Source: Acidimicrobiia bacterium (GTDB taxonomy: Bacteria > Actinomycetota > Acidimicrobiia > Spongiisociales > ZC4RG35). Taken from it: a stretch of 64,000 nt of DNA. The notes beneath the pieces were generated by a model. The model was given only the letters and a program-made list of their open reading frames with translations, ran no database searches and was not told where the DNA came from. The stretch's first letter is position 1. Every line of letters begins with the position of its first letter. The translations under genes and the position numbers were made by a program. Shown here piece by piece: positions 1 through 64,000 of this stretch. Where the stretch lies: positions 3,223,913 to 3,287,912 of the forward strand of contig OZ242000.1 of assembly GCA_965204615.1 (NCBI GenBank). Direction: 5' to 3'.

Positions 1-130
1 CAGGGTTTCCCTTTGCGTGATTCAATGCGGTGGGACAAGGCTCGGTGATGCGGATACGTGCGTCGAGCCATGAAAAGTTTCTGTCACACCCTGCCGGTAT
101 TGTGTCGGGCACTGATAGCTGAAAGGATGC

Positions 131-1357
131 ATGATGCCCAATCTGACCTATGAACAAATCCGTGACGCTACTGCTGGTGAGGCGGTGGCTCTTAGATCGG
201 TGACGAGCCTGCAGCCCGCTGGGGGACGGGGTGACAAGGTGTTTCCTCCGACTTATGCGGTTGACTCTCGGGCTGAACATCGGTACGCAGTGGAAGAGCG
301 TCAGGTTGGAGACGAGGTAATGAGGACTGTGCTGTTGGATTCCGTCGCTTCGCAAGCTAACCGGGCGGAGCTCGCCTTGTTGGCCGGATGGGAGGACGGC
401 GAACTGGGTTTTCCGGTGGCGTACGTCGACTTCATGGCAGATGATGAACTCGCGGACATCGGGAAGCTCACCGTTCTGGAAGCGCCACATCGGATCGCTG
501 ATGCCATATTCCGGGACAGTCTTCTGGACGGGACTCTTTTCCGACTATCCAACATCGGAAGGGCGATCACCAATGCTCATTCCCGTGATGCGACCGCGCT
601 GTTTCGTTATTCCCCAACGGCGCTTCTTTTCGGCATGTGGGACTCGACCGGACCCAAGGGAGGCGGGGGATCGAAGTTCCAACGGGCATACGTCTCGGAG
701 ATCGTCGGTTTCAACGCAACGGTGGGCCGCAAAGTAGGTAGCCGTATCGATCCGTTGCAGATCGAACGGGACGCTGCCGTTGCTTTTCAGCACAGGGACC
801 CCGAGCAACGATGGACGTTGGACGAATCAGATGCAGCGCGAGACAAGAAAGGCAATCCCATAAAGGCCGGTGCCGATGGTCGGCCGGCGGAGATCAATCA
901 TGGCAACATCGCTCCCAGCATCAATACCTTGTCGGGCGGGGTAACCATCTCAGAAGCGACGCAGACCATCGTCATTTCTCTGGCTGCTCCCCGACGACTC
1001 CGCTTTGCTGGCCAGAGTCGAGCTGCCGAGGATGCCGCTCGTACCGCGATCGCCGCTTTGGGTGTCGCTGCGGTCGCATACCAGCACGAGATGGACTATG
1101 ACCTTCGGTCTCGCTGCTTGCTCGTCCCCCAGCATTCCCCTCGGCTAGAGGTTATTACGCGGGATGGGTCCGAACCCGAAGTTGTCGGAGTGGATCGAGC
1201 CACGTCCGCGGACTTGCTTCGCCAAGCCGCAGAGGAGGCTCAACAGGCAGGGCTGGGCTGGACAACCTCGGAGTTCCGACTGGAACCGGCGCCTAAATTG
1301 GTGCAGCTCATCAAACAGAGCCGTCGGGTGTCAGCCGACAAGCCTCTTTCGGGATAA
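131..1357 (+). CDS. Type I-U/I-G Cas7-like backbone protein (Csb1 family), tentative
   Basis: First gene of an operon that continues into cas5/6, cas3-HD, cas4-cas1 and cas2. Glycine-rich loop (STGPKGGGGSKFQ) typical of Cas7 RAMPs. Size of 408 aa fits Csb1. Assignment is by context and motif, not alignment. Confidence 0.45.
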   Translation: MMPNLTYEQIRDATAGEAVALRSVTSLQPAGGRGDKVFPPTYAVDSRAEHRYAVEERQVGDEVMRTVLLDSVASQANRAELALLAGWEDGELGFPVAYVDFMADDELADIGKLTVLEAPHRIADAIFRDSLLDGTLFRLSNIGRAITNAHSRDATALFRYSPTALLFGMWDSTGPKGGGGSKFQRAYVSEIVGFNATVGRKVGSRIDPLQIERDAAVAFQHRDPEQRWTLDESDAARDKKGNPIKAGADGRPAEINHGNIAPSINTLSGGVTISEATQTIVISLAAPRRLRFAGQSRAAEDAARTAIAALGVAAVAYQHEMDYDLRSRCLLVPQHSPRLEVITRDGSEPEVVGVDRATSADLLRQAAEEAQQAGLGWTTSEFRLEPAPKLVQLIKQSRRVSADKPLSG

Positions 1358-1360
1358 GCG

Positions 1361-6688
<5,328 letters not shown>

Positions 6689-6838
6689 ATAACCCCCCTG
6701 TGGTGCTGTCAGGGATTCTCTGTCGGTGTTAAGATGGCGCATCGACCACTCAACATCGACTAATCCATCTGTCGAAGCATTTGAGAATGCGAACGGCTGT
6801 AGGATTTCACCTCACCTTCCTATTCAGCCCCAACGACT

Positions 6839-8479
6839 ATGTCTGACGTACCAGCTCTGGTTCCAGTTCGGATGGTCAATGAGTTTGAGTACTGTCCGCG
6901 GCTTTTTTATCTTGAGTGGGTTCAATCTCGGTTCGTGGATAATCCCGATACCGTGGAGGGTCGTTATGTGCATCGGAAGGTCGATCCGGGGGGAGGTCGG
7001 ATCGCCGGACCGGAAGAGGATGACCCGGTGCGGAAGGCCCGGTCTGTGATGTTGGGGTCGGACCGTTTGGGGCTGATCGCCAAGGCGGACATAATCGAGG
7101 GAGGGAATGGCCGGGTGACTCCCGTTGAGGTCAAACGGGGCCGACCGCCCAAGCATGGTCCGGCATGGTCTCCCGAGCTCGTGCAACTGTGTGCGATCGG
7201 GCTGCTGCTCCGTGACAACGGGTACCAGTGCTCCGAGGGCGAGATTTACTTTGCGGAGACCCGCCAGCGGGTGACCATTCCTTTCGATGACGAACTGGTG
7301 GCGAAGACCCTCCGACTCGTGGAGGAGTTGCGGCATGTCGCGTCGGGACCGGACCCGCCTCCACCATTGGTCGACAGCCCGAAGTGCCCCCGTTGTTCCC
7401 TGGTGGGCATCTGCTTACCCGACGAGACCAACCTGCACACAAAGCGCTCCCTGAAGCGGCCCCGCCGGTTGGTGCCCCGCGATCCGTCCGCCCGCCCCTT
7501 GCATATCACCGAGCAGGGTGCGCGGATCGGCGTCAGGGGAGGTCGTGCCGTGGTCTCCAAGCACTACAAGGAAGTCGAATCGGTACGCATGATCGATGTC
7601 TCCCAGGTCTCGGTTTACGGCAACGTTCAACTGAGTTCCCAGTTCATGCGAGCGGCATTCATGCGGGAGATGCCGGTGTGCTGGTTCTCCTACGGTGGAT
7701 GGTTCCAAGGCATCGCCCATGGCCTGCCGTCGAAACATGTCGAACTGCGACGACGCCAAGTAGCCATAGCTGCTCAGGCGGGACTTCCGATCGCTCGACG
7801 GTTGGCCGAAGGAAAGATCCGCAATTCCCGCACCCTTCTTCGCAGAAACGCCAGACAGAATGTAGAGCGGGTCCTGGCACAACTCAACACTCTCGCCCAC
7901 CGGGCTGTATCTGCGCTATCCGTCGAAACCCTTCTCGGTCTGGAGGGAACCGCGGCCCGCCTCTACTTCTCCAAATTCGCCACCATGTTTAAGGACGACG
8001 ATCTCGGCACCTTTGACTTCCAGAGCAGGAACCGACGACCTCCAAGGGACCCGGTCAACTGCCTGCTGTCCTTCGGGTATTCGATGCTGGTCAAGGACTT
8101 CACGGCCACAGCCCTGGCGGTGGGCTTCGACCCATACCTCGGTGTCTACCATCACCCCAGATTCGGACAACCGGCCCTGGCCCTCGACCTGGCCGAGGAA
8201 TTCCGACCTCTCATAGCGGAATCGGTCGTCTTGACTCTCATCAACAACAACGAGATCAGCCGAAACAACTTCGTCATCCGGGCACAAGGGGCAGCGATGA
8301 CCAGCCAGGGACGAAGGACTTTCATCAAAGCCTACGAGCGCCGACTCGACCAAGAAGTGACACACCCCACTTACAAGTACCGGATCACCTACCGCAGAGT
8401 CTTCGAAGTCCAGGCGCGCATGCTCGGCGCCTACCTACTGGGGGAAATACCCGAATACGTACCCTTCATGACGAGGTAA
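6839..8479 (+). CDS. cas4-cas1: Cas4-Cas1 fusion protein
   Basis: N-terminal Cas4 features (EFEYCPRLFYLEW, C-terminal Cys cluster CPRCSLVGIC). C-terminal Cas1 region (GVYHHPRFGQPALALDLAEEFRPLIAE). Confidence 0.85.
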   Translation: MSDVPALVPVRMVNEFEYCPRLFYLEWVQSRFVDNPDTVEGRYVHRKVDPGGGRIAGPEEDDPVRKARSVMLGSDRLGLIAKADIIEGGNGRVTPVEVKRGRPPKHGPAWSPELVQLCAIGLLLRDNGYQCSEGEIYFAETRQRVTIPFDDELVAKTLRLVEELRHVASGPDPPPPLVDSPKCPRCSLVGICLPDETNLHTKRSLKRPRRLVPRDPSARPLHITEQGARIGVRGGRAVVSKHYKEVESVRMIDVSQVSVYGNVQLSSQFMRAAFMREMPVCWFSYGGWFQGIAHGLPSKHVELRRRQVAIAAQAGLPIARRLAEGKIRNSRTLLRRNARQNVERVLAQLNTLAHRAVSALSVETLLGLEGTAARLYFSKFATMFKDDDLGTFDFQSRNRRPPRDPVNCLLSFGYSMLVKDFTATALAVGFDPYLGVYHHPRFGQPALALDLAEEFRPLIAESVVLTLINNNEISRNNFVIRAQGAAMTSQGRRTFIKAYERRLDQEVTHPTYKYRITYRRVFEVQARMLGAYLLGEIPEYVPFMTR

Positions 8480-8659
8480 ATGATGGCCAGAGGAAGAAAG
8501 CGATACCTGGTAGCGTATGACATCAGACACCAAAAGCGTCTACGTCAAGTACACAAGACAATGAAGGCCTACGGGTGGGCCATGCAATACAGCGTTTTCA
8601 TATGCGATCTTGACTTCATAGAACTGGTCGAGATGCGCACCGACCTAGGAGGCTGCTGA
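8480..8659 (+). pseudogene. cas2: cas2 5' portion (54 native codons), truncated by IS insertion after position 8642
   Basis: MMARGRKRYLVAYDIRHQKRLRQVHKTMKAYGWAMQYSVFICDLD is a Cas2 N-terminal half. The ORF is only 59 aa. Its last codons and stop lie inside the IS terminal inverted repeat. Confidence 0.7.
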
Positions 8660-8777
8660 GTATTGGTGTTGGTGGGTGGGGTGTTGGTGGTCTGAGGCTG
8701 GGTGTTGGTGTTCTGTTGGGTTGTGTTTCTTCCCTTGGGGAGGCCGTGGAGGCGGTCGGGGGTGGGTTTCGGGGTGG

Positions 8778-9590
8778 TTAGGTGGGTTTGGCGGCCCAGC
8801 CAACAGGGGTGTGGTGTAGTCCGAGGTTGATGAGGCGTCGTAGGTTGATTGCGGCGATGCGGGTGTGGAGTTGTTGTCGGTTTGGTTCTATGCCCCGGTA
8901 TCTGAGTTTTCGGTTTCCTCGGGCGACGATGTGAGCGATGATCCGTTCCACTGATGGTCGCCAGCGGTTGTAACGGGCGACGGTTTGGGGTTGTTTCCAT
9001 TGTTGTCTGGCTCGGTCGAGCAGCCGATGGTGGGGGTGGATCTGTAGGTGCCGTCCTGTTTTGCTGGTGGTGCAACGACTTCGGTAGGGACAGTCGGTAC
9101 AGACCGCTCTGAAACGGACCTGTCCTGTCGATCCGATGGTGGCGGTGTTACCGGCCGGGCAGGTCACCTTTCGGTGTTCGGGGTCGATCACGAAGTCGTC
9201 GCGGGTGAACTGGTCGGCGCCCAACCGAGGGTTGCGTCTGGCGGGTATCGGTTTGATCGTGGTGATATGACCGGCCTCGGGCTTGGCCAAAGCGGCACGG
9301 ACGTGGCCCGATCCGTAGGCCGAATCGGCGATAACCTCGGTACCCGGTTTGTCCTTTTTTAGCAGTTCCACGCCGGTGGGACCGTCCGGTGTGTTGGCCG
9401 AGGTGATCTCACAGGCAGTGACGATCCCTGTTTCGGGCTCGGCCACGATATGGGCTTTGTAACCGTCCCGACGCTGCGAAGACGTTTTGCGTCCGTGCCG
9501 AGCCTGCGGATCGACGACCGAGATCGTCCGATCCGAAGCGACCCGGCGGGCGATCCTCCATTTTCCCGTCCGGTCGGGGTCGGGTTCCAC
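8778..9590 (-). pseudogene. IS1182/IS5-like DDE transposase, C-terminal half
   Basis: GYKAHI...DSAYGSG...RWRPSVERIIAHIVARGNRKLRYRGIEPNRQQLHTRIAAINLRRL is a typical IS1182/IS5 C-terminus. It begins exactly at the IS256 target-site duplication. Confidence 0.65.
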
Positions 9591-10982
9591 GGGCCTGTCA
9601 AATTGTCTGTGTGAGGGGTTGGGTTCATGGGTTTTATTGGGTTAGGTTCATTCGGTTTGGGAAGTGGATTTCGAGTTGGTTTAGGGCTGTTTTCCAGCCG
9701 TGGGTGCGGGTTCCGAGGTTGCCTCCTCTCTTGTTGGCGATGTTCCGAGCCGCCAGGCGCAGCAGTTTCAGAGCGGATTGGTCGGTGGGGAAATGGCCCC
9801 TGGTTTTGGTGACTTTCCGCAGCTGGTAGTGAACGCTTTCCACCAGGTTGGTGGTGTACACGACCCGGCGAAGCTCGGGAGGGAACCGCAGGAACGGGGT
9901 GAACTCTTCCCAGGCGCGTCGCCATACGCGTATCATCCCCGGGTAGCGGTTTCCCCACTGGTCGTCGAGTTCGTCCAGCGCCTGGGCGGCCGCCTCGGCG
10001 TTCACCGCCGTGTACACGACCCGAAGCCCCTTGGCGATCATTTTGCGGTCTTTCCAGCTGCACAGCCGCATAGAGGCCCGTATCAGGTGGATGACACAGG
10101 TCTGGACCAGCGCCTGAGGCCAGGTGGCCTCGATCGCGTCCGGGAGGCCTTTCAGGCCGTCACAGCACACGATCAGCACGTCCTCGAGGCCTCGGTGGCG
10201 GATCTCGGTCAGCACCGACAGCCAGTATTTGGCGCCTTCTCCGCCGTCGCCGAGCCACACCCCGAGGACGTGTTTGCGACCGTCCACATCGACACCGACC
10301 ACCACGTACGCTGGGCGGTTGATGACAGTACCGTCGGTACGGACCTTGATCACCATGGCGTCTATGTACAAGAGGGGATAGCACCGGTCAAGGGGCCGGT
10401 TCTGCCACTCGGTGAGCTCCTCGACGATCCCGTCGGTGACCTTGGACACCAACGCCGGCGACACATCCACGCCGTACATGCGAGCCAACTCCGAGCGGAT
10501 GTCACGGGTGGACAGACCCCGGGCGTACAACGCCACGATGTTGGCGTTGAAGCCCTCCAGACGCCGGGCGCCCTTGGGAACGATCCTGGGTTCGAACGTA
10601 GCGTTGCGGTCACGGGGCACGTCCAGGTCCACCGCGCCGATCTCGGTCAGGACCTGTTTCGGAGTGGTCCCGTTCCGGCTGTTGCCCGTCCCATGGCCCA
10701 TCGGGTCACCATGCTCATAGCCCAAATGATCAGTCAACTCCTCAGAAAGAGCCCGTTCCAGCACCCGCTTGGTCAACTCGGCCAACACACCGTCAGGACC
10801 CAAAAGGTCCACACCACCCGCCGCAGCGTCCGACACCACAGCCTCCACCAGCTCGTCGGACACCACACCAGCCGGCTCCGTCATCACATGTTCAGTCATA
10901 CATCATCTCCTCTCAGGCCGGGCTCTCACACCAGCCAAACAAATCAGAGAACCCAACCTCACACAGACATGTATACAGGCTC
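9591..10982 (-). mobile_element. IS256-family insertion sequence (1392 bp) nested in the IS1182-like transposase gene
   Basis: Imperfect ~33-bp inverted repeats (GGGCCTGTCAAATTGTCTGTGTGAGGGGTTGGGTTC at the left, matching the reverse complement of the right end). Flanked by an 8-bp direct repeat GGTTCCAC at 9583..9590 and 10983..10990. Confidence 0.8.
9634..10899 (-). CDS. IS256-family (mutator-type) transposase
   Basis: 421 aa with the characteristic IS256 transposase core (DHLGYEHGD...SRNGTTPKQVLTEIGAVDLDVPRDRNATFEPRIVPKG...). Confidence 0.85.
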   Translation of the reverse strand: MTEHVMTEPAGVVSDELVEAVVSDAAAGGVDLLGPDGVLAELTKRVLERALSEELTDHLGYEHGDPMGHGTGNSRNGTTPKQVLTEIGAVDLDVPRDRNATFEPRIVPKGARRLEGFNANIVALYARGLSTRDIRSELARMYGVDVSPALVSKVTDGIVEELTEWQNRPLDRCYPLLYIDAMVIKVRTDGTVINRPAYVVVGVDVDGRKHVLGVWLGDGGEGAKYWLSVLTEIRHRGLEDVLIVCCDGLKGLPDAIEATWPQALVQTCVIHLIRASMRLCSWKDRKMIAKGLRVVYTAVNAEAAAQALDELDDQWGNRYPGMIRVWRRAWEEFTPFLRFPPELRRVVYTTNLVESVHYQLRKVTKTRGHFPTDQSALKLLRLAARNIANKRGGNLGTRTHGWKTALNQLEIHFPNRMNLTQ

Positions 10983-11770
10983 GGTTCCACGTCCTGGCCG
11001 ACTACCACCCCTAACAAACCCACCGCTTCTGACTGTAGATCATCCAGATCAATGTCCCTAACCGTTTCCAGCACCGCCAGCCCGTCGGTGACCAAACGGT
11101 TGATCAACTCCGAGCGACTGTCCGGGTCCGACCAATCACAGGATGGCTTGCTCCCTTGGTAGTAATCATGGGACAACACCACCTCACGCGCTTGGGGGAT
11201 CAGACGGCGGCAGCGGCGAATCTGGGATGTGATCATGGTCACCGTGTCCTGGGTGACCACCGCATCATCCAAAACCGTGGAGTCCAACACCCGGCGGGTG
11301 CGACCCGACAACACCCCCGTCTGGTCCACCACCCTCCTAACCGCGTCGAAGATCCGCTCCGGCTGGTGACTGTTTCTTAGTCTCGCCCGCCACAAAGTCA
11401 ACACCGTGGGATGGAACCCTTCATCGGTCAACGCCAACCCCGCCGCGGCTTTCCAACGAATATCACACCGCAACCGACCGATCGCTTCCCGATCCGACAG
11501 GCCTTCCAACGCCTGTAACACCATCACCGTCGCCACCACCGACCCCGGAACCGATCGACGACCCCGCGGACCGAACAGATCCTCGAACATCCCATCCGGG
11601 AACACTGTCTTGCGGTGCTCGGCCAAAAACCGATGAACCGACCCTTCAGGAACCAGATCACCACACACCGCCATCGCGTCCAACAACTGCCGATCAAAAC
11701 CTTCACTACCCAACATCCCCCGAATTATCTCATAAACCGGCACCCGACACCAGCATTCACCAACCCCCAC
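10913..11770 (-). pseudogene. IS1182-like transposase, N-terminal half (reads through into IS256)
   Basis: FPDGMFEDLFGPRGRRSVPGSVVATVMVLQALEGLSDREAIGRLRCDIRWKAAAGL is an IS1182/IS5-family N-terminal domain. The native part ends at ...GVVVGQDVEP (10991), which is continued by VEPDPDR in the C-half. Confidence 0.65.
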
Positions 11771-11800
11771 CCACCCGAATAAATCAGCAGCCTCCTAGGT

Positions 11801-11932
11801 GCCATCATCAACCACGGTATCGATTCCATCGCCATCATCGATCTCGGTCAACCGGAAGACCGCGGCAGCAAATGCTTCTCTTTCATCGGCCAATCCAACC
11901 CCCTACCAGTCAGCGGACCCGTGATAATCTGA
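11801..11932 (+). pseudogene. cas2: Putative displaced cas2 3' end (C-terminal ~43 codons)
   Basis: An ORF immediately outside the right IS repeat encodes AIINHGIDSIAIIDLGQPEDRG..., resembling the Cas2 C-terminal DS(V/I)R(I/V)Y-LG region. 54 + 43 aa gives a normal Cas2 length. Frame continuity across the junction is not proven. Confidence 0.3.
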
Positions 11933-11959
11933 TGCGAGAGGCCAGGTCCGACCGCCAGT

Positions 11960-12103
11960 ACCAGGCACCGCTCGACAGCCTGCTAGACGTAGAAATAAAG
12001 CACTTTGACAACCGAGTGACAGCCGCTCGAAATCAGCCGCTAAGCCAACCGCTCGCAAACCTTGGGCTAAACCCCAGGTCAACGGCCGAATGACAAGCGA
12101 GCC
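11960..12103 (+). promoter_or_regulatory. Putative CRISPR leader (promoter-proximal region upstream of repeat 1)
   Basis: Lies directly upstream of the best-conserved repeats. It is a locally AT-richer stretch with TTGACA at about 12000. No -10 element could be confirmed. Confidence 0.3.
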
Positions 12104-13109
12104 CCTCCGAGGGCCGATCTCGGCCCTCCTCCATTGCGGCATGCTCCTGGGCATGCTCCTGGGCAGCACTGGCCACCCGAAGATGGCTGCCTCCGAGGGC
12201 CGATCTCGGCCCTCCTCCATTGCGGCCGGCGGCGGCTAGGAAGTCGTTTGCCCATACTTGGCCTCCGAGGGCCGATCTCGGCCCTCCTCCATTGCGGCAT
12301 TCCTTGTTTGAGTATTTCGTAAGCCTCTTCTGCTGCCTCCGAGGGCCGATCTCGGCCCTCCTCCATTGCGGCGAGGCGCTCGCCGATGGGAACACCTGGA
12401 CCCGAGAACCTCCGAGGGCCGATCTCGGCCCTCCTCCATTGCGGCTACCGCGACAATGTGCTCGTCGGGGATTTCCAGTACTACCTCCGAGGGCCGATCT
12501 CGGTCCTCCTCCATTGCGGCTACGCCCGGTACATCGAGGGTCGTCCGATGGCCGCCCTTCCGAGGGCCGATCTCGGCCCTTCTCCATTGCGGCTGGGCCA
12601 ATGCCCGGAAATGGCAAGACTTCCCCGAGCTCCGAGGGCCGATCTCGGTCCTCCTCCATTGCGGCCATGACATCGAGTTCGACCCAGGTGGCGTCCCGGC
12701 CCGCCCTCCGAGGGCCGATCTCGGTCCTCCTCCATTGCGGCTGGTACCTGACGACCAACCCGGGCCATCTGACCGTCCCTCCGAGGGCCGATCTCGGCCC
12801 TCCTCCATTGCGGCGCATAGCACCAGCCCGAAGCCAGACAGCTAACCCAACCTCCGAGGGCCGATCTCGGTCCTCCTCCATTGCGGCGTGTACAGAATCT
12901 CGTCGACCTGCGTCTGGATGGCCAGCCTCCGAGGGCCGATTTCGGCCCTCCTTCATTGCGGCCGGACCTGGAGCAGTCGCCGGTAGAAGTTGTCCGGCCC
13001 TTCGGGGGTCGATTTCGGCCCTCCTTCATTGCGGACCGACCTCTTCGCCTTGATGCCCGTCCAGGTCGTCACCCTTCGGGGGTCGATTTCGGCCCTCCTT
13101 CATTGCGGC
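12104..13109 (+). CRISPR. CRISPR array: 14 repeats of 37 bp (CCTCCGAGGGCCGATCTCGGCCCTCCTCCATTGCGGC) and 13 spacers (35-39 bp, except spacer 1 at 49 bp)
   Basis: Repeats start at 12104, 12190, 12262, 12336, 12409, 12484, 12557, 12629, 12705, 12778, 12851, 12926, 12999 and 13073. R1-R5 are identical; later repeats accumulate substitutions, and R12-R14 are degenerate. Internal palindrome GAGGGCCGA-TC-TCGGCCCTC. The 3' handle-like ATTGCGGC supports plus-strand orientation. Confidence 0.9.
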
Positions 13110-13229
13110 CCAACTTGTGCAGGCGTGGACCTGCCTGCTGAGACTATGTCTGGCATGGAATTGTAGAGAGGGGTTCTGACCTGGGTAAAGGGCGGATATG
13201 AAGTGTTAGGGGAGGGAAACCCACGGGGG

Positions 13230-13680
13230 GAGCGGGCCTCAGGCGGTTCGCGACTTGGGTGTGGCTTCGCCTTCAACTTCTCGGCGGGGCTAGTTGCGGG
13301 CCGGCTTTGGTTAGGGAACCAGGCAGACCTTCCCAGCACTTGGCGGTCGGCCAGGTAGGCGATGGCTGCGGGGGCCTGGTCGAAGGAGAAGACCCAGTCC
13401 ACGTGGGGGTGGATCAGGCCCTGCTCGCACCACTCTTTGAGTTGGACGAGATTGGCGCGGTTCTCTCTGGGGTAGCGTTCCACGAAGTCTCCCCAGAACA
13501 CTCCCACCGCCGAGGCCGATTTCAGGAGGGCCAGGTTGAGCGGCAGACGGGGGATCTTCCCGGCCGCAAAGTCGACCACCAGCAGGCATCCGTTCCACCG
13601 GAGTGAGCGGAAGCAGGTTTCAGTGGCGCAACCGCCCACCGGATCGTAGACCACGTCGGCGCTCTTTCCGTCGGTGAAAC
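13230..13680 (-). pseudogene. Truncated copy A of the qor 3' end (~380 bp, with a 1-bp deletion near the stop) plus conserved downstream element
   Basis: 13301..13680 is about 90% identical to 31591..31970 of the intact qor; the encoded VYDPVGGxATETCFRSLRWNG...ADRQVLGR matches. 13203..13300 carries the shared downstream element (GGGAGGGAA...CGCGACTTGGxTGTGGCTTTCGCC...CGGCGGGGCTAGTT...). Confidence 0.75.
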
Positions 13681-13700
13681 TGCGGACAGCCTCCTAGCGT

Positions 13701-14036
13701 ATGGCCCGTCCCTTCAATGTCGATGTGGTCTCACCGGAGGGGACGCTTTGGGCGGGCGACGCCGAGTTCCTGGTGGCTCGCACCACCGAGGGCGAGATCG
13801 GGATCCTGGCCGGGCACGAGCCGCTGATGGCCGCCCTGTCGGCCGGTCCGGTGCTGATCGACCACGACGGCGACCAGCGGACCACCATTGCGGTGCACGG
13901 AGGTTTCATGCAGGTGGTGGAGAACCGTGTGACCCTGCTAACCGACCGCGCCCGGATCACCGCCGGCGACCGCGCCGAGGCCGCCAAGGAGGCCCTGAGG
14001 CTCACCGAGGGCGACCCCCTCGACTTCGAGGAGTAG
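13701..14036 (+). CDS. atpC: F-type ATP synthase epsilon subunit homologue (orphan)
   Basis: 111 aa: MARPFNVDVVSPEGTLWAGDAEFLVARTTEGEIGILAGHEPLMAAL...IAVHGGFMQVVENRVTLLT closely resembles actinobacterial AtpC. No atpD lies upstream. Confidence 0.7.
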   Translation: MARPFNVDVVSPEGTLWAGDAEFLVARTTEGEIGILAGHEPLMAALSAGPVLIDHDGDQRTTIAVHGGFMQVVENRVTLLTDRARITAGDRAEAAKEALRLTEGDPLDFEE

Positions 14037-14466
14037 GAGAGCCGGGCGGGGACGCGGCTGGATAAGAGGTGGGAGAGGTTGGGAAACAGTCCCCGGCCCG
14101 TGGCTTGACTCGTGTCCCATCTCCCGACCATGATGGACGAAGCTGCAAGAACCTCTGGCCCGGGCACAGACTTACCGGGTCGCGGAATCCATGAGGTAAC
14201 CCGAGTCGCGTGTCCCCGGGGTCGGGGCATGGTCTTTCGCGATTTAACAGCGGCGGGGGTGGCGGGGGAAGGCACCCCATATGTCCGGGCCTGGCCAGCA
14301 CTCAAGGAGCTCAATTCTTGTAACTTGAACCCGATCACCACTTCCTGTGCTCCTGCGGCTACTTAGGGAACATCCATCCGAAGTGGCGATCGACGGGCTC
14401 TGTGTGAAAAATCCACTCCTCAAACCGATCTAGGAAAACCACCAACTTCTGGCTATAGACGCCGTA

Positions 14467-14667
14467 TCAGGAATGCACCACCACATTGGCTCGATCCTCC
14501 GCTTCCAGGCCCCACTCCTCCCAAGCCCGTTCGGACAGATCCGGGGTGAGTTCAACCGCTTCTGACAGGAGCACGGTCTCTAGTGGAGCATCCAAGACTG
14601 CATCAACATCGAAAATGGTGATCCCGTATTTGAGGGCTGATCCAGTTATGTAGGGCCGATAACCCAA
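14467..14667 (-). CDS. Hypothetical protein (66 aa), second of the mini-operon
   Basis: Small ORF tightly coupled to the upstream 95-aa ORF. A toxin-antitoxin-like layout is inferred from arrangement only. Confidence 0.25.
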   Translation of the reverse strand: MGYRPYITGSALKYGITIFDVDAVLDAPLETVLLSEAVELTPDLSERAWEEWGLEAEDRANVVVHS

Positions 14668-14674
14668 GTTATGC

Positions 14675-14962
14675 CTAGCTAACGGGAACTAGATGAGACT
14701 CCACGGCTGCCCTTAGGGCAGGATTCAGGAGGCTGAGGAGATGGTAGCGATCCTCGGTTGGACGATTAGCGATTCGGCGAGCCGCTCTTTCTGGACTGAG
14801 AGCGTTCAAATAGAATCGCCAGTCATCATCTGTATAGGCATCGGCCATGGTATTCGCGATCCGCCGTGCCTGCTCTACTTCCTCCGGTCCGGCGGGCACC
14901 CAGTTGTTGGGTTCACTGCCCAACTGGCAGATAGCCTCTATCTTTTCCGTGGTCCACCTCAT
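14675..14962 (-). CDS. Hypothetical protein (95 aa), first of a two-gene mini-operon
   Basis: The ORF is followed 8 bp later by a 66-aa ORF on the same strand. No recognisable motifs. Confidence 0.3.
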   Translation of the reverse strand: MRWTTEKIEAICQLGSEPNNWVPAGPEEVEQARRIANTMADAYTDDDWRFYLNALSPERAARRIANRPTEDRYHLLSLLNPALRAAVESHLVPVS

Positions 14963-15281
14963 TCACTAAAATTTAGCACCAAGACTCGAAGCCCGTGCTT
15001 CGGTTAGTGACCCGTCTCCCCGCAACCGGAAGGCTAAAGCGTTGTTTTCTTTGAACGGTGAGATCCCGTTCTGGGACACCAATCGCCGCGCCTCTCCTTT
15101 TTGGAGCCCTATCGCGGTTGCGAACCGCGGTCGGAGGCGTAGCACCCGCTGTGGACATTTCAGCGGGAACCGTCCACCGGGCTGACGGCCCTGCGCTTAT
15201 GCCATCAGTGTGACAAGTACTGGCTCAGTTCGGCGAGGTTTCGGTCAATGGCCTCTTGGGCGCGAAGCATCATCAAAGCAC

Positions 15282-15666
15282 CCTCCGGGAGGGAGCCCGA
15301 AGGGGAAGGGAGCAGCGGGCGTTTTTCGCGACTTGGCTGTGGTTTTCGCCGTGGATTTCTCGGCGGGGCTAGTTGCTGGCCGGATTGGCTAGGGAACGAG
15401 ACAGACCCTTCCCAGCACCTGGCGGTCGGCCAGGTAGGCCATGGCAGCGGGGGCCTGGTCGAAGGAGAAGACCCGGTCCACGTGGGGTGGATCGAGCCCT
15501 GTTCGCACCACTCTTTGAGCTGGACGAGATTGGCGCGGTTTTCTCTGGGTAGCCTTCTACGAAGTCTCCCCAGAACGCTCCCACCGCCGAGGCCGATTTC
15601 AGGAGGGCCAGGTTGAGCGGCAGGCGGGGGATCTTGCCGGCCGCAAAGTCCACCACCAGCAGGCGT
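15282..15666 (-). pseudogene. Truncated copy B of the qor 3' end (~270 bp) plus conserved downstream element
   Basis: 15400..15666 aligns to the last ~270 bp of qor (LLVVDFAAGKIPRLPLNLALLKSASAVGAFWGDFVE...). 15282..15400 is the shared downstream element. Confidence 0.7.
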
Positions 15667-15689
15667 CCACAGCAGGAGCGTGACCCCAC

Positions 15690-17186
15690 TCAGCTTTCTC
15701 TTATGGTCGGCGGAACCGGCTCTTTGGATGGTGGGCAGATCGCCGGTTCACGGGTGCGGCACATGAATAGCATGGTTTCCTCCCTCGATGGTGTGGATTG
15801 GAACCCGAATGTGTTGGTTGCCGTTCCGCCTGTTATTCCTTGGTTGTAGGCCCAGCCGATGGGCGCCTGGTACCAGGCGTCGGCGTTTCCGGGAACGTCG
15901 TCATAGTGGTCTTTGCCCAGAGTGCCGTTGGCTGGTTCTCCTTCCGCGCGGTAGAGGAATGCCATGGTTTGTTCTCTGGTAAGGGTGTGGCCCATCCCGA
16001 ATAGGCCGTTCCCGATTCCAGTGGTGATGTGGTTTTCGAAGGCCCAGCCGATCGGGATGTTGGCCCAGTGGTCGTCTGGGACATCGGTGAAGTGGGAGCT
16101 GCCGTCGTACTGGTCTGTTGTGCACTCGTCCGGTGCGTAGGCTCGGCACAGGAAAGTTATCATTTCTTCTCGCTTCAAACCTGACTGAACCCCGAACCGT
16201 CCTTCTCCGACGCCTGCTGTGATCTCCCATGATTGAGCCCACCTCACCGGAACGTAGTAGAAGTCGTCGTAGGGTACGTCGGTGAAAGTCGGGTAGTCGT
16301 CGCCTGGGGCTATCTCGATTATGAAAGTGTCTCCGTACCGTTCGATCACATCGAGTTCGTATCGGTCCGGATCCGTTTCGCTGTCCCCCCAGTAAATACC
16401 TTCGTCGAGACCTAGAACATGAAGCACCGAGTCGTCTGCTCCCGATAGGGCCGGTTTCGTTCGCCTGTCCGCACCCCAACAAGCATCCCTGTAGGGGTTG
16501 TCGCACTGAGCGGCGGATTGGTCGATTAGGTAGACCTCAACGCCTTCTTTCTGGATGAGAGAGTCGTATGACTCCTGAACTCGAACTCCTATGGAATGGA
16601 ACATTCCAGTAGACCAGTGCATGATCACCATCTGAGTGCCGGTTGAACCAATCGGGTTTATTGCATGCAGCGATACATGATCCCAAGGATGAATCTCTAC
16701 TTGGTCGGGCTGAATCCAGCCAGCCGCGTAACGATTCAATACATGAGTGCCCGCCAGAACCGGACGGATAGACCATCCTCTATTGTCCTCGTACCTTGCG
16801 GTCGGCCCTCTGCTCATCACATCCATGGGATTGTCATACTCGTCTATCGTGCCATCGTCATTCAAGGTTTCGCCAGTGAAGGAATGGGGCCAACTGAGCG
16901 TATGCCCGATCTCATGAGCAACGGTGTAAATCAGATTCAAGGCACGAAGGTTATCAAGTGATCCTATCCCGTTCTCGATAGAAGACAGAGCAATGGGAGA
17001 CCATCGCACGCCTACGTTCGTGAACCATCCCATCCATACCTCCCTACCGCTGTCAGGATAAAGGTCATGACACCAATTGATGGAAACACTGTCCCAACAG
17101 TAGGAGCCAGGCCCACCCCAAGACCATACGTTGGAAGCATCATCAATATCCAGCGTGGAAACGACAATCGCTGCATGGTTTCCGCC
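15690..17186 (-). pseudogene. Secreted zinc metalloprotease with C-terminal SLH domains, 3' (C-terminal) portion, cut by IS21
   Basis: HEIGH zinc-binding motif (VAHEIGHTLSWPHSF). Three SLH-like segments (FTDVP..HWA...W....GIT.G.....FG....LTREQ...FLYR). The ORF lacks a signal peptide; it continues on the far side of the IS21 element. Confidence 0.65.
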
Positions 17187-17251
17187 TGATGACGATCAGC
17201 GAAAGTGCCCAGAGTCGATCAGCGAAAGTTCCCACCCTGGGTTGGGTGGTT

Positions 17252-18040
17252 TTAGGCTAGCAGGTCTCCTTTCGGGCGGTGTTTTCTGGCTTGTGCTTGG
17301 TAGCTTCGCAGGCGGTAGCTGTCGCCGGTGATGGTGAACACGACGCTTTTGTGGAGTAGGCGGTCGAGCATGGCAGCGGCGATGGTGTGGTCGGAGAAGA
17401 TCTCTCCCCAGGACGCGACACCGAGGTTGGTGGTGAGAATGATTGATCCTTTTCCGTACCGTCGGGAGATGACCTGGAAGAGTGTGGCGGCGTCTTCTGC
17501 CGGCATGGGCAGGTATCCGAGTTCGTCGATTATCAACACTTTGGGGGTGTTGAAGAACCGCAGGGTTTGGGCCCATCTTCCTTGTAGGGCGGCTTTGCGG
17601 CACCGCGCCGCCAGGTCGGCGGCGGTGGTGTAGTACACCTTGTGTCCGGTGTCCACCGCGGCGCGTCCGAGGATGACCGCCAGCATGGTTTTACCCACGC
17701 CGGGCGGTCCGATGAACAAAACGTTGGTGGCGTCGGCCAGGTAGGCGCCGGTGGCCAGTTCTCTTATGAGTTTCTCGTTGATGCTGGGTTGGGCGGTGAA
17801 ATCGAAGTCTTCCAGTTTCCAGCGGGTGGGGAAGTTCGCCAGTTTGAGACGGGTTTCCCATCTGCGCTGTTCAGTGGTTTCGACTTCTACTCGAAGTAGA
17901 CCTTCCAGGAACTGGGTGTGTCCGGTGTTGTCCTGACGCGCCGTCTCGAGGTGGGTGGGGAGCGCCTCGGCCGCGGCGGGTAGGTCGAGGTAGGCCAGAT
18001 GGCCTCGTAGTTGTTGGTACACCGATTGTTGGTTCATCAC
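17252..18040 (-). CDS. istB: IS21-family helper ATPase IstB
   Basis: Walker A GPPGVGKT and Walker B LIIDELGY, in an IstB-like sequence. Overlaps istA by 4 bp. Confidence 0.85.
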   Translation of the reverse strand: MMNQQSVYQQLRGHLAYLDLPAAAEALPTHLETARQDNTGHTQFLEGLLRVEVETTEQRRWETRLKLANFPTRWKLEDFDFTAQPSINEKLIRELATGAYLADATNVLFIGPPGVGKTMLAVILGRAAVDTGHKVYYTTAADLAARCRKAALQGRWAQTLRFFNTPKVLIIDELGYLPMPAEDAATLFQVISRRYGKGSIILTTNLGVASWGEIFSDHTIAAAMLDRLLHKSVVFTITGDSYRLRSYQAQARKHRPKGDLLA

Positions 18041-19332
18041 AGCCCCCGGTTTTGTTGGTCGATGTGCCGCTGATAAACCTCCAGGTCTATCACCGTTTCT
18101 GTGTACAGATCAGCTCCGATACCCGAAGCGATAGCCAAAGCCGCTGCCGATGGCGGACGGTTGGGTTTGGGTTTGCAGGGTGGTTTGGTAGTGAACTCGG
18201 CCAGGACCACGTTCTCCAAAGCAGCGGTGTGTTCGGGTAGCCGTACCACCCGTCCCATACCGCGGGGTGCCTGCTGGTGGGTAGCGACCAGCCGGCCACT
18301 GGCCGAGAACATGCTGATAGTGGGGTCACCCAGCCGCCAACGGACGGTGACCTGGGTTCCTATCACCCCTGGTGGCACCGAGTATCGGTTACCGCGTACC
18401 GATACCAGCCCGTTGGAAGCCACCCTGCGCTCCAGGACCCCTTCCGCCGGGTAAGCCACCAGGGGCAGCTCGAGGAGAGGCTCGGTCTCGGCCAGTTCCC
18501 CCACGGTGCTCTCGCCTCGTGGACGGGCGTCGCCCACCGTTTGGCAGAAGCTGTCCAGGCTGTGCTGTGCCTGGGCGATGCTGGTCACCGCCGCGGTGCG
18601 CCACCACCGCTGAGAGACATAGTGAATGGCCTTTTCCACCACGCCTTTCCGTTGAGGACGGCGCGGTGGGCACGGATCGACAACCACCCCGTAATGCTTG
18701 GCTACCCCAACGAACGACGGCTGGATACGACCGCCGGCGGCGACCACGGTCGCCATCCGATCCACCCGCCACCGCCGCGGGGTGCCCCCCAGGCGTCTCA
18801 ACACCTGGTCGAGACCCTCCACCAAATGGGGTTGGTCCTGGCGGGACGTGATCCACGCCCGAAAAGCGCCCGAGTGCGACAACACACCCACCAACACATG
18901 AGCCGTGGCTCCCCACGGGGCATCACGCAGCTCCACCCAATCCCATTGACACTCCTCACCCGGCGGATGATCGATGATCGCAGTGGCACGGCCCCTGGTG
19001 CCCGCACAAGCGCCACACAACGGCCGCAGGCCCCGGTTGCGGATCTTCCGCACGAACGTCGGGTAACTCTGCGAATAGCCCAAAGCCACCACCTCGTCGA
19101 ACAGCGCCGACCCCCACACATGCGGATCATCAGACAACCGCTGCCGCACATACGCCTCGAACTCATCAAACAAATCCGCCCCCGCCCGGGCACGCTGACC
19201 GGGCACCCGATCGCCCGACAGATACGCTCGCACGGTACGGCGGCTCTTACCAACATGACGGGCAATAGCCGAGATCGACCACCCCCGCCTCCTCAAAGCA
19301 TGAACTTCCACGCACTCCTCCAGTACCAACAT
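18037..19332 (-). CDS. istA: IS21-family transposase IstA
   Basis: N-terminal HTH (WSISAIARHVGKSRRTVRAY) followed by an integrase-core-like region. 431 aa. Confidence 0.85.
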   Translation of the reverse strand: MLVLEECVEVHALRRRGWSISAIARHVGKSRRTVRAYLSGDRVPGQRARAGADLFDEFEAYVRQRLSDDPHVWGSALFDEVVALGYSQSYPTFVRKIRNRGLRPLCGACAGTRGRATAIIDHPPGEECQWDWVELRDAPWGATAHVLVGVLSHSGAFRAWITSRQDQPHLVEGLDQVLRRLGGTPRRWRVDRMATVVAAGGRIQPSFVGVAKHYGVVVDPCPPRRPQRKGVVEKAIHYVSQRWWRTAAVTSIAQAQHSLDSFCQTVGDARPRGESTVGELAETEPLLELPLVAYPAEGVLERRVASNGLVSVRGNRYSVPPGVIGTQVTVRWRLGDPTISMFSASGRLVATHQQAPRGMGRVVRLPEHTAALENVVLAEFTTKPPCKPKPNRPPSAAALAIASGIGADLYTETVIDLEVYQRHIDQQNRGL

Positions 19333-19476
19333 AAGGGGCAGGGCTCCTCTCCACAGCTAGGAAATGTGACAATCCCTTAGCTTGGAGAGAGCCCTACCCA
19401 ACAACGGGCATTTACCCCCAGGAGGTGGGAACTTTCAGTGATCGAGACTGGGAACTTTCAGTGATCGCCAACACGC

Positions 19477-19879
19477 CTGTCGACCGATTGCTGACCGAAG
19501 TCAAACAGTCTTGTTGGTAGTTGGCTCGAACATACCCTCCGGGAACGAAGGACAAAGCATATTCTCCTTCTGACATCCAGGAGTAATACGGGGGCAACTC
19601 AGCATTCAGGAGTCCCGTTACGTTCTCAGGCGTCAGATCAAGAGAACCATGAACCTCGTCACACACCCATACCTCGAACCGGTCAGGCGCGGTTGTTCGA
19701 TACGACGTGAGTCCAAAGTTGGCCACCAGCCCCAGCGGGTCGGCCATATACGGATCGGGATCGGCCGACTGCAAAACCACCCGGTCAGTCACCGACAGAG
19801 CACTAGAGGGAGCAGGCAGGACAGCCATCAACAAGCCAGCAAGGAACACCACCCGCAACGTGCCCAAAAGGCTCCTCAT
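19477..19879 (-). pseudogene. Metalloprotease 5' (N-terminal) portion with signal peptide, separated from its 3' part by IS21
   Basis: MRSLLGTLRVVFLAGLLMAVLPAPSSA signal peptide. The ORF runs into the IS21 end. Together with 15690..17186 it would encode a precursor of ~630 aa. Confidence 0.6.
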
Positions 19880-19886
19880 CTCGATG

Positions 19887-20759
19887 TCAGCGCCTCTTGG
19901 AGGTCCCGGGGCTGGTGGGAGGTCCGAGGATCCCGTGTTGTTGGAGGCGTCGGCGGAGGGTCTCTAACAGAGGCTTCGTCACGTCGCGTCTGTACTTGTC
20001 CCGGACTATGGCAGGCAGGCCGACAACAAGAGTTCCGGCGATTGGTCCCCTCACCAGCTGAACTTCTCGGTAGGTGCGGCTCAGGCGCCTGTTGATCGTC
20101 TTCTCGTAGTCCGGCCGCCGCCGCTGACCGCTTTCTCTGAGAATCGTCCTCCACGGAACTCCACCAACCTGATTCGCCAGCGTTACGATGCAACGGAGCC
20201 TGGGACGAGCTGAACAGAGCAGTCGCCAACCAATCTCCTCGCCTCGTTCCCGGAGAGTCGGCGGAACATCGGAAAGCACCGAAGCCCGGAAGGGAACGAT
20301 GTTCATAGACGGTGTATCCCGAAGGAACCCAATGGCCTCCGGGCTGAGTCGCCCCTCCGGACTTGGGGTCGGGTCCTCTACAACCGCCACCGCTTCGCTC
20401 GCCGACGCCCCCACACAGATCATGGCTATCGCCTGGATCACACGCTGTAACCGAGCCGCGCCCACCTCCGCGCCCCAGCGGTCATCCAAATAAGCCGAAT
20501 ATCGGGGGTCGCGGAACGGGCGAACAGCATCATCGGGATGGGCGTGCCGGGGGCCACCTGCGGGGTTCATACCCACTATCGCAAACCCACTGCCCTGCTC
20601 GAAGCTCTCCACACTGGAATAGAGAAGCCGATAATTCAGTGTTCCGGTCTCCAATCCCAGCCATCCCTCCTCCTCGCACAGGGACCCACACTCTCCCGCC
20701 AGAGCCTCAAGCTCTGAACGCAGCCCCATCACGCTCCCTTCCAAAACCTGTCCAGACAT
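19887..20759 (-). CDS. Hypothetical protein (290 aa) immediately upstream of the metalloprotease gene
   Basis: Seven bp separate it from the metalloprotease start. No recognisable motifs. Confidence 0.4.
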   Translation of the reverse strand: MSGQVLEGSVMGLRSELEALAGECGSLCEEEGWLGLETGTLNYRLLYSSVESFEQGSGFAIVGMNPAGGPRHAHPDDAVRPFRDPRYSAYLDDRWGAEVGAARLQRVIQAIAMICVGASASEAVAVVEDPTPSPEGRLSPEAIGFLRDTPSMNIVPFRASVLSDVPPTLRERGEEIGWRLLCSARPRLRCIVTLANQVGGVPWRTILRESGQRRRPDYEKTINRRLSRTYREVQLVRGPIAGTLVVGLPAIVRDKYRRDVTKPLLETLRRRLQQHGILGPPTSPGTSKRR

Positions 20760-20799
20760 GATACCGAGAAAGACGCCCCGGCGGAACGAGACACCATCT

Positions 20800-20935
20800 G
20801 GGGGAGGGAAGCCCGCCGAGGGAGGGGACCGGCGGGCGATTCTCGCGACTTGGCTGTGGCTTTCGCCGTCAACTTCCCGGCGGGGCTACTTACCCGCCTG
20901 CTTTGGGTAGGGAACCAGACTGGCCCATTCCTTGT
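20800..20935 (-). repeat. Copy C of the qor-downstream element with only ~15 bp of the qor 3' end
   Basis: GGGGAGGGAAGCCCGCCGAGGGAGGGGACCGGCGGGCGATTCTCGCGACTTGGCTGTGGCTTTCGCCGTCAACTTCCCGGCGGGGCTACTT...TTTGGGTAGGGAACCAGAC aligns to the downstream element of copies A and B, including the qor stop-codon region. Confidence 0.65.
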
Positions 20936-20970
20936 TCTCCAACAGGTCTCTGTAGCATCGGGGCGGTCTC

Positions 20971-22905
20971 ATGAGATTCCGTGATCGGTTGGGTCTGGTT
21001 TCGGCTGCTGCGGCCGTGTCCCTTCTTTTGGTTGGTGTCCCATCGGTTTTCGGGCAGACGGCTCCGGACTTTGAGGATGTTCCCGAGGGTCATGTTGCGG
21101 AGGAAGCTATCTCATGGGCCGCCGACAATGCGGTAACGGAAGGCGTGGGCGACAACCGCTTCGGGATCGGCCAGACCCTTACCCGCTACGAAATGGTCAC
21201 ATTCCTGTGCCGAGCGTACGATCCCGCCAGTTGTCAGAGCGGCGTGAGGGGAAGCGATAGTTTCGATGACGTGCCTTCCGATCACTGGGCCGACCACTCG
21301 GTGGGTTGGGCGGCCGACCGTGGGATAACCAGCGGGGTCAGCGCCACGGAGTTCGGGGGTTCCCAGACGCTCACCCGTGAACAGATGATCACGTTCCTCT
21401 ACCGCGCAGAAGGGTCACCGACCGGCGGATCGGACGGAAGTGACGTGTTCCAGGACGGGCCCGACCGGAGCCATTGGGCGAGCCTCCCGATAGGTTGGGC
21501 ATACGACCAGGGAGTGACCGGTGGGATCGCCGCAGGAACATTCGGGTTCGGCACCAAGGTGTCACGAGAAGAAATGGTGCTGTTCCTGTGCAGGACGGTG
21601 GCGCCCGGGACGTGTCAACCGTCACAGGATCCCCTCCCCTCGAGTGTCGTTCACCCGTCGCCGACAACCACCACTAGGACGCCTACCACCCAACGCATGG
21701 CCTACTCCACCTTCTCTCCCAACCCTGGAGTGTGGGTGGAGGACGCGGACGGTACCAACAAACGACACCTACACGACAGTGGAGCCAACTTACGGTGGTC
21801 GTCCGACGGCACCAGAGTCGCCTACGGCGCCAGGGAAGGGTTGTGGGTGGCAAACGTGGACGGCACCCACAAACAACTCCTCGTCGAAGACGGCTCTTAT
21901 CACAAGTGGTCTCCCGACGGCACCAGGATCGCCTACAAAACCAGGGACGACGAGTTATGGGTGATAGGAGCGGACGGCACCGACAAGCAACAGCTCGGCC
22001 GAATCGACTCCATCTTCTTCCTCGACAGCTACCACTTCGTGTGGTCACCGAACGGTTCCAGAATCGCCTATCGGACCAAGGACCGTTCCTTGTGGGTGGC
22101 GGACGCCGACGGGACCAACAAACGACAACTCATGTACCGCAACAAGGGTTACAGGCTGCTGTGGTCACCCGACAGCGCCAAAGTCGCCTATTTCACCAGC
22201 GACGGCGAGTTGTGGATCGCGGACGCCGACGGGACCAACCAACGGCAACTGGGCGAGAGCGCCTATTCTCCGCGGTGGTCACCCGACGGCACCAGAATCG
22301 CCTACACCAGCCGCAGCGACAGGACATCGGGGCAGGTGATGTGGGTGGCGGATGCCGACGGGACCAACAAACGCCAACTCGGCGAACTCTTCAGCGGTAC
22401 AAGTCTGCGGTGGTCGCCCGACGGCACCAAGATCGCCTACCACAAAACCGGCGGCGCGTTCTGGGTGATGAGCGCCGACGGGACCAACAAACAACAACTC
22501 CACGACGATATTCATCACAATATCGCCCCGTGGTGGTCACCCGACAGCACCAAGATCGCCTACGGACAGAACGAGTTGTGGATCGCGGACGCCGACGGGA
22601 CCAACCAACAACAAATCGCCGAAGTCGCTCATACTCCGCGGTGGTCGCCCGACAGCACCAAGATCGCCTACCAAGCCGGCGATGGGTTATGGGTGGTAGA
22701 CGCCGACGGGACCAACCAACAACAAATCACCAATCCCGCCCAACACTACGTCTCCGTCACTGATCTGCTCTGGTCACCCGACAGCACCAAAATCGTCTAC
22801 TGGACCGGCTCATCAGGCCTATGGGTGATCGACGCCGACGGGACCAACCAACGAATAATCGCAGAATCCAGCCACGCCTACCAGCAGATATGGAGTCCCC
22901 GGTAA
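20971..22905 (+). CDS. Secreted S-layer-homology (3x SLH) protein with ~14 PD40/TolB-like beta-propeller repeats
   Basis: Signal peptide. N-terminal SLH motifs (FEDVPEGHVAEEAISWAADNAVTEG...; FDDVPSDHWADHSVGWAADRGITSG...). Repeated WSPDGT.IAY....LWV.DADGTN..QL units. Confidence 0.75.
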   Translation: MRFRDRLGLVSAAAAVSLLLVGVPSVFGQTAPDFEDVPEGHVAEEAISWAADNAVTEGVGDNRFGIGQTLTRYEMVTFLCRAYDPASCQSGVRGSDSFDDVPSDHWADHSVGWAADRGITSGVSATEFGGSQTLTREQMITFLYRAEGSPTGGSDGSDVFQDGPDRSHWASLPIGWAYDQGVTGGIAAGTFGFGTKVSREEMVLFLCRTVAPGTCQPSQDPLPSSVVHPSPTTTTRTPTTQRMAYSTFSPNPGVWVEDADGTNKRHLHDSGANLRWSSDGTRVAYGAREGLWVANVDGTHKQLLVEDGSYHKWSPDGTRIAYKTRDDELWVIGADGTDKQQLGRIDSIFFLDSYHFVWSPNGSRIAYRTKDRSLWVADADGTNKRQLMYRNKGYRLLWSPDSAKVAYFTSDGELWIADADGTNQRQLGESAYSPRWSPDGTRIAYTSRSDRTSGQVMWVADADGTNKRQLGELFSGTSLRWSPDGTKIAYHKTGGAFWVMSADGTNKQQLHDDIHHNIAPWWSPDSTKIAYGQNELWIADADGTNQQQIAEVAHTPRWSPDSTKIAYQAGDGLWVVDADGTNQQQITNPAQHYVSVTDLLWSPDSTKIVYWTGSSGLWVIDADGTNQRIIAESSHAYQQIWSPR

Positions 22906-23232
22906 GACCTGGAAAACCGGTCGTCCTTTGTCGAAGTGACTCGCCACCGGATCGGGCTGGGGGCTGACAGCGAACAAGTCCGGTCGAGTATGGACCCAGC
23001 CGAGCGGTTCGGGCCCGTTGACGAGGACACCGGCCGGCGGAAGGGATGATAAGCTGGCGTTGCACCTCGGGGTGGTGGGTGACAGCAAGCGGGCGCTACG
23101 GTACTTCGTCGCACCTCGTCAGACGATCACAATCGCAAATGAACGCTGCTGTGGTTTCATGAGCATCTACCTCGATAGTTAATTATGGTTGCCGGGCGTC
23201 CTCCTGAGGTTCCGCCGATGCTCCTATGTTTG

Positions 23233-24471
23233 TCAAATCGGGTTTGGGTGGGGTGGGAGGGTGGTGAGCCATTGGTGGTATCGGGTGGCGAGGTGGTGGT
23301 CGTGGTGTTGGCCTCGTTCGAGTTGGGAGATGCGTGTTGGGTAGGTTCGGAGGGTTTCGGCGGCGTGGTTTAGGGTTGTTCCGGCGTTTTTGCGTAGGCA
23401 GCGAAGGTCGTTGCCGTGGAGCGTGGGGTGTGGGTTGGTGAGCAGGTGGTAGATCTCTCGGGCGATGTGGCGTTTGAGGCAGCGGATGATTTCTTTTCGG
23501 GTTTTGCCTTCGGTTCGGCGTTTTTCGGCGTATTCGATGGTTGGCTGGTGCCAGCGCATGCGGGTGGTAGCGATCCGCCAGAGTGCCTGGTTGGCTTGGC
23601 GGTTCCCGCCGCGGTTGAGGCGATGGCGTACGATCCGTCCCGACGAGGCTTGGACCGGGCTTACGCCGCACAGGGCAGCGAAAGACGCTTCGGTGCGCAT
23701 GCGTTCGGGGTTGTCCCCAGCTGTGATCAGCAACGCGGCGGCGGTGTCCGCGCCGATCCCGGGAGCGGAGAGCAGCGCCGGGTTGGTCTCGGCGCAGAGA
23801 CGTTTGATGTCGGTATCGAGGTCTTGTATCTCGGCGGTGAGCGATTGGTGTCGGCGGGCCAAGACCCGGAGTGCTTTCTTGGCATAGGCAACAGTGGTCT
23901 GGGCTGTGCCGGGACGAAAACCGGCACAGATCTTGATCCGGGCTTTGCCCGAAACGCCGCTAAGTTGGTGTTTTACCTGCTCGGGAGCTGTCACCACCAG
24001 AGCATGCAACTGGTTTTTGGCCTGGGTGCGTGCCTTGACCGCCGAACGGCGGGCCACCTGGAGCATCCGTATCCCCTCGACCGGACCGTTTCCGCTTTTG
24101 GGTACCCCGGTGGCCTGTCCGTTGAGAACCGACCGAGCCGCGGCCTGGGCGTCGGTGGCGTCGGTCTTGCCCAACCGGCGGCGTAGCTGCCGATTGGGAC
24201 GGTTCACCTCTATCACCTCGACACCGGTCCCGGTTAGATAACGGGCCAGGCCGGCGCCGTAACTACCGGTGCCCTCCACACCGACCCCAACCACACGACC
24301 CTGAGACTGAAGCCAGTCGCCCAGTTGTTCATAACCGGCCGCATCGGCGTCGAACGGGGAAGTACCCAAGACTCGACCGGTGCTGTCCACCACCGCTGCC
24401 ACATGAACATCCCGATGGGTATCCACCCCACCGTACACTTGTTGACTCTCTGACATGAACAGTTCCTCCAA
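23233..24471 (-). CDS. IS110-family transposase
   Basis: N-terminal DEDD-type motifs (VYGGVDTHRDVHVAAVVDSTGRVLG; VGVGVEGTGSYGAGLARYL). 412 aa. Confidence 0.85.
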   Translation of the reverse strand: MEELFMSESQQVYGGVDTHRDVHVAAVVDSTGRVLGTSPFDADAAGYEQLGDWLQSQGRVVGVGVEGTGSYGAGLARYLTGTGVEVIEVNRPNRQLRRRLGKTDATDAQAAARSVLNGQATGVPKSGNGPVEGIRMLQVARRSAVKARTQAKNQLHALVVTAPEQVKHQLSGVSGKARIKICAGFRPGTAQTTVAYAKKALRVLARRHQSLTAEIQDLDTDIKRLCAETNPALLSAPGIGADTAAALLITAGDNPERMRTEASFAALCGVSPVQASSGRIVRHRLNRGGNRQANQALWRIATTRMRWHQPTIEYAEKRRTEGKTRKEIIRCLKRHIAREIYHLLTNPHPTLHGNDLRCLRKNAGTTLNHAAETLRTYPTRISQLERGQHHDHHLATRYHQWLTTLPPHPNPI

Positions 24472-24781
24472 AACGGGATAGAATTCGGCCTATTCACCAG
24501 ACCCGCTGGCGGATGGACAGACCACTCTGTGAGTATTAGGGGGGCCTCGTGGAGGTTGTCAGGAATGGCGTCAGCGGCGGTGTCGTGACCCAAGACCACT
24601 CTGACCTTTGTGTCTTACACGTGATATGTCCGACACCGCCGTGGCGCCTTCTGGGCGTTCCGTTGCTGGCCTGATCAGAAGCTTGTCCACCCCCTTGGGG
24701 GTGTGACCCATCACAGTGTTGCCGTCACGGTTTGCGCCTTCTTGGGGCAATAACCCAGTTTGCACAAGAAGGGAGTTTCTT

Positions 24782-25825
24782 ATGTTGGCCACAATGGTAG
24801 ATCATGTGATCGGGATCGATCCTGATCGTGACCGGGTCACCGCCTCGGTAGTGGACACGTCCACTACCGGAGAACAGGCATCTGCGGTGTTCGCTACTAC
24901 CCGGGTGGGGTATGACCGGCTGTTGGAATGGGCCAATCGGTATACCACCGTCTCTGATCGGGTGTGGTCGGTGGAAGGCACGGGCAGTTACGGAGCAGGC
25001 GCAACAGCCTATCTCACTTCGCGGGGTGAGTGGGTGACCGAGTTCAACGATCCCATCCCCACCCGCGACGGCGCCAAGACCGACGCTTTGGACGCCCGAC
25101 GCGCCGCCCGCCAGGCGCTGGGTCGCCGGTGGCCATCGGTCCCGCGGGCTCGTGGAGACCGAAAAGCCCTACGAGTGTTGGAAACGACCCGCAACAGCGC
25201 CAAAAACGACAAAATAGCGGCTATCCACCAACTCAAAGCTCTCCTGGTCACCGCACCAGTCGATCTTCGTGACCAACTCCGAGGGCTGACCACTGCTGCT
25301 CTGGTCACCAAATGCGCACGGTTCCGACTCGCATCGGCGCCGGTCACCGAACACACCGCCACCAAGCAGGCTATGCGTTCTCTGGCCCGACGCATACGCA
25401 CTCTCGCCACCGAAATCGCAGAACTGCGCACAGCAATCAACGAACTGGTCAACTCTGTGGCCCCCCAACTGTTGAACCAGCCCGGGGTAGGCCCGATCAC
25501 CGCCGCGCAGGTATACATCGCCTGGTCCCACAAAGGCCGATGCCGCAACGAAGCCGCGTTCGCTCGCCTCGCCGGCGTCGCACCCCTAGAAGCCTCCTCC
25601 GGGCTACACACCCGCCACCGGCTCAACCGGCACGGCGACCGGACCCTCAACCAGGCAATCCACACCATCGCTATCACCCGCTCCCGGGCCTGCCCCAAAA
25701 CCCGCGCCTACATCGCCAAACGCATCAGCCAAGGAAAAACCACCCGCGAAGCCCGCCGGTGTCTCAAACGCTACATCGCCCGCCAGCTCTACCGACTGCT
25801 CGAAAACCCACCCCCACCCGCCTAA
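24782..25825 (+). CDS. IS110-family transposase (second copy, divergent from the first)
   Basis: VIGIDPDRDRVTASVVDTST...WSVEGTGSYGAGATAYL. RBS AAGAAGGGAG lies upstream of the ATG at 24782. The ORF-track start at 24716 is probably too far upstream. Confidence 0.8.
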   Translation: MLATMVDHVIGIDPDRDRVTASVVDTSTTGEQASAVFATTRVGYDRLLEWANRYTTVSDRVWSVEGTGSYGAGATAYLTSRGEWVTEFNDPIPTRDGAKTDALDARRAARQALGRRWPSVPRARGDRKALRVLETTRNSAKNDKIAAIHQLKALLVTAPVDLRDQLRGLTTAALVTKCARFRLASAPVTEHTATKQAMRSLARRIRTLATEIAELRTAINELVNSVAPQLLNQPGVGPITAAQVYIAWSHKGRCRNEAAFARLAGVAPLEASSGLHTRHRLNRHGDRTLNQAIHTIAITRSRACPKTRAYIAKRISQGKTTREARRCLKRYIARQLYRLLENPPPPA

Positions 25826-26072
25826 CGGCCGAACCAGCTCTCCACCCCAAAAACACGATTTGGAGAACATAGAAGCATCACGATGAAATGGAGAAGCAAA
25901 GCTCCTATCAGGTCACATCCGCCTACGGGTCGGTGAAACATCCCTCAGCCGACAAACAGGCCGACAGATCGGCGGCAAGGCACAAAGCCAGGTTTAGCGT
26001 GGGTCAGACCCGCCCCGGCCAAGGGACCCCTACAAGTATGAGTGGTTTGGCGGATGGTTGGTGCGGACGAAG

Positions 26073-29000
26073 CTATGGTGAGGCGTCGCCGGGTTCGGTG
26101 ACGTCGATCACGATCACCGATATTTTGCGCTTTTCTTCGGGTTCGAGTTGGCTTTCGAGGCGTTGTCGTAATTCCTGGGGAGTGGTCGGTCGCCGGCCGG
26201 AGGGCGGGGGTGTGGTCCGATCGGCGCCGAACCACAGGACGAGGAAGACCCCGTATCCGGAGGTGGAGGGATCGGTTGTGTATCTGTTGATCAGTTGGTT
26301 GCGAAGGGCGCTCCACAGATTGCGGTGAGAGTTCTTCTTGATCTCGACCGGCACGTTGAATCCTTTGAAGGTCGCTCGGATGTCGGATCTCTTTGCTCCG
26401 GCATATCGGCCCTCCGGCGATACATCGATCCTGGAGGGAAGTCGGTGATTCAGGGCTTGGAGCAGGGCATCGCGGCAGGAGTCCTCCGGGTTGCTGTTGG
26501 TGGGGCGTCCGTAGGAGTCTTCGTTCCAGAATTGACGCCATAGGTTGGCGCTGTCTCCGCGAATGTGTTCGGAGATCGTTTCAAACTGATCGCAGAGCAG
26601 GGCGGCCAGGTCGGCCGGGTTCGCCGGTTCCTGATTGGTGAGGGTCCGTTGGACTTCTTCAACTCCCGGATGGTTGAAAGAGGCTTCGCGGTACACAGCC
26701 CTTTGGGCTTCCTGTGCCCACAGCAATTGATCTCGCCACCGTACGAGTTTGGAGTCTTCCACCAGATCCGCCAGTTCTCGGTGGGTTTCGGCATCCTCCA
26801 TGGAGCCCAGTTGCCTGATGATGTCACTTATGAGTTCGGAGGTGCCGATTTCGAGCGTGACCAGTCCCTCCGGCACCCGGGGCCGGTAGGAGGGCGCCAA
26901 AATGCGGACCAGGTTGGCCAGCATCTCTGCGTTCCACTCGCCGGATACCATCCGGCGGCGACCCGCATACCTGGGAGAGTTGCTCAGGAACTCGGCCAGA
27001 TGTCGGACGCGTCTCTCGTCGCCGCCAAGTACGTAATCCTTCAGTTGTTGCATGCGCGGTTCGGTGGACAACATGGCAGCCACTGTCATCCATCTGACCC
27101 GCTGACCGACATCGAGACTCTTCAAAGCCAGCCTTTCCTTGGCCATGACCAGGAGCGCCGCGTCATCGGGGCGGCTGAGCGCTTTCCCCAGAAGTTGGTC
27201 GAATTGTCGGGTTTGCTTCCTGGGTATCCGGGTGGGAAAGGCGTCAAGCAGCCTCAGTCTGGCCTCGTCCACCAGGCTGTCGTGGCCTGGAAGAAGGTCC
27301 AGTTCCTCGACCGTGGGTAGGTGTTCCTTACCGTTGCGCAGGTCCGCCACCGCGCATCGGTGCACAGTATCGAGCACCAGGTCCGGGTTCTGTCGGAACC
27401 ACATGTCACGGCACTCCCGAGTTTCCTCGCGGCCCAGGGGAAAGCAGTAATACAGTGTCAGGGCCTGTCGCATCCGGGCGGCCTCCAGTGCCAGGGCAGG
27501 TTCCGGGCCGGTCGCCAGAAAATGCATGCTTGCCTGAACGGGGTAGGCAAGGTATGGCATGCGTGATTGGGAGTGGAGCGAGAAGGTCTCATCCACTCCG
27601 GGAAGGTCATGGCGCCACAAAGCGCCCCGGAGGGCGGCCATGACGGCATCGGCAAGTTGTGGGTCTCCTCCGATGAAATCTCGGACCCGCTCGTAGGGCG
27701 TCCCCTGTTCAATGTTTCGAAACTGTCCGAAGTAAGCCAGTGCCAGGGTGTGAAGATTGGCGGGGGAGAAGGTGTTGTTCCGCAGTTCCGTTTCCTGCGA
27801 ACGAAGGAGACCGGCCCACTCCTCTCGCTGGCGTCTTTCTTCCATCCGTTGCTGCTCTCTGCGTTGGTCCTCCCGTTGTCGCCAATCCTCCTCGGGTGAT
27901 GGAGCCAAGGCGGTCTGACGCTGCCGGTGAAGCTCGTCGAGTTCCCCTGCCAGCCGCGCATGTCCGCGCAGTCGCTCGCGCATCATTTCAAGGGTCAGTC
28001 CTTCGCTGATGGAGGAGTATTCCAACGCGTGGTAGGCGTCTCTCAGGAGTATCCGTGAGGATGCCGGCCGTGTATCGGCCAGATTGACTGCCTGCTCAAG
28101 ATACCAGAGTCCCAGGTCGGCGGGAGGCCTGCTGTGGTACAGCACCTTTGCGAAAGATAGGGGATAGGACGCCGCGTCGCCGTCGGGATTGTCCGGTTCG
28201 AGCCACTTGAGGATGATCTCCTTTTGAAGTTGGGGTCTTGCTTCCAACCATGCTCGTATTTCGTCGGCATCTTCTTTGTCCGCGGGTCTCCACCTGATCC
28301 TGGAGTGATAAGTGGCGGTCAGCCAGTTGTAGAGACGGTCTGTTTCGATTTCATCTCCTATCGCATTCAAGGCGCGTGCCAGGAGTCGAGGCGGCAGTTC
28401 CTCGAATCTTGAGTCTTCCAGAGATCGAGCGATGTCGGCGGCGTCTTCGCACAGCGCATCAAGGAGTTCCGCCAACTGTTGGCCGGATGACTTGTCGAGG
28501 AGGGTGTGGTTCCAGAAGATCCAGAAACTGCCGAAAAGGTTCTTTCTGTTGCGGGGCGCCACATACCTCCAGACCCGGTGGGGAGAAACCTGGTCAGGAT
28601 AAAGGAATCTCAGCAGTGTTCCCCGCATCTGGTCACCGGGGTCGGCGAGCTCTGAGGCTTGGCTCTTTTCCAGTAGCCCTATGAGCTTCTGTGCCCGTGT
28701 TTCGGTGGGCGGGGCGATGTTGAGATAGGCGTCGAGAGCATCCTTTCTCACCCACGGGGACCTCCCCGCGTCGTCAACGATGGCATGGAGGCTCGGGACC
28801 AGGGTTGCCAGCGATTCCAGATCCCGGTCCGCGTGTTCCAGTATTCCGGCCAGGAACTTGACCATCCGGTCGGCCGCAGGGGTGGGTTCTCGACCATTGA
28901 GCAGGTCATCGATGATGGGGATCATGTCCCGGGAGACCAGGGAGCGGAAGGTCCAGGCCGCGTATTCGTTATGGACGGTTCGGGCGTCTGTCGGGCTGGG

Positions 29001-30224
29001 ACCTGACAGAGGCTCCTTTGTCGCGAATGAGGCCAAGGACCGGAGTAGGCGTGTCTTGTCGGTTTTGGTTATTCCGCTGATGTCCCCGTACAGCCCGACA
29101 CCCACCGGATCGGCGTCGATGAGCAGGCCACGGGCCTCCCGGGAATGTGTCGCCAGCCAAGCGGACAGACCGCGCAGCGGGGTAACCACCCGTCCGTCGC
29201 CGGGACTGCTCATCAGGGCCGTCACTCTTCGGGCCGGGAGTCCTTCTTCGATGAGCTCGGCCAGGTAGCGGCCCCCCAGGAACTCGGCCACCTGCCGGTG
29301 GACGGGACGGAATAACCCCTCTCCCGCGGCGGCGAACAGTTTGGTGGCCAATGCTCTCCTGAGACGCTCGGGTGCGATCTTCGTGCCCTCGCTGACCTGA
29401 TCCGAATCCATGAAGGACGGGCTGGTTCCTCGGAGGAACGAATATGCTTCGATGTCGGCCAGCAAAGCCAGCGCACACAGATAGCCGATGGCCGTCCTTA
29501 CCTCGGTGGGCGGCGCCGGGGCGGCAATCACATGCTCCGAATTCTGTTCGGCCGCCAACTCTCGGCAGGCCATTTCGAACGTTTCGCGCCTGCTTCGGGG
29601 CCAGCCTTCGCCTTTCCTGGTCGCGTCCACGACCAACTGCAGGGTCAGAGGATTCTTCAGGAGGGGCCAGATTCCCCGATGCCGCGACTCTTCCAGGAAC
29701 TCATCCACGTCCCCCGAGAGCGCTGATCTCAGAATCTCTTTCACCGACATCTCATCGAGGGGTTGCAAGTGGACGACGGTGACCTCTCCGTCCGCGGGGG
29801 CCACCAGAGCCAGTTTCTCACGGTCGTTGCTACCGAGCCAGTCCGCTTCCCGACAGGAGATGCGGAACCCCGGAGGGCGGAGCCTGTCCAGCCGTCGCCG
29901 GATTCTGTCCAAGGGAACGCGGGAGTCTCTCGCTCCCGCCCGCACCTCGTCCAGGCCGTCGATGAAGAGAATCTTTTCCCGCCACTCCGGATGCGAGTCG
30001 ATGTCAAAGTATATGAAATCGCGGGCGGGTATGTATGCGGCGCCGCTTCCCAGCGCTTGGCGCTCCTTCATGAACTCGGTTGTTTTGCCGGCGCCGGGAT
30101 CGCCGAGCAAAACCAGCGCGGGCCGTGACCGGAACGCACTGAACGGCATGCTTTCTCCACGGAAGGTTTCACCTCGACCGTCTAGGTGGACCTCGGTGCA
30201 AACTCGTCCAACCAAGGTGCTCAT
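26073..30224 (-). CDS. Large NACHT-like STAND NTPase (1383 aa) with long helical C-terminal region and putative C-terminal PD-(D/E)xK nuclease-like domain
   Basis: Walker A GDPGAGKT and Walker B ILFIDGLDEV (the hhhhDGhDE NACHT signature). Downstream RISCRE (sensor-1-like) and NPLTLQLV (GxP-like). About 900 aa of helical, charge-rich repeats. C-terminal ...SDIRATFKGFNVPVEIKK... fits a D...ExK motif. Start overlaps the upstream stop (ATGA). Confidence 0.7.
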   Translation of the reverse strand: MSTLVGRVCTEVHLDGRGETFRGESMPFSAFRSRPALVLLGDPGAGKTTEFMKERQALGSGAAYIPARDFIYFDIDSHPEWREKILFIDGLDEVRAGARDSRVPLDRIRRRLDRLRPPGFRISCREADWLGSNDREKLALVAPADGEVTVVHLQPLDEMSVKEILRSALSGDVDEFLEESRHRGIWPLLKNPLTLQLVVDATRKGEGWPRSRRETFEMACRELAAEQNSEHVIAAPAPPTEVRTAIGYLCALALLADIEAYSFLRGTSPSFMDSDQVSEGTKIAPERLRRALATKLFAAAGEGLFRPVHRQVAEFLGGRYLAELIEEGLPARRVTALMSSPGDGRVVTPLRGLSAWLATHSREARGLLIDADPVGVGLYGDISGITKTDKTRLLRSLASFATKEPLSGPSPTDARTVHNEYAAWTFRSLVSRDMIPIIDDLLNGREPTPAADRMVKFLAGILEHADRDLESLATLVPSLHAIVDDAGRSPWVRKDALDAYLNIAPPTETRAQKLIGLLEKSQASELADPGDQMRGTLLRFLYPDQVSPHRVWRYVAPRNRKNLFGSFWIFWNHTLLDKSSGQQLAELLDALCEDAADIARSLEDSRFEELPPRLLARALNAIGDEIETDRLYNWLTATYHSRIRWRPADKEDADEIRAWLEARPQLQKEIILKWLEPDNPDGDAASYPLSFAKVLYHSRPPADLGLWYLEQAVNLADTRPASSRILLRDAYHALEYSSISEGLTLEMMRERLRGHARLAGELDELHRQRQTALAPSPEEDWRQREDQRREQQRMEERRQREEWAGLLRSQETELRNNTFSPANLHTLALAYFGQFRNIEQGTPYERVRDFIGGDPQLADAVMAALRGALWRHDLPGVDETFSLHSQSRMPYLAYPVQASMHFLATGPEPALALEAARMRQALTLYYCFPLGREETRECRDMWFRQNPDLVLDTVHRCAVADLRNGKEHLPTVEELDLLPGHDSLVDEARLRLLDAFPTRIPRKQTRQFDQLLGKALSRPDDAALLVMAKERLALKSLDVGQRVRWMTVAAMLSTEPRMQQLKDYVLGGDERRVRHLAEFLSNSPRYAGRRRMVSGEWNAEMLANLVRILAPSYRPRVPEGLVTLEIGTSELISDIIRQLGSMEDAETHRELADLVEDSKLVRWRDQLLWAQEAQRAVYREASFNHPGVEEVQRTLTNQEPANPADLAALLCDQFETISEHIRGDSANLWRQFWNEDSYGRPTNSNPEDSCRDALLQALNHRLPSRIDVSPEGRYAGAKRSDIRATFKGFNVPVEIKKNSHRNLWSALRNQLINRYTTDPSTSGYGVFLVLWFGADRTTPPPSGRRPTTPQELRQRLESQLEPEEKRKISVIVIDVTEPGDASP

Positions 30225-31483
30225 GCCGGTTCCAGCCAGTAATCAGCAGGTGCTGCCAGGAACTCGTGGAGAGGGCGGCCACCGGATCCGACAACCACAG
30301 ACCCAAGAGGCCGGAAACGCCCCTCGATTTCGGCCAATCCCGAGAGCGCCAAGGGCCCCTTTCCGGTCTTCACCTCAATCCCCACCACGCGTGGTCCTCT
30401 TTGCAGGACGAAATCCACTTCATGACTCCCGGACCTCCAGTAATAGACCGAAGTGGACGGCCCGGCCGTATTGACCAGGTGAGCCCCTACGGCGCTCTCG
30501 ACCAGACGCCCCCAATACCTCCGGTCCGCACGCGCCTCTTCGAAGCCGTACCCCCACGCGGCAGTCATCAGAGCCGTGTTGAGCACGTTCAGCTTCGGTG
30601 TGGAAGCCTTGGCGGAAATCCGGCGAGTGGTGTATTTTGAGAGACCCGCCAACAGCCCCGCATCCGAGAGCAGCTTCAGATAGCGGGTAAGGGTCGTGGT
30701 GTTTCCGGCATCCTGAAGTTGACCCAGCATTTTGTTGTACGACAGCACCTGTCCCGAGTACAGACACCCTATGTCGAACAGGCGCTTCAAGAGCGACGGC
30801 TTGTGCACTCTGGTCATCGCCAGCACGTCACGCTCGATGATGGGTTCCACCAGAGCCCCCTGCACATAAGTCATCCACCTCTCCGGGTCGTGTGCCCGCG
30901 ATGCTGCCCCCGGGTAACCGCCGAAGTAGATGTACCGGTCCAAATCGAACCCGAAGGCCTCGGCCATTTCCAGATACGACCAATGTGTGAAACGGATCGG
31001 CTCGAACCGTCCCGCCAGGCTCTCATTCAAGCCCGCCTGCATCAACAGAGGAGCGGAACCCAGGACCACCACATGGAGGGGGCAACCGCTGGTCCGGTCG
31101 GCGTCCCATAGTCCCTTCACGACATCAGACCACCCTTCGATCCTCTGTATCTCGTCCAGGACCAGGACCAAACCGTCTTCCGACTGCCATGCCCGGTGAC
31201 GAGAGTCCTGCCACACACCCACCAGCCAGGACGCGTCTTTCACCACCGGCAACGAAGCGACAGCGTCGCTGCCCGTGGGCGGCCACGGTCTCGCCCTCTC
31301 CACTACGGGCTCATCCACCGCCACATATAGACTCGGACGGCCAACAGAGGACAAAGCCTGGCGAGCCGCAACAGTCTTGCCGGTCTGGCGCGGGCCGAAG
31401 ATAGCCAACAGCCGCTCGGGCGGCTCGGCCAGCCTCTCAATCAGAGTCCCTACCTGTGAACGGCGGAAATCACTCATCCCCAC
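30221..31483 (-). CDS. AAA+ ATPase, COG1373-like (AAA_14 plus DUF4143-like C-terminal domain)
   Basis: Walker A GPRQTGKT and Walker B LVLDEIQ. C-terminal SGSHEVDFVL...GIEVKTGK resembles the DUF4143 / PD-(D/E)xK-like module. Translationally coupled to the NACHT gene. Confidence 0.7.
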   Translation of the reverse strand: MGMSDFRRSQVGTLIERLAEPPERLLAIFGPRQTGKTVAARQALSSVGRPSLYVAVDEPVVERARPWPPTGSDAVASLPVVKDASWLVGVWQDSRHRAWQSEDGLVLVLDEIQRIEGWSDVVKGLWDADRTSGCPLHVVVLGSAPLLMQAGLNESLAGRFEPIRFTHWSYLEMAEAFGFDLDRYIYFGGYPGAASRAHDPERWMTYVQGALVEPIIERDVLAMTRVHKPSLLKRLFDIGCLYSGQVLSYNKMLGQLQDAGNTTTLTRYLKLLSDAGLLAGLSKYTTRRISAKASTPKLNVLNTALMTAAWGYGFEEARADRRYWGRLVESAVGAHLVNTAGPSTSVYYWRSGSHEVDFVLQRGPRVVGIEVKTGKGPLALSGLAEIEGRFRPLGSVVVGSGGRPLHEFLAAPADYWLEPA

Positions 31484-31506
31484 CAGGATACAAGAATCCA
31501 GGTGTA

Positions 31507-31545
31507 GTTATTGAGTGATTTTACTCAATAACTACACACGCCACC
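31507..31545. terminator. AT-rich perfect palindrome (15-bp arms, 6-nt loop) between qor and the ATPase gene; possible terminator or recombination site
   Basis: GTGTAGTTATTGAGT-GATTTT-ACTCAATAACTACAC. Strongly AT-rich in a ~65% GC context. Lies 45 bp downstream of the qor stop. No U-tract. Confidence 0.4.
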
Positions 31546-31590
31546 TACGAAGATTCAACAGAAAAGACCGACGGGTTGCCGGGCAGATCT

Positions 31591-32565
31591 CTAGGGAACC
31601 AGGCAGACCCTTCCCAGCACCTGGCGGTCTGCCAGGTAGGCCATGGCTGCGGGGGCCTGGTCGAAGGAGAAGACCCGGTCCACGTGGGGGTGGATGAGGC
31701 CCTGTTCGCACCACTCTTTGAGCTGGACTAGATTGGCGCGGTTTTCCCTGGGGTAGCGTTCCACGAAGTCTCCCCAGAACACTCCCACCGCCGAGGCCGA
31801 CTTGAGGAGGGCCAGGTTGAGCGGCAGGCGGGGGATCTTGCCGGCCGCAAAGCCCACCACCAGCAGGCGTCCGTTCCAACGGAGTGAGCGGAAGCACGTT
31901 TCAGTGGCGGAACCGCCCACGGGATCGTAGACCACGTCGGCGCCCTTTCCGTCGGTGAAACTGCGGATCGCCTCCCGTAGGTCATCGCGGTCGTAGCGGA
32001 TGGCGACATCCGCCCCGCGTTGCAGAACGAACTCCGCCTTCCTCTCCGAGGACACCGCCGCCGCCACCCGGCATCCCAGTAGCTTGGCAATTTCGACCGC
32101 GGCGATTCCCACTCCACCGGCCGCGCCCAGCACCACCACCGTCTCTCCTTCGGACACCGCGGCCCGGTCGACCAGGGCATGGTAGGAGGTTCCGTAGGCG
32201 GTCATGAAGGACGCCGCCTCGATGTCGGTCAGGTTGTCGGGCGCCGGTGCGGTCCGGGAGACGTCGGTCACCACCGTTTCGGCGAAACAACCCACCCCGG
32301 CGAACATCACCACCCGGTCTCCCACCGACACCGAGTCCACCCCGGGTCCCACCTCGGTGACCGTGCCGGCTCCCTCGAAGCCGGGAATGAAGGGGAGGTC
32401 CGGCTTCACCTGGTAGTGCCCCGACACCACCAGGATGTCGGCGAAGTTGACTCCCGACCCTCCCAGGGCGATCTTGACCTGCCCGGGTCCGGGCGTCGGT
32501 TCGGGGACCTCGGTGGCCACCAGACCGGCCGGTCCCTTCCAATCTGTGCACAGAACGGCTTTCAC
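31591..32565 (-). CDS. qor: NADPH:quinone oxidoreductase / zinc-type alcohol dehydrogenase-like (MDR family), intact copy
   Basis: 324 aa. GGSGVNFADILVVSGHY...LGAAGGVGIAAVEIAKLLG (Rossmann GxGxxG). Its 3' third is the sequence repeated at 13.3, 15.4 and 20.9 kb. Confidence 0.8.
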   Translation of the reverse strand: MKAVLCTDWKGPAGLVATEVPEPTPGPGQVKIALGGSGVNFADILVVSGHYQVKPDLPFIPGFEGAGTVTEVGPGVDSVSVGDRVVMFAGVGCFAETVVTDVSRTAPAPDNLTDIEAASFMTAYGTSYHALVDRAAVSEGETVVVLGAAGGVGIAAVEIAKLLGCRVAAAVSSERKAEFVLQRGADVAIRYDRDDLREAIRSFTDGKGADVVYDPVGGSATETCFRSLRWNGRLLVVGFAAGKIPRLPLNLALLKSASAVGVFWGDFVERYPRENRANLVQLKEWCEQGLIHPHVDRVFSFDQAPAAMAYLADRQVLGRVCLVP

Positions 32566-32593
32566 GGGCTTTTAGGTTAGGGACTTGCATCGC

Positions 32594-33214
32594 TTAGTTG
32601 ACGACAATGCCGCCAACTAGTGATACTGTTCCGCGATGTCCGCTCGCGCCGCTCCGCCAAGAGGCGGTGTGGGTCTTACAACGGAAGTTTGTATGGCGCA
32701 TCGCATCGGGAAGAGCCCCTCCCGACCCCGGGAAACCCCGGGCGCCTATGTTTCGAGCGGCGTTCACATCCCGGTCCAACTCCAATCCGCAACGCTGACA
32801 GGAAAACACCCTGAGGCGTAGAGGCATTTCTGTCTGTGCCCGCAGATGGAGCAGTCGGTGGATGTGGACTTTGGGTTGGCCCTCTCATACCGGACACCAG
32901 CTTTCCAGGCTTTGTATTCCAGTATCTTGTCGAGGGCCGACCACCACTGGTCGGATAGCTTTCTTGAGTATCTCTTTGCCCTGGGACTGGGACAACCCAT
33001 CCGGGAACTTCTCCCTCTCAGGGTTGTGATGCTCTTTCCACCACGCGTAAGTGCCCTTCCAGGACTCCAGGGCGGCGTTGTACAACTCCGAGCACATCCC
33101 GAATATCACGGTCAGACGGCGATGCTGCGACGCCGAACACTTGGCCGGGAGGCGGAAGGTCTGCACCATCTGGGACAAATAGAGAAGATGCGAGGGAGGT
33201 GTGACAGGCATCAA
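32594..33214 (-). pseudogene. tnpB: Decayed IS605/IS1341-type tnpB (OrfB) remnant in three frame-disrupted pieces
   Basis: Fragments carry TnpB-like features: ...RRLTVIFGMCSELYNAALESWKGTY...; ...KAWKAGVRYERANPKSTSTDCSICGH...; and the C-terminal zinc ribbon CQRCGLELDRDVNAARNI. Total length is far shorter than an intact ~400-aa TnpB. Confidence 0.5.
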
Positions 33215-33318
33215 CCAACTGCAGGTAACCTGACGGGAAAGATCCGGCTCCCATCGGTGATCTCCGTAACGCCGAGGGGCACCCTGCGTCTTGCAACATA
33301 GAGCGGGTTGGAAGGAAC

Positions 33319-34188
33319 ATGGACAGACCGGACTTTTCCGGACGAGTTCTCCGAGCTATAGCCAAAGAATATCGGGACGAGATGGGTCCCGCTCGTGCCG
33401 AGCAATTGGCTTCGCGGGCGATAGCCCGGGCGGGGGAACGCTCCCGAAGGTATCAGCGGATAGGAGTGCTGGCGTCCGGTGCGGCCCTGGCCGCCTCCCT
33501 GGTGGTGGCGGGAGTGGCGGTGTTGACCGGCGGTTCGGATTCGCTGGCTCCGCCGGACCCCGAGTCCACCCCGGTGGCGTCCGGTTCGGTCTCAGGCGAT
33601 GGGGTGAACGTTCCGACCCTGACCAGGGAGGGGCTGATGGAGGCTCTCGATCTGATCGACCAGCAGAGGGAGTTGGAAGCCGCCGAGATGGTGGTGGCGG
33701 CTCTCTCCTACATCGAAGAGTCGGTTGCGAGCGCCGACGTGGTCCCGTCGGAAGCCATCATCGAGGCATTGTCGCCACCCGATCCACCCCCTGAGGGAGC
33801 GCAGACCCCCACCACCTCCCCCTCGGCATCGCAAAGCGCCTCACCTGAGGAGGACATATACGCCTACGGTCCTCAGCCGTCGGGACAGGAGGAGGCTTCC
33901 AACGGCCCGGTGTACGAGACGCCCGAGTCCCACCCCGGGGAGGAGGTGGCCGAGGCCACGCTCCGGGATGTGGCGGCGGATCCCGCGGCCATCGGAGAAC
34001 TCGGGCAGATGCTGAAGCTCGAGGTGGAGGAATTGCTGGGTGTGCTCGATGTCTCCGATTCGGATCCGGACGCCATCAACGACGCGGTCGAGGAAGTGGA
34101 GAAGGCCGTGGCGCCGATCCTGGAATATCATTCCCAGGACGAACCGACGATTCTCATCCCCACCGGCGGTGATGAAGAACAAGAATGA
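33319..34188 (+). CDS. Single-pass membrane protein with acidic, Pro/Glu-rich extracytoplasmic region (possible anti-sigma-like partner)
   Basis: TM helix IGVLASGAALAASLVVAGVAVL. Low-complexity acidic C-terminus. Located directly upstream of the ECF sigma gene. Confidence 0.4.
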   Translation: MDRPDFSGRVLRAIAKEYRDEMGPARAEQLASRAIARAGERSRRYQRIGVLASGAALAASLVVAGVAVLTGGSDSLAPPDPESTPVASGSVSGDGVNVPTLTREGLMEALDLIDQQRELEAAEMVVAALSYIEESVASADVVPSEAIIEALSPPDPPPEGAQTPTTSPSASQSASPEEDIYAYGPQPSGQEEASNGPVYETPESHPGEEVAEATLRDVAADPAAIGELGQMLKLEVEELLGVLDVSDSDPDAINDAVEEVEKAVAPILEYHSQDEPTILIPTGGDEEQE

Positions 34189-34294
34189 CACGGATCCCGG
34201 CTGACCGGCGGGAACGGGATGGGTCTCTGAACAGACCTCCCCTCTTCCAAATTACCCGATCCTGAGCACCCAAAGCTATACCGTGGGCTGAATT

Positions 34295-35272
34295 GTGTCT
34301 GCGGAATCATCCCAGTGGCCTCCCGCGCTTGCCGAGGCGACCGCGGCGCGCGATGGCGACCAAGCCGCGCTTGGCTCCATCCTGACCAAGGGGCTGCCTC
34401 GGCTGGTGGCCTTCTTCCGGGGCCAGGGCCTCTCCCTGGCGGACGCCGAGGATGTGGCGAGCGACGTCTGCGAGTCCCTGGTGCGCTCCATCGGCCGCCT
34501 GAGGGCGCCCCAGGCCTTCGAGGCGTGGTTCTGGAGAATCGCCCGCTCCAAGTTCCACGACCACCTGCGACGGCGCCATCGGCCCCTCCCGGCGCCCGAT
34601 TTGGAGACCAGCAGGATGCAGCCCGAGGAGCATGCCCTGGACCGGGAGGACTTCCGAACGGTGCGGCTCGCATTCGCGCGCCTCGGTGCACGGGACCGGG
34701 AGCTGCTGTGGCTGCGCGAGGTGGAAGGTCTCTCCCATGCGGAGATCGGAGGCAGGGTATTCAAGAGGGAGGGCTCGGTGAGGGTGGCGATGCACCGGGC
34801 GCGGCGGCGGTTCGAGCAACTGTTGGAGGAGGAACAGCACAGGTCCCGCTCCCCGGAGTCCTACCAGGCGCCGGTGGTGTTGTTCATGGCCGCCGGCGAC
34901 TCCGACCGTTCCCAGATGGCCGCCGCCCTGCTGCGCACGATGGCCGCCGGTCCGGTGAGGGTGTACAGCGGCGGGTCGTCGCCCGCCTCGCGGGTGGACC
35001 CGAAGGCGGTGGCGGTCCTCTCGGAACGGGGAATAGACATCGCCGAGGCGCAACCCGCCCGGTTGAGCGCGGCGATGATCGAGGCGGCGGAGGTGGTGGT
35101 GGACCTCGGCGAGGAGAGTTCTCCGGTCACGGTGGGCAAGCGTCTCGTGCGGTGGCAGGTGGAGTCGCCGCGGGGAAAGGGCATCGAGGAAATGAGAAGA
35201 GCGCGGGACGAGATCGAGCGCCAGGTGTGGGAATTAATGATCACCTTGAACATCGAACCGCGAAAATTATGA
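34295..35272 (+). CDS. ECF sigma-70 factor fused to a C-terminal LMW-PTP/ArsC-fold domain lacking the catalytic cysteines
   Basis: The sigma-2 region (DAEDVASDVCESLVRSIGRL...FEAWFWRIARSKFHDHLRR) and sigma-4 region (ELLWLREVEGLSHAEIGGRVFKREGSVRVAMHRARRRF) are both present. The C-terminus aligns to ArsC/LMW-PTP (VLFMAAGDSDRSQMAAALL...VRVYSGGSSPA...GIDIAEAQPARL...). Its CX5R P-loop reads AAGDSDR. Confidence 0.6.
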   Translation: MSAESSQWPPALAEATAARDGDQAALGSILTKGLPRLVAFFRGQGLSLADAEDVASDVCESLVRSIGRLRAPQAFEAWFWRIARSKFHDHLRRRHRPLPAPDLETSRMQPEEHALDREDFRTVRLAFARLGARDRELLWLREVEGLSHAEIGGRVFKREGSVRVAMHRARRRFEQLLEEEQHRSRSPESYQAPVVLFMAAGDSDRSQMAAALLRTMAAGPVRVYSGGSSPASRVDPKAVAVLSERGIDIAEAQPARLSAAMIEAAEVVVDLGEESSPVTVGKRLVRWQVESPRGKGIEEMRRARDEIERQVWELMITLNIEPRKL

Positions 35273-35371
35273 AATTGGGGGTTACCGATATAGGGTTTTT
35301 GTGGCATAGTGAAAAAGGCAGGCCTGTTTCTTCGATGAGAAACGAAGCGAAAGAGGGATAGAGACCCGGCA

Positions 35372-36367
35372 GTGGTATCGCGATCGACCCTGAAAAAAAG
35401 TCAGGACACCAGAACGGAACGGCGGGTGCGCATAACCGATCAGATAACGGATGAGCGCGGCCGGCTGACTTCCGACCTGGTTGCCCAGTACCTGTCGGCC
35501 ATCAGTGAAACCGACCTGTTGGACGCCCAGCAGGAGGTGGAGTTGGCCCAGTTGATGGAGGCGGGTCGCCAGGCGGAGACGAAGCTGGAGACGGGCGAGT
35601 ACGAGACCTCCTCGGAAAAGAGACGCCTCGACCGGCAGAAGCGCCGCGGGGCGGCGGCGAAGAACCAGTTCGTGCAAGCCAACCTGCGGCTGGTGGTGCA
35701 CAATGCCCGTCGCTATCAGGGAGTGAGGGGAATCGACTTCCTGGACCTGGTGCAGGAAGGCAACCTGGGTCTGATCCGGGCGGTCGAGAAATTCGACTGG
35801 CGCAAAGGATTCAAATTCTCCACCTACGCAACTTGGTGGATCAAGCAGGCCATAACCCGGGCCATTGCCGACAAGTCCCGTACCGTGAGGATCCCCGCCC
35901 ACCTTCACGACACCTTGGCCAAGGTCCGACTGGCCCAGGGAATCCTGAAGGGAAAGCTCGGGCGTCTGCCCAATCCCGAGGAGATATCCCGGGAGACCGG
36001 CATCCGCATAGACCATGTGGAGCAGGCCCTGGTGCTGTCCGACACCGTCTCCCTGGAGGAGCCGGTGGGAGAGGACGGAGCACAGCGGGGCGACTTCATA
36101 GAGGACGGCGACGCCGATGATCCCGAGGCGATCGCCGAGGCCACCAGCGTGGCGATCGCCATGCGCAACTCCATCAAGAAGCTTCCCGATCGGGAGCGAA
36201 AGATCATGGAACTGCGGTACGGATTGGAGGATGGGATTCCCAAGGGACTGGATGAGATCGGAAGCCACTTCCAACTCACCCGGGAGCGGATCCGCCAGCT
36301 GGAGAAGTTGGCGCTGTGCCGGTTGCGACATCCCTCCTATGGGATACGCCAGCAGGATCTCATCTAG
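35372..36367 (+). CDS. Sigma-70 family RNA polymerase sigma factor (group 1/2, RpoD/SigB-like, lacking region 1.1)
   Basis: Region 2 [19 protein letters not shown], region 3 [13 protein letters not shown], region 4 [15 protein letters not shown]...[16 protein letters not shown]. Confidence 0.8.
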
Positions 36368-36472
36368 GAGAATCCCCGCCTGGAACAAGCCTGTCTCCTG
36401 TGACAAGGAGGGGCAAGCTGTCGGCGTCTCCGACGGCGGCTCTCGAAACAACGCTGTCGTAGGCCTGCGAGG

Positions 36473-37846
36473 GTGGCATGTGAGGCGGCTTTGTTAGGGC
36501 AGGCATCCCGTCTCCGGTTCACGACAGGCGTTCTCCTGATGTTGGGGATCATGCTCTCTCTGGCCGCCCCGGCGATCGGCCAGTCGTCGGAGACGGTGGG
36601 CGCCAGGCTGCGCTACCAGAACGAGGAGGGAGAAAGGGTGCCGGTGGAGGGGGTGCGACTGTCGGTGACGACTCTCGACGGGGCCGAGATCGGATCGGGG
36701 ATCACCGACGAGGCCGGAGTCTTCGAGGTACCCGTGCCCGGCCCGGACTTCTATTCGGTGACCCTCGACGTCAGCACCCTTCCCGCGGGAATCCGGCTGC
36801 GCGAACCGGAACGGACCACGGTCGAGGTGGAGGTCCTGGAGGGCCGGGCCGGCAGGGTGATCTTCTCGCTGCTGGCGGGGGAGGCCCAGCCCATGGAGGA
36901 GAGTGGCGGGATATCGCTGCGGCGGGTGGCCCAACTCACCACCGAGGGGATCAAGCTGGGGCTGTTCCTGGGCATGGCGGCCATCGGGCTCTCCCTGGTG
37001 TTCGGCACCACGGGGTTGGTCAACTTCGCACACGGGGAGATGGTCACCTGGGGGATGCTCTCTGCCTACTTCTTCAATTACTACGGACTGGCCGGGGCGA
37101 TCGGATTCATGGCCGGGTGGTGGCCGCCCTTCGGTCAGGGGGTGAATCTGATACTGGCGGCCGTGATGGCGGTGATCATCGGAGGCGCCACCGGCTATCT
37201 GATGGACCGGTGGGTCTTCGGTCCTCTGCGGACCCGCGGGGTCAGTCTCATAGCCCAGATGGTGGTGACCATCGGGCTCTCCATCCTGGCTCGCTACATA
37301 TTCCTGTTCATCTTCGCCGGGAACCTGCGGTTCTTCCGCGACTACTCTGCCCAGAGCGCCCTGCAGATATGGATCATCGAGATCACCCCCAAGGACCTGA
37401 TCACGGTGATCCTGTCGGTGATGATCCTCATCGGAGTGGGGTTTTTCTTACAGCGCACCCACACCGGGAAGGCCATGCGGGCGGTGGCCGACAATCGCGA
37501 CCTGGCCGAGTCGTCGGGGATAAACGTGCAGCGGGTCATCAGAATCGTGTGGATAGGAGCGGGGGCGCTGGCCGGATTGGGCGGCGTGTTCATCGGACTG
37601 GCCGAGCAGTTGAGTTGGCTGATCGGTTTCCGGATGCTGCTCCTGATCTTCGCGGGGGTGGTCCTGGGAGGACTGGGAACCGCCTACGGGGCCTTGCTGG
37701 GGTGTCTCCTGGTGGGGGTCGGCATCCAACTCTCCACTCTGTTCATCCCGGTTGAGTTGAAGAACATCGGCGCCCTGGTGGTGCTGGCTCTCGTCCTGGT
37801 GCTGCGTCCCCAGGGCATCCTGGGCAGGAGGGAGCGGTTCGGGTAG
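36473..37846 (+). CDS. livH: Branched-chain amino-acid ABC transporter permease (LivH-like) with ~150-aa N-terminal signal peptide plus extracytoplasmic beta-sandwich-like extension
   Basis: C-terminal 300 aa is LivH-like (LGLFLGMAAIGLSLVFGTTGLVNFAHGEMVTWG...). The N-terminal extension has a signal peptide and a Cna-B/carboxypeptidase-regulatory-like segment (GVRLSVTTLDGAEIGSGITDEAGVFEVPV). Confidence 0.7.
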   Translation: MACEAALLGQASRLRFTTGVLLMLGIMLSLAAPAIGQSSETVGARLRYQNEEGERVPVEGVRLSVTTLDGAEIGSGITDEAGVFEVPVPGPDFYSVTLDVSTLPAGIRLREPERTTVEVEVLEGRAGRVIFSLLAGEAQPMEESGGISLRRVAQLTTEGIKLGLFLGMAAIGLSLVFGTTGLVNFAHGEMVTWGMLSAYFFNYYGLAGAIGFMAGWWPPFGQGVNLILAAVMAVIIGGATGYLMDRWVFGPLRTRGVSLIAQMVVTIGLSILARYIFLFIFAGNLRFFRDYSAQSALQIWIIEITPKDLITVILSVMILIGVGFFLQRTHTGKAMRAVADNRDLAESSGINVQRVIRIVWIGAGALAGLGGVFIGLAEQLSWLIGFRMLLLIFAGVVLGGLGTAYGALLGCLLVGVGIQLSTLFIPVELKNIGALVVLALVLVLRPQGILGRRERFG

Positions 37847-37848
37847 CC

Positions 37849-38859
37849 ATGACGCTGGCAGCGATCGACTGGGGTTTCATCCTGATCCAGACGGTGGAGA
37901 CATCCCTGGGTTTGGAGGCCGCGGTGTACGCGCTGGCCGCGGTGGGGCTCAATGTCCACTTCGGGTACGCCGGGCTCCTCAATTTCGGGCAGGTGGGCTT
38001 CGTGGCGATGGGCGCCTACGGGATGGGACTGTCGGTGACTCTCTGGAACCTGAATCCCCTGCTGGCGGTACTGGTGGGAATGGGATTCGCGACTGTCTTC
38101 GCGCTCATCCTGGGCGCTCCCACCCTTCGCCTGAGGGGCGACTACCTGGCGATCGTCACGATCGCCGCCGCGGAGATAATCCGGATTCTCGCTCGCTCCA
38201 CCACCCTGGGCGACATCACCCGGGGTGCGGAGGGACTTCACGGGTTCATCGGACCCTTCCGGGATCTGAACCCCTTCGATCCCAGCACCGAATACGGCAT
38301 CGGACCCCTCCAGGTGGGGGGCAACCAGTTCTTTGCGATCGTGCTGGGATGGGGCGTGACGGCCATCTGCCTGGTGCTGGTCTGGCGGTTGATGCGCAGT
38401 CCATGGGGAAGGGTCGTGAAGGCCATCCGGGAAGATGAGGACGCGGCGCGGGCCCTCGGTAAGAACGCCTACTGGTACAAGCTCCAGGCGCTGATCCTGG
38501 GTGGGGTGATCGGCGGGATGGCCGGCATGGTGCAGGCCATCGGGAAGGCCACCATCCAGCCCGACTCCTTCGTGCCCGCCTACACCTTCTTCTTCTGGAC
38601 GGTGTTGATCCTGGGAGGCGTGGGACGGATCTGGTCTCCGGTGGTGGGCGCCATGATCTTCTGGGCGATGCTCACCTTCTTCCAGGGGACCCTCATCGCC
38701 CTGGTGAACGAGGGTCTGATACCCACGGCGCTCATGGACCCGACCCAGGTGAACCAGATCCGCTTCATGCTGGTCGGGGTGGGGCTGGCGCTGCTGATGG
38801 TGTTCCGACCACAGGGCATATTCGGGTCCAGAGAGGAAATGATGCTGGATGCCCGGTAG
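37849..38859 (+). CDS. livM: Branched-chain amino-acid ABC transporter permease (LivM-like)
   Basis: Polytopic membrane protein. Gene order is livH-livM-livG-livF. Confidence 0.75.
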   Translation: MTLAAIDWGFILIQTVETSLGLEAAVYALAAVGLNVHFGYAGLLNFGQVGFVAMGAYGMGLSVTLWNLNPLLAVLVGMGFATVFALILGAPTLRLRGDYLAIVTIAAAEIIRILARSTTLGDITRGAEGLHGFIGPFRDLNPFDPSTEYGIGPLQVGGNQFFAIVLGWGVTAICLVLVWRLMRSPWGRVVKAIREDEDAARALGKNAYWYKLQALILGGVIGGMAGMVQAIGKATIQPDSFVPAYTFFFWTVLILGGVGRIWSPVVGAMIFWAMLTFFQGTLIALVNEGLIPTALMDPTQVNQIRFMLVGVGLALLMVFRPQGIFGSREEMMLDAR

Positions 38860-39769
38860 AAGTGTTTTCTCGCGGTGGGGAAGGATCCGGCGTCGTGAGG
38901 CGTTCGAACCCGATTTGGGGTGGGTACTGGAGGCGTCTCGCAGCAAGTGGATGGCAGAGCACACCACGGGCGTGACCAAGCCCGATCCCGCCCTGGTGAT
39001 CAAGAATCTGCGCCGGGCCTTCGGTGGCCTCATGGCGGTGGACGTGGACCATCTGGAGATCCAACGGGGAGTGATAACCGCCCTGATAGGTCCCAACGGA
39101 GCGGGCAAGACCACTCTCTTCAACCTGCTCACCGGCTTTGACCGCCCCGATTCGGGGTCGGTGCTCTTCGACGGGCGGGACATCGAACGGATGGGATCGC
39201 ATGAACGAGCCCGGAATGGCTTGGTACGCACCTTTCAGCTCACCAAGGCGCTCACCAAGCTCTCTGTGTTGGAGAACATGAAGCTGGGCGCCAAGGGCCA
39301 GGTGGGAGAGGGATTCGTCCGTTGCCTCTTCCCTCCACTGTGGCGGGCCCAGGAGAAGGCCATCGAGGAAAGAGCCATGGAACTTCTGGAGCGATTCTCC
39401 CTGGCTCACATGGCGTCGGACTACGCCGGCACCCTCTCGGGCGGCCAGCGCAAACTCCTGGAGATGGCCCGGGCTCTCATGTCCCGTCCGGCGGTGGTGA
39501 TGCTGGACGAACCGGTGGCGGGCGTCAATCCGGCTCTGACCCAATCCCTGCTGGAGCACGTCAGGGGGTTGCCCCGCGAGGGCATGACGGTGATCTTCGT
39601 GGAGCATGACATGGACGTGGTCTGGGACATCTCCGACTGGGTTGTCGTGATGGCGGAGGGAAGGGTGATCGCCGAGGGCCTGGCGGAGGACATTGGAAAG
39701 AACCGGGCCGTGATCGATGCCTATCTCGGTTCCGGTGAGGGGATCGAGAACGGCGAGGCCTCGGAATGA
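38849..39769 (+). CDS. livG: ABC transporter ATP-binding protein (LivG-like)
   Basis: Walker A GPNGAGKTTL, signature LSGGQRKLLEMARAL, Walker B VVMLDEP. Confidence 0.8.
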   Translation: MPGRSVFSRWGRIRRREAFEPDLGWVLEASRSKWMAEHTTGVTKPDPALVIKNLRRAFGGLMAVDVDHLEIQRGVITALIGPNGAGKTTLFNLLTGFDRPDSGSVLFDGRDIERMGSHERARNGLVRTFQLTKALTKLSVLENMKLGAKGQVGEGFVRCLFPPLWRAQEKAIEERAMELLERFSLAHMASDYAGTLSGGQRKLLEMARALMSRPAVVMLDEPVAGVNPALTQSLLEHVRGLPREGMTVIFVEHDMDVVWDISDWVVVMAEGRVIAEGLAEDIGKNRAVIDAYLGSGEGIENGEASE

Positions 39770-40512
39770 GCGCACCGTCGGGATCCGGTCCGCCGCTGGT
39801 GGAGTTGCGTCAACTGGTGGCCGGTTACCTGCCTGGGGTGGACATCCTGAGAGAGGTCGATCTTCTCCTCTATCCGGGTGAGATGATCGGGATAATCGGT
39901 CCCAACGGGGCGGGTAAGTCCACCCTGCTGAAGGCCCTGTTCGGGTTGCTGGAGGTTCGCTCGGGTGACGTGATCTTCAGAGGCGAATCCATCACCGGCC
40001 TCAACGCACACCAATTGGTGGCGAAGGGGATGGGATACGTGCCGCAACTCGACAATGTGTTTGCGGCGCTGACCGTGATGGAGAACCTGGAGGTGGGGGC
40101 GTACCTGGAGCCGGACAGGACCACCGAGCGCATGGAGAGGGTGGTGAACTTCTTCCCCAGGCTGGGAGAGCGTCTCGGGCAGCGAGCCGGGCTCCTGTCA
40201 GGTGGTGAACGGCAGATGCTGGCCATGGGACGGGCACTGATGATGAATCCCGACGTGCTGCTGCTGGACGAGCCGTCGGCGGGACTCTCTCCCGTGCTGC
40301 AGGACCAGGTCTTCACTCGGGCGAGGGACATCAACCGATCGGGAGTGGCGGTGATCATGGTGGAGCAGAACGCCCGCCGGTGCCTGCAGATCTGCCACCG
40401 CGCATACGTGCTGGACCATGGCCGCAATGCATACACGGGGACCGGGCGGAGCCTTCTCAATGACCCGAAGGTGATCGAACTCTACCTGGGCACCCTGGCC
40501 CGGGGAGATTGA
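39766..40512 (+). CDS. livF: ABC transporter ATP-binding protein (LivF-like)
   Basis: GPNGAGKSTLLKAL, LSGGERQMLAMGRALM, LLLDEPSAGL. Confidence 0.8.
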   Translation: MSAPSGSGPPLVELRQLVAGYLPGVDILREVDLLLYPGEMIGIIGPNGAGKSTLLKALFGLLEVRSGDVIFRGESITGLNAHQLVAKGMGYVPQLDNVFAALTVMENLEVGAYLEPDRTTERMERVVNFFPRLGERLGQRAGLLSGGERQMLAMGRALMMNPDVLLLDEPSAGLSPVLQDQVFTRARDINRSGVAVIMVEQNARRCLQICHRAYVLDHGRNAYTGTGRSLLNDPKVIELYLGTLARGD

Positions 40513-40585
40513 TCGACACAACTCTCAACATTCCGAGCAGGCCGGGTTCCCTGTGGACTTGGGAAGGTCTCGGTCGGTTTCGGGT

Positions 40586-42736
40586 TCAGGGTTGGGGGAT
40601 GAAGCTGGTGTTTCCTTCTCCCCAGATGTGGGGTCGGATGGCTACTCCGTTTATGAACAGGGCTGCTTCGGCGCGGGTGGCGTCCCGGTTGGGACAGAAC
40701 CGGGTGTGGTGGCATCCGGGTACCACCAGGAAGTCGGTCAGCCAGACCACCCCGTCGGAGTAGAAGTCTTCGGGTTGCACGTCGATGTAGAAGGAGGGCT
40801 GTCCCTGGTAGTCGGCTTCGGTGTGTCGGTACAGCAGGGTGGCCATCTGTCCTCTGGTGAGGGGGTCGGTGGGACAGAACCGCCAGGTGGGGTCGCCGTG
40901 GGCGCCGGGGGTGCATCCGATGGTGATCTGGTTGGAGACGGCCCAGCCGATGGCCTGGTCGGAGTAGCCGCCTTCTGTGACGTCGGCGAAGGCTTCCGAG
41001 CCCTGGTAGGTGGGGGTGGGTTTCCCGGCGGCTCTCCATAGGAAGGTGACGAATTGTTGGCGGGTGAGGGTCTGTTCGGGACAGAATCTGTCGGGTGCGC
41101 ATCCGGTGGTGACCCGGTGGAGGATCATCCAGGTCACGGCTGACTCGTACCACGCCCCTTCGGAAACGTCCTCGAACAGTTCCGAAGCTCCCGGCGGCAG
41201 GCTCTCGCTCACAGCCGTCTCCCCCCCGCCGCCGCCACCGGCGCTTCCCCCGCCGCCACCGGCGCTTCCCCCGCCGCCACCGGCGCTTCCCCCGCCGCCG
41301 CCGCCGGCGCTCCTGCCCCCGCCACCGGCGCTTCCGCTTCCGCCACCAGAGCTCCCACCACCACTCCGGGTCTGCTGTTGTGCCCGGCCGTGGTACCGCG
41401 CCACCGCGAAATCGTAGTTGCCGCCGATGCCGCTGTTCCCGGCCACCAGTATCTTCCCGTCGGGCTGCAGCGCCAAAGCGTACACCTGGTCTTCGCCGCC
41501 GATGTCCGTGCGCACCACCCCGTCGCCCCCGAACGACGTGTCCAGCGATCCGTTCGCGTTGTACCGCACCACCAGTTGGTCGTGGGAGGCGGGGGCGTCC
41601 CCGAGGGCGGCGTCGTAGAGGTACCCGGCCACCAGTATCTTCCCGTCGGGCTGCACCCCGCCCGCATAGCCGTACTCGCCGTAGCCCAGATCTGTGCGCA
41701 CCTTACCGTCGCCCCCGAACGATGTGTCCAGCGATCCGTCCGGGTTGTACCGCGCCACCTCGAAGTCCACCTCATCGTTGGTGTCGCTGAAACTGCGGCC
41801 CATCGCTACGATTTTCCCGTTGGGCTGCACCGCCAATTTGTAGATTCGGTCATTGCCGTTGCCGAAGTGCGTGGTCACCTTGCCGTTTGTGCCGAACGAT
41901 GTGTCCAGGGATCCGTTCTTGTTGTACCGCGCCAGCGCAAAATCCGATGAAACCTCTCCGCCGGGCTTGCTGGTGTAGCTGTACCCGGCCGCTACGATCT
42001 TCCCGTCGGACTGCAACGCCAGCGCCTGGCTTTGGTCACCCTGGGTCTTGCCCTGGGGGGGGGCGAACTCGGTAGTTACCTTGCCGTTTGTGCCGAAGGA
42101 GGTGTCCAGCGACCCGTCGGCGTTGTATCGCGCCACCCCGAAGTCGTAGGTGCCGCCGACAGTGACGGACCCGCTCACCACGATCTTCCCGTCGGGCTGC
42201 ACCGCCACCCCAAAGGCGTAGTCAAACCCGCCGTTGAAGTCGGTGGTCACCTTGCCGTTTGTGCCGAAGGAGGCGTCCAGCGTACCGTTTGCGTTGTATC
42301 GCGCCATCATGAAATCGTCGGAACGACGAGTGAAAGTGTGCCCGACGACCACGATCTTCCCGTCGGGCTGCAACGCCATTGAGTGAATGTGGGCGTGGTA
42401 GCCGAAGTCGGTGGTCACCTTGCCGTTTGTGCCGAAGGAGGTGTCCAGCTTTCCAGCAGCGTTGTACCGGACCACCGCGAAATCGAAACTGTGCCCTTCC
42501 TGTGTGTACCCGGCCGCCACGATCTTCCCGTCGGACTGCACGGTCACTGCACGGAGGTGCTCATGGAGGTTGTCGAAGTCGGTGGTGACTATGCCATCTC
42601 CGCCGAAGGACAGGTCCAGCGAGCCTGCGGAGACGGCCTGGGCCTGAGCGGGCACGGACGGCGTCTGAGAGACGAGGATGAGGAGCAGGCCCAGCAGCAG
42701 CCAGGCCCGTGGCGGGCGATCAGCCGCAAGCATCAC
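40586..42736 (-). CDS. Secreted delta-60-repeat beta-propeller protein with Gly/Ser-rich linker and C-terminal SLH domains
   Basis: Signal peptide. More than 10 repeats of DTSFG(T/G)(N/D)GKVTTDF (delta-60 repeat signature). GGGS linker. SLH-like C-terminal modules (FEDVSEGAWYESAVTWMILHRVTTG...; FADVTEGGYSDQAIGWAVSNQITIG...). Confidence 0.65.
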   Translation of the reverse strand: MMLAADRPPRAWLLLGLLLILVSQTPSVPAQAQAVSAGSLDLSFGGDGIVTTDFDNLHEHLRAVTVQSDGKIVAAGYTQEGHSFDFAVVRYNAAGKLDTSFGTNGKVTTDFGYHAHIHSMALQPDGKIVVVGHTFTRRSDDFMMARYNANGTLDASFGTNGKVTTDFNGGFDYAFGVAVQPDGKIVVSGSVTVGGTYDFGVARYNADGSLDTSFGTNGKVTTEFAPPQGKTQGDQSQALALQSDGKIVAAGYSYTSKPGGEVSSDFALARYNKNGSLDTSFGTNGKVTTHFGNGNDRIYKLAVQPNGKIVAMGRSFSDTNDEVDFEVARYNPDGSLDTSFGGDGKVRTDLGYGEYGYAGGVQPDGKILVAGYLYDAALGDAPASHDQLVVRYNANGSLDTSFGGDGVVRTDIGGEDQVYALALQPDGKILVAGNSGIGGNYDFAVARYHGRAQQQTRSGGGSSGGGSGSAGGGGRSAGGGGGGSAGGGGGSAGGGGGSAGGGGGGETAVSESLPPGASELFEDVSEGAWYESAVTWMILHRVTTGCAPDRFCPEQTLTRQQFVTFLWRAAGKPTPTYQGSEAFADVTEGGYSDQAIGWAVSNQITIGCTPGAHGDPTWRFCPTDPLTRGQMATLLYRHTEADYQGQPSFYIDVQPEDFYSDGVVWLTDFLVVPGCHHTRFCPNRDATRAEAALFINGVAIRPHIWGEGNTSFIPQP
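41215..41340. repeat. Tandem ~21-bp nucleotide repeat (CCGCCGCCACCGGCGCTTCCC) encoding the GGGGSAG linker
   Basis: At least four near-perfect tandem copies are visible within the delta-60/SLH gene. Confidence 0.55.
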
Positions 42737-43109
42737 ACACAGGGCCCTCTAAACAAGGTAAGGGGCGTAACGGGCATGGCCGCCCTCAGCAAGCGGCGCA
42801 CCCAACTGCTGTTGCTCCCGGTGTTGAACATGGCTGCCATACCTCCTATTAGCAACGGGTCTGAGACGAATGTACCCGCCTATCTCTATCACACATGTAA
42901 TATTCAGTGGCTTTTTGTATGATAGGCATATGGAATCCTGGTACAACCGGGCCGGGAACGGCTCCAACGCACCCAGCCCAGGAGGGAAGATCCGGTGAGC
43001 GCAGACCAGCGGGACCGGGACCACGAGACCGGCCTGCGCATCAACTGACAGCCCGGACTTCGACACGGCGCTCCAGGGCGTCCTCGACTCGTCTTTCCGA
43101 CGTAGTTTT

Positions 43110-44429
43110 CTACCCGCCTGCGAAGACGTACTCGTCGAGTGCGGAGTCGGGACGCTCGCCGCCGCTGTAGGTGGCGATGCGGAAACTGGCCGCCGCCGGC
43201 TCTCCGGCGTCCACGAACTCGTACGGTCCACCGACGCCGTCGTAGTCGGGATCACCACCGCCTTCGATGACGTCCCTGCAATCGGCGAAGCTGGTGCACT
43301 TGGCGCCACCCCGGGTCACGTCGTTGATCTGCGCCCCGATATCCACCGGGTTGTCGGAGTCGGCCACCAGGGCGGCCAGCGCCACGATCACGATCGCGTC
43401 GTAGGTCTCTGCGCCATAGGCGTAGATCTCTTGCACACCACCCTCATAGGCCCCGTCCAGCCGGGTGGTGAAGTCCGCGATGGCCGTCAGGTTCACCGAA
43501 GGCTCGGTACCGCGCATACCCGTGATGATCGACGGATCGGAAAGCTCGGTTCCGATACCGCCGATGTTTCCATCCACACCGTACACGTTGGTGGCCGACG
43601 TCGGGCCGATGCCCCGCTCATGCATGGTCACCAGGATCGTCGCTGACTCCTGGAAACCGATCACCACAATGGCGTCGGGACCGACGCCCGCCAGTTGGTC
43701 CACCTCGGCGTCGAAGTTGTCGGTGCCGGGTGCGTAGGCGATGAACGGGTCGACAGTGCCGCCCAGGTTCTCGAAGTTCTCCCTGAACGAGTCGGCCAGC
43801 CCCTGCCCATAGGACTCCTGGCGGTAGATCACCCCGGCGATCTCGTTGCCTTCCGACGCCACCAGGTCCGCCAGGACCTTGCCCTGCAGCAGGTCGGAGG
43901 GAGCGGTGCGGAAGTAGAGACCGTTGTCGTCATAGGTAGTGAAGTCCGGTGAGGTGTTCGCCGGAGAGAAGTGGATCACGTTGTTGCCGGTGATCTTGTC
44001 GATCACCAGCTTGGAGACGGCCGAACTGGCCGCTCCGATGATGGCGTCCACCTCCAGGGCGAGGAGCCTGTCGACCTCGGGGTTGGCGATGTCCTGGTTG
44101 GTGTCGCCCGAGTCGCCCTCGTGCAGCACCACGTCCACTCCGAACACCCCGCCGGCCGCGTTGATGTCATCGAGGGCCAACCGGGCGCCGGCGACTACCG
44201 GAGGACCAAGGAAAGCCAGGTCACCGGTGACCGGCAACAGGGTACCTATCACCAAGGGGCCCGCGCCCGTCTCCCCAACCGGGGGTTCCTCCGTGGGGGC
44301 CGCGGTGGTGGCGGGCGCCTGGGTGGTGGTGACGGTCTCCTCCTGGGCGTCCCCTCCGCAGGCAGCCGCCACAAGCGCCACCACCAATATGATGGCCGCC
44401 GACTTCGGATAACTCGTGATTCTGTGCAT
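43110..44429 (-). CDS. ABC transporter substrate-binding lipoprotein, LivK/LivJ-like (periplasmic binding protein type 1)
   Basis: Likely start at MHRITSYPKSAAIILVVALVAAACGG (lipobox). The ORF-track start at 44693 is probably too far upstream. LPVTGDLAFLGPPVVAGARLALDDINAAGGV is LivK-like. Confidence 0.65.
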   Translation of the reverse strand: MHRITSYPKSAAIILVVALVAAACGGDAQEETVTTTQAPATTAAPTEEPPVGETGAGPLVIGTLLPVTGDLAFLGPPVVAGARLALDDINAAGGVFGVDVVLHEGDSGDTNQDIANPEVDRLLALEVDAIIGAASSAVSKLVIDKITGNNVIHFSPANTSPDFTTYDDNGLYFRTAPSDLLQGKVLADLVASEGNEIAGVIYRQESYGQGLADSFRENFENLGGTVDPFIAYAPGTDNFDAEVDQLAGVGPDAIVVIGFQESATILVTMHERGIGPTSATNVYGVDGNIGGIGTELSDPSIITGMRGTEPSVNLTAIADFTTRLDGAYEGGVQEIYAYGAETYDAIVIVALAALVADSDNPVDIGAQINDVTRGGAKCTSFADCRDVIEGGGDPDYDGVGGPYEFVDAGEPAAASFRIATYSGGERPDSALDEYVFAGG

Positions 44430-44601
44430 TTGCTCTGACCGTCCCTTCTTCAGCAGTCCTTCCCGCGGAGGTGGCCCAAATCGGGGAGATGGATGGCAAC
44501 TTCGAGTGAGCCACATGGTCAGTAATAATGGTAATGATGTATGCAGTGCCCGACCCCGTGGCATCGTTCGATTTGTCGGTATAGGATGTCTTTCGACCGC
44601 T

Positions 44602-46338
44602 CTACCGGATGACCGCCACCACCGCGCCGGTCGCCACCGAATCGCCGGCTTCGATGCGGAGTTCCACCACATTGCCATTCTTGCCGGCCGCAACCGCGTT
44701 CTCCATCTTCATGGCCTCCAGCACGCAGATGGTGTCGTCGGCGTCGACCCGGTCGCCCACTTTGACGTTGACCTTGACGATGGTGCCCTGCATGGGAGCG
44801 GTGACCGCCCCGTCGGAGGCGACCGCCGGTCCCTTGGCGGGCTTGGGAGGGCGGCGCCGCACCTTGGCCGCCCGGTCCTCCTGGCCGACGTCGGGCTCCC
44901 AGTAGGAGACCACGAACCGGCGACCGCTTATCTCCACCGTCATGTCCTGGCGGACCACCCCTTCCTCTTCCGGCAGGGACTCCGCGACATCCGGGGCCGT
45001 GGGGGACAGATTGATCTCGGTCTCCAGCCAGTCGGTGTGGTGGCGGGCGGAGATGAAATCGGGATGGTCGAGCACCGCCCTGTGTACCGGGATGGTGGTG
45101 GGCACGCCGGTGATCTCGTACTCGTCCAGGGCCCGCCTGGCGCGGCTGATGGCCTGGGTGCGGGTGGGCGCCCATACCACCAGCTTGGCCAGCAGGTTGT
45201 CGTAATAGCGGGGGACGGTGACGCCCGCCCTGACCCAACCATCCACCCGCACTCCCGGCCCGGCGGGTTCGCGGTAGCTGACGATCCGCCCCGGGGTGGG
45301 CAGGTAGTCGCGATAGGGGTCCTCGGCGTTGATCCGCATCTCGATGGCGTGGCCGTCCGCTCGCAGGCCTATCGCCGAAGTGGGGCTTCCGGCCGCGATT
45401 CGCAGTTGCTCCCGCACCAGGTCCACGCCGGTGACCATCTCGGTGACGGTGTGTTCCACCTGCAGCCGCGTGTTCATCTCCAGAAAGTAGAAGGATCCCT
45501 CCGAGTCCACCAGGAACTCCACGGTTCCGGCGCTGCGATACTCACAGGCCCGGGCGATCCTCAGAGCCGCCTCACCCAGCTCGGTGCTCTGGGAGAGATT
45601 CAAGATCGCCGACGGGGCCTCCTCGATGAGCTTCTGGTGCCTGCGTTGAACCGAGCAGTCCCGCTCACCCAGATAGACGAAGTTGTGATGGTTGTCCACC
45701 AGGATCTGAGCCTCGATGTGGTGGACATCGGTCAGCATCTTCTCGACGTACACCTCGGGACTGCCGAAGAAGGCGTCGGCCTCCCGCTGGGCGGACGCCA
45801 ATGACTCCTGTATCTGCGAGGGGTGGTTCACAGTGCGCATGCCGCGTCCCCCGCCGGCCCTGGACGCCTTGATCAACACCGGGTAGCCCAGCCGGTCGGC
45901 CGCCGCCCTGATCTCGGTGGGGTCTTCCAGGGGAGACCCGGTTCCGGGGACCACCGGCACTCCCGCCTCGGTGGCTATCCGCCGGGACGCCACCTTGTCG
46001 CCCATGGCGGCGATGGCCGCGGGAGGTGGACCGACCCAGATCAGGCCGGCATCGGTGACCGCCTGGGCGAACTCGGCGTTCTCGGACAGGAAGCCGTACC
46101 CCGGATGGATGGATTCGGCGCCCGTCTCGGCGGCCACCCCCAGGATCCGTTCCATGTTCAGGTATGACTTTCCGGCCGGGGCGGGTCCGATGTTCCAGGC
46201 CTGGTCGGCCAACTGGGCGTGATAGGCGTCCCGGTCCGGCTCGGAGTAGACGGCGATGGTTCTCAGGCCGGCCTCGCGGGCGGTGCGAATGATCCTGACC
46301 GCAATCTCGCCGCGGTTGGCGACCAGAACCGACTTCAC
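44602..46338 (-). CDS. Biotin-dependent acyl-CoA carboxylase alpha subunit (biotin carboxylase + BCCP)
   Basis: MKSVLVANRGEIAVRIIRTAREAG... is the biotin carboxylase region. The C-terminal biotinyl domain has the EAMKM motif. Confidence 0.85.
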   Translation of the reverse strand: MKSVLVANRGEIAVRIIRTAREAGLRTIAVYSEPDRDAYHAQLADQAWNIGPAPAGKSYLNMERILGVAAETGAESIHPGYGFLSENAEFAQAVTDAGLIWVGPPPAAIAAMGDKVASRRIATEAGVPVVPGTGSPLEDPTEIRAAADRLGYPVLIKASRAGGGRGMRTVNHPSQIQESLASAQREADAFFGSPEVYVEKMLTDVHHIEAQILVDNHHNFVYLGERDCSVQRRHQKLIEEAPSAILNLSQSTELGEAALRIARACEYRSAGTVEFLVDSEGSFYFLEMNTRLQVEHTVTEMVTGVDLVREQLRIAAGSPTSAIGLRADGHAIEMRINAEDPYRDYLPTPGRIVSYREPAGPGVRVDGWVRAGVTVPRYYDNLLAKLVVWAPTRTQAISRARRALDEYEITGVPTTIPVHRAVLDHPDFISARHHTDWLETEINLSPTAPDVAESLPEEEGVVRQDMTVEISGRRFVVSYWEPDVGQEDRAAKVRRRPPKPAKGPAVASDGAVTAPMQGTIVKVNVKVGDRVDADDTICVLEAMKMENAVAAGKNGNVVELRIEAGDSVATGAVVAVIR

Positions 46339-47880
46339 AGCGGTATGTTCCCGTGCTTCTTGCTGGGCAGACTTTCCCGCTTGGTGCGGAGCATCTCCAG
46401 GGCCGCGATGAGATGGGCGCGGGTCTCACGCGGCTCGATCACCGCGTCCACCAGGCCCAGTTCGGCCGCCTTGTAGGGGTTGTTGAACTCCTCCTCGTAC
46501 TCCCGCACCAACTCCAGGCGGCGTTGCTCGGGATCCTCCGCGGCGGCGATCTCCCGCCGGAAGATCACGTTCACGGCGCCCGATGCGCCCATCACCGCGA
46601 TCTCGGCGGATGGCCAGGCAAAGACGGTGTCGGCCCGGATCCCCCGGGCGTTCATCACCAGGTAGGCCCCCCCGTAGGCCTTGCGGGTGATCACCGACAC
46701 CCGGGGTACGGTGGCCTCGCAGTAGGCGTAGAGCAACTTGGCGCCGTGACGGATGATGCCGCCGTGTTCCTGGTCCACCCCCGGGAGGAACCCGGGAACG
46801 TCCACGAAGGTGACCAGGGGAATGTTGAAGGCGTCGCAGAAGCGGACGAACCTCGCGCCCTTCTCCGCCGCGTCGATGTCCAGGGTCCCGGCCAGAACGG
46901 AGGGCTGGTTGGCGACCACCCCCACGGTGTGGCCGTCGAGACGGCCCAGGCCCACCAGGATGTTCTGCGCCCAGTGCTCGTGCACCTGGAAGAAGTCTCG
47001 GTCGTCGAGGACCGTCTCGATCAGGGCGATCATGTCATAGGGCTGGTTTGAGGAGTCGGGAATGATCTGGTCCAGCAGATCGTCGGTGCGGGTGGACGAG
47101 TCGGTGGGGGTGAAGTAGGTGGGGAGCTCCAGGTTGTTCTGGGGCAGGAAGGAGAGCAGGTACCGGACGCCGTCGAGGGCTGCCACGTCCTCTGAGAAGA
47201 CGAAATGCACCACGCCCGAGGTGGAGGCGTGCACCATTGCTCCTCCCAGTTCCTCGAAGGTGACCTCCTCGCCGGTGACCGCCTTGATCACGTCGGGTCC
47301 GGTGATGAACAGGTGGCTGGTCTCGGTCACCTGTATCACGAAGTCGGTGAGGGCCGGGGAGTAGACGGCGCCGCCCGCGCAGGGTCCCATGATCACCGAG
47401 ATCTGGGGGATCACCCCCGAGGCGCGGACGTTGCGCTCGAAGATTCTCCCGTAGCCGTCCAAAGAACCCACGCCCTCCTGGATGCGGGCCCCTCCGGAGT
47501 CCTTGAGGCCGATGAGAGGCGCTCCGGCTCGCATCGCCATGTCCATTATCTTGCAGATCTTGTCCGCCACCGCCCGGCCGAGGCTTCCCCCGAAGGTGGT
47601 GAAATCCTCGGAGAACACGAACACGGTCCGCCCGTCGATCTTCCCCCAGCCGGTCACCACCGCGTCGCCGAGCGGGCGGCGGTTCTCCACCCCGAAGCCG
47701 CGCGCCGAGTGCCGCACGAAGGAGTCGACCTCACAGAAGGTGTCCTGGTCCAGCAGGTGGGCGATCCGCTCGCGGGCGGTGAGCTTGCCCCGCTCGTGCT
47801 GGCGGTCTACGGCTCTCCGGTCGAGCGCGCCCGCCTGGCTTCGCATCTTGCGCAGATGTTCGATTCTCTGTTCGGTTCCC
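46335..47880 (-). CDS. Acyl-CoA carboxylase carboxyltransferase beta subunit (PccB/AccD5-like)
   Basis: RQHERGKLTARERIAHLLD...VTGWGKIDGRTVFVFSEDFTTFGGSLG. The start is uncertain: GTG at 47880 or ATG at 47846. The ORF-track start at 47984 would overlap birA. Confidence 0.75.
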
Positions 47881-47916
47881 ACCCCGGCTACACCTCTTCG
47901 ATAGGCTCTGTCATAC

Positions 47917-48630
47917 TTGGACTTGGGGAATGGCTCTTTGGCTACACCATATTCTTTGATCCGGCTGTCTGTTACGGGTTCCACACAGGACGACGCCCGC
48001 CGAGCTTATCGGGGAAGACCCGTGGTCGTGGTATCTGACCGTCAGGAATATGGTAGGGGAAGGAGGGACCGGACCTGGATCAGCGCTCCGGGGGCGGTGG
48101 CGGTCTCGGTTGCCTGCGAGCCGCGGTGGCCCGCCGGTCGCTGGGGGTTGCTGTCCCTGCTGGCGGGTCTGCTGGCGGCGGAGGCCCTGGGTGGAAGGGT
48201 CTCCCTGAAGTGGCCCAATGACCTTCTGGTCGGGGAGGAGAAGGTGGGTGGCGTGCTGGTGGAGGGGAGCGGCCGGGTGGCGGTGGCGGGATGCGGGATC
48301 AACCTGTGGTGGCCCGACTCTCCCCGGGGGATGACCGGCCTGGACGAGCATCCCCCCTCGGATTCCCGCCGGGAGGAGTTCGCCCACGCCTGGGCGGGAG
48401 GGTTCCTGGAAGCCGCGCTCGATCCGGGGGGAGGAGCCTTCTCGCTCGACGACTACCGCCGCAGATGCGTGACGCTCGGCCAATGGGTGAGGTGGGGCGC
48501 CGAAGCCGTGGGACGGGCGGTCGGCGTCAACTCCGAAGGGGAGTTGGTGGTGGAGAACGCCGACGGGCGCAGAAGCCTGCGCTCCGAGGAGGTCGCCCAC
48601 ATCCGGGGCGCCTCCGGAGGGAGGGACTAG
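47917..48630 (+). CDS. birA: Biotin--protein ligase
   Basis: GRGRRDRTWISAPG...LKWPNDLLVGEEKVGGVLVE (KWPND motif). Divergent from the carboxylase operon. Confidence 0.75.
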   Translation: MDLGNGSLATPYSLIRLSVTGSTQDDARRAYRGRPVVVVSDRQEYGRGRRDRTWISAPGAVAVSVACEPRWPAGRWGLLSLLAGLLAAEALGGRVSLKWPNDLLVGEEKVGGVLVEGSGRVAVAGCGINLWWPDSPRGMTGLDEHPPSDSRREEFAHAWAGGFLEAALDPGGGAFSLDDYRRRCVTLGQWVRWGAEAVGRAVGVNSEGELVVENADGRRSLRSEEVAHIRGASGGRD

Positions 48631-49358
48631 CCCAGGTCCAGGGTCCGGGGTGCGGGGAGGTGGGAGGTGAAGAACCCGGCGAGGCGCGCCAGGGCGTCCA
48701 TCGCCGCACCCTCGTCGTAGTTGGGGTGGTTCTCGTCGACGAAACCGTGCCCGACTCCCTCATAGAGCAACCAGGCGCCGGCGGGGTTGCGGTCCTGGGC
48801 GTTGTCCACCGTCCCGGGATCGATCAGTTCGTCACCGGCGGCGTAGATGCCCAGAACGGAGGCTCCCAGCCGCTCCAACTGCTCTGCGGTGGGGTAGCGT
48901 CGTTGCTCGTCCCCGGTCAATGACCCGTAGAGGACGGCCACCGGGCCAACCCAGCTTCGCAGTGCGGCGGCCATCAGTGCCACCCTTCCCCCCGCCTCGA
49001 TTCCGAGCACCCCCACCCGGTCGGCCATGGCCCAATCGAGGTCCTCGTCGCTGAGAAAGCGCCGCGTCTCGTCCAGTTGGGCCAGCAGGTCCGAGTCGCC
49101 CATCCCGTGGTGGACGCCGTTCGATGACGCCGGCCCGAGGTTCAGGGCGAGAGTCACGATTCCCTGCCGGGCCAGGTGCCGGGAGACGCTCTTGACGTGT
49201 GAGGAGACTTTTCCGGGACCACTCGCGATCAGCACCACCGGAAAGCGGCCAACCGCGTCGGGTCGAGCCAGGTAGTCGGACCGATAGGTACTCCCGGCCG
49301 GGGTGGAGTAGGTACCGTACATCACCGAGTAGGTTCCCTCATGGGGAAGAACCGCCAA
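48627..49358 (-). CDS. Alpha/beta hydrolase, dienelactone-hydrolase-like
   Basis: VVLIASGPGKVSSHVKSVSRHLARQGIVTLALN...IGVLGIEAGGRVALMAA. Fold-level call only. Confidence 0.45.
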   Translation of the reverse strand: MAVLPHEGTYSVMYGTYSTPAGSTYRSDYLARPDAVGRFPVVLIASGPGKVSSHVKSVSRHLARQGIVTLALNLGPASSNGVHHGMGDSDLLAQLDETRRFLSDEDLDWAMADRVGVLGIEAGGRVALMAAALRSWVGPVAVLYGSLTGDEQRRYPTAEQLERLGASVLGIYAAGDELIDPGTVDNAQDRNPAGAWLLYEGVGHGFVDENHPNYDEGAAMDALARLAGFFTSHLPAPRTLDLG

Positions 49359-49452
49359 AGCTGACCCTCCTGGGTTGGTGTTACTTTCGAAAAAGGGTAG
49401 CGGTTCCCCGGTCGGCTATTTTCAACATGATCGAGTATCTGAGAACTTCGGA

Positions 49453-50358
49453 ATGGAACGGACAGTGACCCGGCGGGCGGTTGTCACCGGGGGAGCGGGG
49501 TTCATCGGCGCCCACCTCTGTGAGATGCTGGTGCGCGGCGGCTGGAGGGTTCTCTCCCTCGACGACTGCTCCACCGGCTCTCCGGAGAACCTGGAGAGGG
49601 CGCGCTCTGTGGGAGTCGAGACCCTCGACGTGGACATAACCACCCCGGACCTGGACGGGGCTATGGCGGAGGCCCGCCCGCAGGTGGTGTTCCATCTGGC
49701 GGCGATGTCGTCGGTGACCCTCTGCGCACGGGACCCGGAGCGATGCAGAACCGTGAACGTGGAGGGGACCGCCCGAGTGTGGGAGGCCGCCGGCCGGAGC
49801 GGGGCGGAGAAGTTGGTGAACGTCTCGTCGCTGGCCGTCCACGGAGTCTCCCCCGACGCATACGGGAGCAGCAAGCTGGCCGCCGAGACGCTCCTTGCCC
49901 GGCGGGCGTCCTCGGCGCGGATGCGGCTCACCACCCTGCGTCCCGCCAATGTCTACGGACCTCGCCAGCCCGGCGACGGGGAGTCGGCGGTGGTGGCCAC
50001 CTGGTTGGGGGCCATGGCGCGGGGAGAGCCGTTGTTCCTGGACGGCGACGGCCGCCAGACCAGGGACTTCCTCTACGTGGACGACGCGGTGGCGGCGATG
50101 GTCCTGGCCGCCGACCGGGCGGACGGAGACACGCTGGAGCTGGGCAGGGGCGTGGAGACGTCGCTGGTGTCGCTTCTGGACACGATGGCCGCCACGACCG
50201 GATGGCAGGGGCGTCCCGGCAGTCGCCCGGCGCGGCCGGGAGACATCAGGCGGTCGGTGGTGGATCCCCGTCCCGCCGGGGATCGGCTCGGCTGGGAACC
50301 CCGAACGGGGTTGGAGGAGGGTCTGCGCCTCACCTGGGAGTGGATGTCCGCCGGCTAG
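49453..50358 (+). CDS. NAD-dependent epimerase/dehydratase family protein
   Basis: VVTGGAGFIGAHLCEML Rossmann motif. Probable start at MERTVTRRAVV. YxxxK region present. Confidence 0.7.
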   Translation: MERTVTRRAVVTGGAGFIGAHLCEMLVRGGWRVLSLDDCSTGSPENLERARSVGVETLDVDITTPDLDGAMAEARPQVVFHLAAMSSVTLCARDPERCRTVNVEGTARVWEAAGRSGAEKLVNVSSLAVHGVSPDAYGSSKLAAETLLARRASSARMRLTTLRPANVYGPRQPGDGESAVVATWLGAMARGEPLFLDGDGRQTRDFLYVDDAVAAMVLAADRADGDTLELGRGVETSLVSLLDTMAATTGWQGRPGSRPARPGDIRRSVVDPRPAGDRLGWEPRTGLEEGLRLTWEWMSAG

Positions 50359-50374
50359 GCCGGCGGACCCGGGT

Positions 50375-51079
50375 TCACCGGAACAGGTCCTCGGAGGCCG
50401 GGCGTATCAGTTCGGTGGCCGAGCCGTCCCCGGCCGGAAGTGAAAGCCCGCGGACAATCGCCACCGGGATGCCGCCGACCTTGCCCTTGACCAGGTCGGC
50501 CGCGGCGGCGATCTCGTCGGCCACCGCCACCTCGGTCACCTCCAGGACCCGGTCATGATCATCCGGGGTGCCCCTCATGTCGCGGATCGGCCTGAATCCC
50601 GCCACCCCGATCGCCACATCGGTCAGGCCCCGTCGGAAGGGCCGGCCGAAGGTGTCGGTGATCACCACCGCCACCTCCACGCCGAACCGCCGGATCAGTC
50701 GGGAACGGATCCTGCGCGCCGACCGGTCCGGGTCCACGGGGAGCAGGACGGCCCGACCGGGACCGACGTTCGAGCGGTCCACCCCGGCGTTCGCGCAGAT
50801 GAAGCCATGCCGGGTCTCGGTGATGACCAGGTCGCCCCGGCGGCGGAGGACGGCTGCCGCCTCCGACTCCACCAGACGGCGATGGCTGTCCGGACCGTCG
50901 TCCTCCAACTCCACCATTCTTCCCTCGGCCTTGGAGACCACCTTGTGGGTCACCACCACCACATCTCCGGTGTGCAGGCCCAGGCCGGATTCGGTCAGCA
51001 GGTCGCCGATCAGGAGAGCGAGATCGTCCCCCTCCGATATCTCGGGAAGTCCGCTCACCGGGTGGATGCTGATCGTCAC
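50375..51079 (-). CDS. cofE: Coenzyme F420-0:L-glutamate ligase (CofE-like)
   Basis: VTISIHPVSGLPEISEGDDLALLIGD...FICANAGVDRSN. The GTG start overlaps the cofD stop (GTGA). The ORF-track 515-aa call merges frames. Confidence 0.65.
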   Translation of the reverse strand: MTISIHPVSGLPEISEGDDLALLIGDLLTESGLGLHTGDVVVVTHKVVSKAEGRMVELEDDGPDSHRRLVESEAAAVLRRRGDLVITETRHGFICANAGVDRSNVGPGRAVLLPVDPDRSARRIRSRLIRRFGVEVAVVITDTFGRPFRRGLTDVAIGVAGFRPIRDMRGTPDDHDRVLEVTEVAVADEIAAAADLVKGKVGGIPVAIVRGLSLPAGDGSATELIRPASEDLFR

Positions 51080-52014
51080 AGCGACTCCATGATTTCGGCG
51101 GCCAGCCGGGCGGCGGCGGCGGGTTCTGCTATTCGAGTGTCGGTCGCCCAGGCACGAAGGCCCAGGTCGGAGAGGAAGCCGACGTCCTCTGCGTCCCCTG
51201 TGTCCACCACCATGCCCGACAGCAGACCCCGGTAGGCCTCGGCCACGCCCCGGTTGCCGGGCGGGAGGCCGAGGCCGTCCATCACGTCGGCGGCCGGACC
51301 CTTGAGGGCCTTTCCTCCGAAGAGCGGGCTGACCGCGATCACCGTGTCGGCCGACTCCAGGGCGGATCGGATGCCGGGTACGGCCAGAATCGGCCAGATC
51401 GAGAGGGGAGGGTTGGATGGTGCGATGACCACCGCTCGGGCTCCGTGGATCGCCTCGATCACTCCCGGAGCGGGCCGGGCGGCCTCCGCCCCGTCGAAGC
51501 GGAGCCCACCGATCCGGTCGCGGTGCCGGCGGCGCACGAAGTAGTCCTGGAAGTCGAGCCACTCCCCTTCTATGGTGCGCAGCTTGGTGCGAAGCGCCTG
51601 GTCGGTGGCGGGGAGCAGCTTCATCCCGATGTCGAACGCGGAGGCGATCTCGTCGGTGATGAGGCTGAGCGGCTGTCCCTCCCTGATTCGCATGGTCCGC
51701 AACAGGTTGGTGGCCAGGTCCCGGTCGCCCAATCGGAACGTGGTGTCGAGCGGGAACGCCGAGAGGGCGTCCATGACCTCCCAGGTCTCGTCGGCCACCC
51801 CCCAGCCCTGGGGACCCTCGGCCTCGGCGAGGGTGTAGACGACCGTGTCCAGGTCGGGGGCGACGTACACCCCGTACACCCAGTCGTCGTCCCCGGTGTT
51901 CACCACCACCGTGGTGTCCCATCCTTCCAGCCGCGAGAACCCTCGCGCCAGTCGCGCTCCTCCCACTCCTCCGGAAAGGAGCAGCACTCCCGGCTTTTCG
52001 TCAAGCGTTCTCAT
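51076..52014 (-). CDS. cofD: 2-phospho-L-lactate transferase (CofD-like, F420 biosynthesis)
   Basis: MRTLDEKPGVLLLSGGVGGARLARG... and overall CofD-like sequence. Confidence 0.7.
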   Translation of the reverse strand: MRTLDEKPGVLLLSGGVGGARLARGFSRLEGWDTTVVVNTGDDDWVYGVYVAPDLDTVVYTLAEAEGPQGWGVADETWEVMDALSAFPLDTTFRLGDRDLATNLLRTMRIREGQPLSLITDEIASAFDIGMKLLPATDQALRTKLRTIEGEWLDFQDYFVRRRHRDRIGGLRFDGAEAARPAPGVIEAIHGARAVVIAPSNPPLSIWPILAVPGIRSALESADTVIAVSPLFGGKALKGPAADVMDGLGLPPGNRGVAEAYRGLLSGMVVDTGDAEDVGFLSDLGLRAWATDTRIAEPAAAARLAAEIMESL

Positions 52015-52045
52015 TGTCGGTTCGTATTCCTAGCATTGGCGTCTG

Positions 52046-54811
52046 TTGATGACGGGCACAGCCTCCTCTTCGGATCCCATCGTGCGCCCAACCCGGACTC
52101 CCAACATTGCGGTGGTTCTGATGGCGGAGGGCGACCCGCTTGAGTCACCGGTTGACCGGGTGGCGGAAAAGGACTGGATCACCCGGCTAATAGTGGTGGG
52201 CAAAGACTCCGAGGCCAAACGGGAGGCGGATCGACTGGGCGCCCTCCACCGCGAGAACCTGGAGGCGGTGGCGAGGGCTCTGCCCGCCGACGTCGAATAC
52301 GTCTGGATTCTGGCGGGCCGGGCCCGACCGGAGGCGGGGGCTCTGGCGGCCCTGGTGCAGGTGGCGGTCAACCATCAGGTGGCCTTGGTGGGGTCGAAGA
52401 TTCTGTCCTCCGAGGACTCCGAGCGGCTCCTGTCCGTGGGGAGCGCCACCGACCTCTTCGGAGTGACCTTCTCGGGCCTGGATGACTCAGAACTCGACTT
52501 CGCCCAGTACGACGTGGTCAGGGAGGTCTCCAACCTGTCTCCGGTCTCCCTCCTGATTCGTCGCCGGCTGCTGGCCGTGCTGGGCGGGTTCGACGAATCG
52601 CTGCCCCCCGTCTCGGCCGGGCTGGACCTGTGCCAGCGGGTGCGACTCGCCGGAGGGCGGGTGGTGGTGGCCCCGTCGTCACGGGTCCTCTATCCCTCCG
52701 CGCTGTTTCCCCGCTTCGCGGGCTGGAGGGAGCGGGCCGGACGGATGCGCGCCATGTTCAAGGTGTACCGGCTGATGACCCTGGCATGGGCAATCCCGCT
52801 GGACGTGCTGCTGAACCTCGGTGAGGGATTGTTCAGCCTGGTCCTGGGAAGACCGGGCCGCCTGGCGGGCTTTCTGGCCGCCGTGGGTTGGAACATCTGG
52901 AGGTTTCCCTCGGCGCTTTCCCGTCGGATGAGGGCACAGAAGTTCCGAGCGGTCGGCGACGAGGACATTTTCCGGTATCAGATGTCGGGCTCGGTGACCC
53001 TCCGGGAGGTGGGATCGGAGATCGGGCGGAGAATCGGGGACTTCGGCCCCGAGGAGAGGTCCTGGGCGGTGATGCTGACCTCCCGGCTGCGAAGGGGGGC
53101 GCCCCTCGCGGCCCTGCTCGCCTTTCTCTATGTGGCGGTGGCCTCCCGGAACCTGTGGCTGGTCGGGCTGCCTTCGGTCGGGTTCACCTTTCCGTCCGGC
53201 GACGACTCCGGGGTGCTGGCCGCCTACGCGGGGGGATGGAACGAGACCGGACTGGGGACCTCGCTTCCTCCCCATCCCGCAGCCGCGTTCACGGCGTTCG
53301 TCGAATGGCTGACCCTGGGGTGGTCGGGCTCCCAGGTCCTGGTGACCGGCATCGCTCTCCTGGCCGGCCTGCTGGGATCGGCCCGGCTGTTCCGCACCAT
53401 GGGAGTCGCATCCGCAGGCTCCTATGCCGGAGCGGCCGTCTACCTGCTGGGGTCCGCCACCGCCTCGGTGCTTGCACATGGCTATTGGCCGCTGGTGATC
53501 GCCCTGGGCGCCCTTCCGTGGTCGGTGTCGGCTGCGGTGCGGCCCTGGCCGGACCGCAGACGGGCGCGGATCGGGGATCTGGCCGCCGTCTCCCTGGCCT
53601 GTGCGTTGCTGGCGGCGTCCGCGCCGGTGGCGGTGGCTGTCCCGGTGGCGGTGGTCCTGCTGGGCTGCGCGGCCGGGGTCGGCTGGTCATGGGGTTCGGT
53701 GCCCCGGGTGCTGTTGGGAGCGGTGGTGGGCCTGTCGGCGGTGGGGACCTATCTGTGGGCGAATGACCTGGACATCTGGTCTCACGGTCCCTCGCTGGCC
53801 TGGGAGGCGGATTGGGTTTTTTGGGGAGGGGTGGCCGCCGCAGGCCTCCTGGCCGTGATATTCGGCGGGGGCTCCCTGCGGGGCGCGACGGGCGTCGGCC
53901 TGGCGTTGAGCGGAGCAGGTCTGTGGGTGGGACACCTCCCGCAATGGGAAGTGGCCCTGGCCGGAGCGGTCCTGGCCGCGGTGGGTGCGGGGACGACGGT
54001 GGCGGCGGCGGTTGCGGCGGGAGTCAGGGAGGGGAAGGAGCGCCGCCGCATGGGGGGTTTGCCGGCGCTGGCGGTGGGTTTGGTGGTGCTGGGCTTTTCC
54101 CTGCCCGCCCTGGAGGGCGGAAGGGCGGGGTTGGCCGAGGACCGGTGGAGCGGCCGTCTCGACTTCGCAGCCAGCCTGGCTGACCCCGGGGACGGGAGTC
54201 GCCTGCTCCTGATCGGAGCGGAGGGGTCCCTGCCGGGGATGGAGAGGGAGGCGGACGGGTTCTCATACCGACTCATAAAGGCCGGGCCTCCCACCCTGGA
54301 ACAGGCTTGGCTCGCCCCTCCGGAGGTGGGCGACCAGGCCCTGGCGGAAGTCGTCTCCCTGCTCTCGGGCTCTCGTCCGCTGCGGCCCGGGCAACTCCTG
54401 GCGCCCTTCGGGGTGAGGTGGGTGGTGGTCTCCCAGGACACCGGTTTCTCCCGGTACCTCTCGGGCCAGGTCGACATGCGCATCCTCTCGGAGTCGGCGG
54501 ATTCGGTCGTGTATGAGAACCTGGTGGCCCTTCCCCGTTCCGACGGGCCGTACGTGGGCGCCTGGGACTCCGTCGCTCCCGACCGGGTGGAGGGCCCCGA
54601 CTTTCCGGGAAGGATCCGCATAGGGGACAACGCCCATCCCCGCTGGGGTCCCGACTGGACCCAGCAGTCGTGGTGGAACACCATCTCCGGCGCCGAAGGA
54701 GCGGGGAACTTCACACCTGATCCCGTGGAGCGGAGGTTGGGTTGGTGGGGTGGGGGACTGTTGATCGCATTGGCGGGGCTGGTCTGGTGGGGGAGGGGGG
54801 CGTCCCGATGA
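52046..54811 (+). CDS. Family-2 glycosyltransferase fused to a large polytopic membrane domain
   Basis: N-terminal GT2-like region (NIAVVLMAEGDPL...VALVGSKILSSED...CQRVRLAGGRVVVAPSS), followed by >12 predicted TM helices. Confidence 0.55.
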   Translation: MMTGTASSSDPIVRPTRTPNIAVVLMAEGDPLESPVDRVAEKDWITRLIVVGKDSEAKREADRLGALHRENLEAVARALPADVEYVWILAGRARPEAGALAALVQVAVNHQVALVGSKILSSEDSERLLSVGSATDLFGVTFSGLDDSELDFAQYDVVREVSNLSPVSLLIRRRLLAVLGGFDESLPPVSAGLDLCQRVRLAGGRVVVAPSSRVLYPSALFPRFAGWRERAGRMRAMFKVYRLMTLAWAIPLDVLLNLGEGLFSLVLGRPGRLAGFLAAVGWNIWRFPSALSRRMRAQKFRAVGDEDIFRYQMSGSVTLREVGSEIGRRIGDFGPEERSWAVMLTSRLRRGAPLAALLAFLYVAVASRNLWLVGLPSVGFTFPSGDDSGVLAAYAGGWNETGLGTSLPPHPAAAFTAFVEWLTLGWSGSQVLVTGIALLAGLLGSARLFRTMGVASAGSYAGAAVYLLGSATASVLAHGYWPLVIALGALPWSVSAAVRPWPDRRRARIGDLAAVSLACALLAASAPVAVAVPVAVVLLGCAAGVGWSWGSVPRVLLGAVVGLSAVGTYLWANDLDIWSHGPSLAWEADWVFWGGVAAAGLLAVIFGGGSLRGATGVGLALSGAGLWVGHLPQWEVALAGAVLAAVGAGTTVAAAVAAGVREGKERRRMGGLPALAVGLVVLGFSLPALEGGRAGLAEDRWSGRLDFAASLADPGDGSRLLLIGAEGSLPGMEREADGFSYRLIKAGPPTLEQAWLAPPEVGDQALAEVVSLLSGSRPLRPGQLLAPFGVRWVVVSQDTGFSRYLSGQVDMRILSESADSVVYENLVALPRSDGPYVGAWDSVAPDRVEGPDFPGRIRIGDNAHPRWGPDWTQQSWWNTISGAEGAGNFTPDPVERRLGWWGGGLLIALAGLVWWGRGASR

Positions 54812-56097
54812 GGGGAGTGGCGGTTGCGATGGTGGGCCTGGTGCTGGGGGTGTTGGCCTGGGCGCTCTCGGTGGAGTCCTCCCCCGTCTCGGTCCCGGCG
54901 CCGGTCGCCGGAGCCCGGTTGGGATCCGACCATCTGCTCTGCCCGCTGGCCGACTTCGTCCGCTCCGAGAGCGAGATCTCACTCCATTCCGGCCGGATGG
55001 AACCCATCCCCCTGTGGGACGTGGCGGAAGGCGAGTGGTCGTCCCTGGGGGCGGCGGACCTGGATGGAGACGGGCAGTGGCGAGGCGCGGCGCCTGCCGG
55101 GAACAGCGCCTTCCTGGTTGAAACCGGCCCGGGACCGTCGGGAGGCGGGATCACCAACGCCGCTCCGGAGGCCATCTCCGCCTGGACGTGCGGGCAGACC
55201 TCCGACCGACTGGTGGCCCTCGGCGGCGCCACCCTCGCAGATGATCGTCTGGACATGGTCCTCTACAACCCCTACGTGTTGGATTCGTTGGTGCAGGTGG
55301 TCGTCACCAGCGAACTGGGGGAGGACACGCCTCCCGCCCTCCGGGAGATCTACGTGCCGGCCGGAAAGACGGTGGAGATGACCCTGGATGAGCCGTTGCG
55401 CCTTCGCCGGTCATTGGCGGTGATGGCGGATTCGCATCCCGGACGCATCTCCCTGTTGTTGCGGCAGACCGGAAACGGTGACACCGCCATGACCGAGGGG
55501 GTGGCGCCCCACAGCGACTGGTGGCTGCCGGTTCCCGATCTGGGCCAGCGCGAGACCCACCTGGTCATTGCCTCCTCCTCCGGATCGCCCTTCACCTACC
55601 GGTTGGACCTCATGACCGAATCCGGCCCGCTGCCCGCATTCGTGGAGGAGGATTTCCTGCCCGGCCAACTGGTGTCCATACCGTTGTCGTCCTTGCCCGG
55701 GGGAGTGACCGGGATCGGGGTGGTCGGCACGGTTCCCCTGGTTGCCGGGTTGCGCATGGAGGGCGAGGGGCTGCTGGCCGTCGGTCCGGGAGTCCCGGAG
55801 ACCTCCGGCAGATGGTTCCTCCCGGCGGCCGGAGACGGCGCCGGAGGCGAGGCCCGGGCCTGGATCCTGAATCCGTCGGCAGTGGAGACGAGGGTGTCGA
55901 TCTCGGCGGGCAGTTTCTCCTTTACGATCACGGTTCTGCCCGAATCGGTCCACTCCTTCGACCTGGGCAAGTTGAGAGGATCGGTGGAGGGCAACCCTGG
56001 CTATCTGGTCGAGGCCCAGGAGGAGATCGCGGTGGTGATGACCACCCGACTTCCGGGGGGCGCCGCCTCGGTCGCGGTCGGCGCGCCGGTGGGCTGA
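54808..56097 (+). CDS. Hypothetical protein with N-terminal TM/signal segment
   Basis: The ATG at 54808 overlaps the upstream stop. MRGVAVAMVGLVLGVLAWALS signal-like N-terminus. No motifs. Confidence 0.35.
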   Translation: MRGVAVAMVGLVLGVLAWALSVESSPVSVPAPVAGARLGSDHLLCPLADFVRSESEISLHSGRMEPIPLWDVAEGEWSSLGAADLDGDGQWRGAAPAGNSAFLVETGPGPSGGGITNAAPEAISAWTCGQTSDRLVALGGATLADDRLDMVLYNPYVLDSLVQVVVTSELGEDTPPALREIYVPAGKTVEMTLDEPLRLRRSLAVMADSHPGRISLLLRQTGNGDTAMTEGVAPHSDWWLPVPDLGQRETHLVIASSSGSPFTYRLDLMTESGPLPAFVEEDFLPGQLVSIPLSSLPGGVTGIGVVGTVPLVAGLRMEGEGLLAVGPGVPETSGRWFLPAAGDGAGGEARAWILNPSAVETRVSISAGSFSFTITVLPESVHSFDLGKLRGSVEGNPGYLVEAQEEIAVVMTTRLPGGAASVAVGAPVG

Positions 56098-57698
56098 TGG
56101 CCGCGCGACTCCCCCTCTACACCGGCGCAATCACACGGCTGGCCGGCTGGGATCGGGCCGTCCGGCGGTGGGAGGAGCGAGGCCTGGTGGACAGGCTCTG
56201 GGCATCGGACCCGTCCGTCTGGGGAACGTCGGCGCCCGGCGCGGACCAGTGGCTCGGATGGCTCGATCTTCCCCACACCATGGGTGATCGGTTGGGAGAC
56301 ATGGTCCGTCTGGCCGAGGATGCGGCTTCGGAGGGTGTGGCGGATGTGGTGCTGCTGGGCATGGGAGGTTCCAGCCTGGCTCCCGAGGTGTTCGGCGAGG
56401 TGTTCGGCTCCGCGCCGGGCCGTCCCCGCCTCACGGTGCTCGACTCCACCCACCCCGAGGCGGTGACGTCGCTGCGTTCCCGCATCGAGCCGTCCCGGAC
56501 CCTCTTCGTGGTCTCCTCCAAGTCGGGCACGACGGTGGAGACCCTGTCGTTCTACAGGTTCTTCTGGGACCTGTGCTCCGGGGAGGGCGCCCGGTTCGCC
56601 GCCATCACCGACCAGGGCACCCCGCTGGACCGCCTGGGACGAGAGCGCGGTTTCCGGGCGGTGTTCAACGCACCGGCCGATGTGGGAGGACGGTTCTCGG
56701 CACTCAGCGCCTTCGGCCTGGTTCCCGCCGCGCTGATCGGGGTGGACCTGCCATCCCTGCTGGAAAGAGCCCGGGGGTCAGCGGAGAGGGGAAGGCTGGG
56801 CACAGCCCGGAACCCGGCGGTGGGCCTGGGGTTGGCCATGGGCGCCGCCGCAGCCGCGGGAATGGACAAGTTGACGCTGCACACCACCGAGAGCCTGGCG
56901 GCCTTTCCCCCCTGGATGGAGCAACTGGTGGCCGAGAGCCTCGGCAAGAACGGGGTGGGGATAGTCCCGGTGGCCGGAGAACCGGTCCTCGAAGGCGGTC
57001 TCTACGGCGACGACCGTCTCTTCTTGGTGTGGGAGTCCGACGGAGAGCCTCCCGTCGGTCTCCCGGTGGGTCTTGGTGGAGCGCGGATCGAGGTGGAAGA
57101 CCGACTGGACCTGGGTGCGGAGATGATCCGTGCGGAGTTGGCGGTGGCCGCCGCCGCCGAGGTGCTGGGAGTGAACCCCTTCGATCAGCCCGACGTGGAA
57201 GAGGCCAAGCGCCTGGCGACGGAGGCGATGGGTCGGGACGCCTCCACGGCCGGCACCGACCTGGCGCCTGCGCAGTCAACCGGAACGAGGGCGTCGATCC
57301 GACAGATGGTGGAGGAACTGGGATCCGGTGATTACCTGGGCATCCATGCCTATCTTCCCCCGGGAGCGGGGATCGAGCGGAAGATCGGCGAGATCCGGCG
57401 GCGGGTCACCGAGATCAGCGGGGCGGCCACCACCTTCGGCTACGGTCCCCGGTATCTCCATTCCACCGGGCAGGTCCACAAGGGAGGTCCCCCGGGCGGG
57501 TCCTTTCTGCAGATAGTGGACGATCCCTCATCGGAGGTGCAGGTTCCCGAGACCGAATTCGGCTTCTCCAGGCTGATCGCCGCCCAGGCAGAGGGCGACC
57601 ACCTGGCTCTCCGGGGAGCGGATCGCAGAGTGCTGCGGGTGACATTGGGGTCGGACCGCACCGGTGGCCTCGAGGCGATCGCGGAGAGTCTCGGCTGA
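56097..57698 (+). CDS. pgi: Glucose-6-phosphate isomerase
   Basis: PGI signatures (VLLGMGGSSLAPE; FVVSSKSGTTVETL; DVGGRFSALSAFGL). Start is the ATG overlapping the upstream TGA. The 725-aa track ORF is an out-of-frame-overlap artefact. Confidence 0.7.
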   Translation: MAARLPLYTGAITRLAGWDRAVRRWEERGLVDRLWASDPSVWGTSAPGADQWLGWLDLPHTMGDRLGDMVRLAEDAASEGVADVVLLGMGGSSLAPEVFGEVFGSAPGRPRLTVLDSTHPEAVTSLRSRIEPSRTLFVVSSKSGTTVETLSFYRFFWDLCSGEGARFAAITDQGTPLDRLGRERGFRAVFNAPADVGGRFSALSAFGLVPAALIGVDLPSLLERARGSAERGRLGTARNPAVGLGLAMGAAAAAGMDKLTLHTTESLAAFPPWMEQLVAESLGKNGVGIVPVAGEPVLEGGLYGDDRLFLVWESDGEPPVGLPVGLGGARIEVEDRLDLGAEMIRAELAVAAAAEVLGVNPFDQPDVEEAKRLATEAMGRDASTAGTDLAPAQSTGTRASIRQMVEELGSGDYLGIHAYLPPGAGIERKIGEIRRRVTEISGAATTFGYGPRYLHSTGQVHKGGPPGGSFLQIVDDPSSEVQVPETEFGFSRLIAAQAEGDHLALRGADRRVLRVTLGSDRTGGLEAIAESLG

Positions 57699-58001
57699 AC
57701 CCGGGAACTCGGGAAGAAAAAACGAAACGAATTCGTTAAAGGGATGTCTTAGTTAATTACAAGGCACAAAGAGGACTGGAACCCCACTAGAATTCTGAAG
57801 GCCCGGAAGACGAAAACGAGGAGAAGCTTTTGAGGCATTACACAGCAACCGGGACAGGCCCGGCACCTGTGCTTGCTTGGTCTATCCCACATGTCGGCCA
57901 CGTAGCGCCCCCGAGGGCGAAGCGTGGTGCGACAATTTTCCCAAGAAAAGGTGCGGACCGTTAGGCGATGATTTGACCGACCAAAACCCCCATTGTCAGC
58001 G

Positions 58002-58030
58002 GAGCCGCCAAATAGGCGGCTCTTTTGTTT
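58002..58030 (+). terminator. Intrinsic-terminator-like hairpin (8-bp GC stem, 5-nt loop, TTTTGTTT) 10 nt upstream of the whiB start
   Basis: GAGCCGCC-AAATA-GGCGGCTC followed by TTTTGTTT, then GGAGACCCAAATG. Confidence 0.4.
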
Positions 58031-58040
58031 GGAGACCCAA

Positions 58041-58400
58041 ATGGAACTGAACACACGAATCGATGTTTTGAGGGAGATCCTGGAGAGCAGTGGCGCCTGC
58101 TACGGCAGCGGCGACACCTCCAGCTTCTTCACCAATGAAAGTGAAGCTGTGCGGGTTGCCCAGTTGATCTGCGGGACCTGTCCGGTGGACGCTCGGGCTG
58201 CCTGTCTCGAGTACGCCCTGACCACCAACATGGAGTACGGGGTGTGGGGAGGCATCCTCTTCTGGGACGGCCATGCCTACTACCGGAAGAGGCCCCCGGG
58301 GCGTCCCCGTGCCGACGAGGCAGCCCTGCCGGTGGAAGCCTCGAAGGAGGACCTGTGGTCCCTGGTGGACGAACTGTCGCCCATGAGGAAGACCGCCTGA
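58041..58400 (+). CDS. whiB: WhiB-family (Wbl) redox-sensing transcription factor
   Basis: Four conserved Cys (GACYG...ICGTCPVDARAACLEYAL) and the GVWGG turn. Confidence 0.75.
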   Translation: MELNTRIDVLREILESSGACYGSGDTSSFFTNESEAVRVAQLICGTCPVDARAACLEYALTTNMEYGVWGGILFWDGHAYYRKRPPGRPRADEAALPVEASKEDLWSLVDELSPMRKTA

Positions 58401-58429
58401 TCCTCAGGTCGTAACATGGAGTAGCGACC

Positions 58430-58502
58430 GGGCGTTTAGCTCAGATGGAAGAGCGCTTCCCTTACAAGGAAGAGGTCGGCGGTTCGATTCCGTCAACGCC
58501 CA
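58430..58502 (+). tRNA. tRNA-Val (anticodon TAC)
   Basis: Cloverleaf is consistent: acceptor GGGCGTT/AACGCCC, D-arm GCTC-AGATGGAA-GAGC, anticodon stem CTTCC/GGAAG with loop CTTACAA, T-arm GGCGG-TTCGATT-CCGTC. CCA is not encoded. Confidence 0.85.
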
Positions 58503-58553
58503 CACCCTGCCCTCCTGTTTGCCATGGGGACTGCCGGCCCGCTGGCATGTTTC

Positions 58554-58961
58554 CTAGTAGGGCCACAGGTGGTCGTACATGAACTCGGCTAGGAGTTCTT
58601 CTTCCCGCTCGCCTTTCGGGCTGGCGGCGAATCCCAGAACCGCCTGGTAGGCGTCCTCGGAAGAGCACACGAGTTCCAGCCCGTTGGCCAGGGCGAACAG
58701 ATTCGCCGTGCCCCACCCGGTTCGCTTGTTGCCGTCCACGAACGGGTGAATGAACACGATGCTGGCCGTGTAGCAGGCCGCCAGGCGGGCCATGTTGTCC
58801 ATGCTTCCGTAGTACCAAAGCCTCTGAGGTCTCGTTATGGCCTGTTCGAGAAGCCCTTGGCTTCTGATTCCGTGCCTACCACCGTGGTTCTCTATGGCGG
58901 TGTGGTGGAACCAGACCACCTCCTCGACAGGAACCCATACCGGCCCCTCCTCATGCCCCAT
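58554..58961 (-). CDS. doc: Doc/Fic-family toxin (death-on-curing)
   Basis: Fic/Doc motif HPFVDGNKRTG. Start at MGHEEGPVWV... Confidence 0.7.
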   Translation of the reverse strand: MGHEEGPVWVPVEEVVWFHHTAIENHGGRHGIRSQGLLEQAITRPQRLWYYGSMDNMARLAACYTASIVFIHPFVDGNKRTGWGTANLFALANGLELVCSSEDAYQAVLGFAASPKGEREEELLAEFMYDHLWPY

Positions 58962-58969
58962 GTCTATCT

Positions 58970-59224
58970 CTAAGCGTCGGCCAGCTTTTGAAGAAGTTCG
59001 CTGTCTCTTTCCAGGATTTCCTCGGACCACCGGCGGAAGTCCTCAGCGGTGGGCGGAGTGTCGCGCAGGGGAATGCCGTTGTCCACCCGGTGACGGAACT
59101 CTTCTTCGGGTGTCCTGCCGTTCGAGCAGAGCCGTTCGTCGATCATGTAGGGCCTCGGGTTTCGATGCCCGAATTGTAGCGCCATCTCTCGGCTGGCGGG
59201 AAGGGTTGGCGGACAGAGAGCCAC
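58970..59224 (-). CDS. Putative cognate antitoxin (Phd-like position)
   Basis: Small ORF ending 9 bp upstream of doc. Assignment is by position only. Confidence 0.3.
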   Translation of the reverse strand: MALCPPTLPASREMALQFGHRNPRPYMIDERLCSNGRTPEEEFRHRVDNGIPLRDTPPTAEDFRRWSEEILERDSELLQKLADA

Positions 59225-59688
59225 GGCCCCACCTCTCCAATAGCTCGAATTCGGCCTGGGATCAAGAGGAAACCTGGGTGCTCATCTGTCGTGCCAGGTG
59301 TTGTCCGGCGAGCCCGTTTCAGGAGTTCAGCCGGAAAGCCGTTAGTGATTTAGGACGCTGACGGGCCGGTTCATCCGTTTTTCCCGTCATCAGCCCGGTC
59401 GATGTGGGCCGGACACGCTGGCCAGGCGCCGCTTGAAGGCTAACCGCGGGGCGCCGGCTCCAGTACCTGATCGAGGCGTTGCCGCCGCTGCTGCGGGCCG
59501 AACGCGTCGGTGAGTAGGGTGTCCATACGATGACATGACCCACACCAGCCCCGCTCGCGTACTCGCGGTTGGAGCGAGGCTGTTGGGTCGCTGCCCGGCA
59601 ATCGCGCCTCTCGTTTTCCGCCCGGGAGGAGCCAACCTCGACTATGGACGAGAGTCGGGTAGGCCGGTGGTAGTTTGCTGCGGCTCCT

Positions 59689-61875
59689 TCAGCTTGGTAG
59701 CCAACCCAAGAGGGCGATTCGGCCGTATTCAGGCTGGGCAACAACACTCCATTGGTTACCGCCGTCGCTATCCGTGATCCATAGCGCGGATACAGAGCGC
59801 GGTAGGGGTCCGGCTTCGTCGAATCTGACGGGGGACAGAGTCGAGTAGGCGATACGTTTGCCGTCGGGTGACCAACGAAAGTCTCCTACCTCGTCGACCA
59901 GTTTCCTCTTGTTCTTTCCATCAGCGTCCGCAATCCATAGTTGTGTAGAAACGGGGAAATATGGATCGGTCCATAACTCTCTGGAAATGTCGGATACTTC
60001 TTCAAAGATATCGGAGGGTAGGACGGGACTGTTGGGGTCTTCTTCTTCCAGAATGTAGGCAAAGGACTGATTGTCCGGCGACCATCGGACATTCAGAATC
60101 CGACCGTATCTCGGGTCTCCCGTGTAGAGATCCCGCTGTCTTATCGTGTCCCCGGTGAGCGTGTTGAACACGAACCCTTCACGGTTGTCAGAAACCAGAT
60201 GTGCACTATCCGGTGCCCAGTCAAGGTAGTTGCACTTGCTGATGCCTAGGTTCATGATCGTCTCACCGTTGGCGGCGTCCGCCACGATGAACTGGGTTCC
60301 GATACCATAACCCCTAACGTAGGCGAATCGGCTACCGTCGGGCGACCACCGTAGCTTGGCCGAGCCTGGAAGGTTGCCCAAGCCTGCCGTCAGCAACTTG
60401 ACCCTGTTGCTACCGTCGATGTCCATTATCCAGAGATCCTGGTGAACACCGTTGGGGTTCTCCGCTATCCAGGACACCCTCCGGCCATCCGGCGTGAACT
60501 CCACGTATCGGGCATTGGATTCATCAACATCGATCGTGACCTGGCCACCACTCTCAAGGTCCTCGACAACAGTATGGACATAAACCCGTTCTCCGCCGAC
60601 CTCATCGAAGACACTGTAGAGAGCGAGCCTCCCATCAGGAGAGAACCGCCAGAGAAGACCGATGGACCGTTTGTCCTGCCCATCACTTCTCTCGATCCAG
60701 TTCGAACCTCCGGCGCCTCCAGCAGTGTTGTACACCAGGTATCTCGAGTCGGGCGACCACCGGAAATTGAAGGACCATCGGCCCAGGGAACGGACCTCGC
60801 GAACGTTTTGGCCATCCGTGCCCATCACATAGGCCTTGTCCCTTGCCCCGTAGGCGACCCACCTGCCGTCCGGTGAGAATATCGGATGAGCACCGCCATG
60901 ACTGCTGTACGATCCTATGGCCTCCCTGCCGCCTTGCAGCCCGGCCATCCATATCTGGTTCCCGAACCCATAGCTGTCCACGTAGTCGGGGTCTGCCGTG
61001 GAGTAGGCAAGGCGGTAGCCGTCGGCCGGCGACGTGGCGCCGGGAAGCGGAACGAGCTTCAGAGCACGAGCCAGGAACGTCGCCATCTGGGCCCGGGTCA
61101 CCGGCCGGTCGGGACAGTAGCGCCCCTGACCGCATCCGGCGGTGATCCCTGCCGCGGCGAGCTTGTCGATGTTCTCCGCGTGCGGGCTGTCGGCAGTGTC
61201 GGAGAACCGACCGGGCGCCCCGCCGGGCAACTCGAACGCCCGGGCCAAGAAACTTGCCATCTGAGCGCGGGTCACCGACTGGTCCGGGCAGTAACGCGGA
61301 GGGTCCTCAGAGCACCCTCTCGTTACTTCGAGATCGGCCAGCCGGTTCGTGTAAGGCGCCCACCATCGAACGGGACTCACATCGGTGAAGCTCGACACCC
61401 CGGACGGATCAGGGTCCGCCCCGTCAACGGCTCGCACCAGCCACACGGCCATCACCCATCTCAGCAGCGGATCGTCAGGACAGAACAAACCCCCGTCACA
61501 GTCGGTGCCGGCGAGGATGCCCCGACCATCAGAAGCCAGGGCAGCGATCGACCTGGCATGAACCCCTCCCTCAACATCGGGATAGCCACCCGCCTGGGCC
61601 GCCGCGGGCACACCGGACGCCAGCAATACCATCACCACCGCGACCACGGACCCGATCAGCCGGCCACCCGCTTTCGGTCGATCACCCCTCCGCCCGAGCG
61701 GGAATAGACAGTCAGGCGCCGTATGTTCTCCGTAAGTGATCCGACCAGGCATGGGCATCCTCACTTGTTGTAACTCTCGTAAACGGCCCGCGTCCAAGCC
61801 GTTGAAGCAATCCCGTAGGTTCTCGTCGGTCCTTGGATTGGGGGTGAGGCCTTGCTGGGATCGGTGAGTTACCAA
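59689..61875 (-). CDS. Secreted SLH-domain protein with PD40/TolB-like beta-propeller repeats
   Basis: The signal peptide starts near MPMPGRITY...VVAVVMVLLASGVPAAAQA, so the true start is probably downstream of 61875. SLH motifs (PDVEGGVHARSIAALASDG...; FTDVSPVRWWAPYTNRLADLEVTRG...). Repeated W/F-SPDG units. Confidence 0.6.
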   Translation of the reverse strand: MVTHRSQQGLTPNPRTDENLRDCFNGLDAGRLRELQQVRMPMPGRITYGEHTAPDCLFPLGRRGDRPKAGGRLIGSVVAVVMVLLASGVPAAAQAGGYPDVEGGVHARSIAALASDGRGILAGTDCDGGLFCPDDPLLRWVMAVWLVRAVDGADPDPSGVSSFTDVSPVRWWAPYTNRLADLEVTRGCSEDPPRYCPDQSVTRAQMASFLARAFELPGGAPGRFSDTADSPHAENIDKLAAAGITAGCGQGRYCPDRPVTRAQMATFLARALKLVPLPGATSPADGYRLAYSTADPDYVDSYGFGNQIWMAGLQGGREAIGSYSSHGGAHPIFSPDGRWVAYGARDKAYVMGTDGQNVREVRSLGRWSFNFRWSPDSRYLVYNTAGGAGGSNWIERSDGQDKRSIGLLWRFSPDGRLALYSVFDEVGGERVYVHTVVEDLESGGQVTIDVDESNARYVEFTPDGRRVSWIAENPNGVHQDLWIMDIDGSNRVKLLTAGLGNLPGSAKLRWSPDGSRFAYVRGYGIGTQFIVADAANGETIMNLGISKCNYLDWAPDSAHLVSDNREGFVFNTLTGDTIRQRDLYTGDPRYGRILNVRWSPDNQSFAYILEEEDPNSPVLPSDIFEEVSDISRELWTDPYFPVSTQLWIADADGKNKRKLVDEVGDFRWSPDGKRIAYSTLSPVRFDEAGPLPRSVSALWITDSDGGNQWSVVAQPEYGRIALLGWLPS

Positions 61876-62525
61876 ACTCGCCGGTCCAGGAAGGCTTCAA
61901 TGTCTGATGTTACGTCCGTTCGTCTGCACTTGTCGAGTGTTGGGGTGAGGCGAGTGCTCGTTGACTCTGTTGACGGCCTTGATTTTGAGGTTGAATCGAT
62001 CCCGGGCTGATCGAGGTGTCAACGTTGTGGGTTCCGCCGTGACACGCGTCGGTGCCGGCGAGCGAAGCGGATCCGCGATCTATCCGTGAACTCTGAACAG
62101 CTTCGAGACGTAGATGGGGACCGATGAGCAGATGCCCCAGCCGAGGAAGAAAAGACGACCCTTCCACAAACCGAGGCAGTGACGACGACCGTTCCGCCAA
62201 CTGAGGATGCGTCGACGGTTCCGACGACTGTGCCTGCTGGTGCGGCGGAGTTTGAATCTGCCCTGGATCGCCCTGTCCCGGCCAAGCGAGGCTTCTCTGA
62301 CGATCAGTGAACCGCCCCGGCTTTTTATCGGAGAGTGTTTGGTGTGAGTGCTTTTCCTGTTGCTTTGTGGTGGTTGTGGTCGAGGCCTCGTTCGAGTCTC
62401 GAGATGTGGATTGGGTGGGTTTGGAGGGCTTGGGCGGCCTGGGTGAGGGTGATGCGGTGTTTTTGGCGTAGGCAGCCGGAATTCCCCCGGTCTGGGGAAC
62501 ACCCACCAATATGAATGGTTGGTGT

Positions 62526-64000
62526 TTAGTTGTTTTCTAGGAGGTTGACGGTGCGGTGGAGGAAGGTGACGATTTGCGCGCGGGTGACGGTTCCGTCGGG
62601 CCCGAACAGGTCTTCGCCGACTCCGGTAGTTATTCCGTTCGTGAAGGCCCAACCGATCGATCGGTCTGCATCATGTCCAGCAGGGACATCATCGAAGAAT
62701 TCAGATCCTGTGGCTGCCGTGCGGGATGACCATGCCTGTGATAGCACCGTGGTGTGATGGTAGAGGTCGTGAGTGAGTTGTTGCGGATTGGATCCGTCTC
62801 TGTTTGCGATGAACAGGTGCGTCACACCCAGGTCACTGTTATACACCATTCGGGTTCCATCCGGCGACCAGCTGACTCCCCGGGTGTTGTTGACACCAGA
62901 AGTCAACTGACGTTGGTTGGTACCGTCAGTATTCATGACAAAGACTTCCAGAAGTTCATTTCTGGAACTGTTGAAAGCGATCTGAGCACCGTCGGGCGAC
63001 CAACTCGGATACTCGTCAACATGGTTGTTGCTGGTGAGTTGACGCTCACCGGTTCCGTCAGCTTTCATGACGAAGATTTCCGGTTCCCCGCCTCGGCTAC
63101 TTTGGAAAGCGATCTGAGTACCGTCGGGCGACCAACTGGGATGGCCGCCCCTGGCGATTTGTCGTTCGCCGGTTCCGTCCGCGCCGATTAGGAAGACCTG
63201 CCACCCGCTTCCCCGTTCACTGCTGAAGGCGATCTGAGTGCCGTCCGGCGACCAGGTGGGAGACCAATCCCAGTGCGTGTTGTTGGTGAGTTGCCGCTGG
63301 TCGGTACCGTCGGCGTTCATCACAAAGATCTCGAAATCGCCGTCCCTGTCACTTTGGAAAGCGATCTGGGTGCCGTCCGGCGACCAGCTGGCTTGTATGT
63401 CAGTGTGGGTGTTGTGGGTGAGTTGCCGGACATTGGTGCCGTCGGCATTCACTATGAAGATCTCCCAATCGGAGTCGCTGTCCGGGTTACTGTGAAACGC
63501 TATGGTTCCCTCCGCTCCGGGCACCGGTGGAGCAGGGTCGTCTCGAAGGAACCTGACCATTCGGTGCAAGAAGGTAACGATCTCCGCGCGGCTAACTGTC
63601 CCGTTGAGATCGAAACCGTCGTCTCCTTCATCAGCAATGATGCCGTTGGCCACAGCCCAACCGATCGCCTCGTCAGCCCAATGCCCGGCAGGAACATCAT
63701 CGAACAGATCAGACCCCGTCGTTCCAGGTCGAGACGACGACCACGCCTGTGATAGTACAGAGTCATGGTATGTGTTGTGGGTGACCTGACGTTGGTTGGT
63801 GCCGTCCGCGTCCATCACAAACACCTCAAAGTCGCCGTCCCTGTCACTACCGAAAGCGATCTGGGTGCCGTCCGGCGACCAACCACCCGTGAAGTCTCTT
63901 GACGTGTTGTGCGTGAGCTGACGAACATCAGTCCCGTCCGCGTTCATCACAAACACCTCAAAGTCGCCGTCCCTGTCACTAGGAAAGGCGATCTGGGTGC
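62526..64000 (-). CDS. PD40 beta-propeller / SLH-domain protein, partial (N-terminus beyond window end)
   Basis: Repeated FxSDRDGDFEIFVMNADGT..RQLT units. SLH-like modules (FDDVPAGHWADEAIGWAVANGII..., FFDDVPAGHDADRSIGWAFTNGITTG...). The ORF continues to the window edge. Confidence 0.6.
   Translation of the reverse strand, partial: TQIAFPSDRDGDFEVFVMNADGTDVRQLTHNTSRDFTGGWSPDGTQIAFGSDRDGDFEVFVMDADGTNQRQVTHNTYHDSVLSQAWSSSRPGTTGSDLFDDVPAGHWADEAIGWAVANGIIADEGDDGFDLNGTVSRAEIVTFLHRMVRFLRDDPAPPVPGAEGTIAFHSNPDSDSDWEIFIVNADGTNVRQLTHNTHTDIQASWSPDGTQIAFQSDRDGDFEIFVMNADGTDQRQLTNNTHWDWSPTWSPDGTQIAFSSERGSGWQVFLIGADGTGERQIARGGHPSWSPDGTQIAFQSSRGGEPEIFVMKADGTGERQLTSNNHVDEYPSWSPDGAQIAFNSSRNELLEVFVMNTDGTNQRQLTSGVNNTRGVSWSPDGTRMVYNSDLGVTHLFIANRDGSNPQQLTHDLYHHTTVLSQAWSSRTAATGSEFFDDVPAGHDADRSIGWAFTNGITTGVGEDLFGPDGTVTRAQIVTFLHRTVNLLENN

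Follow-up and report, generated by a model that had tools for sequence, protein, structure and literature searches.

ECF (group 4) sigma factors have neither a sigma-1.1 nor a sigma-3 domain and join sigma-2 to sigma-4 by a short linker. Their cognate promoters are marked by an AAC motif at -35 and a CGT motif at -10 and are usually autoregulatory. ECF sigma factors with fused C-terminal domains form a recognised regulatory class, in which the fused domains known so far have small-molecule-binding or repeat folds (SnoaL, TPR, Cys-rich). In ECF41 and ECF56 (SnoaL-like), ECF42 (TPR) and ECF238 (Cys-rich) a sigma-2/sigma-4 core is followed by a C-terminal extension, as it is in the protein described here, where the extension is a globular domain of ~135 aa. 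Described extension types are SnoaL-like, TPR, Cys-rich, zinc finger and DUF1835 domains and TM helices. An LMWPc-type extension does not appear in the main texts of three ECF surveys and reviews (PMC7826278, PMC7671368 and PMC8999054), and a literature search found no paper in which an ECF sigma factor is combined with arsenate reductase, LMWPc or DUF5667.

The window analysed here, a stretch of 64,000 nucleotides from an Acidimicrobiia bacterium (contig OZ242000.1), encodes an ECF sigma factor fused to a LMW-PTP/ArsC-like domain that has lost its catalytic residues and is under purifying selection, next to a conserved putative partner gene and a conserved promoter. We regard it as on balance probable that the locus is an autoregulated membrane-protein/ECF operon whose sigma factor gained a non-catalytic pseudo-enzyme module. 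New here are the likely ancestral status of the membrane partner and the invariant ECF-type promoter ahead of the gene pair.

Architecture of the fusion protein

The fusion gene comprises the following features.

34295..35272, + strand: ECF sigma-LMWPc fusion gene, 325 aa, GTG start
34394..34582, + strand: sigma-70 region 2, residues 34-96 (PF04542, 42.3 bits; dN/dS 0.07; pLDDT ~95)
34661..34810, + strand: sigma-70 region 4, residues 123-172 (PF08281, 37.7 bits; dN/dS 0.12; pLDDT 92-96)
34841..34873, + strand: linker between the sigma core and the dead domain, residues 183-193, flexible and under very little constraint (dN/dS, entropy, pLDDT)
34877..35239, + strand: catalytically dead LMW-PTP/ArsC-fold domain, residues 195-315 (PF01451, PDB, Foldseek)

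Sigma70_r2, Sigma70_r4_2 and LMWPc each exceed the Pfam gathering score, and Pfam finds no Sigma70_r3 or Sigma70_r1 match in the fusion protein. In NCBIfam the protein matches TIGR02937 (sigma70-ECF) with 75 bits against a cut-off of 42.9; the top subfamily match is ShbA at 79.5 bits, far from its cut-off of 209. [quoted passage not shown] The sigma core looks functional, given its strong conservation and given that its nearest relatives are ordinary ECFs of 180-220 aa with 45-58% identity. Homologues of the fusion start at an ATG one codon upstream; the window has lost that ATG and uses the adjacent GTG.

The LMWPc match (residues 195-315) spans the full profile, positions 1-144 of 144, and scores 51.7 bits against a cut-off of 23.2. 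The top solved relatives of the C-terminal half are the C. glutamicum arsenate reductases 3t38 (E 2e-18) and 3rh0 (E 3e-17), and with Foldseek the predicted fold superposes on pI258 and C. glutamicum ArsC with TM 0.84-0.88, reaching TM 0.88 and an rmsd of 1.6 A over 129 columns for S. aureus pI258 ArsC (1ljl). The Spx/ArsC family (PF03960), which includes the RNAP-binding Spx and has a thioredoxin fold to which the LMW-PTP fold is unrelated, gave no match at E up to 1; that both folds are called 'ArsC' is an accident of naming.

The linker ahead of this domain has a dN/dS of ~0.5, an entropy of 1.56 bits and no invariant position among its 11, and its pLDDT falls below 50 at residues 185-188/190 in both AlphaFold models. 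In the two AlphaFold runs (alignment depths 24 and 74) the domains are well folded, the linkers have pLDDT <50 and the pTM values are 0.42 and 0.47. Neither run places the three domains confidently relative to one another. Docking of the dead domain onto the sigma core is thus not supported by the AlphaFold models, and the ~23 fused sequences are too few for covariation to weigh against it.

Loss of the active site

Three loops that carry the chemistry in intact relatives are altered in the window.

34889..34912, + strand: degenerate P-loop AAGDSDRS, residues 199-206, in place of CxxNxxRS (alignment)
35108..35137, + strand: ex-redox loop GEESSPVTVG, residues 272-281, in place of GCGDxCP, both Cys lost
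35162..35170, + strand: ex-general-acid loop E-S-P, residues 290-292, in place of x-D-P, with S291 invariant in the family

Where intact relatives read C-V-H-N-A-G-R-S, the window's P-loop reads A199-A-G-D-S-D-R205-S206. Position 199 is E13/A7/Q3/S1 across 24 members and Cys in none, position 204 is D17/H4/C3, and position 205 is C15/R5/S2/H1/N1, so that Arg205, as found in the window, is in the minority; D202 and S206 do not vary. In the redox loop the window has GEESSPV where relatives have GCGDxCP (alignments with 3t38 and with P0101, P0102 and P0112), and no conserved Cys occupies the redox-pair positions in the family. The corresponding pair in pI258 ArsC is Cys82/Cys89, which serves thioredoxin coupling. 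The general-acid DP motif has become SP, Ser291-Pro292 being invariant in the family and Asp present in relatives. The window's C-terminal domain contains no Cys at all, as is also the case in 7 further members.

Every family member accordingly lacks the nucleophile Cys, general-acid Asp and redox Cys pair. As judged from these losses, together with that of Arg as a family-wide residue, the domain is neither an arsenate reductase nor a phosphatase. A HAD-like DxD reading of D202-x-D204 was rejected: D204 is variable (D17/H4/C3), and D202 does not directly follow strand beta1, three residues lying between them.

An earlier note, made from the letters of the window, had read 34295-35272 as a complete ECF sigma factor (regions 2 and 4) followed by an LMW-PTP/ArsC-like domain with a dead P-loop (AAGDSDR) and no redox cysteines. 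Pfam and NCBIfam bear out the first part, the full-profile LMWPc score, the 3t38/3rh0 matches and the TM of 0.88 the second, and the catalytic losses prove to be family-wide. The note's concern that sequencing errors might mask an intact CX5R motif is removed by the recurrence of the losses in 23 clusters and 16 genomes, and its view that this fusion type lies beyond the commonly described ECF extensions agrees with the main texts of PMC7826278 and PMC8999054.

Distribution of the fusion and selection on the dead domain

The fusion recurs in 16 species-level Acidimicrobiia genomes, always with 326-328 aa and in fixed synteny, and its homologues form 23 clusters at 90% identity. Gene calls for it are identical across independent NCBI, ENA and JGI assemblies, and among public assemblies there is no record of a protein identical to that of the window. 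A sequencing or assembly artefact is ruled out, the losses being shared by the 23 clusters and 16 genomes, megabase-scale contigs included.

An exhaustive profile search of 1.84 billion representatives returned no further sigma-LMWPc fusion among its top 150 matches (at least 90 bits); any weaker independent fusion would score below ~90 bits. Its long two-stretch matches are tandem ArsC proteins or proteins combining ArsR-HTH, Phosphatase-like_N and LMWPc, and those examined at the sequence level all have intact active sites.

The 135-aa C-terminal domain is retained in all members. It is under purifying selection, with a dN/dS of 0.20 over 125 codons at a dS of ~0.95, and its constraint is unevenly spread. 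Entropy is lowest in helix alpha1 (0.28 bits), beta3 (0.35) and alpha5 (0.63) and highest in the ex-redox loop (1.73), the ex-P-loop (1.30) and the ex-DP loop (0.98). In the C-terminal tail P322 and R323 are invariant, and alpha1, alpha5 and the tail are conserved near the level of sigma-4. The former active site probably does not serve as a ligand pocket, since its loops are the most variable part of the domain and alpha1, beta3 and alpha5 the most conserved.

This pattern bears on whether the domain does anything. It could be a passive relic, a downstream gene sequestered by chance fusion that decayed and was kept as a harmless or stabilising appendage with no regulatory role. Gene sequestration is a documented origin of ECF C-terminal extensions (PMC7671368), the catalytic loops all drift freely, with position 205 moving among the single-nucleotide neighbours C/R/S/H/N, and the inter-domain linker is unconstrained. 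Moreover, neither of the two AlphaFold runs predicts docking, and the ancestral partner and promoter could by themselves provide all regulation. A useless appendage of 135 aa would, however, be expected to be dropped or shortened in some lineages, whereas its length is constant in 16 species and the only truncated variants are fragments that end at contig ends. The dN/dS value and the near-sigma-4 conservation of alpha1, alpha5 and the tail likewise stand against decay, and we consider a relic unlikely, if the most credible of the alternatives.

The chance that residual chemistry persists at the old site, for example sensing by a redox- or metal-reactive thiol at 205 with Asp202 and Asp/His/Cys204, appears slim. 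Cys205 is found in 15/24 members, 3 of them with Cys at 204 as well; others have His at either position, and D202 does not vary. Against this, the domain is free of Cys in the window protein and 7 other members, none of positions 199, 204 and 205 is constant, the adjacent loops are the least conserved part of the domain, and no member retains the canonical nucleophile, general acid or redox pair.

Of the two roles that the earlier note had suggested for the domain, ligand sensing is weakened by the variability of the ex-active-site loops. The other, an intramolecular anti-sigma, is neither strengthened nor weakened by the two AlphaFold models: the domains are predicted to fold well, but pTM is 0.42-0.47 and the linkers are disordered.

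The upstream membrane protein and the promoters

The surroundings of the fusion gene contain the following features.

33266..33293, + strand: ECF-type promoter with invariant blocks, -35 GTAAC (33266-33270), 16-nt spacer, -10 CGTCTTG (33287-33293)
33310..33317, + strand: Shine-Dalgarno-like GGAAGGAA, one base before the membrane-protein ATG, kept across the 17 upstream regions aligned
33319..34188, + strand: single-pass membrane protein, 289 aa, putative anti-sigma or partner, directly upstream in 16/16 genomes
34252..34282, + strand: element TTACCC-N19-TATACC, possible internal sigma-70-like promoter, ending 12 nt before the start codon
35372..36367, + strand: group-1/2 sigma factor gene, 331 aa, regions 1.2, 2, 3 and 4 (Pfam, NCBIfam)

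The membrane protein has a basic head (residues 1-47, pI 11.1), a single hydrophobic segment preceded by an Arg-rich stretch (TM ~48-72) and an acidic ectodomain (residues 73-289, 23% D+E). By the positive-inside rule we infer an N-in topology with the head in the cytoplasm. This head is the most conserved part of the protein, with a mean identity of 74% against 49% for the ectodomain, which is fast-evolving in the fusion clade. The protein matches no Pfam family at E up to 1, and so neither a class I (ASD/zf-HC2), a class II (CnrY-like), an RskA nor another recognisable anti-sigma domain. An NCBIfam scan of the window protein was likewise negative, and a profile built from 28 membrane-protein N-termini matches no anti-sigma chain in the PDB; a search of a large database with the N-terminal profile gave 3 matches only. 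A basic head of ~45-47 residues would be unusual in a class I anti-sigma domain, and the gene sits upstream, not downstream, of the sigma gene.

Conservation of a neighbour within the clade is by itself weak evidence of partnership, since all fusion loci are syntenic over >7 kb, and the argument rests instead on the non-syntenic stand-alone relatives. In stand-alone ECF relatives the gene ahead of the sigma factor encodes a homologue of the membrane protein (hhalign 93.8%, E 1.7e-7), and the membrane protein is likely to be the ancestral partner of the sigma factor. That homology, with a promoter that is invariant in 17/17 loci, strengthens the earlier note's suggestion that the product of 33319..34188 is a partner, and the single TM segment and the 23% D+E of the ectodomain fit its description as single-pass and acidic.

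The GTAAC and CGTCTTG blocks are invariant in 17/17 loci around a variable spacer, and each of the 17 loci has a single copy of the extended motif GTAAC-N17-GTCTT, placed in every case ahead of the membrane-protein gene. At the equivalent place before their membrane gene the stand-alone relatives have TGTAAC-N17-GACTT, so the -10 differs by clade, GTCTT in fusions and GACTT in stand-alone relatives. In the 64-kb window GTAAC-N16-CGTC has 2 exact matches against 0.27 expected; the second, at 61770, reads CGTCCA in place of the extended -10, falls within a minus-strand ORF and is taken as chance. From conservation of the motif, GTAAC-N16-CGTCTTG is probably an autoregulated operon promoter read by the fusion sigma itself. 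There is no convincing terminator between the membrane-protein and fusion genes, which with the shared ECF-type promoter points to co-transcription, and the best reading is a two-gene operon with the fusion second.

The element TTACCC-N19-TATACC is conserved among the fusion loci whose intergenic region was aligned and falls short of the consensus threshold in a promoter scan; it could be an internal promoter giving a near-leaderless mRNA. The adjoining group-1/2 sigma gene is a neighbour in 16/16 genomes and is 89-98% identical. ShbA-like control of a principal sigma factor, by an ECF-type promoter ahead of that gene, was rejected, as no GTAAC-N17-GTCTT is found there.

That the sigma-like half is a PhyR-like mimic, titrating the partner without binding RNAP while the C-terminal domain gates the interaction, is very improbable. 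The layout, with a globular alpha/beta domain behind a sigma-like one, bears a superficial resemblance to PhyR, and a conserved partner gene adjoins. Yet the sigma core evolves under very tight constraint (dN/dS 0.07-0.12) and is most closely related to ordinary stand-alone ECFs, the operon keeps a cognate ECF-type promoter whose -10 is clade-specific (GTCTT in fusions, GACTT in stand-alone relatives), and Pfam gives no PhyR_sigma-like or Response_reg match in the fusion protein.

Discussion

On the reading we prefer, an autoregulated operon with an added pseudo-enzyme module, the layout of membrane gene plus ECF would be ancestral, given that the same arrangement is found with stand-alone relatives elsewhere in Acidimicrobiia. 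One clade would then have acquired its C-terminal extension from an arsC-like gene and retained it ever since. The fusion sigma most likely recognises GTAAC-N16-CGTCTTG and drives its own operon, and the membrane protein may keep it inactive in the manner of an anti-sigma. The tethered dead domain would act as a non-catalytic protein-interaction or conformational module, a second layer of control. The joint action of extension and anti-sigma in ECF56 SigG1-RsfG provides a precedent (PMC7730460).

A more specific and rather doubtful version has the basic 47-aa head of the partner grip the mildly acidic pseudo-enzyme domain, instead of or besides sigma-2/sigma-4, and so hold the sigma factor at the membrane. 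If true, such a handle would leave the RNAP- and DNA-binding surfaces free, a mode of anti-sigma control undescribed before. The handle would go together with the disappearance of the DUF5667 sensory signature from the partner.

An enzyme fold that was recruited, stripped of its chemistry and kept by selection makes a clean bacterial case of a pseudo-enzyme in transcription control, here apparently layered onto an ancestral membrane-partner operon. Fused and stand-alone relatives with a common promoter type and partner family offer a natural test of what an extension contributes to an ECF switch. The narrow range of the fusion, 16 uncultured Acidimicrobiia species with no genetic system, limits the impact. 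In public annotation these fusions appear as 'sigma-70 family sigma factor' or 'arsenate reductase', labels that make them an annotation trap.

Among known systems ECF56 SigG1-RsfG (PMC7730460) is closest in logic, with a fused extension alongside a co-transcribed partner, as here. The present system differs from ECF41, ECF42, ECF56 and ECF238 in that its extension is a LMW-PTP/ArsC pseudo-enzyme with no confidently predicted intramolecular contacts, and in that its partner, encoded upstream, is a membrane protein without a recognisable anti-sigma domain.

The fold of arsenate reductases (pI258 ArsC; C. glutamicum ArsC1' 3t38 and ArsC2 3rh0) matches the whole dead domain, which is ~30-40% identical to actinobacterial ArsC and keeps the SQMA helix start, GGS loop, ERGID and EIERRV helix as ArsC structural motifs. 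Unlike thioredoxin- or mycothiol-coupled ArsC, it has lost the catalytic and redox residues and sits on a sigma factor. Among multi-domain proteins, the ArsR-HTH + Phosphatase-like_N + LMWPc fusions of Actinobacteria (for example P0221, P0231, P0252, P0253), which also carry a C-terminal LMWPc on a DNA-binding regulator, are most closely related to the C-terminal half. Their DNA-binding part is an ArsR-type repressor, not a sigma factor, and the two examined at the sequence level (P0221, P0231) have intact CVxNAGRS, GCGDxCP and DP motifs, unlike the dead domain.

The stand-alone Acidimicrobiia ECFs (loci L017-L051) share a sigma core that is 45-58% identical, a homologous upstream membrane protein and the same promoter type, but have no C-terminal domain and lie in a different genomic neighbourhood. 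The ectodomain of their DUF5667-type partner keeps the PGDxLYxLDRxYE/DUF5667 signature, whereas that of the fusion clade is acidic and fast-evolving.

Domain architecture and loss of catalytic residues

The gene under study encodes an ECF sigma factor fused to a C-terminal LMWPc domain of the LMW-PTP/ArsC fold (the dead domain) and lies at the position given in the earlier note; Pfam bears that note out on the completeness of the sigma part and on the likeness of the C-terminal part.

34295..35272, + strand: fusion sigma gene, 325 aa, GTG start; Pfam Sigma70_r2, Sigma70_r4_2, LMWPc

Sigma70_r2 lies on residues 34-96 (42.3 bits) and Sigma70_r4_2 on residues 123-172 (37.7 bits), and the LMWPc match on residues 195-315, of 51.7 bits (gathering score 23.2 bits), takes in the whole profile, positions 1-144 of 144. 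With NCBIfam, sigma70-ECF is matched at 75 bits (cut-off 42.9), glutaredoxin- and thioredoxin-type arsenate reductases are sub-threshold matches, and every sequence-testable criterion places the protein in the ECF sigma family. Among solved structures the C-terminal half is nearest to two C. glutamicum arsenate reductases, 3t38 (E 2e-18) and 3rh0 (3e-17), and superposition of the predicted dead domain on the pI258 ArsC of S. aureus gave a TM-score of 0.88 and an rmsd of 1.6 Å over 129 columns. Homologues start at an ATG one codon upstream; in the window, where 34290..34297 reads GAATTGTG vs GAAATGGTG in homologues, this ATG is gone and the neighbouring GTG is used, giving 325 aa and not 326, a length also found in several members of the closest 90% cluster. 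The sole invariant Cys of the fusion family is residue 59 (nt 34469..34471) in sigma region 2, within D-x-C-E, and is present in some stand-alone ECF relatives and absent in others.

The P-loop had been described from the window sequence as degenerate and the redox cysteines as missing, and the alignment agrees. The window reads AAGDSDRS vs CVHNAGRS in intact relatives, GEESSPV stands where relatives carry GCGDxCP, and the general-acid DP has become SP. Across 24 aligned members, the nucleophile position is never Cys (Glu in 13, Ala in 7, Gln in 3, Ser in 1), Ser291 replaces the general acid in all, and the canonical P-loop Arg position is Cys in 15, Arg in 5, Ser in 2, His in 1 and Asn in 1, making the Arg of the window a minority state. 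The domain has the LMW-PTP/ArsC fold but lacks the nucleophile Cys, a conserved P-loop Arg, the general-acid Asp and the redox Cys pair, so arsenate reductase and phosphatase are unfit names for these proteins, which are publicly called either 'sigma-70 family RNA polymerase sigma factor' or 'arsenate reductase'.

Selection on the dead domain

Purifying selection on the dead domain is clear, yet looser than on the sigma core: by Nei-Gojobori analysis of 17 genomic sequences (dS about 0.95), dN/dS is 0.07 in sigma-2 and 0.12 in sigma-4, rises to 0.20 in the dead domain and reaches about 0.5 in the inter-domain linker of 11 residues. The most variable parts of the dead domain are the ex-catalytic loops (ex-P-loop 1.30 bits, ex-redox loop 1.73, ex-DP loop 0.98; linker 1.56 for comparison) and the most conserved are helix α1 (0.28), strand β3 (0.35) and the long C-terminal helix α5 (0.63 bits), a pattern which indicates that selection keeps the fold and helical surfaces and not the old pocket. 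In the C-terminal tail, Pro322 and Arg323 are invariant. That the domain is a passive relic is unlikely given its dN/dS of 0.20 and constant length. Thiol or metal chemistry surviving at position 205 is less probable still, as Cys-free members exist: no Cys of the dead domain is conserved among the 24 aligned members, and eight, the window among them, have a dead domain devoid of Cys.

AlphaFold models, with only 24 fused sequences behind them, speak neither for intramolecular docking of the dead domain nor against it. An alignment of the 24 fused sequences gave a pLDDT of 73.7 and a pTM of 0.42, and one of 74 sequences, with stand-alone ECFs and LMWPc proteins added, gave 83.7 and 0.47. In the latter model pLDDT is about 95 in sigma-2, 92-96 in sigma-4, about 80-90 in LMWPc and below 50 in both linkers; both models predict three well-folded domains whose mutual arrangement is undefined.

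Distribution of the fusion

Among 5.8 billion proteins searched, full-length homologues form 23 clusters at 65-96% identity, of 326-328 aa in 22 clusters and N-terminally truncated in the other (P0021, 300 aa). Below them the score drops sharply to stand-alone LMWPc proteins and stand-alone ECFs of 180-220 aa, the latter 45-58% identical to the fusion across the sigma part. On GTDB contigs (one genome per species) 16 species carry the fusion, every one of them a MAG and several on megabase-scale contigs; most are labelled Acidimicrobiia, one is an uncultured Acidimicrobiaceae and four are merely 'bacterium', and the isolate names RHO, SB0665, Plut and OM1 presumably denote sponge or coral metagenome bins. 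The exact window protein was not found in public assemblies.

When 1.84 billion representatives were searched exhaustively with a HMMER profile, the fusion clade was reduced to one representative and two fragments; the matches listed, of 90 bits or more, contain no further sigma-LMWPc fusion of independent origin. The other long matches listed are tandem ArsC or ArsR-HTH + Phosphatase-like_N + LMWPc proteins, and all seven of those read at sequence level have intact P-loops. P0095 and P0098, tandem proteins of about 285 aa that rank among the nearest stand-alone relatives of the dead domain, combine a thioredoxin-type ArsC unit (CVHNAGRS + GCGDxCP) with another unit that resembles mycothiol-type ArsC2 (CxKNGGKS) in having no GCGDxCP redox pair.

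Putative membrane partner and operon

33266..33293, + strand: ECF-type promoter, GTAAC-N16-CGTCTTG
33310..33317, + strand: Shine-Dalgarno-like GGAAGGAA
33319..34188, + strand: single-pass membrane protein gene (putative partner)
35282..35310, + strand: conserved element GGGGGTTACCG-N17-CATAGT, preceding the group-1/2 sigma gene
35372..36367, + strand: group-1/2 sigma factor gene, 331 aa; regions 1.2, 2, 3, 4
61770..61794, + strand: second exact GTAAC-N16-CGTC match

In all 16 related genomes the order is quinone-oxidoreductase-like (QOR) gene (− strand), membrane protein, fusion sigma, group-1/2 sigma factor and LivHMGF-like transporter; this synteny reaches well past the pair, and conserved gene order alone therefore proves little. 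The earlier note's suggestion that the upstream membrane protein is a partner finds its support in the stand-alone ECF relatives, whose neighbourhoods are unrelated to the fusion loci and nearly all of which likewise have a single-pass membrane protein directly upstream. When the upstream proteins of the two groups of loci were compared profile to profile, the probability was 93.8% (E 1.7e-7) over 117 columns, comprising the cytoplasmic head, TM helix and first ectodomain helix. Where the stand-alone versions have a borderline DUF5667 match, the fusion-clade ectodomain is acidic (about 20-25% D+E) and fast-evolving; the basic 47-aa cytoplasmic head is the best-conserved part, at 74% identity vs 49% for the ectodomain. 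The head matched no known anti-sigma domain in Pfam or among PDB chains, and its profile drew only 3 hits from a large database. At one fusion locus (L013, 8999..9961) the partner ORF reads into the sigma start and the encoded ectodomain, acidic in the other 16, is instead basic (pI 9.0, 10% D+E), which suggests a frameshift in the assembly or the gene.

The promoter has the classical ECF −35/−10 pattern, judged by its sequence, and is invariant in 17 of 17 loci with the spacer free to vary; the extended motif occurs once per locus, and the Shine-Dalgarno-like element lies 3′ of it, before the membrane gene, in the 17 loci. At the corresponding position the stand-alone relatives have TGTAAC-N17-GACTT. 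Conservation of the pattern in relatives that are not syntenic speaks for an ancestral, autoregulated operon with the membrane-protein gene ahead of the ECF gene, and for a single addition of the LMWPc domain to it. Between the membrane gene and the fusion sigma no convincing terminator was found. Another conserved element, TTACCC-N19-TATACC, stops 12 nt short of the sigma start codon and may be an internal promoter yielding a near-leaderless transcript, although it falls below the consensus threshold of the promoter scan; the GGGGGTTACCG-N17-CATAGT element resembles it. Immediately 3′ of the fusion sigma, the group-1/2 sigma factor gene is the most conserved of the neighbours compared (89-98% identity). 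The 61770 site is probably a chance match, because its −10 continues CGTCCA and not CGTCTTG and it falls within the 5′ part of a 728-aa ORF on the minus strand.

26073..31483, − strand: 1383-aa ORF, no Pfam match, 4-nt overlap with the gene of a 420-aa AAA_14/DUF4143 ATPase
32594..33214, − strand: degraded TnpB/Cas12f-like gene, two adjacent ORFs in different frames

Each TnpB-like ORF holds half of a Cas12f1-like TNB domain (PF07282). The remnant lies between the QOR gene and the operon promoter, which is intact at 33266, and lengthens this intergenic region to about 750 bp in the window; 15 of the 16 related genomes have about 100 bp there, and the other (L002) is on a contig without the QOR gene. 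In none of the 16 did tblastn find the 1383-aa ORF or the ATPase within 10 kb of the fusion gene; some of the 16 have a serpin gene at that side, and the pair looks like a window-specific island.

Proposed mechanism and comparison with known systems

We regard the following picture as reasonably probable, its weakest link being the role of the dead domain. The fusion sigma would transcribe its own operon, the cytoplasmic head of the membrane protein would restrain it in anti-sigma fashion, and, on the model of the ECF41/42/56 extensions, the tethered pseudo-enzyme would add a non-catalytic layer, either as a platform for protein interaction or by modulating conformation. A PhyR-like sigma mimic is very improbable, since the canonical sigma core is strongly constrained and a cognate promoter is present. 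For such layered control, ECF56 SigG1-RsfG is a precedent in which extension and anti-sigma both act on one ECF (PMC7730460), and gene sequestration is a documented origin of ECF C-terminal extensions (PMC7671368).

The earlier note's view that LMWPc is not among described ECF extensions is consistent with the main texts of an ECF classification (PMC7826278), an evolutionary survey (PMC7671368) and a review of non-canonical ECFs (PMC8999054), where it goes unmentioned, with a small chance of a supplementary listing; full-text searches found nothing joining an ECF sigma with arsenate reductase or LMWPc. The thioredoxin-fold ArsC/Spx family is unrelated to the dead domain and has only the name in common with it. 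The fusion should be moderately interesting to specialists, its reach being limited by a narrow, uncultured host range. It belongs to a known kind, the ECFs with a C-terminal extension, but its extension, an LMW-PTP/ArsC pseudo-enzyme, differs in type from those treated in the main texts named above.
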